DNA of 63,757 nt, filler included, from Octopus bimaculoides (lineage: Eukaryota), in assembly GCF_001194135.2 (NCBI RefSeq). It is 5 parts of 3 records of this genome, joined end to end, with 100 filler letters (N's around TTAATTAATTAA, not from the genome) between each part and the next. Parts side by side here need not be neighbours in the genome. Positions count along the whole stretch, not along the records: positions 1 to 31,162 come from NC_069004.1; 4 more parts are not named here. One strand, given 5' to 3'. The notes under the pieces were generated by a model. The model worked only from the letters and a program-made list of their open reading frames with translations, was not told where the DNA came from and did no database searches. Below, in pieces: positions 1 through 63,757 of this stretch (the first letter of the stretch is position 1; the number at the start of each line of letters is the position of its first letter). Made by a program: the position numbers and the translations under genes.

Positions 1-12334: not shown

Positions 12335-12773
12335 TCTAGCTCAGCCTCAAGATTTGGAACAGCACACAATCTACCTCGAATACCAAGGCAACCTAGTTTG
12401 GCACCGGAAGGTTTCTGTGAAGACATTTTGTCCCACCGACCTCACTAATGAAACCCATACATGTAGCTATCTTTTCGCTTCGACTCCATTTAAAAGTTCT
12501 GAGGAACAACTGCAGCTGACAAGATTTTCCGTGGCCGAATCGTTTAGAAATCACTTCTGGAATGTTAGCAGACAAATCGAATTCCATTCTACGAGATCGC
12601 CTTCAACCAGCGATTCTACTCCAACTAATGTCCCAACCGCTGTTGGTAGCATCAAATTGACTAAAGACAATGAAGGTTTCCTCTTTTATAACGTCAACAA
12701 AGCCCTTAGATTATCTACGAGTATTTGGTTGATGGTCTTATCTTGTGTGGCCATTGTGCCGACACAATATTGA
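12335..12773 (+). CDS. Terminal coding exon: extracellular domain end, Ser/Thr-rich stalk and GPI-signal-like hydrophobic tail
   Basis: Acceptor ttttgtactttcag; 145 codons of non-repetitive open frame (LAQPQDLEQHTIYLEYQGNLVW...SPSTSDSTPTNVPT...NKALRLSTSIWLMVLSCVAIVPTQY*). N-glycosylation sequons NET and NVS; poly(A) signal cluster follows. Confidence 0.7.
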
Positions 12774-12821
12774 AATCCCACATTTTCTATTTTATTTATT
12801 TTTCTGTTGCTGTAAATTCCA

Positions 12822-12895
12822 ATTAAAGGAAATGGTAATAAAGTAGAATGCAATAAATAGATTAAAGAGAAATAAACGTTACCGTGTTTTTATTT
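12822..12895 (+). terminator. Polyadenylation signal cluster
   Basis: AATAAA at 12837, 12852 and 12871, ATTAAA at 12822 and 12861, then GT/T-rich gtgtttttattttt, 50-120 nt after the stop. Confidence 0.6.
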
Positions 12896-12987
12896 TTAAA
12901 CTCTTTGCTTGTCCAAAGCATCTTCATAAGATCTCCTAAGCGTTCTTGTTTGTTTTCAGGCTTTTAACGAACCCCTTGTTTCATACT

Positions 12988-13404
12988 CTCTTTTTACTCT
13001 TTTACTCTTTTAGCTGTTTCAGTCATTTGACTGTGGTGATGCTGGAGCACCGCCTTTGGTCGAGCAAATCGCCCCCAGAACTTATTCTTTGTAAGCCTAG
13101 TACTTATTCTATCGGTCTCTTTTGCCGAACCGCGAAGTTACGGGGACGTAAACACACCAGCATCGGTTGTCAAGCGATGTTGGGGGTGGGGACAAACACA
13201 GACATACAAACACATACATACATATATATACATATATACGACGGGCTTCTTCCAGTTTCCGTCTACCAAATCCACTCACAAGGCTTTGGTCGGCCCGAGG
13301 CTATAGTTGAAGACACTTGCCCAAAGTGCCACGCAGTGGGACTGAACCCGGAACCATGTGGTTCGTAAGCAAGCTACTTACCACACAGCCACTCCTACGC
13401 CTAT
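12988..13404 (-). mobile_element. SINE family A, full length (reference copy)
   Basis: Head ggcgtaggagtggctgtgtggtaag...gggttcagtccc (Pol III A/B boxes), central (TA/TG)n tract, tail cagtcaaatgactgaaac and (aaaag)n. Probably one of the known tRNA-derived octopus SINE families, not assignable without a search. Confidence 0.9.
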
Positions 13405-13584
13405 GCATTATGTATAATATAAAGCTTTCCTTTCATAAGTCCGAAATTACTCTGGCGGTTGAAGAAAATATAGGGAATGAGTATTATATGTGATGTGGGG
13501 ATGCCAAAGAAATATGTGCTTTGTGTCACATGTGATAAACAGGGCAAGTAAATAGTTTTAAATATTTCAGTCAAAAATTTTAGT

Positions 13585-13790
13585 CTGCTAGGCTGGACAT
13601 ATCGCAAGGTTCCGAGACAACATGTTAACCCGTGCAATCATTTAGTGACATCTAAAAGGCCACGCGAAAGACAACCACAACAACAATGGGAAGACGATTT
13701 AGTTAAAAGATATAGACCAAGTTGGACAGCAAGGGTGAAATCAAGAGTGAATTGGAAGTGCATTGTGACTAGTGGAACAAAACAACATTT
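13585..13790 (+). mobile_element. RTE-clade LINE 3' fragment
   Basis: *AGHIARFRDNMLTRAII ... KRPRERQPQQQWEDDLVK...W matches the WAGH...KRPRGRP.xRWxDD C-terminal pattern. Confidence 0.7.
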
Positions 13791-14204
13791 GATTGTCTGG
13801 TCGATACAGAGATTCGGGAGTTTTAGTGAAGAGAAAAAGGGTACTGCTCGTGGCACCTGTAACCTCTCCCAGTTTTGTGAGATCGATGTGATTGAAATTC
13901 ATCAGGAATATTTTAAGGGTTATTCATGCAGGAGGGAAAAACGACCCAACATAATACTTGGGTAAGTGACTGAAGAGATGAAAGTGTACTATTCGGGGTC
14001 TAGAATGTGAAATACAATAAGGCTGATGACAAAATGAAATACTGAAGAGTCGCATGGACTCGAGTAGGGGTCAAGGTATACAGTTTGCTAGTTCAGAAGA
14101 ACAGCAGAAACCAAAGTTGTTATAATAAAAATAAAAGAAGGGAGAGGCAAGTGCATATTTGCCGTCCAGTGCCTGTTGCAGATGGATTGGACAGCCCTGG
14201 TCAA

Positions 14205-14420
14205 TCAGTGGCTTAAACCACTCCGGGTTGGAGTTTCCAGTTCTTTCCACAATAATCCCCCGACACCACGAGCCCTGCATTTAATGACTTTAGCCAGGGT
14301 CGTCGGAACAGAACACACCTTCCATTGCCCGAACGAAGCCGAACTTTCAGCGGCTGCTTGGTTGATTACTTCCTTATGGATTTCGACCCTTTTAGTTTGC
14401 CCAGAACTACGCCAAATTTT
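14205..14420 (-). CDS. Possible exon in a GC-richer unique island
   Basis: After AG at 14421-14422 a phase-0 frame reads 71 codons KIWRSSGQTKRVEIHKEV...LLWKELETPTRSGLSH*. The acceptor is weak and the plus strand is also open, so this is ambiguous. Confidence 0.2.
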   Translation of the reverse strand, partial: KIWRSSGQTKRVEIHKEVINQAAAESSASFGQWKVCSVPTTLAKVIKCRARGVGGLLWKELETPTRSGLSH

Positions 14421-14677
14421 CTTATTTATTAAAAACGAAATTCAGTTTCCATTATTGTTAGAAATTAAAATATTTCGTTGCCATGTTGTAATTCAATATG
14501 ATTAATTTAAATTGAAGTTTTCATCAAGGCTTTAGTAATTAAAGAGTTATTCGCTTGGCATTATTTATGCCATTAATTATGAGGTAGGAAATGTTCTTTT
14601 GGGGCTCGGGTTGTGAGGATTAAAAAGAGTGGATTTTGATCTCGTCCATTATCATGATAAAGAAGAAGGATTATATA

Positions 14678-14845
14678 GATGCAGGGCTAGCTGTGTGGGA
14701 AGAAGTTTGCTTCCCAACCACATCGTTCCGGTTTCAGTTCCATCACATGGCACCTTGGACAAGTGTCTTCTACTATAAGCTTCAGGCCAACCAATGCCTT
14801 GTGAGTGGATTTGATGGACGGAAACTGAAAGTAGCCCGTCGTGTA
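14678..14845 (+). mobile_element. SINE family A 5' half
   Basis: Head through actgaaagtagcccgtcg then (TA)n into a gap. Confidence 0.8.
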
Positions 14846-15494
14846 TATATATATATATATATATNNNNNNNNNNNNNNNNNNNNNNNNNNNNNNNNNNNN
14901 NNNNNNNNNNNNNNNNNNNNNNNNNNNNNNNNNNNNNNNNNNNNNNNNNNNNNNNNNNNNNNNNNNNNNNNNNNNNNNNNNNNNNNNNNNNNNNNNNNNN
15001 NNNNNNNNNNNNNNNNNNNNNNNNNNNNNNNNNNNNNNNNNNNNNNNNNNNNNNNNNNNNNNNNNNNNNNNNNNNNNNNNNNNNNNNNNNNNNNNNNNNN
15101 NNNNNNNNNNNNNNNNNNNNNNNNNNNNNNNNNNNNNNNNNNNNNNNNNNNNNNNNNNNNNNNNNNNNNNNNNNNNNNNNNNNNNNNNNNNNNNNNNNNN
15201 NNNNNNNNNNNNNNNNNNNNNNNNNNNNNNNNNNNNNNNNNNNNNNNNNNNNNNNNNNNNNNNNNNNNNNNNNNNNNNNNNNNNNNNNNNNNNNNNNNNN
15301 NNNNNNNNNNNNNNNNNNNNNNNNNNNNNNNNNNNNNNNNNNNNNNNNNNNNNNNNNNNNNNNNNNNNNNNNNNNNNNNNNNNNNNNNNNNNNNNNNNNN
15401 NNNNNNNNNNNNNNNNNNNNNNNNNNNGGATATACATCCGTGTTAAAGCTGAACAAGGTCACTGAAAATAGAATTGAATGAGGGTTATCTAGAT

Positions 15495-15774
15495 CAGGGG
15501 TTTTCAAACTTTTTGACTTGCGGACCCCTTTATATTTCAGGCTTTACCTTAGGGACCTCCTTATAAACGCTTATGAAATTTATACATAAATATTTGCTTA
15601 AAATAACATATATTTTTACATTTATTTATTTAACGTTATTTAACAAATAGGTTTATTGTCAATTAAAAGATTTCGATTAAAAAAACATGTATAAAATCAA
15701 ATTGCCCATAAAAAGTATTTGCTGTCCACGGACCCCCTGTCTTGTCCTTGCGGACCACTGTTTGAAAACCCCTG
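15495..15774. mobile_element. hAT (Charlie/Buster-type) MITE, 280 bp
   Basis: Perfect 15-bp TIRs caggggttttcaaac / gtttgaaaacccctg; 8-bp TSD atctagat at 15487-15494 and 15775-15782 (NTCTAGAN target typical of Buster/Charlie hATs). Confidence 0.9.
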
Positions 15775-16202
15775 ATCTAGATTAACGTCTATTTAACTTA
15801 AGTTGATGGCGAATTTGACAGGTTAAACAAATGGGATTTAAGGGCACAATCCGAGCGCAAAAGGAACGAACGTGAAGACTCGGGTTTCGATACTTGCTCA
15901 GGAATCCGATATATCTCCTACAAATATTTTGCAGGAAAGAGAACTGGTATTTGTTTGTTTCAGATGCAAATGGTTTATGAGATCTCTGTGTGCTGTGTGT
16001 AGTAGTGGCAGCAGCAGCGGTGGTAGTAGTAGTGGTAGAGCTGATGGTAATCGTAAGAACCGAAACAGGATAATTCTTGCTATTTGAGGGATTATCAGAC
16101 ATTATAAAGTCTAGCATTTGTATAATCTTTAGTCGAGTGTTGTTCATGATGAGATTAGGTGAGGTACGAGGTTACTTCCATGATTGGGATTAAGGCCGAG
16201 TT

Positions 16203-16519
16203 TCTCTTTTACTCTTTTACTTGTTTCAGTTATTTGACTGTGGCCATGCTGGAGCACCACCTTTAGTCGAGCAAATCGACCCTAGCACTTATTCTTTGTA
16301 AGCCTAGTACTTATTCTATCGGTCTTTTTGGCCGAACCGCTAAGTTACAGGGACGTAGACACACCAGCATCGGTTGTCAAGCGATGTTGGGGAGGGGGAC
16401 AAACACAGACACACAAACATATACAAACACACACATATATATACATATATACGACGGGCTCCTTTCAGTTTCCGTCTACCAAATCCACTCACAAGGTTTT
16501 GGTCAGCCCGAGGCTATAG
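16203..16519 (-). mobile_element. SINE family A, head lost in gap
   Basis: Collinear with 12988-13404 from the tail to cccgaggctatag. Confidence 0.9.
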
Positions 16520-17320
16520 NNNNNNNNNNNNNNNNNNNNNNNNNNNNNNNNNNNNNNNNNNNNNNNNNNNNNNNNNNNNNNNNNNNNNNNNNNNNNNNNN
16601 NNNNNNNNNNNNNNNNNNNNNNNNNNNNNNNNNNNNNNNNNNNNNNNNNNNNNNNNNNNNNNNNNNNNNNNNNNNNNNNNNNNNNNNNNNNNNNNNNNNN
16701 NNNNNNNNNNNNNNNNNNNNNNNNNNNNNNNNNNNNNNNNNNNNNNNNNNNNNNNNNNNNNNNNNNNNNNNNNNNNNNNNNNNNNNNNNNNNNNNNNNNN
16801 NNNNNNNNNNNNNNNNNNNNNNNNNNNNNNNNNNNNNNNNNNNNNNNNNNNNNNNNNNNNNNNNNNNNNNNNNNNNNNNNNNNNNNNNNNNNNNNNNNNN
16901 NNNNNNNNNNNNNNNNNNNNNNNNNNNNNNNNNNNNNNNNNNNNNNNNNNNNNNNNNNNNNNNNNNNNNNNNNNNNNNNNNNNNNNNNNNNNNNNNNNNN
17001 NNNNNNNNNNNNNNNNNNNNNNNNNNNNNNNNNNNNNNNNNNNNNNNNNNNNNNNNNNNNNNNNNNNNNNNNNNNNNNNNNNNNNNNNNNNNNNNNNNNN
17101 NNNNNNNNNNNNNNNNNNNNNNNNNNNNNNNNNNAAACACTGTGTGTGTGTGTTTTGTGTGTTTGTGTGTGTGTGTGTGTGTGTGAGTGTTTGTGTGTGA
17201 CACATTCATGTCAGCACAGACATTTATATATGAGCATATGTATATATATATATATACGTACATATATAAATGTATATGCATACACACCACCCACCCACAC
17301 GCACACATATATATATATAC

Positions 17321-19992
17321 ACACCCAGAACCGCGCTAATGGCTTAGGAGTGAAATTTAGGATTTCTCGGTTTTCTGTGAATCGATTTTGATAAAACTTT
17401 TCCCAGCTGGTTTGCACACTATGGCAACACCATTGTTATGGTTTCATTATTCTGTGTAGAATCCTTTCTTTTTTATTTCAGATTCTTCACTTTTGGGGTG
17501 AACCACGCTAATAGCTTTTGAATGAAAATAGCCCACCCAGACATTTGTTTTTCAGAAAATGAAGGCTAATGATACATATTAAGCATTGAGTATATATTTA
17601 ACAGAAAACCATAATAATATTATTTATTGACATAATGAATTATGTAGCCACATGAGCGCCAAGGAAGAAATGATCCGATTGTAGGACCTCCAAGACTGTG
17701 ACAGATAGGGATTTAAGGAGTATTGGCCGCAAGTTATGTGGGAAATCTGGACAAACAAGCAAAGCCATTTCCGCCGCCTCCGGACTTCCTCATGTACCAA
17801 ATACTACCAGAAACCACATCCCCGGGACCATGGCTTCTGTGCAAGAAGCCCTGAAACTGCCTCCCCACAGGAGTTTGAAGCTTCAATGGCCCCAAAAGTA
17901 TATGGCATTAGACGAAACCAGGGTGACCCTTGATGAACCTGACGGTTGGGCAAATGGTTGGGTCTACTTTGGAGATGTCACCAACATTTACGACGCCAAG
18001 AAAAGGGTGGAGGAGTCATGTTGTGGGCTGGTATCATTGGGTACAGAGGTTAAAGAGACCGTAGCCGCCGACTTCAATCTCCTGAAGGGGGTCTTGCATC
18101 CCTGGCTAGATAGATACCGCTATCACTTCTAAGGAATCTCGTATTCATGCATGAGAACGCTCCCTCCCATTCTGCTAGAACCACCCAAACATTATTAGAG
18201 TCTTACGGCATACAAAGTGAAAGGTTGATGGTGTGGCTGCTAGTATCTCTGGATCTGAACCCTATCGAATACAGGGTGCGTAAGATATTTGAGGACAGAT
18301 TTATATTTATAAAAAAAAAACAAATATATAATAACAGATAATAACTTTTCTATAAGGTTATTCAATAAAGCCACCTTCAACTTCAACAACTGCTTCTATA
18401 TGAGATCTAAATCATCTACGTCCTCGAATCAAGTGGCCCTGGTTCATTTTGGACATTATTCTGACTATGGCAGCTTTCAAAGAATCTGTTGGTGTTATTG
18501 GCGTGTTCATTGAACTCCCTCTCTCGATAATGCTCTAAATGTAATAATCCAATGAATTAAGATCTGGGGAATTAGGAGGTCAAATGTTAGGGATTATGTG
18601 ATCATGAAATTTTTCAGCCATCCATTCCTGTGTCACTAGAGCCATATGTGAAAGTGCAGAGTCTTCCTGAAACACATATGGCCTTCCATTGCATACAATA
18701 TCTATCCAGAGCTTAGCAATTATTTCCAGAACCTCAGTGTAGGCGTAGAGTTAACTCTAAGGCCTTATGGAAAGAAGTAAGGAGGCATCACATGTCCTTC
18801 ATTGCTGACAGCCCCTAAAACCATGACAGCTGCAGGAAACTTTGTATGCATAACACTTGTAACTTCAGAAGGGTCTGCACATAACCATCTGTCATTTCTT
18901 CTGTTAACTTTCTAATCTTAGTCGAAGTTTTTCTCGTTTGAGTAAAACCAAATCAAATCTTCTTCTGGATTTTTCAGTTTGTTTAAGAGCCTTTTAGATT
19001 TGATGTAGTGATTTTCTTTTGCTTTTTCTGACAAACTGACCTTTCCCCATCATATAATACATATCTGATGTCTTTGTGGACAACATTTCTGACTGTTACT
19101 TCTGACACATGGAGATCTTTTGCAATTGACCTCATAGACTTTCTGGGATTGTAACCAATGGTCTGTTGAGCTTGCTGGATAAATTCAGGTGTTCTGATGA
19201 TTTCGGAGTGTTTAGAATGCTTTTTTATGCGTTGATACTGGTGATACGTTTCCAACTTCAGTCTCTAGCCCCTTACAAACTTTGTAGGCAAAAGATCTGG
19301 CAACTTTTAAAAATCGAGATATTTCTAAATCGCTATGCTCAGCCTTTATAACCACAATAACAGCATAGCTCTTCATTTCTTGAGTAAGCTGAGGGTCTGC
19401 CATTATTATTTTCTGAAACAAAGATTATACAGAGAAAGCAAAAAATTCAGCAATGACCCAAAAAAGGCATGTCTTCAAACACCTTATGCACCCTGCTTCT
19501 TTGATCCGCCATTAAATAAGATTTTATCCCGAAGGACGTCAATTTACGTCGAAAAATGTCTTATGGACGACCATGAAAGCTGCAGCAGAGGCAGTCCAAC
19601 TTGTTACAGTTAAGAAATTGTCAGATTCCATGATTAATAGGGTTTTTAAAGTTATCCATCGAAATGGCGCTCATGTGGCTACATAATTCATTATGCCAAT
19701 AAATGTTATAATATCATTATGGTTTTCTGTTAAATATATACTCATTGTATGCTTAATATGTATCATTACTCTTCATTTTCTGAAAAAAAAGAAGAAAAAA
19801 CTATCTAGATGAGCAATTTTCATTCAAAAGCTATTAACGTGGTTCATCCCAAAACTGAAGAATCTGAAATAAAAAAATAAAGGATTCTACACAGAATAAT
19901 GAAACCATAACAATGGTGTTGCCATAGTGTGCAAACCAGCTGGGAAATGTTTTATAGAAATCGATTAACAGAAAACCGAGAAATCCTAAATT
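17321..19992 (+). mobile_element. Decayed DD37E (TRT-like) Tc1 element with ~310-330 bp TIRs
   Basis: Inverted repeats 17354-17661 and 19665-19992. Transposase remnants DETRVTLDEPDGW, GGGVMLWAGII, and HENAPSH...DLNPIE with 37 residues between the second acidic residue (here E, from D) and the final E; C-terminus RQFTSKNVLW...SMINRVFKVI resumes at ~19530. Confidence 0.8.
18272..19495 (-). mobile_element. Decayed DD37D (maT-like) element nested in the DD37E element
   Basis: TIRs cagggtgcgtaagatatttgagg (18272) and its approximate reverse complement (19470-19495), left TA at 18270-18271. Remnants QEMKSYAVIV..KAEHSDLEI, RTPEF, HTKFPAAVMVLG, and FQEDSA...SPDLNSLDYY with 37-residue D-D spacing after restoring one frameshift. 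Confidence 0.85.
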
Positions 19993-20002
19993 GTTTTAAT
20001 TT

Positions 20003-20203
20003 TATTTGTTTCAGTCATTTGACTTGCGGCCATGCTGGAACACTGCCTTTAGTCGAGCAAATCAACCCCAGAACTTATTCTTTGTAGGTCTAGTACTTAT
20101 TTTATCGGTCTTTCTTGCCGAACCGCTAATGTTACGGGGACGAAAACACACCACCATCGGTTGTCAAGCGATGTTGGGGGCACAAACACAGACACACAAA
20201 CAT

Positions 20204-20250
<47 letters not shown>

Positions 20251-20650
20251 NNNNNNNNNNNNNNNNNNNNNNNNNNNNNNNNNNNNNNNNNNNNNNNNNN
20301 NNNNNNNNNNNNNNNNNNNNNNNNNNNNNNNNNNNNNNNNNNNNNNNNNNNNNNNNNNNNNNNNNNNNNNNNNNNNNNNNNNNNNNNNNNNNNNNNNNNN
20401 NNNNNNNNNNNNNNNNNNNNNNNNNNNNNNNNNNNNNNNNNNNNNNNNNNNNNNNNNNNNNNNNNNNNNNNNATATATATATATATATACGATGGGCTTC
20501 TTTCAGTTTCCGTCTACCAAATCCATTCACAAGGCTTTGGTCGGCTCGAGGCTACAGTAGAAGACGCTTGCCCAAGGTGCCACGCATTGGAACTGAACCC
20601 GGAACCATGTGGTTGGTAAGCAAGCTACTTAACACACAGCCACTCCTGCT
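20003..20650 (-). mobile_element. SINE family A, full length with internal gap
   Basis: Tail at 20003-20200, head at 20490-20650, central microsatellite partly N. Confidence 0.9.
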
Positions 20651-21143
20651 ATACACCTTCACACATATATGATTACGAAATACTATATGCATGCGCAGAA
20701 AAAAGAAAATGGTTTAAACGTATAATTCTGTAAGTCGGTATTCATATAAACCACTTTAGTTCGTTTCTGTCTGCGAGCAATTATTGTTTTCGACTTCAAC
20801 ACTTAGACATTTACATGCAATGATGTTTATACACACAAACATTACTTACTGACGCATACAGTATACGCATAGAGATACATACACAGACACATACAAAAAT
20901 ACGCACACGTACAGACACGCATAAGTAAATATATATGTATTCACACGCATGCATGCAAACACACATACGCACATACATACTTGTGTATGTACATATATAT
21001 ATATGTGGAAATATGTATTGCATATATGTATGTATGTATACAGGTATAATTGACAAGAAACGTGTTCACGTGTGTGCGCTCGTGTCTCACTGTCTCCGTC
21101 TGCGTATGAATATACGTATGCATACACACTGACACCCCCCCCC

Positions 21144-21182
<39 letters not shown>

Positions 21183-22696
21183 NNNNNNNNNNNNNNNNNN
21201 NNNNNNNNNNNNNNNNNNNNNNNNNNNNNNNNNNNNNNNNNNNNNNNNNNNNNNNNNNNNNNNNNNNNNNNNNNNNNNNNNNNNNNNNNNNNNNNNNNNN
21301 NNNNNNNNNNNNNNNNNNNNNNNNNNNNNNNNNNNNNNNNNNNNNNNNNNNNNNNNNNNNNNNNNNNNNNNNNNNNNNNNNNNNNNNNNNNNNNNNNNNN
21401 NNNNNNNNNNNNNNNNNNNNNNNNNNNNNNNNNNNNNNNNNNNNNNNNNNNNNNNNNNNNNNNNNNNNNNNNNNNNNNNNNNNNNNNNNNNNNNNNNNNN
21501 NNNNNNNNNNNNNNNNNNNNNNNNNNNNNNNNNNNNNNNNNNNNNNNNNNNNNNNNNNNNNNNNNNNNNNNNNNNNNNNNNNNNNNNNNNNNNNNNNNNN
21601 NNNNNNNNNNNNNNNNNNNNNNNNNNNNNNNNNNNNNNNNNNNNNNNNNNNNNNNNNNNNNNNNNNNNNNNNNNNNNNNNNNNNNNNNNNNNNNNNNNNN
21701 NNNNNNNNNNNNNNNNNNNNNNNNNNNNNNNNNNNNNNNNNNNNNNNNNNNNNNNNNNNNNNNNNNNNNNNNNNNNNNNNNNNNNNNNNNNNNNNNNNNN
21801 NNNNNNNNNNNNNNNNNNNNNNNNNNNNNNNNNNNNNNNNNNNNNNNNNNNNNNNNNNNNNNNNNNNNNNNNNNNNNNNNNNNNATATATATATATATAC
21901 GAGTTGCATTACAGAAGTTTTGAAGTTGTATTTTTTAGAAGAGGCAATTACAACTTCTTAGATTAGTATGATTTTAATATATATCATTACCGCATATCTA
22001 ATAAGCTGACCTGCCAACATTTGTTATTCCAGATTGAAGGAGACGAACTAAGCCTACTAAACATTGCTTACCGCAGCTGACTATTTCGTAGAATGGAGTC
22101 GGAACATGAAGACAATTTGGAAGTTCGTTATGCAGTGATGTTTTGTGTTAAACTGGGCAAGAACTCTGCAGAGACTTATGGAATTCTTCAGACTGCTTCA
22201 ATTTTTGGTTGACACAAGAGGCCAGTCAAAACAAGATCACCGAGGAACTCATAATGATCCCCTTTTTAACAGTAAGGGGATCATCTACATCCACTGGGTT
22301 TCCTCTGGCCTGACGGTCAACGAAGATTATTTTGTGAATGTTTTTAGGGAGTTCAAGAAAAGATTCCGTTGCTAAAGGCCGGAGCCCTTGCTCCAGTACA
22401 ATGCATCAGTCCACAATTCCATCCTAGTAAGCAATTACATGACAGAGATGGACTTCAAAACTATCCTTACAACTCTATACCTTGCTCCTTGAGACCTTTG
22501 GTCGTCGTCTTAGCTGAAGGAGAACCTCAGGGGTAATCATTTTGAAGACATTTAAAAGACGAAGGAGGCTTTGAAAAGGATCCGGAACACCTTCACTTTG
22601 GAAGACTTCCATGGGGCCTTCACGAAGTGGCTGGAGCGATACAATAAGTTCATTGAACTCAGAAGATTCCATTTTGAAAAAGATTAGATTTTTGTA

Positions 22697-23108
22697 AAGT
22701 AATGTTTGTCGCCACTTCAACATGGCTGTTCCGTACGAACCGACATTATTAGCCCCAAGAGGACGCCTCCCCTATTTTCTATATACTGTGAGCTGGAACG
22801 AACTACTGCTAACTATAGCGGACAGGGGTCCACCACTGAGGATGGGCAAAATTGCCCGAAACCGGAAGGTCTAGTGGTCCTGTCAAGTTGCCAGAAAATG
22901 GTAGGGGTTCGTTCCCCTGCTTGCAATATATATTGGGTGCAGATTGCATCGATAACCAGCTAAAGGAGGTGTCCTCACGAGGTTAAAAAATGGTAGTAAC
23001 TTCGGTTCGTACGGAACAGCCTTTCTGAAGTGGCAACGGATATTACTTCTCGGTATAGTTACTAGTTTCATCTCTTATAGAAATTTTCTAACTAGCTATT
23101 ATGCTTGT
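22697..23108 (+). mobile_element. 412-bp fold-back retro-insertion carrying a hammerhead ribozyme
   Basis: Flanked by a 14-bp near-perfect duplication (attagatttttgta 22683-22696 / attagagttttgta 23109-23122) of mariner sequence that is single in copy 1. Imperfect inverted arms from 22697 to 23048 include a perfect 20-bp ggctgttccgtacgaaccga pair. Confidence 0.8.
22821..22884 (+). ncRNA. Type I hammerhead ribozyme
   Basis: CUGAGGA 22836-22842, extra U, stem II GGGCA/UGCCC, GAAA 22858-22861, stem III ACC/GGU closed by a GGAA loop, GUC cleavage triplet (cut after 22871), stem I ccacca/tagtgg (one mismatch) plus gacagg/cctgtc. Confidence 0.8.
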
Positions 23109-23324
23109 ATTAGAGTTTTGTATTTCTTGAAATTTATAAATGCTTTTCCTTGAAAAGTCTCAGAAATTCTAGAATGCACCTCGTATTATTGTATATGCTA
23201 CACTACAAAATAAAGATGCAACATTGACATTCCGGCCATTGATGGTCCAGAACTTGTTAGGGTCCCTATACTAAGTTACAATGAAGTACAAGTACTGGTA
23301 TTTCTTTTAATTATGTTTTAGCCT

Positions 23325-23720
23325 TTATCTTGTTTCAGTCATTTGACTGCGGCCATACTGGGACATTGCCTTAAAGAATTTTAGTCGACTTAATCGACCT
23401 TTGTACTATTTTCTTTTAAAGCCTGGTACGTATTCAATCAGTCTCTTTTGCCGAACCGCTAATGTACGGTGACATAAACACACCAACATCGGTTGTTAAG
23501 CGATGGTGGGGGTGGGGTACAAACACAGACACGCGTACACCATCCCCACACATATATATACGACGGGCTTCTTTCAGTTTCCGTCTACCAAATCCACTCA
23601 GAAGGCTTTGGTCGGCCTGAGGCTATAGTAGAAAACAGTTGCCTAAAGTTCCAACAGTGGGACTGAGCCCGGAACAATGTGGTTGGGAAACAATCTTCTT
23701 TACCACACAGCCACGCCTGT
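23325..23720 (-). mobile_element. SINE family A, full length
   Basis: Collinear with 12988-13404. Confidence 0.9.
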
Positions 23721-23979
23721 ATATATGTATGTGTATATATATATATATATATTCACACACACATATACATATATATGTATGCATGTATGTATGTATGCAT
23801 ATGTGGGTTTCTTTTGGTGATGAATTCTGAAGTTAAACAAACGTGACTAGTTAAGTGTAAGTCATTGTTTTTATTTCAAGTAAATATACAAACATATTTT
23901 CGTTCGAAGTTGATGTCTTACCCTCTTATTACTCATGGTACGTGTCATCCTTCAGGCGACGATAAACATCCGAACGAAA

Positions 23980-24047
<68 letters not shown>

Positions 24048-24279
24048 GTTATACAATAACGTAGGCGCTAGAAGCAGCGTGGTTCGTATTTATTGTAGGT
24101 CAGAATGAAGGGGAAACGATGTGTCACTTTCACGTTTCTTATCACAAGATTTCTGGATTTCTGAACTCTGACGCGTTTTATTTGAGCAATGACGAAAGAG
24201 TTAAGCTAGGAAGCCTTGTGAGTGAGCGTGTGAGCGTGTAAGCGTGAGTGCATGCATACGTGTGTGTATGAATGCATGA

Positions 24280-24311
<32 letters not shown>

Positions 24312-24479
24312 TTCTATGTATGTATGTCTACGTATAGCTGTCTAAAAATCCATGAGTCAGGAAAGAAAATTGAGTGTTCGTATGGTGAGTGGGTATTGGG
24401 TGAAGAAAAATCCAAGACTGGGTGCCTGGCATCTAAAATATCGTCAGGCGCTGACAGCCCTCTAAGAGTCGGGCAATGG

Positions 24480-25116
24480 GATCGGTGGATGTTCCACTTT
24501 AGAAATTTATAGAGGATTAGTGGCGGGGAGGTGCGACGATGTTCTCGGGGAGACTCTGGGCGCCGACGGAAATGAACTGATTAGTCTGTTCCAGAGGATT
24601 TTCCGGTCGGGAACTATCATGGATAATTTCCACTTGTCCTTGGCCTAGCAGTGCCACCGGGGGCGCTACTGGTTCGAGATAAACTGTACAGGCACGGATG
24701 TGTTGTCAGACGGGCTTGTCCAAGGTGCGTCCAGATTGACGAAACCGTTCTGCACGCACTCGTTAAGTATCCAGGCATTGCTGACTTGTGTTGTGTCACG
24801 TGTGGGAAGGATCCATCTATCGGTCGGGTTTGTAGAAATGATTGCCCCGCTGCCCTCCTTCAGTCGGGCAGGCAAGACAGTTGTCCTTTGCCTGGTGGCT
24901 GTGGCGAAAGAAGTTGTTTGATGGACAAGGCTGAAAGGCATGAGGACAAATACATTCCTCTTTGGTAGAACTCTCATTGACTTCTTCAAGTTTCACTTGA
25001 AAAGGAAATTGAGAGTGGAGAGGGAAGTGCTGTCCTCGTGTAAGTTTATTGAAAGATGAGTGAAAGTTGCGAAAATGGCAAGAGTGGATGGTACCTCTCT
25101 AAGTATAGACTTGTGA
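24480..25116 (+). mobile_element. L1/Tx1-clade LINE ORF2 3' fragment with zinc-knuckle region
   Basis: FHLSLA*QCHRGALLVRDKLYRHG...CPRC..DETVLHAL...LVAVAKEVV/WWTRLKG...FFKFHLKRKLRVERE, the post-RT CCHC region of Tx1-like elements; stops and frameshifts present. Confidence 0.8.
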
Positions 25117-25559
25117 ATCGGAGAGAAGGAATAGGAGAGGGCACTTGCTCTTAATGTTCAGAGAAATCTTCGACAGTGGGGGTTCCTTGATTATTCCTAG
25201 AGGTCATCCAGTGAGCGAAGCTGGAGAGATCCGTACTCTACTCTTACTAACCAGCTTTTCCCTCTCCGGGCAAACATGTCCTAATATTACAAGTGGACCG
25301 CACTAACACAACACCTTACATCTTTCCTCTTCACGCTTAACATTGCAATTTCATAAACAGAACACCCCTAAATTCTGTGTATCTCTGCCCTCTTCCCTTT
25401 GTCCTTTAGCCTTAGCTAGCGAATTCTAAACCCCGACCCTAATTGGCTTGTATGCTTTTATTTTTCTTCACGCTTACATTTGCTTTCTTTATTCTTTCTT
25501 TATCCTTAATTTATATTATGACCTCTCTTTGCTTCCCACTGCTCTAAGCCTACTGTAAC

Positions 25560-26210
25560 AGAATATCACCTGCACCCAACACTGGCCTACCTAAGAACCA
25601 GTGTAGCAGAATCCTATCTCACCTGGATCGCCCACCTTGGATATCATATTGCGAAGGCGCGTGGCTTAGTGGTTAGGGGCATTCGACTCACGGTCATAAG
25701 GTCGTGAGTTCAATTCCTGGCAACGCGTTGTATCCTTGAGCAAGACACTTTATTTCACGTTGCGCCAGTCACTCAACTGGCAAAAATGAGTCAAACTCTG
25801 TGTCACGCTGAATCTCCCTGAGAGCTACATTCGGGGTACACTTGTCTGTGGATTGCCCAGTCACTTACACGTTAATTTCACGAGCAAGCTATTCCGTTGA
25901 TCGTATCAGCTGAGACCCTCCTCGTCGTAACCGACGGAGTGCTCCTTTTAATATCATATTACACACTTTCAAAAACTATATTCTTAACTTCAATGATCAA
26001 CTTTGTTGGTCATTCTCCCATTTCATAGTTGGCCTTGACAGACCACAGCCACTTCCTTGCTGTATTCATGGGATATTCTTCTGTTTGTAAAATTACGTTT
26101 CCTCTGATGATAATGATTTTTTGTAATGGAGTAATGTTCTCATTCTTCTATCAGAAAGAACTGTAAGAAACAGCTGTAATGAGCTGACAATTATCGAACA
26201 TATATTATTA
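25560..26210 (+). repeat. Unclassified dispersed repeat (host of the SINE C insertion); second copy at 63420-63757
   Basis: Collinear with 63420-63757 (acacactttca...ttggtcattctcccatttca...gtaatgttctcattcttctat...gtaagaaacagctgtaatgagctgacaattatc). Confidence 0.8.
25651..25950 (+). mobile_element. SINE family C, full length with TSD
   Basis: tRNA-like head gcgaaggcgcgtggcttagtggttag...gagttcaattcc; perfect 10-bp TSD atatcatatt at 25641-25650 and 25951-25960. Confidence 0.9.
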
Positions 26211-28162
26211 TTCATTTGATTATAATACACCAATGAGTCTTGCGACTTGTCGGACACCCTACAGTATACCATCAACGTACTATTCAGCGTAACGTGTGAT
26301 TTGGTCTAGGCTCGAGGCGCTAGATATTCATAAGGTTCGTTTCCTCTGTGAACACAACTACCAACCATAGGTCAGAACCACATGTTTATCCAACCCTACC
26401 TGGTGCATATCTTTTCAAGTACCTGATTCTATTTGAATCCTTATTTTACTATATATNNNNNNNNNNNNNNNNNNNNNNNNNNNNNNNNNNNNNNNNNNNN
26501 NNNNNNNNNNNNNNNNNNNNNNNNNNNNNNNNNNNNNNNNNNNNNNNNNNNNNNNNNNNNNNNNNNNNNNNNNNNNNNNNNNNNNNNNNNNNNNNNNNNN
26601 NNNNNNNNNNNNNNNNNNNNNNNNNNNNNNNNNNNNNNNNNNNNNNNNNNNNNNNNNNNNNNNNNNNNNNNNNNNNNNNNNNNNNNNNNNNNNNNNNNNN
26701 NNNNNNNNNNNNNNNNNNNNNNNNNNNNNNNNNNNNNNNNNNNNNNNNNNNNNNNNNNNNNNNNNNNNNNNNNNNNNNNNNNNNNNNNNNNNNNNNNNNN
26801 NNNNNNNNNNNNNNNNNNNNNNNNNNNNNNNNNNNNNNNNNNNNNNNNNNNNNNNNNNNNNNNNNNNNNNNNNNNNNNNNNNNNNNNNNNNNNNNNNNNN
26901 NNNNNNNNNNNNNNNNNNNNNNNNNNNNNNNNNNNNNNNNNNNNNNNNNNNNNNNNNNNNNNNNNNNNNNNNNNNNNNNNNNNNNNNNNNNNNNNNNNNN
27001 NNNNNNNNNNNNNNNNNNNNNNNNNNNNNNNNNNNNNNNNNNNNNNNNNNNNNNNNNNNNNNNNNNNNNNNNNNNNNNNNNNNNNNNNNNNNNNNNNNNN
27101 NNNNNNNNNNNNNNNNNNNNNNNNNNNNNNNNNNNNNNNNNNNNNNNNNNNNNNNNNNNNNNNNNNNNNNNNNNNNNNNNNNNNNNNNNNNNNNNNNNNN
27201 NNNNNNNNNNNNNNNNNNNNNNNNNNNNNNNNNNNNNNNNNNNNNNNNNNNNNNNNNNNNNNNNNNNNNNNNNNNNNNNNNNNNNNNNNNNNNNNNNNNN
27301 NNNNNNNNNNNNNNNNNNNNNNNNNNNNNNNNNNNNNNNNNNNNNNNNNNNNNNNNNNNNNNNNNNNNNNNNNNNNNNNNNNNTATATATATATATATCG
27401 TGGGAAGAACCATTTTAACGATGTGTACTGCCTTAATTCTTCGAAACGTCGGTGTTTTAATGGTGGCAGCTGATGATGAAGGAGATGTTTCTATGTGGCC
27501 TGCTTGTTTGTTGTACCGTGTCTATCATTTTGTCCATGTTCTTTTGCCACGTCATGTACCCAGTTATGTATCTATATGTACATGTGGATGAAGGTATGTA
27601 CATACATGTACATATATATGCATATACTCATATATTGTTTGTATCACGACAGAACGCACGCGTTAACCTTTATACAGTAAGTTTTAACTATTTTTCTAAC
27701 NNNNNNNNNNTATGCATATACTCATATATTGTTTGTATCACGACAGAACGCACGCGTTAACCTTTATACAGTAAGTTTTAACTATTTTTCTAACGCGACT
27801 CTCCCTATCTCTATATCTATCTCCCCCTCTCATTCTTCCCTCTACTGTTCTTCGCCTCTCCCTGTCACTACTATCTCTCTCTCTATCTCTTATTGCTCGT
27901 CCTTCACCTCTCACCGCTACTACTACTATCTCTCCCCCTCTCTACCTCTCGTTGCTCACTTTTATTCTACTTCCTCCCCTTCTTCTTCCTCTGCTACTCT
28001 TTCTCTCTACACAGCGTTGGTCACGTGTGTCCGGCTGCTATTTCTTTTCGTTCTTGGACTCCNNNNNNNNNNNNNNNNNNNNNNNNNNNNNNNNNNNNNN
28101 NNNNNNNNNNNNNNNNNNNNNNNNNNNNNNNNNNNNNNNNNNNNNNNNNNNNNNNNNNNNNN

Positions 28163-28206
<44 letters not shown>

Positions 28207-28336
28207 GTGTGTAGATGCGTTTCCGGATGTGTACATGCATCCTATGTGCATATTTATGCGCTTGTGGTTTTTCTCAGTGTGCACCTGTTATGCATACACA
28301 CACACATACACACACAAACATACACATACATATTGA

Positions 28337-28424
<88 letters not shown>

Positions 28425-29679
28425 TTCATACATATATGTACATTGTATATGCATGGCATCTCCAATTCTATATACATATACACACACACACACACATATA
28501 ATATATATATATATATGCCCAGTCTTATTTAGGCAGATCAGATCTTATTTGCGTAGGCAAACAGAAGCGTTTAACGTTATATTTTGATACATAGATGCAC
28601 GCAATTACAGTTGCGTATCTAGAAAGACATTAGCCTGCACAGATGTGGCTGAAGCGGGTTGTGTTCGGAAGCGCTCAGAGAAAGAGAAGCACGCAAATAG
28701 AAAGAAAAACATCAGCACAAACACAAATTTATATTTAGAAATATTTATAGATATACATATTCCAATTTATAGAGTGGAAGTAGAGATAGACATACAGATA
28801 ACAGCTATATATATATATATNNNNNNNNNNNNNNNNNNNNNNNNNNNNNNNNNNNNNNNNNNNNNNNNNNNNNNNNNNNNNNNNNNNNNNNNNNNNNNNN
28901 NNNNNNNNNNNNNNNNNNNNNNNNNNNNNNNNNNNNNNNNNNNNNNNNNNNNNNNNNNNNNNNNNNNNNNNNNNNNNNNNNNNNNNNNNNNNNNNNNNNN
29001 NNNNNNNNNNNNNNNNNNNNNNNNNNNNNNNNNNNNNNNNNNNNNNNNNNNNNNNNNNNNNNNNNNNNNNNNNNNNNNNNNNNNNNNNNNNNNNNNNNNN
29101 NNNNNNNNNNNNNNNNNNNNNNNNNNNNNNNNNNNNNNNNNNNNNNNNNNNNNNNNNNNNNNNNNNNNNNNNNNNNNNNNNNNNNNNNNNNNNNNNNNNN
29201 NNNNNNNNNNNNNNNNNNNNNNNNNNNNNNNNNNNNNNNNNNNNNNNNNNNNNNNNNNNNNNNNNNNNNNNNNNNNNNNNNNNNNNNNNNNNNNNNNNNN
29301 NNNNNNNNNNNNNNNNNNNNNNNNNNNNNNNNNNNNNNNNNNNNNNNNNNNNNNNNNNNNNNNNNNNNNNNNNNNNNNNNNNNNNNNNNNNNNNNNNNNN
29401 NNNNNNNNNNNNNNNNNNNNNNNNNNNNNNNNNNNNNNNNNNNNNNNNNNNNNNNNNNNNNNNNNNNNNNNNNNNNNNNNNNNNNNNNNNNNNNNNNNNN
29501 NNNNNNNNNNNNNNNNNNNNNNNNNNNNNNNNNNNNNNNNNNNNNNNNNNNNNNNNNNNNNNNNNNNNNNNNNNNNNNNNNNNNNNNNNNNNNNNNNNNN
29601 NNNNNNNNNNNNNNNNNNNNNNNNNNNNNNNNNNNNNNNNNNNNNNNNNNNNNNNNNNNNNNNNNNNNNNNNNNCCATG

Positions 29680-30145
29680 ATGGGGCGCCGCCTTAAAGAA
29701 TCTTAGTCTAATGGAAGACCCCTAATACTTTTTGTAAAGTCTGGTACTTATTCTATCAGTGTCTTTTGCCGAACCGCTAAATTTACGGAGATGTAAACAC
29801 ACCTCCAACAGTTTATTAAGTGGTGATAGGGGAAACACCGACAGCCTCATGCCGACCAAAATCTTGTGAGTAGATTTGATAAACGGAAACTGAAAGAAGA
29901 CCGTCCTATATATATATATATATATATATATCTGTGTGTCGTTGTGTCTATGTTTGTTCCCACCACCGTTTGACAACTAGTGTTGATGAGTTTATGTCCC
30001 TGCAACCTAGCAGTTCGGCAAAGAAGCCAATAAAATAAACACCAGGCTTTAAAAAATTAAGGACAGGGGTTGATTCCTTCCACTAAAAATTCATCAAGGC
30101 AGCGCTCCAGCATAACCGTAGTCTAATTACAAAAACAAGTGAATA
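29680..30145. mobile_element. Two truncated SINE A copies in divergent orientation
   Basis: 29680-29840 is a minus-strand tail; 29845-30145 is a plus-strand middle and tail. Confidence 0.7.
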
Positions 30146-30469
30146 ATTAAAGAAAAAAGATAATGGTAACGTACGAAAAGAAAAAAGAAAAACTATGCAT
30201 TTCTCCGAAAATTATGAGTAAATCAAATGATGAACACCAGACTGTTGTTATCCATCATGCTTTCACTAATTATTTTAGGAGCCTATGATATAGTCTTGTG
30301 CAGCCATAGATCATAAAGGCTCTCTCGATTCTCTCAACTTTTGACCAAGAGAGACATCCAGGATGTCATAAATGGAGGGTGTGAGCTGTACCAGCACTCG
30401 GCTGGGACGTGTGGAGCAATGTGAAGTGCTTTGACTGTCTGGTCCAAGGATTGGACCCACGATGCGGCT

Positions 30470-30780
30470 TTATATAGTCTCTGTGGTGTTAAAATCTTCC
30501 TTGGGTGTGTGGGTTTGAGTAGAGTGGTAAGTAGGATTTAGGGTGGGTCGTTATAAAGAGGTATTTCGGAGAGATTTTTATTGATTAAATTTGGGGTTAT
30601 GCTATTGTTTAGAATTTATTCATGTATGTGGGAATTTGTAAGCAGGGGTAAAGATTTAGGTGTGTTACTTTTGGTAGCTAGGTATCGGATATATCAGTAG
30701 TTGTCGCTATTTTTGTTTTATTCGATTATATCCTGTTTTGACGTTGTAAAGGTCAAAGGTTTAAAGTTTAGTCCAGTATT
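30470..30780 (-). repeat. Dispersed repeat family F (unclassified, possibly Penelope-like)
   Basis: Shares ggctttatatagtc, ccttgggtgtgtgggttt and tattgtttagaat with 44480-44830 and (inverted) 44940-45150. Confidence 0.6.
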
Positions 30781-30786
30781 TAAAAA

Positions 30787-30824
30787 ACTGGAACCCTCGT
30801 CGTTGTAAGCGACGGAATGCCAAC
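30787..30824 (+). mobile_element. Isolated 3' terminus of SINE C / partner LINE
   Basis: actggaaccctcgtcgttgtaagcgacggaatgccaac matches the last ~40 nt of 58977-59358. Confidence 0.65.
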
Positions 30825-31162
30825 TAGAAATGAGCGCTAAAACACTTTTAAACCACCAAAATAACACTGAGCTATTTTGGTGGTTTCAATGTGAGTTTTA
30901 GCTCTCATTTCTAGCAGGTAGAGATAAAAGTGCGTCCTTTGTATGTAATGTATTTATGTGTACACATAAACACACATACATATATACATACACACGCATA
31001 CACGCAAACACACAAACACACACACACATGTATATATGAGAGATGAAGGAGGCATTGTAGGAGCGCAGGATGAGAGAAAGGGCGCACAATGTGGGGCTGG
31101 TCCCTAGGGTGCTGGTTATCTTCACACCAGCATCATGTGTATATATATATATATATATATAT

Positions 31163-31262
31163 NNNNNNNNNNNNNNNNNNNNNNNNNNNNNNNNNNNNNN
31201 NNNNNNTTAATTAATTAANNNNNNNNNNNNNNNNNNNNNNNNNNNNNNNNNNNNNNNNNNNN
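31163..31262. other. Synthetic scaffold join (44N-TTAATTAATTAA-44N)
   Basis: The identical 100-nt construct occurs four times in the window. Confidence 0.95.
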
Positions 31263-31305
<43 letters not shown>

Positions 31306-31306
31306 C

Positions 31307-31801
31307 CTCGACTATCGCGAGTGTTATGTTCCAAAACACCCCACGATAGATGGAAATCTGCGAAGTAGAAACAGTCCTCCAAGTCAGCTAATTTTTTCTC
31401 TACTACAGCTTTAATCTTTATGCCCTCCAACGCCGTTGACTGTTCGCATATACTTCAAACTGTTCCCGACAAAAGAAAGCAACATGAATTATCGTTATAG
31501 CCCCTAAACCCCTTATGTATGCATGTATGTATGTATAAGTCTATAAGTATATATACATACATACATGCATACATAAATACACACACACACACACACACCA
31601 CACAAATATTGGTACCTTATTTTATACCATTTCTCGTTTCAATCACTGGACTACGGTCATGCTGGGGCATCACCTTGCATTGTTAAGCCGACCAGTAATT
31701 GTTGTTTAATGGGATATTTAATCTATCGTCCCTTTCAACCGAACAGCCAAGGTACACGGCTATAAATAAACGAATGAATACTAATTGTGCCTGTGCATAT
31801 G

Positions 31802-31843
<42 letters not shown>

Positions 31844-34800
31844 CACACATATATATATGCATCAGTGTGTGTATGTATGTATAATATGACCTTCTCAACT
31901 GTTTCTATTTATAAATTTATTCACGAGACAGACACAGTTACTTGTGCAAACGGTCTTGGAGGTTTGGCTAAACGTATATGGATGAATTCACACAACGGTT
32001 TTTCTGTGTGTGTCTATATATATATGTGTGTATGTATGCATATATATATATATATATATATATATAAAGATATAGAAATATATATANNNNNNNNNNTATA
32101 TATACACATACATATACATATATATATATATAGACGCGCGGAGTGGGGCACCTGTAGGGTTCCTTATATGTGTTTGTATGCGTGCTGTATGTCGAGTATA
32201 GGTTTATAATTATGTCACATGACTTTTGTACATAATGCGATTGGCTTGTAAAATACAGGCGCATTTGACATGCTTAAACAGCATTGAATTTAGCGCAAAT
32301 GATTTAATACTTCTTTTCTCATAATTCCATGGCGCTCTGCCAATCTATTCTCCCCCCTTTCTTTCTTTCATTGCATATGTATTATGTCTCTGTGATAATA
32401 ATAGAAAATGATCGTAATAATAATAATAACAATAATAATAATAATAATAATAGTAATAATAGGAATGATGGTTTCTTTATTATTACTAGCGGCGTTCTAA
32501 TGATAACAACAACAAGAACGGAATTGGTTACAAATTCGACAGACAAATTGCAAAACCATCTATATTATACGAAGAACTGACAAGTATTTACACTGGACAG
32601 TAACCAGCTGGAGTTATAATAACTAAATATTGTTTATCAATTTATCCCGAATATAAAAATGAGTAAGGAACCAAAAAAAAAAAAAAACATGTGCTATGGC
32701 TGTTATTGGAAGTGTTAAATTAATTGAAACTGTGGACATTAAATTTAGAGCCAGACATTGAGTATTTTGTTGTTGTTGTTATTGATGTTGTTGTTGTCTA
32801 TAAATAAAGACACGATAATGGAGAAACCAGAAGCTAATTATTTTGAAGAATATAGTTAAACCAACAGAAAACGTTTAAAAAATTGAACGGATGAAATGTG
32901 AAGGGAATTGCGAAATATGCTAAAATAAAATGGAGGCTTGCAAACAGATTACTTGTGCAAATGTTGCCAATTGAAAACTCCGTTTACCGGACGTCAGTGG
33001 GTATTATTGGGGTGGGACCATCAGGATGGAATGTTCATCGTTTCGGGACATTTCTCTCGATGGTTTTACCGTGCATCGGCCCCGTAACTAATACGAGGCC
33101 CTGCCCAAAGGATCGACTGACGAGTATTTAATTATTGGCATTCAATCCTAAGTATTCTATCTCAGGATCAGCATCACCATTCCAATTGTAGATTCCTGCC
33201 GGTCTGACGTATTACAGAGGCAAACAGGTATCTGCTTCACACCTATACATATCCCTTTCCTGAACTAGGCTTCACCATTCTTTTTCAGCCATAACCAATG
33301 GATGTTCCTCGTAAGTATTGACTGGATTTCTTTCAAGATGTAGCTTGCTTGAAATAATTCAGGCTGATTGATAACAACAACCATCAAGTTATGATTCAAA
33401 TGAAAACCTCTACGTCGTCCAATTTCTAAAAGAAAGTGTATTGCACGCGCTCAATGGTAAGCAAACTGGCAAAAGGCCATGTAATTTCGTCGTCGTCGTA
33501 GTCGTCGGAGGAGGAGGGGAGGAGAAGGAGGAGGAAGAAGAGGAGGTAAATTGATTACATCGCTCCCAGTGCTTCATCGAACTGGAAATGGGATGAAAGG
33601 GCAAAGTCGACCTCGGCCGAATTTGAACTTAGGCGGTTAAGACGGACGAAATGCCGCTCAGCCTTTCGCCTAGCGTGCTAACAGTTCTGTCAGCTCTTCA
33701 TTTTCTGAAGTTACGAATCACACCTTTTACTGCATTCAGTCAAGTAAAACTTAATAATAATTCCTGTGATTTATTCCTCCAACGCCGCAGAGGCCATTTG
33801 GAGCACATTTTAAAAAGAATGACTTTATGCAAAGGGAATGATCGTTCACAGACCGAAATTTAAGTCCAGCAAATTTCTTGAAATTTGCTGGACCTTTGTA
33901 GGATTCAATAAAATTTTCATGGGTTCTGTTTTTTTTTGTGTGTGTGGGGGGGGGGGNNNNNNNNNNNNNNNNNNNNNNNNNNNNNNNNNNNNNNNNNNNN
34001 NNNNNNNNNNNNNNNNNNNNNNNNNNNNNNNNNNNNNNNNNNNNNNNNNNNNNNNNNNNNNNNNNNNNNNNNNNNNNNNNNNNNNNNNNNNNNNNNNNNN
34101 NNNNNNNNNNNNNNNNNNNNNNNNNNNNNNNNNNNNNNNNNNNNNNNNNNNNNNNNNNNNNNNNNNNNNNNNNNNNNNNNNNNNNNNCACCCTTCAGTAA
34201 ATCCATACTCGCCGCAATTCCTGAACTTCTGGCGGGAGTTTAAAGTTTTACCCATGGCAAAAAAAAAAAAAAATCGATAACATGAAGGGTGGACTATGCT
34301 GTCAGCACGATGACAGCACTGAGACCGACTCACGTAATTCCTGATGGTTACTGAGGACAGAAGACGGATATAAGATTTTTCGAAACGTCATTGTTGATGG
34401 TCGTTTGCGTTACCTTGGAGATGGTACATGTGGGAACTATTCGGAACAGGCAAGATTCTGTAACATCAACAACAACAACAACAACAACAACAACTACTAC
34501 TACTACTAGATTACAATAAAAAGTTTGTTGAGTAAGAATTTTCATGGAAATTTTTTTTATTCTCTTAGTTTAAAAAATGTGAAATATTCAACTAAAAATA
34601 CAAAACTGTAATTTCAATTTGTTTGTGCTTCTTGTGACATTGAAACATTTTTGAAAAAAAAAACTTTTTTATCAATTTCTTACATTTTCCCATTGGTTTC
34701 CACCCGCCTCACCCGGGGTATCAGGAGAATAATGTCTATCTACATATACCATCTGATCCAACGTTTCCAGAAATTTCTGTTGCTATAGCATCGAATGTAT

Positions 34801-35005
34801 TGAAGAACACGGAATTCCTCAGTGTCGACATTGAAGGATGGCGGTAGTTACTGTGTAGATTCAGAATTTGATAATAAACAGTATTGGAATTCTATTTCTG
34901 AAGGCAAAACAAACGCGAACGCACGCGCCTCCCACCTACCATACCCCTACTCGGTATCTTAAAATTTATTACAGAGTGAAGTAATATTCGACCGAATCTG
35001 CATTG

Positions 35006-35042
<37 letters not shown>

Positions 35043-37443
35043 TACGCATATGTATGTATGTATGTATGTATGTATGTGTGTCTGTCTGTGCTTGCGTGTC
35101 ATCCCACCATTTACTGACATATATNNNNNNNNNNNNNNNNNTATATATATCATTTGATAGCAGTTTGATTCGTTTTCATGTAATTTCAAGTTTCGTGGCC
35201 AAGATGTATATTAGGTAGTAAAATCGGTTAAAAAGGGTTACAGTGAACTTGCGAGTGGAAGGTCCAACGTTTCGCACAGGGACCATTCCATTGTCACTGG
35301 TAAAGAACACAAGATCGCGAGAGCTTCGTACGTGAACCAGAATTGGTAGAAACAGTATAAGAAGGAAGAGAGAAAGGGTAGTGGAATGAGGAGAAGCAGA
35401 CAAATCAGAAAGCGAGGTGATAGGAAAAGATGAGGTGAGAAGGGTGTTGAAGGGTAAGAAGAGGATTACGAAACTTTTTGAACGATGTATTATCAATAAT
35501 GGACTATATATCATTATACATACGTATTCTGTTTCTGTTATGAGCTTCCCCTGCTGGTACACAGGGTCCTCACACAAATGGTAAGTTGCTCGAAAACTCT
35601 GTGCGCCTGCACACAAACTTCAGAATTGCAACAATGTTAAAAAAAAAATCTATTTTATTCTATCGAGTGTGCTTTCCTCTTTCAACTGAAGTCACACTAA
35701 ACGAATATATATATGTATATATGTATGTGCATGTGCGCGTGCATGTATGCATGTATGTGTGCGTATGTTTGTATGCATGTATGTGTGCGTATGTTTGTAT
35801 GTATGTATGATTGCGTGAATGTATGTATGTATGAACCTATGTATGTGCGGATATATGCATGTATTTGTGTAGGTATGTGCATGTGTGTATGCATGTATGC
35901 ATGTATCATGCATGTGTATGTATGTAAGTATGTATTATGTGTGTGTATATACGTATATATGTATGTATGTGGATAGGTATGCATGTATGTATGTATGCAT
36001 ATATGTATATATGTGTATGTGTGTGTTTACAAACGCACACACTTACACAGTATACATTAATATACGTATATATTTACAGGTGTGTGTTTATGCATATATA
36101 TATATATATATATATATATACGTACACATTTGCATGTGTATGTGTTTATAATTGTCCGCAGAGTTTCCGCAACATACGGCAGCTGTGTAAAGCCTGTTGG
36201 AAGATTATCCAAGACAAGATTCACGCGGAGATAATGTTCAGAATGAGAACCAGTCGTGAATAACCGAGCGTTCTAGTCATTTTTTCGCAAATAGTGGAGA
36301 TTTTAACGATACTTGCCTTGTATGGTGTGAAGGGAGAGAAAGAGAGAGAGAGAGAGAGAGGAAAGTGGAGAGAGAGAGAGAGTGAGACAGGGGAGGGTGG
36401 AAAGAAAGAAAGAGAAAGCGTATGGCATAGAGAGTGGGGTAGAGAATGATGGTGCGAGATGGGTATAGATGTTAAAAGACAGATGGAGAGAAAAAGGAAG
36501 AGTAGTAAGACAATAGAAAGAAATGGTGAGACAGAAAGAGAGGGAATGAGACAGAGAAAGGCGAGGGAGGAGAGAGAGAGGGGGGAGAGAAGGAGAGAGA
36601 AAGATAGAGAGAGAGGACGAAAAGAAAAAAAGAAAGAGTGAGATGGAAGGAGGGTTGAGTAAGGGCGAAATAAAGAGATAAAGAAAGATGAAGAGAAATA
36701 AGGAAGACGACGTGAATGATGTAGAGAGATGTAGAGAAAGAATAATGGAATATAGACAGGTTGCAGAGAAGAAGAAATGGAGGAAGAAAGATAGAGAGAA
36801 AAAGAAAAAGAGGGAGAGATGAAGTAAAGGAGAGAGAGAGAGCGGGAGAGATGAAGAAAAGGAGAGAACGAAGAGGAGAGAGACGTGAATGGTTGCATTA
36901 AATGCATCGCGCCCTGTTTGGGTTGATATCTTCAGTTGGAATCATGCGGCAGGGTTTTTCACTGGTTTCCATCTCTTCGAAAAGTATTAACCAATTAACG
37001 AGCGGGAGGGAGGGCTTGTGCAGAATCCGCCAACCTGTGTAAATAGCAACCAAACACCCTTAAATTAACATCATGCCGAAGATTTGTGACTACAGAATTC
37101 TAGGTATATATCGTAGTAAAGCGGAATGGTCATGGCTGGAGCGTATTTCATTATTAGCCCAGCTGAATATATATATACGGGCAAGAACGCAAAACATCCA
37201 GACAGTTACGGCAAGCTTCAAACACTAGTCAGAAGCAAGACAGTTGCGACGTAAACCACGTCTTTCTGTTTCAACTTTTTGAAAATCAGTGAAAACTGTG
37301 AAACCGGTTAAATCTTTAAATATAATAAAAATATACTTTAACCTTTCTCAGTGCAGTTTTCAATTTTTTTTTTACTTATATTTCTACCCGTGTGGAATAA
37401 AATAACTTTATTTTGTATATGTATACACACACACTTGCGCACA

Positions 37444-37528
<85 letters not shown>

Positions 37529-38005
37529 ATCTTGTCACACACTGATATATAAACGGTTTTTCAAAGATTTCTTGACACTGTCAGAATATTTGAATAAAGA
37601 CATTTTAAATTAAAAATTACACCCCAACCCACATACCCATATATACATATATGGTGTGGTGTTAAGCAAACATTAAGAGTACAACGGCCTTCTTTGTTTA
37701 ATGTGTTTTTAATGAAGGTTTCTTTTCATATTTTTCTCCGAGTTTCTTTCATTCTGTTTGATCATTAATATTCCTATATTCACTATTGATGTTCCTAAAG
37801 CTTCACGACGTCCTCTTCATGATAAACTGACTGTATTGTCACGACTGGAACTCCTTCTGAGATAAGACTGTCTGGTCGGGATCCATCTGGGATTAACTAA
37901 CAACAGCAATAACAACAACAGTAAAACCAAAGCCAACAGAAAGAACAGCAATAACAGTAACAATATCATCATTATTATTATTATTATTACTATTATTATT
38001 ATTAT

Positions 38006-38073
<68 letters not shown>

Positions 38074-39555
38074 TTATTATTATTATTATTATTTTATGTT
38101 TGACTATTATTATTATTATCATCATCATTATTATTATTATTATTATTGTCGCCGTCGGAATGGTTCCCGTCTTCAAAGCGAAAATGAAAATACAAAATTG
38201 AGGGTGTTAAATAAAATAAAATACAAGCATAATAACGAAATGAACGATAACAAGAACATGAAGAAGAACAAACTAAAAGTGGAACGAAGTTGAAAGAAAA
38301 AACAAAATGGTGGAAAATTTGGATAAATGAAAGAAAATAGCAAACAACTTAAAAAAAAAAAGCAACGTCAACAACAATAACCTAGTTTTGTATAAAATAT
38401 TTTAGGAGTTGGTGCAGGGGGATGTTTCTGTATATAAAAAGACTGAACATTAAAAACCATAAAGATAAAGGAAAAATAAATTAAATTTTAAGGAAAAAAT
38501 AAAAAATAAAATATGTATAAAAAGAAAAACCAGAAAAGAGTCGAAGCAGCAACAACAACAACAACAATAAACGAGGATAAACATTGAAGAGTAAATATGA
38601 CAGTGAAAACGTATAAGAGATTGAGGGATAACAGACGATAAGACAACAGGAATATTGACAACAATAACGACAACAACAGCAGCAGCAGCGGCAGCAGCAG
38701 CAGACAAAACAAAGACGACAACGAAAATAGGGGCAACAACAGAAACAAAGGCAACGTTTTAAAGTCTTGTTGTTGTTGTTCTAGTTCATGTTATTATTGC
38801 TGCTGCTGCTGTTGTTGTTGTTGTTGTTCTTCTTCTTCTTCTTGTTNNNNNNNNNNNNNNNNNNNNNNNNNNNNNNNNNNNNNNNNNNNNTTAATTAATT
38901 AANNNNNNNNNNNNNNNNNNNNNNNNNNNNNNNNNNNNNNNNNNNNAATCGTTGAAGCGCTGTGGCCGAAATGCTTAGCGATATTTCGTCCGTCTTTACG
39001 TTCTGAGTTCAAATTCCGCCGAGGTCGACTTTACCTTTCATCCTTTTGCGGTCGATAAAATAAGTACCAGTTGAACACTGGGGTCGATGTAATCGATTCA
39101 TCCCCTCCCCAAAAAAAACTGCTGCCCTTGTGGCAAAATTTGAAACCATTATTATTATTATTTTAACATCAAATTGATGTTTAATTCCGATTATTTTTCT
39201 ACCATTTTTTTTTTTTTGCAATTATTATTTTTGTACACTTTTTTTTGTCATGAGTAAGGAATTTGTACATTTTTCGGTATGACAGGTGATTTGGTTCCTT
39301 GTGTTCGTTCCAAGGCAGACATTAATTGTCTTAAAGCTATGTATATTAATGAAAATATTGTACATCTACGTTGTTCTTCCCACCCAACCACTCTACCGCC
39401 GCCCACTTCTATTCAAAGACTGAGTTCGTCGCTTGTCTCTTATTTAAAAAGATCGGGGTTTTTTTTGTTCTCTATTTAGAATACATTTATGTTTTCCTCT
39501 TATTTTCTACCTTACCAGAGTTGGCTTTCCTTTTCCTGTCTTCGAGATCCGACAT
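31307..39555 (-). CDS. Candidate spliced gene, 5' coding exons, unknown product
   Basis: Exons 39555-39516 (ATG; donor GTAAGG), 37886-37832 (donor GTCAGT), 34457-34414 (donor GTAACG), 34350-34334 (acceptor tcttctgtcctcag, donor GTGAGT) and weaker 31439-31307 join in phase to MSDLEDRKRKANSDGSRPDSLISEGVPVVTIQILPVPNSSHMYHLQVTIRNYSTALEGIKIKAVVEKKLADLEDCFYFADFHLSWGVLEHNTRDSR. Confidence 0.4.
33565..33690 (-). mobile_element. SINE family D fragment
   Basis: gggatgaaagggcaaagtcgacctcggccgaatttgaact...gacggacgaaatgccgct. Confidence 0.75.
33864..33893. repeat. Perfect 14-bp-arm inverted repeat
   Basis: gtccagcaaatttc tt gaaatttgctggac. Confidence 0.9.
38847..38946. other. Synthetic scaffold join
   Basis: 44N-TTAATTAATTAA-44N. 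Confidence 0.95.
38947..39160 (+). mobile_element. SINE family D, near full length
   Basis: ...gagttcaaattccgccgaggtcgactttacctttcatcc...ggggtcgatgtaatcga...aaatttgaaacc followed by an (ATT)n tail. Confidence 0.85.
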
Positions 39556-40190
39556 CTTTGAACAGTCTCTTTTCTTTCGTTCTATAACATTTTATACAAA
39601 ATGTCCATATAATTCTTTGTCTCTCTCTCTGACCGCCAACCTTTTGAAACAAAATGATTTATTTTCTATCAGCACGAGCTGCGACATCCTTAAAGATTTT
39701 CTTTGATTTTTTTTCACTCAATAATTATTTTGATTCTGTACAAAGAATTGGTTCTGTGCGTCTTCGAGCTCGGCAGATTAAATTTGTGTCTCCCAAATCT
39801 CCACTGTCTTTGAACAAATTGTTTAATTTTGTACTTTTCTTGTACGAAAGCCAATGTTATCAACGTCTGAAAGCTAAGACATCGCTGTACACATTGTTTA
39901 TTTTGTAATGATTATTATTATGATTATTATCATTATTTTGTACTAAAATTGAAATTATTTTTATTTCTTTCAAAAGAGAAATGTGTTAAAAAATTTAAAT
40001 CCTCTTTTATAATAATTTCGTCTTTCTGAAAATAAAAAAAAAGCAAAACAAGAGCAAAAAGCATTCAAGAATAATCAGAAAACAGTTTATGTATTTCTAT
40101 CAACGCAAGATAGACAGACGGACGGGGACACACAGACACACACACACATATACACATGTGCATGCATACAAACATGTGTGTACATATATA

Positions 40191-40253
<63 letters not shown>

Positions 40254-43115
40254 GTGTGTGATGGCGATAGCTTATTTATATTCTTACAAGATGAAAGTAA
40301 ACTGAAAATATCCAGACCTGTTTTCGAGGTTGCTAAGACCGAGCGAAAATAAGCGCCCGGCTCCAAACATTGACGACTTAAAAATCTGCTGCCAAAATGC
40401 CAAAGACCTGAACTTTCTTGTTGAAACAGATTGAATCTGATGAAATAAAGACACACAAGATGGTATCAAGTTGATATCAAGATGATATCAAGATGAGAGA
40501 AAAAAAGATAGACTACGAATCCCTGGAGGAGCAGCAGAACGGTAAGATAATGGAAAAAAGGAGATGCGAGGGAAAAGTCTCCAAAGAGTGCAATGGGAAT
40601 GGTTAGGAAGGTAGCAGGGAGTGTCTTGAAACAGATTGAAATGGAAATAATAATTAACCACTTCATTATCGCTGATTGCTGTTTCTTGTTTTAGTTCCAC
40701 CTCCTCCCCAAACCCGAAGCACGAAAGGCAAAGTTTATTTTTTTACACAATCTAGAATTATTGTTGTTATTGCTGCTGCTGTTGTTGTTGTTGTTGTTCC
40801 TGATCGAACCAAGACTTCTCAGAATGTTTCTGCAAAGGAATTTTCTTCCAACGATAAAACAAGCAAAAGAATGCTTTTCTCGGGGGATTTTAGTTTTGTT
40901 TTTGTTTTATTTTCGTATTATTTTTGTCTTTCAATTTTCACTGCTTTATTTATTGTTGTTGTTGTTGTTGCTGGTTCTGTTGAACAAACTCATAGTAAAA
41001 GACACTTCGCCATTTGCCTTGTCTTCGTTTAGCAAACGACTTCACTCTTCAATCTGCCTTTTCCGTTTCTTTTTTAAGACATTAATGTGACTTGAGATAG
41101 ATGAGGCTGCTATTTCTAGCTTTTAGAGTGACCACGTATTGATTTTCTCATTGGCTCCTGTTGTTGTTGTTGTTGTTGTTGTCCCTTTCCAATAATGTTT
41201 TGAGGAACATTATGAGTAACCTATTTAAAATATGCTCCTTAGACTATCAAACATCACTACCGACCAACGAATAATCAGACAATCTTCCAAATATTATAAG
41301 GATGCTCCAAACCCCCAAATGCAGTTTCAAAGAGAAAATTACGTATTTTGAGGAACTGCAGCCGACAGAAACAGCAAAATTAACATGGCCTGGAATAAAT
41401 CCTATTTCAAAGTTAACTGTAGTAATCCTAAGGCACAAACGTTCTCCTTATTTAAAAAATAATTCCATAAATACTACAAAGACTTCACTAAAATTACAAT
41501 TTAAAGTCTCTTATTCCATCAAACACAATTTTGGTTATATACACTTGCCCCATCCGATCTTCCTAAACGGGATCAGACAAATAACTGTTGTGTCGACGCC
41601 CCCAAGCGAAGAAGTAGGATCGCCCAAGACATATAAATAGAGGTAGTCTAGCCGTGGTAGTGGAGTTGAGTGACTGTTGAGTGGAGATCATCCAAAGGTT
41701 ATAGATAGCAGTAGCTTGAGACATAACAATAAAAAAGGGATTCAACTCCATGGACCCCACTGATTTCTCACTTACGTGATACCTCCAATCGTTCATTTTT
41801 TTAAACAATTTTTTATTCAGATTCATCAAGCGTTAGCTATCATAAGTGATTTCAATCCCCTCGTAAGGAATAAAATCAGCTGTTTCGAAGATTCGAAGAT
41901 GCGGAGCAGGGAAGTGTACACTGCATAGTCTAAGGAGAGCTATGGCTACATTTATGGATATTTTAAAGCTATGGGCAAGATTAAAGTAGATATGTTGAGG
42001 ATGCACTATGTATTTCATCTTATAGCTAAAACCATTCCTAAATGAATTTGTTTTGTAATTATTAAATATTTCTCCCCCGGTGACAGATTAGAAATGTATC
42101 TGCATGCCTGAACGCTTACAATATCGCAAACCATTATTAAAAGCAGTCTTTGAACATGAGACAAACAACCCCAACCAGAATGCAGTTTTCAGGAATGTGG
42201 TTCCGTGTCTTTGAATGTAAAATGTTTGTCAATAGAAACAGTATGCAAATTGGACGGAGGAAACGGCGGATGGAATAGTAAAAACGTTCATCGAATTATC
42301 TGGGAATATGTTTTACATTGTATTCCTATTCGTTTACAATGACAAATAAGCGTATTGCACTCCGACATTGAAATATATTCGGATTTTGATCGAAAGACTG
42401 TGGAGGGAGAAACCCATCGATTATTGCAGACATATAATATTTGTGGTAGGCATTGTCGGAAACGTGCTGCTAAAACTACTCAAGATTTTGCGTCTACCTG
42501 GCAGGATCTTAAACACACGTGAAGACAATTTATTGTCAATCATGTCTGCATGAAAAGCAATATAAGAGTCAAGTTTTGAAGTTTATTCCAGCACAAGTGA
42601 ATTTCGAACTCCAAACGCCCTGAGCACAGCCGATTCGTGTAGCATACAATTCATCACATAAAATCAAGTTGAAGTTTAAAATCTTTTAACTTCCCTCTTT
42701 CTTCAGAACGATCTGTTCATACCAGCAGAACGAGAGTCTACGAGGATGTCAAGAAAGTTACATAGAGAATTTTGCAATCAAGCCAAGCAAAATGATCTCC
42801 CCTTACAAAAATGTTCTCGTTTAGATTTGAATTGTCACACCTTACGTGTGACCACAGTGTTTGACAAAGAAACACTGAGGTACCTACGCTATCTTCCTTA
42901 CAGACACATTTTCATTACAGAAAAACATGGCCGTCTGATTGAACGAACGTTCGTGAAACGTTAGACAGGCGCAAAAAAACATCGTAAAAATACATGTGTG
43001 TGAGTGTATGTGTAGGGAGAGAGGATGTATTATGCGTTTATATATATATGTGTATATGACTGACCGCTAGCCACTAAATCTTTTCTATTTTCTCTCCCTG
43101 TTTATTTCCGTGTTC

Positions 43116-43151
43116 CTTTCTGTTGAAGGGCGTAGGCTCGAAACGTAAAAG
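43116..43151 (+). ncRNA. Degenerate minimal type I hammerhead (A6 to U) in a Penelope-like tail
   Basis: cttt-CUGUUGA-a-gggc gtag gctc-GAAA-cg-UA-aaag; stem III is the palindrome ACGU. Confidence 0.45.
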
Positions 43152-43553
43152 ACTTTCTCACTTCCCGAGCGTTAAACTAATACATCTGTTTGNNNNNNNN
43201 NNNNNNNNNNNNNNNNNNNNNNNNNNNNNNNNNNNNNNNNNNNNNNNNNNNNNNNNNNNNNNNNNNNNNNNNNNNNNNNNNNNNNNNNNNNNNNNNNNNN
43301 NNNNNNNNNNNNNNNNNNNNNNNNNNNNNNNNNNNNNNNNNNNNNNNNNNNNNNNNNNNNNNNNNNNNNNNNNNNNNNNNNNNNNNNNNNNNNNNNNNNN
43401 NNNNNNNNNNNNNNNNNNNNNNNNNNNNNNNNNNNNNNNNNNNNNNNNNNNNNNNNNNNNNNNNNNNNNNNNNNNNNNNNNNNNNNNNNNNNNNNNNNNN
43501 NNNNNNNNNNNNNNNNNNNNNNNNNNNNNNNNNNNNNNNNNNNNNNNNNNNNN

Positions 43554-44335
43554 TACAAAGGATTCCGCGGTACACGTGTTTCAAGCTTTATATGTGTATA
43601 ATTTACAATATAAAGCTATCCTCAGCCGCAAAATTGTTTCTCTCCCAGGAAATTATACCACATCGGCGTTAAAGTAGGAAGAAAGGTGTGATGTAAGAGG
43701 TGAAGATCCTTTCGGTATTCTGTATAGTACTATACCTCGTATAATTCTCCACCCACACATAATCTTTCCGGTCCTCCGAAAACCTTCCATACCTTGCTAC
43801 GATTCAGTGTGTAGTGTTAAGTTGGTGGTTAAGAACAATACAATAAAAAGACATACACAGATATTCATGTAAAAAAGTAAGAATAAACTTAAAATAAAAT
43901 AAAATTAAAAATTAAAAAATAAAAAATAAAGGGAATCAAATCGGTGGGGCGGGTAATCTAGGACGTAATAAGAGAAAGTCTGGATAGTCAAGTAAGCTAC
44001 ATCTAAGCTATTTAGATGGGTTGGTGAAGGGTGGTGAGGAACAATCTAAATGTAGAAGAAGAAGATAAAGTGATAAATAGAATAGATACAGAGATCTTAA
44101 AGGTCGTAAGGGATATATATGTATGAGCTGTGTCTGTCTATATCAGTGGTGGGTCGTAAATAAGAAGTGTCATGCCAGAATAGACTTGGAACATGAAACA
44201 TGAAACATGATATTCTTGTGGTGAGTGGTCAGTGGTCAACCTATAATTTATATGTATAAATTATACACATATAAAGTTTGAAACACGTGTACCGCGGAAT
44301 CCTTTGTAGTTTTGTTGTTATTTTTTGGATTTACA

Positions 44336-44340
<5 letters not shown>
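43554..44340. mobile_element. Penelope-like inverted pseudo-LTR structure
   Basis: 52-bp inverted repeat with 1 mismatch (43554-43605 / 44257-44308) overlapping the hammerhead; T-rich tail then (TA)n after the right copy. Confidence 0.55.
43562..43634 (-). ncRNA. Minimal type I hammerhead with palindromic stem III
   Basis: Minus strand: attttgcgg-CUGAGGA-u-agctttatat...atataaagct-u-GAA-ACACGUGU-A-ccgcggaat. Stem I 9 bp, stem II 10 bp with a U.U at its base, GUA cleavage triplet. Confidence 0.65.
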
Positions 44341-44377
<37 letters not shown>

Positions 44378-44479
44378 GCATATGTATATATATTTATACA
44401 TACATATATATCTACTATTCTTAAACAAGAATATTAATGACAGGGACATCGAAATTTCGGCCAGTTAAGATATCGTCGG

Positions 44480-45150
44480 CCCGCAATGCATGGAAGATAA
44501 TCTTGGCTTTATATAGTCTTTGTTAAGTAAAAAAAAAATCTCCCTTGGGTATGTGGGTTTGGGCGAAGCAGTAATCAGGCTTTCGGGTTGCTTGTTATGG
44601 AGAGGTGTTTTGGAGAAATATTTATCGGTTAAATTTGGTGTCGTGTTATTGTTTAGAATGTAATAGTGCACGAAGAACTTTGTAAGAAAACGTAGATATT
44701 TAGGTATACGACTTTTGTTCGGTAGACATGAATCACTAGTTTAGTTATTTTTAGTTTTATTAGATTTAGTCTTCTGCTTTGACAGTGTAAACGTCAATAA
44801 AACTAAGTTCAGTTTTTAAAAACTTAGCAATTGGGTGTGTCGACCTTTTCTTTAATGTGATTTTTGCGGGATTCCCAAATCTTATTTTCACAGATCTTTT
44901 GTGTCAGTAGACAATAAAAAAATTTTAATATACCCTCTGCCGACCTAACAAAAGTGACGAAACACCTGTATATATGCTGAACAAAGTCCTACATGTACGA
45001 ATAGGTTCTAACCAATAACATGACTCTAAATTCAGTCAAAACATATTCCTCTATGCCTTTCCATAACAACCCACCCAAAGGCCTGATTGCCACTCCACCC
45101 AAATCCACACCAACGAGTAAACATTTAAAGAACAGAGAGCTGGAACATAT
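44480..45150. repeat. Two diverged family F copies in inverted orientation (44480-44830 minus, 44940-45150 plus)
   Basis: tctaaccaataacatgactctaaatt...ccataacaacccacccaaaggcctgattgccactccacccaaatccacac aligns with the reverse complement of 44540-44660. Confidence 0.6.
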
Positions 45151-45836
45151 CCTGCAAAACATTCTCTCCAACCAACAGACTATTTGGCTTCTACGTGCTT
45201 GCGTGTGTGTGCGCGCGCACACACACACACAAACACCAAGGCACATATACCTCTACACACACATACCCACACGCACACGTACACAACACGTACGCACACA
45301 CACACAAATATACACAAGGCTTTGGTCGGCCTGAGGCCATAAGATATATATATGTAAGGGTCGACCGTGCGAACTCATAAAAGGAGCAATGGCGACGAAT
45401 GGAAAAACAGAGGACTCCCTTTATTTAAACGTGTCACACGGTCGAACATACAATTATATATCAAATAATGATATACATAATATGTTATGCGACGATAACA
45501 TAGATGACCAGTAATGAAAGACCACAACCGTATTAGATGAATAACAGATATATTTATTGTAGCGTTAAAGATGTATGTCTGTGTGAGAGTGTGAATGCGA
45601 CATATAAGAACATAATCAAAGACAGGCCGTCATACAAAGAAAAGTGTGTATGTGAGGGATACATGTGTGTATGAGTGTTTACAGCAGATAGAAAGAGTCA
45701 GTAAATGACACGTGAGCAATTATACCAGATCTTGGGTACACAATAAGAAAAGTTCTGTATGTGAAAGTGAGGGAGGCTGAGTTTGGCAGAGCTGATCACT
45801 AGTTGTGATGTCGAGGCATCGATGCCTAGCCGTGAT

Positions 45837-45936
45837 NNNNNNNNNNNNNNNNNNNNNNNNNNNNNNNNNNNNNNNNNNNNTTAATTAATTAANNNNNNNN
45901 NNNNNNNNNNNNNNNNNNNNNNNNNNNNNNNNNNNN
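45837..45936. other. Synthetic scaffold join
   Basis: 44N-TTAATTAATTAA-44N. Confidence 0.95.
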
Positions 45937-46000
<64 letters not shown>

Positions 46001-46856
46001 CTGTGTTTATCTGTATCAATATCTCCATATATATATAAGCCTGCATATATTTACCCACATACATATAAGGGTTTATAAATAAATAAATACATATAAGGGT
46101 GTATATATATATATATAGATAGATAGATACATATATTTATATACACATACATATTTAAATCTATACTCATGTATATACATAAGTATATATACATACACAC
46201 ATATATATATATACACATACAAACACACACCCATATACACACATGTATGTATGTATATATATATATATACATGTATATGTATATATATATATGTTTATGT
46301 GCATATATATATGTATGCATATATTCCAAAAGAAAAAATACAAAAAGATTGAGGTTTCAATCAAGAAAAGTTAAAAATGTAAAAATGTAACCCTCCCCTA
46401 CCTTCCGACCCCCCACCACCACCTAATACAAAAAGTACAAAAACAAAACACATATCTGTGTAAAGCTAATAAATCAATCATTATTGATAAAAGTGATTAA
46501 ACAAAAAAATTTCTATCTGACCAATCACAGACATGTAAATCAATCAAACCTGTCCGAACCATTATTTTATTCCAGGCGCCACCACCACCACCACCACCAC
46601 CACCACCACCATCACCACGAGCAGCCAGGTAAAAAAACCTCCCCCACCGTCTCTCCATAATCTTCAGCTTGGGTGGTGGTGGGGTTTGGAAGCTTCTGGT
46701 GGTGGAAAATTGTTTTAGGAGTTTATAGACGTAATGAATAGCTAAATTATTAAAATTCTCAATGACTGATGACTAACAATTAATCTTGAATCCATCTATC
46801 ATTCCAAAAAGCAAATACTAAATTAGGTACGTGCTTATCTGATTGACTATACTCAG

Positions 46857-47029
46857 ATCGGGTCTGGTGTGTGTGGGGGGAATGTGCCGTTGCGATGTGC
46901 TGTGGCATTCCCCATTTGTCGGTATATTCCTGGGTCCCCCAGGCGGCTCCTTCAGCATCATCTGCCATGACCATGTGGTCAACCAACAGGAACCAACAAC
47001 CCCACCAAATCCTCAGTGGAGAAAACATG
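46857..47029 (+). CDS. Candidate isolated internal exon
   Basis: GC-rich 173 nt, acceptor ttgactatactcag, donor G/GTAAGC. Two frames are open: (x)RVWCVWGECAVAMCCGIPHLSVYSWVPQ...PHQILSGENM or SGLVCVGGMCRCDVLWHSPF...QWRKH. Confidence 0.35.
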
Positions 47030-47209
47030 GTAAGCTGGGTCTAACTTGGAAAATCAAGCAATGTGGCCGAGCAGTCTGAGGTTGGTATGATTCAGATTCT
47101 ATCCTCTACCAAAGAGAAAAACACCACTGAGCTAGAAATAACAGCTAAAGGTCACTCAGATTACATTATTTACATTTGACAGATATTTGACCTCATCTTG
47201 TTTGTTGTT

Positions 47210-47255
47210 AACACAACGTTTCGGTTGATATACCCTCCAGCCTTCATTAGGTGTC
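47210..47255 (-). ncRNA. Degenerate minimal type I hammerhead (G5 to A)
   Basis: gacac-CUAAUGA-a-ggctg...caacc-GAAA-cg-UU-gtgtt; stems I and II form, ACGU palindromic stem III. Confidence 0.55.
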
Positions 47256-47359
47256 TTGGGGAAATTTCGAACCTCAAGTTTCATGAAGATGTATATAAGT
47301 GAAGAGCAACTAAGGAATGTATAAGGTGAGTGGGTGGGTAAGTTCACGAGATTGCGAAA

Positions 47360-47520
47360 GGAGAGTGGGAGGTGGGATTCTTTCAGTTTCCGTTTATCAT
47401 ATCTACTCACAAGGCTTCGGTTGATCTGGATGTTATAGTGGAAGACATTCAGGCAAGGTGCTGTGCAATGGAACTGAACTCAGGACCACTTGGTTGGAAA
47501 ACAAGCTTCTCAACCACTCA
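47360..47520 (-). mobile_element. SINE family A 5' half, diverged
   Basis: ttctttcagtttccg...ctcacaaggc...caaggtgc...ggaactgaac. Confidence 0.75.
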
Positions 47521-47614
47521 ACCTCTCTGAATTTGAAATGCAGCAGGAATCAAAGGAATGACAATTTGGACTGGAACCGAATTCTACCTTTGTTATATGA
47601 GAATTTAATTCTTC

Positions 47615-48003
47615 AAACTGAGTGAATTGGCAGGAGACCTCGGAATAGACCAAGAACAAGATGAAAGGATAGTATCCATAGACTCAATTTGTCAAACTTG
47701 GGAATCCAACAGGAAATTTTAATGACAGTTGCTTCTAATAGGACCTTATCAGAACCTATAAAAGAGGGGCTTTTGATAAGACTCTGCAGAGGAGGCACTT
47801 CTGAAAAGATCCTATAGAAGAGGGGGTTCTGATAGGACCTTATAGAAGAGGGGGTTCTGATAGGAACCTATACAAGTGCTTCTGATAACATTCTGCAGAA
47901 GAGGGGCTTCTGATAAGATCCTATAGAAGTGGTGCCTGAGGACTTTACCCCCATCCTCACATCCCTTCCAGGAATAGTGGGTGGAGAAGCTGGATGGATG
48001 GAT
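47615..48003 (+). mobile_element. RTE-like LINE 3' end interrupted by a minisatellite
   Basis: GRRPRNRPRTR*KDSI...LGI...VASNR, then after the repeats WCLRTLPP and a (TGGA)n tail. Confidence 0.55.
47745..47940. repeat. ~28-bp degenerate minisatellite, about 7 units
   Basis: Unit approx. tatagaagaggggttctgataggacct. Confidence 0.85.
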
Positions 48004-49078
48004 ATGCAACAGGAGAATTATGAAACAAGGAATTTACTAGAATTACAAGAGAACCAATTTAATGAACTGTAACTTCAAATCAACTGTTATTCTAGATTGT
48101 AGAATCTACCAAACTAGTACCATTTTTTTTTTTTGAATGATTTTATCAAAAATTCAGGAGAAAAATAAAAAAAGAATAAATAAACAATTATCAGCAGTTG
48201 TGAAATAAATAAATAAATAGATAAATGTAGGGAGATTGGCAAAGGGGTCGAAAAAAACTACGATAAAATGATATATATATGAAATGTAAGAAAATTATAA
48301 AAGAAAATTTTCACGAACAGTGTGTGAAGATGAATCTGGTAAATGTATTCAAAGAACGGATAGAAGGGAGAATACACACACGCACATACCCATTTCTACA
48401 CACATATATATACACATATACATACATATATATAGATATACACATACCCATTTCTACACACGTATATATACACATATACATACATATATATAGATGTATA
48501 CATACACAAATATACACACATATACATGCAGTGTAAGGTAACAGCTCAAAATGGTTTTAACCTTTTCTGGCAATTGATAATTTTATGCATGGCAACAAGG
48601 GTGAGGCTGAAAGGTCAGCAACTGACTGACTTTTATCTCCTCACCTAGATAAGAGGTCTAAAATGATTGAAGAGTTCTTTTATTGTAAAGAAACTAAGAC
48701 AAACCAATGGTCTCCCTTACATACCAAGCAAGGTTTGTGTGTGTGCGTGTCTGCGCTTATGTATGGATATATGCGTGTGTGATAAGATACTCGTTAAGTT
48801 TTCTTTCTCATAGACCAAAATGCATGCAACACATGATGTATGTGTTCGTGTAAGTTCATGGAAGAGATACGAATACACACACACACACACACTTGTACTT
48901 ATATATACATAAAAATAAGGAAAATAAATACGATTTTTTTTTTTTTTGGTTTCTCTTAACTGCATATATTTTACCAATGAACACATTTACATTTAATGTA
49001 ACAAATGTACTTTCTGAACAATTATTTATATATATTGTTGTACTTGGGGATGGTCATATTGCCAGTTTAGCCAATATT

Positions 49079-49136
<58 letters not shown>

Positions 49137-49194
49137 TATGTACATAAGTGTATATATATGTGTATCTATCTATACATATATTTATGTATATCTA

Positions 49195-49227
<33 letters not shown>

Positions 49228-49274
49228 GTATATATGTGTATTTATTGATCTATCTATCTATCTATCTATCTATC

Positions 49275-49308
<34 letters not shown>

Positions 49309-49415
49309 TATACAGGTAAACACATTCACATTTATATAGCATTGGTTTTATATATATATGTATACACACTCACATATACATATGTGTCTGTACATATACA
49401 AATATATGTAGGTAC

Positions 49416-49510
<95 letters not shown>

Positions 49511-50204
49511 CATATATATATTTGTATGTATAGATATGCATATAAATATATACATAAGTATATACCTACACATACATGGTATACATGCATACACATGTAT
49601 ACATATACGTGCATGTATCTCCACTGATGTGTATTTTTGCCATTCATGCATCTATAGATATGTGTGTTTGTGTGTGTGTGTGCGTATGCATGTGCATTCA
49701 CATATGCCCATCCGTACGTACAACCATACGTACTTGGCAATGAATCCATGCTTTTAAAAAATCAGTTAAAAACCAGACTAATAGATTTTTATAGTGAGTT
49801 ACTAGGAGACCACATGTTTGGAATAAAGAATCAGTAACGAGTTGTTTTCAATTGTTACCATTCTAATATAATGGCGCCTGAAAAATATATGTAAATTAAT
49901 GGACTCTTAACAACCTATTAATTCCTTTTCTTTTCTTCTGATTCTTTCATTTCATTTTATTTTTATTCATTGGAAATAATGTAGAAGTAATGTTGTAGAA
50001 TTGATAGATAAGAGCATTGGAATTCTATGGAACTTGGTTTTAAACAACTTCCATACTCTTCAGTTCTCTGCAAAAGAACAGAGTTTGGACCAGAGACTTT
50101 CATGCTATCAGAATGGCTTTTCTCAACCATTTTACTCGTATGGAAACTCACGAAAATTCTTCAATGTATCAGGACAGGATGCTCCTATCTTTTTATGTTT
50201 TGCT

Positions 50205-50705
50205 TGTTGAGTCATTAAACTGTGGCCATGTTGGAGCACTGCCTAGAAGAATGTTTCGTCAAATGAATCAACCCAAGTACTTATTTTATCGGTCACTTTT
50301 GCCAAACTGCTAACTTACAAGGACATAAGCACCCCAACTGATGGTGGGGGCACACCCAGACACTTATATATGATGGGCTTCTTTCAGTTTCTGTCTAGCA
50401 AATCCACTCACAAGATTTTGGTGGGCCCAAAGCTACAATAGAAGACACTTGCCCAAGGTGCCACATAGTGAGATTGAACCCAGAAGCATGTGGTTGGGAA
50501 GAAATCTTCTTACCACACAGCCATGCTTGCACCTATATATTTTTTACATCTTGTTTCAGTCATTCGACTATGGCCATACTGGGGCACCGTGTAAAAAGAT
50601 TTGTCAAAAAAAATCAACCTCAGTTTTTATTTTTTTCAGAGTCTGGTATTTATTTTATCAGTCACTTTTGCCAAACTACTATGTTATGGGGATGTAAACA
50701 AAACA
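50205..50705 (-). mobile_element. SINE family A full-length copy (50205-50545) plus an extra tail fragment (50550-50705)
   Basis: Collinear with 12988-13404. Confidence 0.85.
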
Positions 50706-51529
50706 ACGTCAAAATGTCCTTAAAAGTTTCATCTGTCCTAAATCCATTAGACACCACCAAAAATGGTTTAAGGAATTTAATTTCAATCAAAATCCCATTT
50801 AGACTAAATTCCCTTACAATTCCCTGTTAAGGGGTCATGTTTGCCCATTGGGTCTCATCATTAAATCTACAGATTCCAGGATTTCTTTACTTTAGGGAGT
50901 ACACAGAGTGTGTATATAATAAAATTATGAATTCAGAATTAAATACACAAAACATTGACTCACATATGCAGTTGTTTTATTTATTTTCCATGGAATCCCA
51001 GTTGGAAACGGTACATTGGATTCTTGATAGATTAACCAGTCTGGCACTGATTGCCACTAAGAAGATATGTGTGGAGTAATAATCACATTAGAGTGATTCA
51101 TGTGGGAGTTTGAAGTGTTTTCAGGACTTAGCTGAAATCGTTTTATAATTGTTGTTGTTGTTATTATTAAACTGCTCTGATCAAGTATGATTCCGTTGGC
51201 CCACAGTGGCAAAGGAAAGAAACTGACCCCCCCCCCACCATTGTGCTGAATATGATTTTGTGGAAACTCAAAGTTTGTTACGATTGGCTAAAATATGTGT
51301 TCATTCATATAAGATGTGGAAAATTCTTGAAATGCCCTTCCTGTCACCAACGTTCACCTGTTTCTGAGAAAATTTCCACATGACTAGACATGTTTTTCTT
51401 AGAAGACTGGGAAAAAAGCAACATTGCTTGTATGAGACTGACGACCATCTAAAACCATCACATAATGTCAAGGCGAGGACACACACACATGTATACACAT
51501 ACACACACACATATATGCAAATGGTGACC

Positions 51530-51675
51530 ATCTTTTAGTTTTGGTCTACCAGATCTACTCAGAAGGCTTTGATCAACCAGGGGCTATAACAGAAGATCCT
51601 TGCCCAAGGTGCTGTGTAGTGGGACTGAACCCTAACCACAAGGTTGAGAAACAAACTTCTTAACCACACAACCAC
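51530..51675 (-). mobile_element. SINE family A 5' half
   Basis: ggtctaccagatctactcagaaggc...tgcccaaggtgc...gggactgaaccc. Confidence 0.8.
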
Positions 51676-52459
51676 GAAAACTGTATCGCGTTAGTGTAAT
51701 TAATTTGTTAATTGAAGTATTTTTTAACAAAACTGAAAATAACGTAATCTAAAAGAAGCATCAGGGGCAGCAGCAGCAGGTTTGAGATAAAACTAGTTTT
51801 CTCTTGCCCCAGGTCACACTGAAAATTTACTTATAGAAAACTTGAAGTAAGTACTAAATGCTCCGAATGTTCAGGAAAAGGAAACCAAAGAGAAAAGAGT
51901 GCGGGGGGAGGTTAGGAGGAGGAAAGGGTTGGGGGCAGTAATAAAGCAAAAAAAAAAAAAAAGAAGAGAAACTGCATCTCCGCTCTCGTCCTTTCCCTTG
52001 CACCTAAAAAAAAAACTAAAACAGAATTTATGCGGTTTCAAGCTCACTAATCTATGTAAAGTTGTCAGTAGGGATCTGTTGGTATTATCTGAGGATTAGC
52101 GCAGTCATGCCAACCAGTTTTACAACAACTGCTGATACTACTACTATTATTACTCCTACTCATACCACCACCACCACCGCAACTAAATGATAAACTCCCA
52201 AACCTTCCTCACATACACCATCATCATTTGGTTGCTAAAACTACTACTGTTGCTGCTACTACTACAACCAAATGAATTTGACTAACAAGGTTAATAACCT
52301 AATTTGGTAATAAAGGTCAAATATAAACATGTACAACACACACAAGTATATATACACTCATATATATACACACACAACAACTTGAAATATTTGTGTTTTA
52401 CTTATCGATATCATATCTGTTCCTGGTGTGAATATGTCATTTTGTTTATGTATATGCAT

Positions 52460-52860
52460 TTAGGTGCAGGTGTGGCTCTGTGGTAAGTAGCTTGTTGCTT
52501 ACCAACCACATGGTTCCGGGTTCAGTCCCACTGTATGGCACCTTGAGCAAGTGTCTTCTGCTATAGCCTTGGGCCAACCAAAGCCTTGTCACTGGATTTG
52601 GCAGACGGAAACTGAAAGAAGCCTGTCGTGTATATATATATATGTTTGTGTGTCAGTGTTTGTCCCCCAACTGTCACTTGGCAACCGATGCTGGTGCCAT
52701 TACGTCCCCATAATTTAATGGTTCAGCAAAGAGACCAATAGAATAAGTACTAGGCTTACAAAAGAATAAGTCCTATTGGAGTCTGGTGCAGCTCTCTGGC
52801 TTGTCATTTCTTATCAAACTGTCCAACCCATGCCAGCATGGAAGATGGACGTTAAATGAT
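52460..52860 (+). mobile_element. SINE A (52460-52775) fused to a SINE E tail with a (GAT)n expansion to ~53058
   Basis: Family A head and body end at aagtcct, then aaactgtccaacccatgccagcatggaagatggacgttaaatgatgat. Confidence 0.8.
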
Positions 52861-53318
52861 GATGATGAAGATGAAGATGACGAGGATGATGACGACAACG
52901 TTGATGATGATGGTGATATGATGATGATGATGAGTGATGATAATGATGATAAAGATGAGGATGACGAGGATGATGATGAAGATGATGGTGATGATAATGA
53001 TGAAGATGAAGATGATGATGACGATGACAACGATGACGATGATGATGATGACGATGATGAAACACACCTGTGTGTGTCTATGTTTATGTCCCCTTGTCTT
53101 GACACAGTCTGTGATTGTTGCAAACAGATGTCATGCATCCCCGATCATTTGCGTAAACAACGAATGCGCTGTTACAGTGCATGACCCCCCCCATACTACT
53201 ACAGTGATATCCTTTTGAGCTGCATGGGGGACCGGCATGCCAAAGAATAGACCCCTACATTTTGCTCTGCATGTCATAAACAAGCAACTAACAGAAGTTG
53301 AGGTAGGATTTGCCCTCC

Positions 53319-53418
53319 GGCCACATGGGATGCTCATCGGCCACATGGGACCCTCATCAGCCACATGGGACCCTCATCGGCCACAAGGGACCCTCATCGG
53401 CCACATGGGACCTTCATC
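53319..53418. repeat. 20-bp minisatellite, 5 units
   Basis: ggccacatgggaccctcatc x5 with 0-2 substitutions each. Confidence 0.95.
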
Positions 53419-53899
53419 AGCAACGACTGCCCAAAACAGACCCATCTAAGCTGCATCGAAGGGTTTTAGCCTGAGTAATGCAAAGGTGTCACCTGCTGGG
53501 AGAAGTAGGGAATCACCAACAAATGGCTGATGCCCCCTACTACTAATACTACCACCACCACTACAATGCAAGCTTGGAAAAGTAGATGTTCAAACGACGA
53601 TGATGATGATAATGAATAAAAAAAAAAATGAACTAACGAACACAGATACACATAAAAAAACACTCACAAACAGAATATAAATATATTATAAATAAATTTA
53701 GTATATATTTAAAGCCTCAATGCATCCTGCTAGGTCAGTCCATTCTGCAAATGAAGTCAATTCGTTACATAATACTTGTATAACGAGTACAACTAATAAC
53801 GAAGGATAAATTAATTATTAGCACTGAAATAATATTTAATGAGTACAACCGGGCAGGGAGGATGGCAATACCACTGATGTACATGGGTATATATGTATT

Positions 53900-53947
<48 letters not shown>

Positions 53948-54549
53948 TATATATTCAGGGTATTCAGATGAAGAACACACCCCCTAAATGTATTTTGCAG
54001 GAATATTGCATGTTGATGGTTATAATCAGTGTCACATCATTTATTTGTGTGTGTGGAAGGGAGAGAGAGAGAGCGGGAGAGAGAGAGAGAGAGAGAGCGG
54101 GAGAGAGAGGGAGCGACAGAGACAGAGAATGAGAGAGACAGACAGGCAGAGAAAGAGAGAGACAGAGAAAGAGAGATGCAGAGANNNNNNNNNNNNNNNN
54201 NNNNNNNNNNNNNNNNNNNNNNNNNNNNNNNNNNNNNNNNNNNNNNNNNNGGGAGGGAGGGAGAGAGAGGGAGGGAGGGAGAGAGAAAGAGAGAAAGAGA
54301 GACAGACAGACCGACAGAGAAAAAGAGAGAAACAGAGAATGAGAGAGACAGACAGGCAGAGAAAGAGAGAGACAGAGAAAGAGAGATGCAGAGAAAGAGA
54401 GAGGGAGAGAGAGAAAGAGAAAGAGAGAGAGGGAGAGACGGAGAGAGAAAGAGAGGGAGGGAGAGAAAGAGAGAGAGAGGGAGAGAAAGAGAGAGAGAGG
54501 GAGAGAAAGTGAGTGGGGGTGGGCAGACAGCCAAAGAGCAATAGAGAAG

Positions 54550-54720
54550 GCACATGGCCAAGCAGTGAAGGTGTTGCACTTAGGACCTGCATGATAGTGG
54601 GTTCAATTCCCAGACAGGCAGTGTGTTGTGTTCTTCAGCAAAATACTTCATTTCATGCCTCAGTCTACTCAGCTGTAAATGGATAACCCTGTCACTGGCT
54701 GGCATTCTCTTCAGAAGATG
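54550..54720 (+). mobile_element. Diverged SINE with family C-type head
   Basis: gggttcaattccc B box, gtgttgtgttcttcagcaaaatacttcatttca, then cagtctactcagctgtaaatgg. Confidence 0.6.
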
Positions 54721-54829
54721 TGTGGGCCTGCATGCCTTGCCAGTGTGGTGGCAACATTTGAAAGCTACAACAATGCAAAGAAGTGCAACAACAACAACAC
54801 ACACACACACACGCATATTTGTACCTCTT

Positions 54830-55140
54830 TATCATTTTACTTGTTTCACTCATTGGACTGCGGCCATGCTGGGGCAATGCCTCGAAGGGTTTTTAGTCAA
54901 ATGAATTGAACCCACGACCTATTTGACCGATCACCTTTGCTGAACTGCTAAGTCATAGGAATATAAACACAACAACAATTGCCAAATGGCAGTGGAGGAC
55001 AAACACACACACCCAAACATGACGGGCTTCTTTCAGTTTCCGTCTACCAAATCCATTCACAAAGTTTTGGCCAGCCCAGAATCATTGCCCAAGGTGCCAT
55101 GCAGTGGAACTGAACCTGGGACCATGTGGTTGGGAAGCAT
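54830..55140 (-). mobile_element. SINE family A, near full length
   Basis: Collinear with 12988-13404. Confidence 0.85.
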
Positions 55141-55456
55141 CCATGTAGGTGCTTATATATAGACCAGTAACTGTCACAAGCCAAAAAGAATGCCTTCATG
55201 GAGCCACACGACCTCCTAGAAATAGCAGCCACAATTCTCTGTCATAACCTTACTGTCTTACATAAGCAATGAATGCATTCGTTAATATAATTCCAGACAT
55301 CTTTAGTCTTCTGGATGGTCACAGTTGGATTGTCAGGATATGTCAACTTGGTCAGAGTTGACCTGTGACTAAACACCACCACTATCACCACTGCCACCAC
55401 CTTAGATAATGCAAACTTGCAGATGCAAATGCGTGCGAGAGTATGTGTGTGTGTGT

Positions 55457-55497
<41 letters not shown>

Positions 55498-55759
55498 CAT
55501 ATCACGTATTAGCCAACAACTCTTAACCTTTCTCTCTCTCTCGCTCTCTCTCTGCATGCACAAATCCACAAACACACACACAAATGTATGTGTGCATACA
55601 CACACACACATGTATATAGTCATGTGTGTGTGTGTATGTATACAAGCATATATGGGTGTGTATGTATCTATATGTATTAAACAATGTGTGTGTATACATA
55701 CATATATGTATACATAAATAAATGCATATATACATACATACACAAACGTGTTTATATAA

Positions 55760-55811
<52 letters not shown>

Positions 55812-56250
55812 GCACACACACATGCATGCATACGTATATAAATATATAAATATATGCATACATACGCAAATGTGTGTATACATGTGTGTATTTACATACA
55901 TAAATTTTTGTGTGTGTGTGTGTGTGTGTGTATATTTATATACACACACTCACAGCTATGTATATGTATATATGATCAAGTACTGTATTGTTTTTTTGTT
56001 TTTGCTTTTTTTTTTTTACTTTTAGACACATCCATTAGCAAGCAGCAAGGTTAGGCGGTTGGTGCACAGTTAGGTAGGAGGAGGAGGAGGAGGAGGAAGA
56101 GGAGGAGGGCGGTCTGTTAGGCGAGGTCGCATCACACTGGGGTCTGTTGCTAGGTTTGGAATAGTCTGCGGTAGGGAAAGGGAAGAGGCTGTCAGTGGTG
56201 ATCGAAAGGAGGGGGGGGGCGAGCGGGGAGAGTAGAGTGGTTAAAAAGAG

Positions 56251-56315
<65 letters not shown>

Positions 56316-56628
56316 AGCAGGTGGTTTTAGCAACTAAAAATGGAAGACAACTTCCACTGTTGGTAGATAAGAGATTACACACACACATATCCACAATTTA
56401 TGAGTAATGTGAGTGTATACACACACACACACACACACACACACATGCATATTTATGTATATTTACACACGCACACATTATATATTGTGTTGGTACAGAG
56501 AATATATACGTATGTATATGTGTGTAAGAGTGTAATGTGTGTGCATGTATGTGTATATGTATATGCATGTGTGTATGGAAGCAGGAGAACCATATACATG
56601 CATAATGCATATACCTGTGCGCGCGCGC

Positions 56629-56684
<56 letters not shown>

Positions 56685-57834
56685 NNNNNNNNNNNNNNNN
56701 NNNNNNNNNNNNNNNNNNNNNNNNNNNNNNNNNNNNNNNNNNNNNNNNNNNNNNNNNNNNNNNNNNNNNNNNNNNNNNNNNNNNNNNNNNNNNNNNNNNN
56801 NNNNNNNNNNNNNNNNNNNNNNNNNNNNNNNNNNNNNNNNNNNNNNNNNNNNNNNNNNNNNNNNNNNNNNNNNNNNNNNNNNNNNNNNNNNNNNNNNNNN
56901 NNNNNNNNNNNNNNNNNNNNNNNNNNNNNNNNNNNNNNNNNNNNNNNNNNNNNNNNNNNNNNNNNNNNNNNNNNNNNNNNNNNNNNNNNNNNNNNNNNNN
57001 NNNNNNNNNNNNNNNNNNNNNNNNNNNNNNNNNNNNNNNNNNNNNNNNNNNNNNNNNNNNNNNNNNNNNNNNNNNNNNNNNNNNNNNNNNNNNNNNNNNN
57101 NNNNNNNNNNNNNNNNNNNNNNNNNNNNNNNNNNNNNNNNNNNNNNNNNNNNNNNNNNNNNNNNNNNNNNNNNNNNNNNNNNNNNNNNNNNNNNNNNNNN
57201 NNNNNNNNNNNNNNNNNNNNNNNNNNNNNNNNNNNNNNNNNNNNNNNNNNNNNNNNNNNNNNNNNNNNNNNNNNNNNNNNNNNNNNNNNNNNNNNNNNNN
57301 NNNNNNNNNNNNNNNNNNNNNNNNNNNNNNNNNNNNNNNNNNNNNNNNNNNNNNNNNNNNNNNNNNNNNNNNNNNNNNNNNNNNNNNNNNNNNNNNNNNN
57401 NNNNNNNNNNNNNNNNNNNNNNNNNNNNNNNNNNCCACAACAACAACAGTAAAGGAGCTTCCAGGCAAATGCCTTACAATATAACAGACACAAGCCACAC
57501 CCCTCCCCCCATACTCCACCAACACCACCACCACCACCACAACAATGACCACCTATTCCGAGATGTAGTTCCTAACAACAGCAAACTGCAAACCTTTTTA
57601 CAATACAACCGACACAAGATGCCCCATGGTTGCAATGATTCTTCGACAATTCATTGTCCAATCAACTCTCTCTGTGAACATACAGGGTCCCCAGTATTGA
57701 TGTGGCAGTCGTGGTGGGGGAGATGATGTGAGGGTTCTAGTATTCAAAAGGACCCTGAGCCAAATGTTTCAGTCAACATGGAAAACTATTTCTACGCAAT
57801 CATTGTCATCGTTGTCGCCACCGCCATCGCCGTC

Positions 57835-58010
57835 ATCATCATTTAGTGTCCATCTTTAAATGCTGGCACGGATTGGACAATACGATAAAGAAATGGCAAG
57901 ATGGAGAACCACACCAGGTTCCAGTTGTCTGTTTTGGCACAGTTTCTATGGTTAGACACCTTTCCTAATGCCAACCACTTTACAGAGCGTACTGGATGCT
58001 TATTCTGTGA
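57835..58010 (-). mobile_element. SINE family E 3' half; further tails at 60600-60660 (+), 62305-62345 (+), 62595-62642 (-)
   Basis: Shared terminus ccaacccatgccagcatggaaagcggacgttaaa followed by (TGA)n. Confidence 0.75.
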
Positions 58011-58019
58011 ATCTCTTTG

Positions 58020-58281
58020 TTGGCACCAACAAAGGGATTCGTCTACACAGGATACATGCGTGGCCAGGTGTTTAAGAAATTTGTTCAAATCTCGTTTGCA
58101 GGCCCATGAAAAACGAACCTCCCCTAACTATTCTGCTTATATATTTGTGCACATCTTTCAATGCTGTGTATGCCATAAGGTCTGCATATCTAATGGAGAC
58201 CTCAAAAGAAATTTTAAGATTCACAAAGATCAGAACTTAACTGCAGCTCTTGGTGGTCCAAAATCAAAATCTCTTAAATAA
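58020..58281 (+). mobile_element. Probable RTE-clade LINE C-terminus with a degenerate C2H2-like finger
   Basis: FQCCVCHKVCISNGDLKRNFKIH (first His replaced) preceded by basic residues and followed by a stop; a single finger, no array. Confidence 0.45.
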
Positions 58282-58976
58282 GTGATTCTTAATTTGAAAA
58301 TCAAGTAAAGGTTAGTGACAGCAAGAGCGTCCCAGAGTGCAACAATGCCTAAACAATGTATTCCCCTAAACTACATCAGCATGTAAAAAAAGTGGGAAAA
58401 CAACTGAACATGTGAACAAAATGAAACGGTGGGGATAGGTTAGGGTGGGGTGGGGTGGGGGAACCAAACAAACTTGCCATATACAATATACATATTTAGC
58501 TAAAAACGACAAAAAAAAACATTTATTAGTTTATAAATATGATCCTGAAAGATTATCTATCTTATAACAGATTAATTATACAGTTGATAAAGGAGAACAA
58601 GTCGGATCTGTTTATTCTAAACAGGGGTACATTGTTCAGACGACCAGACAACCAGCACAAATTCATTGCTTCTGTCTTTGGCCGGGTGGTACGCTTCATA
58701 TCTACCTGTTTATGGGTATGTAACAAGACTTCAGGGTATTGGGGTGGACGAAGGTATTTTCTGATGAAATTTATTATCTACATGCTTTAATTACTAGTTT
58801 GTGGCCATGTTGGAGCAGTGCATTGAATAGTTTAGCTGGAGTTGAAGAATTTGGCCAGAGTATTTTTAAGCCTGGTACTTATTATATATATATACATATA
58901 TACACACACACCCACATATATATATATGTATGTGTTTCTTTACTGCCCACTGTTTCCTTCTAAGTATTTGTCTGAG

Positions 58977-59358
58977 GGAGGCGCAATGGCCCAGTGGTTA
59001 GGGCAGCGGATTCGCGGTCATAGGATCGCGGTTTCGATTCCCAGACTGGGCGTTGTGAGTGTTTATTGAGCGAAAACACCTAAAGCTCCACGAGGCTCCA
59101 GCAGGGGATGGTGGCGAACCCTGCTGTACTCTTCCACCACAACTTTCTCTCACTCTTACTTCCTGTTTCTGCTGTGCCTGTAATTCAAGGGGTCAGCCTT
59201 GTCACACTGTGTCACGCTGAGTCTCCCCAAAGAACTACGTTAAGGGTACACATGTCTGTGAAGTACACAGCCACTTGCACGTTAATTTCCCGAGCAGGCT
59301 GTTCCATTGATCGGATCAACTGGAACCCTCGACGTTGTAAGCAACGGAGTGCCAACAA
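58977..59358 (+). mobile_element. Chimeric SINE: family B head/body plus family C tail, with TSD
   Basis: The first ~190 nt match 11843-12168 and the last ~170 nt match 25795-25945; 11-bp TSD atttgtctgag at 58966-58976 and 59359-59369. Confidence 0.9.
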
Positions 59359-59611
59359 ATTTGTCTGAGACATATTCTTCAGGTTCCCAGACTAGATTGT
59401 AAAATACCATCACAAGACTAAATATAATCCAAGTACATGGTGATGCACAGAATGATGCATGCAAAATATTCCTGTTGAATCCAATTCTACTTCATGGATG
59501 AAGAACAAAATGGTAAATTTCAGTCCAAAGAGAAAATTCTTCATGTGCCACCACTTATTACATCACGCCATTGACTGGAGTCATTGAAATTAATGCCAGC
59601 AGCCCACTTAA

Positions 59612-59786
59612 CCCACTGGCATTTAAACCGACCATATGAGGCCTCTCACACTTATCCTACAATGCCATTTTAAAAATAAACAATTGCTTCATTGAAATCT
59701 CAAAGCTATGAGATAATGAAGGATTAATTCGAAACAATGTGGATAAATAAGGATTACATTTGACCTCTAATCTGAATGCTGAAGGG
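59612..59786. mobile_element. piggyBac-type MITE (~175 bp)
   Basis: TTAA-cccactggcatt ... aatgctgaaggg-TTAA: TTAA TSD, CCC/GGG ends, imperfect short TIR. Confidence 0.6.
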
Positions 59787-60015
59787 TTAATCTATTTTCT
59801 TGTAGTTTAGGATTAACTGTAGGTTTCATCTGTTGCTACTCAGAGTTTTGATGCAGAGGGAAATCTCAGCTTTGAATAAATGAATAAATTTGGTGTTTTG
59901 AAATTCAGAATATTGTACATATGGTTAAATTGTAGAGAGACAGCGTAAAGAGATAAGGCCGACGTAGCAAGAGAGGAATGAGACATGTGGATGCAGATGT
60001 GAAATGTGTGTGTGT

Positions 60016-60071
<56 letters not shown>

Positions 60072-60194
60072 GTTATAAATATACACACAATGGGAGGTAT
60101 ATGTAGATGCAGTAACAAACTGTCACAAAGAGATCAATAAAGCGAAATATAAAAATGCACACCAACACAAAGGTATCTACATATGCGTGTGTGA

Positions 60195-60226
<32 letters not shown>

Positions 60227-60766
60227 AAATGGATGTGTGTATGTATGTTTGTGTGTTAAAATACAAACAAGAGTTTGATTGGAAATAAAAGTACAAGAAG
60301 CTGTGTAAAGTACAATAAAGTCTACAGAAATCGGGCAAACATGTGAATATGTTTGTCTATGAGAGAGAGAGAGGGTGGGGAGGGGGAGGGCGCAGAGAGA
60401 AAGACGGGGGTGGGTAGATAAAAAGACAGATATACAGATAAATAATAGATGGATAGATAGATAGACAGATACACATACGTACAGGTAGACAGGAATATAT
60501 ACGGATAGACAGACATATAGATAGGAAGACAGAGAGGTATATAGAAGAATAGACACATAAATGGACATATATATATATATATATAACATAAATAGACAGC
60601 TTCTGTCAAACTGTCCAACCCATGCCAGCATGGAAAGCAGAAGCTAAACGATGATGATAATATATATACATACAAATACATGTATGNNNNNNNNNNNNNN
60701 NNNNNNNNNNNNNNNNNNNNNNNNNNNNNNNNNNNNNNNNNNNNNNNNNNNNNNNNNNNNNNNNNN

Positions 60767-60809
<43 letters not shown>

Positions 60810-62217
60810 ACATAAATAAATAAATAGAGAGGTATATAGATAGAAGCACAAATGGGTATGTAGATATAAAAATAGACAGGTATAGAAATAGAAAGAAAGA
60901 TAAAATGATAGACAGGGATAGAGATACACAAATAGGTAGGTAGAGAGAGAGAGAGAGAGAGAGCAAATAATTTAGAGCAAGTTGTGTACAAGAGATAAAG
61001 AGAGAGGGGTAAATAGATAAAGAGACAGATATAGGGAGAAAGAGAGATTGATGGTTTGATAGAGAGAGATAAGCACAGAGAGAGAGAGTTAGAAGGTAAA
61101 AAGATGGATAGAAATGATTGGCAGAAGAAAATGGAGGTAGATGGGGGTAGAATGGGGGGTTGGAAGGGAGGCAGGATATATACGAGGACGAGGAGGAAAA
61201 AGAACCACAAAAACATATACAAAATATATACAGAAACACAAGGAAAGTACAAAGTACAAAAAAAAGAAAAAAAGAAAAAAACAAAACATAACAGCAACCC
61301 AAAACAAAAAAAAAAAAGAATGGGAAGTGTTTGTTGGTAGCAGAAAGACAGATATTGCACCAATATGGTTAGAATAACAACCATCGTGATCAGTAAAGAT
61401 AGTTTTTAAGGAAGATCTGTAGTAGCAGTAGCGGCAGCGGCAGCAGTCACTGCTGCATTGTAAAAGCAGCAACAGGAGCCTACTAGTTGGTAGTAGATAT
61501 GGATGCAGCAACAGCAGCGACAGCGGCAGTTATAGAAGCAGCAGCAGCAAAGAGAAACCAGTGGTGTTAAAGACTCGAAATAAGACTTGCAATGCAAAAG
61601 TAGTCAAGTCATTGATTTGTGAATAGGCTTGGTCTTCGATAAATATGAGAGAGAGAGAGGGAGAGAGAGAGAGAGAGAGGGAGGGGCAGAGGAAAAGAGG
61701 GAGAGAGAGAGGGCGAGAGAGTTGTCCTACTTTCCATAATGGTAGCGCCAACATGCAGTCGATGGCACAAATGCATTTTGTGCGCATGTATGCATTTTTG
61801 AAATGGAGGGAGACAGAGAGAGACAAACACAGAGAGAGAAAGAGAGAGAGAAAGAAAGGAAGTAGGTAGGAGGAGAAAGAGAAAGAGAAAGAGAGAGAGA
61901 GGGAGAGTATGAGACATACAGAATAGCAATAGAAATACTAAATATATACGTATGTATATATATATATATATATATGTGTATATATGTGTGTGTGTGTGTG
62001 AATGCAAGTGGAAGACAGTTGTGTAAAGATGATGTGTTTTGATTGTGAACGTCCTTTTTTGTTTGTTTGTTTGTTTGTTTTATTTAAGCAGAGATTTCAT
62101 GTGACACTGAAATATTCATACAGATACAAGTGCACACGGAAACACACACACACACAATCACCACCACCACCACCACCACCACCACCGTCATCGTCCTTTA
62201 ACGCCTGGATGATGATG

Positions 62218-62258
<41 letters not shown>

Positions 62259-62378
62259 TGTGTGTATGTGTACATATACATCAATACATCCACACACACG
62301 CACAACCCATGTCTGCATGGAAGACGGATGCTAAATGATAATGATGGAACACACAAATATATAGAAATATATATATAC

Positions 62379-62409
<31 letters not shown>

Positions 62410-62642
62410 CACATAGATATATATATATACACATAGATATATATATGTATGTATATATATATGTATATATGTATATACATATACATAGATATACATATAT
62501 ACAAATGCGTGCATGTGTATAAGCACACACATACATGTGTACATACATGTATATATATATGTGTGTGTGTGTGTGTATATTTATATATATATATCATCAT
62601 CATCATCATCATCATCATCGTTTTAACGTCCGCTTTCCATGC

Positions 62643-62742
62643 NNNNNNNNNNNNNNNNNNNNNNNNNNNNNNNNNNNNNNNNNNNNTTAATTAATTAANN
62701 NNNNNNNNNNNNNNNNNNNNNNNNNNNNNNNNNNNNNNNNNN
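62643..62742. other. Synthetic scaffold join
   Basis: 44N-TTAATTAATTAA-44N. Confidence 0.95.
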
Positions 62743-63193
62743 ACACATAAATATACAATTTGAGTGATATACAATTCTTTGGTTTCTTAAAATTTTATTG
62801 TTTTCTACATATGTTTCTGAACGATATTCAAACTTCCTATTTGATAATTGATATAGCTTTAATTTTTTGTTACGATTCCGTGGTTTACATAAATAAAAAT
62901 ATAAAACCTTATTACGAGAGCAGAGGGAAATATATAAAAAAGTTACACTCACACATACACACACATATTGCAGTGAAAACACAAATATATTTCAGTTTTT
63001 GTTGATTATCTTTTATATTTTCGAATATGTCACTCGCAATTTCTTTGGAATAACCTTTTGAGAACACGATAGGAAAGGCCAAGTGGTTTATAAATTCTGT
63101 TATAAGAGTTAAAGTTGTAACTTCATGACTTCAATTCTTACATTGAACATGCAACCCAAGCACTTCTTAAGCTCGCCATTCACTTAAAACATG

Positions 63194-63369
63194 AAGTAAT
63201 TTCAATAAAATATGTCATAACAAAAGCCAAAACCAAAGTATTTTTTCATATTTTCATGTGTCCGTCATAGTTCAACATTTATAAATGTTGAACTATGACG
63301 GACACATGAAAATATGAAAAAATACTTTGGTTTTGGCTTTTGTTATGACATATTTTATTGAAATTACTT
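63194..63369. repeat. Perfect spacerless 176-bp palindrome (88-bp arms)
   Basis: Arms checked base by base; centre between 63281 and 63282 (cattta/taaatg). Confidence 0.95.
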
Positions 63370-63419
63370 TATTGAAATTATTTATCATTTCTTTTTCCTC
63401 TTATCCTTAATCGTTTTAT

Positions 63420-63757
63420 GACATCTCCATTGCATCCCACAATTCCAAACCTGCTATAATAAATTTTTTCCTACACCCCCACTCCGGTCAACTTATGATC
63501 TAGGCTAGCAGACTCCTTCTCACTCGGATCACTGACCTCAGATATCCTATTACACACTTTCAAGATCTACATTCTTAACTTAAACGTCCAACATAGTTGG
63601 TCATTCTCCCATTTCACATGGGATATTCTTTTGTTTTGTAAAATTACTTCTCATCTGATTATTACAGTCTTTTATAATGATGTAATGTTCTCATTCTTCT
63701 ATTAAAGGTTACGTAAGAAACAGCTGTAATGAGCTGACAATTATCCATCGTATGTTA
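63420..63757 (+). repeat. Second copy of the 25560-26210 repeat, without the SINE
   Basis: Reads gatatcctattacacactttt once where the 25.6-kb copy has TSD-SINE-TSD. Confidence 0.8.

What the first reader, a model, noticed from the sequence alone, without database searches (positions are those of the whole stretch)
22697..23108. Rod-like fold-back retro-insertion with a hammerhead ribozyme at its tip
Seen: the 412-bp insert sits between 14-bp near-identical duplications of mariner sequence. Its first base starts an inverted repeat that pairs progressively inward: aagtaat/attactt, gccacttca/tgaagtggc, a perfect 20-bp ggctgttccgtacgaaccga pair, gaggacgcctcc/ggaggtgtcctc, tatatactgtgagc..ggaacgaac/gttcgttcccctgcttgcaatatata, and finally gacagg/cctgtc, which is stem I of a type I hammerhead (CUGAGGA-U, GAAA, GNRA-capped stem III, GUC). 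About 60 nt of unpaired tail follow the right arm. Established: hammerheads occur in Penelope-like pseudo-LTRs and in retrozymes, which make small circular RNAs, usually as minimal or tandem motifs; an extra nucleotide after A9 is tolerated in natural hammerheads. Inference: a single full hammerhead capping a ~350-nt rod, inserted with a 14-bp duplication typical of TPRT, could be a circularly permuted retrocopy of a viroid-like rod RNA or an unrecognised non-autonomous ribozyme retroelement. It is not a cut-and-paste MITE.
Basis: partly seen in the sequence, partly recalled or inferred. Interest (0 to 1): 0.85.

Follow-up and report, generated by a model that had tools for sequence, protein, structure and literature searches.

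The report
Hammerhead-bearing Penelope-type retro-insertion in octopus
A 412-bp piece of a hammerhead-ribozyme-carrying retroelement, of the Penelope-like / animal retrozyme kind, was pasted into an old mariner transposon in an octopus genome; its hairpin shape is most likely a scar of how such elements insert, so it is a new example of a known kind.

Summary
The block 22697-23108 (412 bp) is a true insertion. A second, diverged mariner in the same window (2550-2790, minus strand) carries the 14-bp site once, so the 14-bp repeats are a real target-site duplication.

The first 352 bp fold back on themselves (z = -13 on both strands). The apex carries the only hammerhead-descriptor match in the window, where about 0.002 are expected by chance. 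All core nucleotides and three helices are present. Rfam scores it far below threshold (18 bits against 52).

The details match published hallmarks of Penelope-like elements (PLEs):
- an AT-rich target with a variable-length duplication;
- an inverted copy beside a direct copy;
- a unique tail at one end only;

The best reading is a dead, non-coding PLE-type insertion, either a truncated pLTR/ORF-start unit or a non-LTR retrozyme monomer. The "rod" was probably made at the DNA level by reverse transcription primed from both nicked strands. The main rival is a native retrozyme RNA rod.

No other copy could be retrieved, so copy number, covariation and cleavage remain untested. This is a new member of a known kind, of modest interest.

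The parts
21899..22696 (+). Host: decayed mariner, 5' TIR to 14 bp past the transposase stop codon (TAG 22685-22687); has an internal deletion and stop codons
   Evidence: TIR pair TACGAGTTGCATT.../...AATGCACCTCGTA; translation; weak Pfam Transposase_1 match, E = 0.0032, below the cut-off
22683..22696 (.). Left copy of the 14-bp target-site duplication, ATTAGATTTTTGTA (79% A+T)
   Evidence: D7; present once in the paralogous mariner
22697..22835 (+). Left arm: imperfect inverted copy of 22872-23048, starting at the first base of the insert. Under the best explanation it is the cDNA primed from the top-strand nick
   Evidence: 97 matches, 21 mismatches, gaps only in this arm
22821..22885 (+). 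Type I hammerhead motif at the apex of the fold-back: helix I closes onto the rod, helix II is 22844-22857, helix III is 22861-22870
   Evidence: 15 of 19 hammerhead pairs are already in the MFE; enforcing the active fold costs 4.8 kcal/mol
22836..22871 (+). Catalytic core to the cleavage site: CUGAGGA, bulged U22843, GAAA, U16.1, C17. The predicted cut is between 22871 and 22872. A22842-U-G22844 forms an AUG at the start of helix II
   Evidence: sequence; descriptor match; same layout as the anole PLE (PMC11167929); bulged base typical of PLE hammerheads (PMC4209133)
22872..23048 (+). Right arm: direct-sense sequence downstream of the hammerhead. It ends at ...ATTACTT, inferred to be the proximal reverse-transcription start site
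   Evidence: geometry argument in the full report (inference)
23049..23108 (+). Unique 60-nt tail (30% G+C) present at this end only. It forms its own hairpin and ends at ...GCTTGT, inferred to be the distal reverse-transcription start site
   Evidence: no significant similarity to the body; hairpin; absent from the empty site; PLE 'tail' (PMC8557442, PMC11167929)
23109..23122 (.). Right copy of the target-site duplication, ATTAGAGTTTTGTA
   Evidence: D7
23109..23186 (+). Host mariner 3' end with TIR
2550..2790 (-). Paralogous mariner 3' end that serves as the empty site
   Evidence: alignment A1

Best explanation
The 412-bp block is a dead, non-coding retro-insertion of the hammerhead-bearing terminal unit of a Penelope-like element (PLE). 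That unit is either the pLTR/ORF-start junction of a heavily 5'-truncated PLE or its non-autonomous derivative, a non-LTR retrozyme monomer.

Proposed mechanism (each step is inferred except where marked):
1. A PLE GIY-YIG endonuclease made staggered nicks at the two edges of the AT-rich 14-bp site in the mariner 3' UTR. The duplication itself is shown.
2. Both 3'-OH ends primed reverse transcription at two internal start sites of the RNA, 60 nt apart.
3. The bottom-strand primer gave the direct copy: the hammerhead plus 237 nt downstream, ending at 23108.
4. The top-strand primer started at the proximal site, ...ATTACTT (equivalent to 23048). It gave a shorter, inverted copy that stops at the foot of the hammerhead.
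5. The two cDNAs were joined at helix I.

On this reading the 'rod' is an insertion scar that has since diverged by about 18%. The 60-nt 'tail' is the stretch between the two start sites. The hammerhead sits at the apex only because it is the part that was copied once.

In the source element the hammerhead would process multimeric transcripts. In this solo copy it could only cut a read-through transcript once, and it carries an A.C mismatch next to the cleavage site.

The confidence of 0.5 is for the insertion-scar (twin-copy) reading. That the insert is a PLE-associated hammerhead element of either kind I put at about 0.8.
For: - True insertion with a 14-bp duplication in a 79% A+T target beginning with ATT. 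PLE duplications are of variable length, and the anole PLE prefers AT-rich DNA with a 5'-ATT-3' motif (PMC8557442, PMC11167929).
- The inverted repeat begins at base 1 of the insert, while the other end carries a unique one-sided tail. This is the published PLE signature: an inverted 5'-truncated copy plus a tail at one end.
- The purified anole PLE protein nicks and extends both strands. It starts reverse transcription at two adjacent internal sites whose interval is the tail (PMC11167929).
- The bulged U makes an AUG at the start of helix II, with the cut site 27 nt after the AUG. [quoted passage not shown]
- The A.C mismatch at A22873 coincides with a TAG stop. A G there would restore both the base pair and a Trp codon.
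- Arm mismatches look neutral: 14 transitions to 7 transversions, and 7 G:U-type to 7 A:C-type. Both strands fold equally well.
- The arm JC distance of 0.20 is compatible with the single mismatch in the 14-bp duplication (P = 0.26). It also fits the old PLE wave reported in Octopus vulgaris (PMC13282606).
- The window is from Octopus. Cephalopods carry PLEs, and the giant squid genome has 235 Rfam Hammerhead_1 hits (PMC6962438, PMC13282606).
- The hammerhead motif is not a chance match at window scale.
Against: - Only one copy was seen. There is no second copy in the window or in 40 kb of O. vulgaris DNA, and no link to an autonomous PLE could be shown.
- The tail is 60 nt, against the 30-40 nt reported.
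- The arms are only 82% identical, and the right arm is about 40 nt longer. There are 2-3 robust indels, all on one side, which would be natural for an intrinsic imperfect RNA rod.
- The hammerhead has a proper helix III (3 bp plus a GGAA loop) and a 6-position helix I followed by an internal loop. This is closer to the 'canonical' type I motifs of retrozymes than to the minimal PLE motifs (PMC7229834, PMC4209133).
- The frame from the AUG has 3 stops in 89 codons, and its open 51-codon part has no homologue among 1.84 billion representative proteins.
- Rfam does not call the motif.
- Self-cleavage is untested.
Confidence: 0.5

Rival explanations
1. Intrinsic RNA rod. The insert is a unit-length copy of a cephalopod non-LTR retrozyme whose RNA, linear or circular, is natively a highly self-paired rod with the hammerhead at one tip. 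A PLE reverse transcriptase copied one full unit from a fixed start site at the base of the rod.
For: - Metazoan retrozymes are 170-400 nt, below 50% G+C, highly self-paired, carry type I hammerheads and have duplications longer than 4 bp (PMC7229834).
- Dispersed monomers are common (10.64898/2026.07.22.740005).
- The element is 412 bp and 45% G+C, and 73% of the rod is paired.
- The active hammerhead fold costs only 4.8 kcal/mol.
- The hammerhead is of the canonical-like type with a helix III tetraloop.
- The arms are imperfect, with one-sided bulges and side hairpins.
Against: - There is no tandem partner.
- There is no excess of G:U over A:C in the arms, and no strand preference in folding.
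- The insert ends fall exactly at the base of the fold-back with a one-sided tail. The twin-copy model predicts this. The rod model needs an extra assumption, a fixed start site at that junction.
- The ends are not at the cleavage site, so it is not a copy of a linear self-cleaved monomer.
Confidence: 0.3
2. A LINE-mobilised SINE-like element with a hammerhead, analogous to the schistosome SINE-like repeats. The 60-nt tail hairpin would be the 3' recognition module of a partner LINE.
For: A 14-bp duplication is also typical of LINE-type target-primed reverse transcription. The tail forms a stem-loop, as the 3' ends of stringent-type LINEs and SINEs do (my knowledge, not tested).
Against: - There is no tRNA, 5S or 7SL-like head.
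- There is no poly(A) or microsatellite tail.
- The tail matches nothing else in the window, including its LINE-like and SINE-like fragments.
- This model does not explain why the inverted repeat starts at base 1, nor the PLE-type bulged base and AUG.
Confidence: 0.07
3. A DNA-level fold-back or MITE-like element, or a palindromic duplication, in which the hammerhead-like motif is a chance match.
For: The inverted repeats are long and fold equally well on both strands. Rfam does not reach threshold. A relaxed descriptor would give on the order of a hundred chance hits in a 2-3 Gb genome (extrapolated).
Against: - The right arm is not terminal: 60 nt of unique sequence lie inside the duplication.
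- A 14-bp duplication is longer than I know for cut-and-paste superfamilies (my knowledge).
- About 0.0016 descriptor hits are expected per window, and the one hit lies exactly at the apex.
- The motif carries several PLE-specific details.
Confidence: 0.05
4. An endogenised copy of an exogenous viroid-like or ribozyme-bearing circular RNA agent, reverse-transcribed by a host retroelement.
For: The insert is about 400 nt, rod-like, and carries a hammerhead.
Against: - There is no ribozyme of any Rfam family on the minus strand and no hammerhead descriptor hit there.
- The hammerhead is a metazoan type I motif with PLE-specific features.
- The 20-mer and the hammerhead sequence were not found in IMG/VR viral contigs.
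Confidence: 0.03

Closest known systems
Penelope-like element (PLE) insertions and their pLTR hammerheads (Penelope/Poseidon/Neptune clades; anole PAc studied in vitro)
   Same: - AT-rich target and a variable-length duplication.
- An inverted copy next to a direct copy, with an extension ('tail') at one end only.
[quoted passage not shown]
- An AUG at the start of helix II, with the cut site 26-27 nt after it.
- Most genomic hammerheads of this kind are solo remnants of truncated elements (PMC8557442, PMC11167929, PMC4209133).
   Different: - There is no RT or GIY-YIG ORF in or near the insert.
- The tail is 60 nt, not 30-40.
- The hammerhead has a real helix III with a GNRA loop and a helix I internal loop, not the minimal PLE form.
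- Sequence relatedness to any PLE is not shown.
Metazoan non-LTR retrozymes (Cervera & de la Pena 2020; Li et al. 2026 preprint)
   Same: Size class, G+C below 50%, type I hammerhead with a 2-bp-plus-tetraloop helix III 'similar to invertebrate HHRs', highly self-paired RNA, a duplication longer than 4 bp, existence of dispersed monomers, and derivation from PLE pLTRs.
   Different: - Here there is a single unit and no tandem array.
- 412 bp is slightly above the 170-400 nt range first described, although within the 51-972 bp of the 2026 survey.
- The circular RNA was not tested.
- No cephalopod retrozyme is described in the papers I could read.
Rfam Hammerhead_HH9 / Hammerhead_1 (type I hammerheads of animals)
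   Same: The same three-helix layout: 6 positions of helix I, an internal loop, then a distal helix I, with the full core (alignment).
   Different: It scores 18.3 bits against a gathering score of 52. It has an extra U after A9 and an A.C mismatch at 1.2/2.2.
L1 twin priming / inverted retro-insertions
   Same: Both nicked strands prime cDNA, giving an inverted 5' part.
   Different: As I recall, L1 twin priming joins adjacent, non-overlapping parts of the RNA and so makes no inverted repeat. Here both arms copy the same region, as in PLEs.

Membership tests
Hammerhead ribozyme, type I | Conserved core: C3 U4 G5 A6 N7 G8 A9, G12 A13 A14, A15.1-U16.1, H17 | tested here: met
   All are present at 22836-22871, with one extra U after A9. 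The extra base is documented in PLE and some viroid hammerheads (PMC4209133).
Hammerhead ribozyme, type I | Three helices around the core, with helix I open | tested here: met
   Helix II has 5-6 bp and helix III 3 bp plus a GGAA loop. Helix I has 6 proximal positions (one A.C mismatch), an internal loop, then 6 bp.
Hammerhead ribozyme, type I | Rfam gathering score | tested here: not met
   No hit at gathering thresholds. HH9 scores 18.3 bits against 52.
Hammerhead ribozyme, type I | Self-cleavage after H17 | not testable with these tools
   This needs an in vitro transcription and cleavage assay.
Penelope-like element insertion | TPRT-type insertion with a variable-length duplication in AT-rich DNA | tested here: met
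   A 14-bp duplication, 79% A+T, verified against an empty-site paralogue.
Penelope-like element insertion | An inverted 5'-truncated copy adjacent to a direct copy | tested here: inconclusive
   The structure is as predicted, with the inverted repeat starting at base 1. The arms are 82% identical, so origin at insertion rather than an intrinsic RNA rod cannot be decided from one copy.
Penelope-like element insertion | A 30-40-bp 'tail' at one end only | tested here: inconclusive
   A one-sided unique tail is present but is 60 nt long.
Penelope-like element insertion | [quoted passage not shown] | tested here: met
   U22843 is bulged, and A22842-U-G22844 forms an AUG (PMC4209133, PMC11167929).
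Penelope-like element insertion | RT plus GIY-YIG ORF, or sequence identity to the pLTR of an autonomous PLE in the same genome | tested here: not met
   There is no ORF in the insert. The AUG frame has 3 stops in 89 codons, and its open 51-codon part has no homologue. Comparison with octopus PLE consensus sequences was not possible with these tools.
Non-LTR retrozyme | Tandem repeats (two or more units), each with a type I hammerhead | tested here: not met
   This is a single unit with no second copy in the window. Monomeric offspring are described (10.64898/2026.07.22.740005), so membership as a monomer stays open.
Non-LTR retrozyme | Small, low-GC unit whose RNA is highly self-paired | tested here: met
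   412 bp, 45% G+C, z = -13, and 73% of the rod paired.
Non-LTR retrozyme | Expressed as a circular RNA joined at the cleavage site | not testable with these tools
   No RNA-seq data could be reached.
Cut-and-paste MITE / Foldback element | Terminal inverted repeats at both ends, flanked by a short superfamily-specific duplication | tested here: not met
   The right arm ends 60 nt inside the duplication, and the duplication is 14 bp.
tRNA/5S/7SL-derived SINE | A pol III gene-derived head | tested here: not met
   ARAGORN finds nothing. There is no tRNA, 5S or 7SL hit at E<=10.
Viroid-like / HDV-like replicating circular RNA | Ribozyme or processing signal in both polarities, or an asymmetric cycle with evidence of RNA replication | tested here: not met
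   Only the plus strand has a ribozyme motif.

The most novel reading that the evidence does not exclude
The fold-back is the native rod of a so far undescribed cephalopod retrozyme family, not an insertion scar. This unit-length copy, whose ends lie exactly at the base of the rod next to a 60-nt hairpin, would then record a fixed internal start site of a PLE reverse transcriptase on a circular or unit-length hammerhead RNA. A related possibility is that inverted-plus-direct PLE insertions such as this one are the evolutionary source of the rod-shaped, hammerhead-capped RNAs that become retrozymes.
Probability: 0.3. Interest if true: 0.5.

Novelty: new member of a known kind. Interest (0 to 1): 0.3.

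Why it matters
The finding gives a cleanly delimited hammerhead-bearing retro-insertion in an octopus. It has an empty-site control, exact ends and a 14-bp duplication. For cephalopods I found only Rfam counts of hammerheads (giant squid), not descriptions of the elements that carry them.

The locus shows in genomic DNA the geometry that the 2024 in vitro work on the anole PLE predicts. Both strands prime, and two start sites a few tens of nucleotides apart leave a one-sided tail.

It is also a caution. A viroid-like rod capped by a ribozyme can be produced by the insertion mechanism itself, so fold-back shape alone should not be read as evidence for a rod-shaped RNA agent.

If the family proves abundant and expressed in octopus, it would extend animal retrozymes to cephalopods.

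Tried and rejected
Searches for other copies:
- The rest of the window: none, using the 20-mer with up to 3 mismatches and blastn at word size 7.
- IMG/VR viral contigs, with the 20-mer and the 27-nt hammerhead: 0 hits.
- JGI/ENA metagenome contigs, with the 18-mer: 49 loci. All are single short matches in bacterial contigs sharing the same 24-nt context, and none extends into the element.
- Protein-level routes, hoping that element ORFs had been called as genes: the 85-aa ORF found nothing.
- The mariner pseudo-protein found nothing.
- Exact look-ups of window ORFs and of P0003 and P0004 are not on record.
- A SINE-derived ORF did reach Octopus vulgaris proteins and two 20-kb loci. Neither locus contains the element or the mariner.

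Test of the PLE-ORF idea:
- The 51-codon open stretch gave 0 hits among 1.84 billion representatives. The result is inconclusive because the query is short and decayed.

Other checks:
- Tail against body similarity: none above shuffles.
- G:U against A:C asymmetry in the arms: none.
- I first counted 7 one-sided gaps as evidence against a twin-copy origin. On inspection only 2-3 indels are robust, so I dropped that argument.
- A relaxed minimal-hammerhead hit in O. vulgaris L051 lies in an (AAT)n-flanked repeat without a PLE ORF, and I treated it as chance.
- Pfam on neighbouring decayed ORFs gave only a sub-threshold mariner hit.
- Supplementary files with octopus or PLE consensus sequences are not held.

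Full report
**1. What is there**

The window is a gap-rich eukaryotic scaffold full of microsatellites and transposon debris.

The finding lies inside a decayed mariner.
- Its terminal inverted repeats are at about 21899 and 23186. The transposase frame ends at TAG 22685-22687.
- A Pfam Transposase_1 match is weak and below the cut-off.

A second, diverged copy of the same kind of mariner lies at 2563-3221 on the minus strand.
- Aligned across the site, it carries ATTAAAGTTTTGTA once and continues directly into the mariner 3' end.
- This serves as an empty site.

**2. The fold-back and the hammerhead**

Positions 22697-23048 fold at -167.5 kcal/mol.
- This is z = -13.2, and none of 100 shuffles did as well. 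The minus strand folds equally well, z = -13.6.
- The 20-mer GGCTGTTCCGTACGAACCGA pairs perfectly with its inverted copy.

The apex carries a complete type I hammerhead layout.
- The order is CUGAGGA, an extra U, a 5-6-bp helix II, GAAA, a 3-bp helix III closed by GGAA, then U16.1 and C17 (22871).
- Helix I has six positions with one A.C mismatch, then an internal loop, then six base pairs that continue into the rod.

Evidence on whether the motif is real:
- Rfam does not call it: nothing at gathering thresholds, nothing at E<=10 in 601 nt, and HH9 at 18.3 bits against 52 in a 96-nt search.
- A structural descriptor I wrote finds this one site on both strands of the window. It found one site in 40 Mb of composition-matched random sequence, or about 0.0016 expected per window.
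- Enforcing the active hammerhead fold costs 4.8 kcal/mol relative to the minimum free energy structure, which already contains 15 of its 19 pairs.
- The tail (23049-23108) is not unpaired, because it forms its own hairpin. It resembles nothing else in the insert.

**3. Where it comes from**

No tRNA, 5S or other Rfam family matches the insert.

The organism is an Octopus. The stop-free translation of the SINE-like repeat that litters the window matches annotated 'hypothetical proteins' of O. vulgaris and O. bimaculoides.

I could not obtain another copy of the element.
- It was absent from the window, viral contigs, metagenome contigs and 40 kb of O. vulgaris DNA. Protein-based look-ups also failed.
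- Copy number, variable ends and covariation are therefore untested.

**4. What the literature says about such structures**

On retrozymes:
- Animal type I hammerheads mostly lie in non-LTR retrozymes. These are 170-400-nt, low-GC units with highly self-paired RNAs, and their duplications exceed 4 bp (PMC7229834).
- Dispersed monomers are common, and the units derive from PLE pLTRs (10.64898/2026.07.22.740005).

On PLE insertions:
- They show variable-length duplications, partial tandems, 'often an inverted 5'-truncated copy immediately adjacent', and a 30-40-bp tail at one end only (PMC8557442).
- The purified anole PLE protein nicks and extends both DNA strands and prefers AT-rich targets with a 5'-ATT-3' motif.
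- It starts reverse transcription at two adjacent internal sites, and the interval between them is the tail.
- Its ORF starts at the beginning of hammerhead stem II, with the cut site 26 bp after the start codon (PMC11167929).

On PLE hammerheads:
- Most occur as solo motifs from truncated elements, and some occur as pairs on opposite strands 100-700 bp apart (PMC4209133).

On cephalopods:
- PLEs are one of the six transposon orders reported in O. vulgaris. An old wave lies at JC distance 0.2, and 30 families are recently active (PMC13282606).
- The giant squid genome has 235 Rfam Hammerhead_1 hits (PMC6962438).

**5. How the locus fits**

- The target is 79% A+T and begins with ATT.
With A9 and G10.1 it spells AUG at the start of helix II, and the cut site lies 27 nt after the AUG.
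- The stop codon TAG at 22872-4 uses the same A22873 that breaks the 1.2/2.2 base pair. A G there would repair both.
- The last 51 codons of that frame are open, which happened in 3% of shuffles. However, the frame has three stops overall and no detectable homologue. Coding ancestry is therefore only a hint.

The geometry works out as follows (my inference).
- Nicks at the two edges of the 14-bp site leave two 3'-OH ends.
- Extension of the top strand after ...GTA yields the left arm. This is a cDNA whose template ended at ...ATTACTT (equivalent to 23048).
- Extension of the bottom strand yields a cDNA whose template ended at ...GCTTGT (23108).
- Two start sites 60 nt apart then explain two things at once: why the inverted repeat starts at base 1, and why a unique tail sits at the other end only.

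**6. Was the rod made in DNA or in RNA?**

The arms align with 97 matches and 21 mismatches.
- There are 14 transitions and 7 transversions.
- G:U-type and A:C-type mismatches number 7 each, so there is no sign of selection for pairing on the hammerhead strand.

The JC distance between the arms is 0.20. One mismatch in the 14-bp duplication is compatible with that (P = 0.26), and so is the age of octopus PLE waves. A twin-copy origin followed by neutral decay is therefore allowed.

Against it:
- The right arm is about 40 nt longer, through 2-3 robust one-sided indels, including a small side hairpin.
- The hammerhead is of the canonical-like kind that the literature associates with retrozymes.
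- Its helix I has the internal loop six positions from the core, as in native type I motifs.

One copy cannot settle this. I put the insertion-scar reading at about 0.5 and the intrinsic retrozyme rod at about 0.3. Both are PLE-associated and already described in kind.

**7. Rejected or unlikely readings**

- Cut-and-paste MITE or foldback element: the arm is not terminal and the duplication is 14 bp.
- LINE-dependent SINE: there is no pol III head, no A-rich or microsatellite tail, and the tail is unmatched.
- Endogenised viroid-like agent: only one polarity has a ribozyme, and the motif has metazoan, PLE-type features.
- Chance motif: refuted at window scale.

**8. Verdict**

It is wrong in treating the element as unrecognised, and probably wrong in reading the fold-back as an RNA rod.

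This is a new member of a known kind, of modest interest. It is worth a genome-wide family survey in octopus assemblies, which would decide between the two leading readings.

Noticed in passing
window 12946-13368 (reference copy); also 16201-16519, 23331-23718, 20000-20647, 655-844, 14690-14862(-), 1633-1787(-), 8444-8604(-), 7672-7898(-), 3484-3585, 29731-29803: At least ten copies or fragments of one SINE-like repeat of about 400 bp, many abutting N gaps and (TA)n/(CA)n runs. Its stop-free translation matches annotated 'hypothetical' or 'secreted' proteins of Octopus vulgaris, and part of an O. bimaculoides UBC-domain protein record. These are probably repeat-derived annotation artefacts.
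   Followed up: partly
window 2563-3221 (-): A second, diverged mariner copy, 67-81% identical to the one carrying the insert. It served as the empty-site control.
   Followed up: yes
window 22842-22874: The hammerhead's extra U creates an AUG at the start of helix II. The in-frame TAG right after the cleavage site uses the same A22873 that disrupts the 1.2/2.2 pair. The layout mirrors the ORF start of the anole PLE (PMC11167929).
   Followed up: partly
window 17698-19300, both strands: Nested, decayed Tc1/mariner-like reading frames, including an intact 144-aa ORF at 17698-18132. No Pfam family matched at E<=0.01, and the ORF is not on record in the protein collection.
   Followed up: partly
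window 24300-25000 (+): A Cys/His-rich ORF (24651-24968) that looks to me like the C-terminal zinc-binding end of a non-LTR reverse transcriptase. Pfam gave no hit.
   Followed up: partly
metagenome loci L001-L049: The 18-mer GCTGTTCCGTACGAACCG recurs in 49 bacterial metagenome contigs, many from human gut, within a shared 24-nt context. It is presumably a conserved bacterial gene segment unrelated to the element.
   Followed up: no
L051:17997-18032 (+), Octopus vulgaris OX597820.1: A relaxed minimal-hammerhead descriptor hit (CUGAUGA, a bulged A, a helix II of at least 4 bp, GAAA) inside an (AAT)n-flanked inverted repeat with no PLE ORF nearby. Probably chance.
   Followed up: partly
window-wide N runs (e.g. 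1067-1632, 21183-21884, 26457-27383): Thirteen assembly gaps of 10-927 bp. The sequence beside the gaps I looked at (for example 21183-21884) is TA or CA microsatellite. The mariner's 5' end abuts one such gap, so its upstream context is unknown.
   Followed up: no
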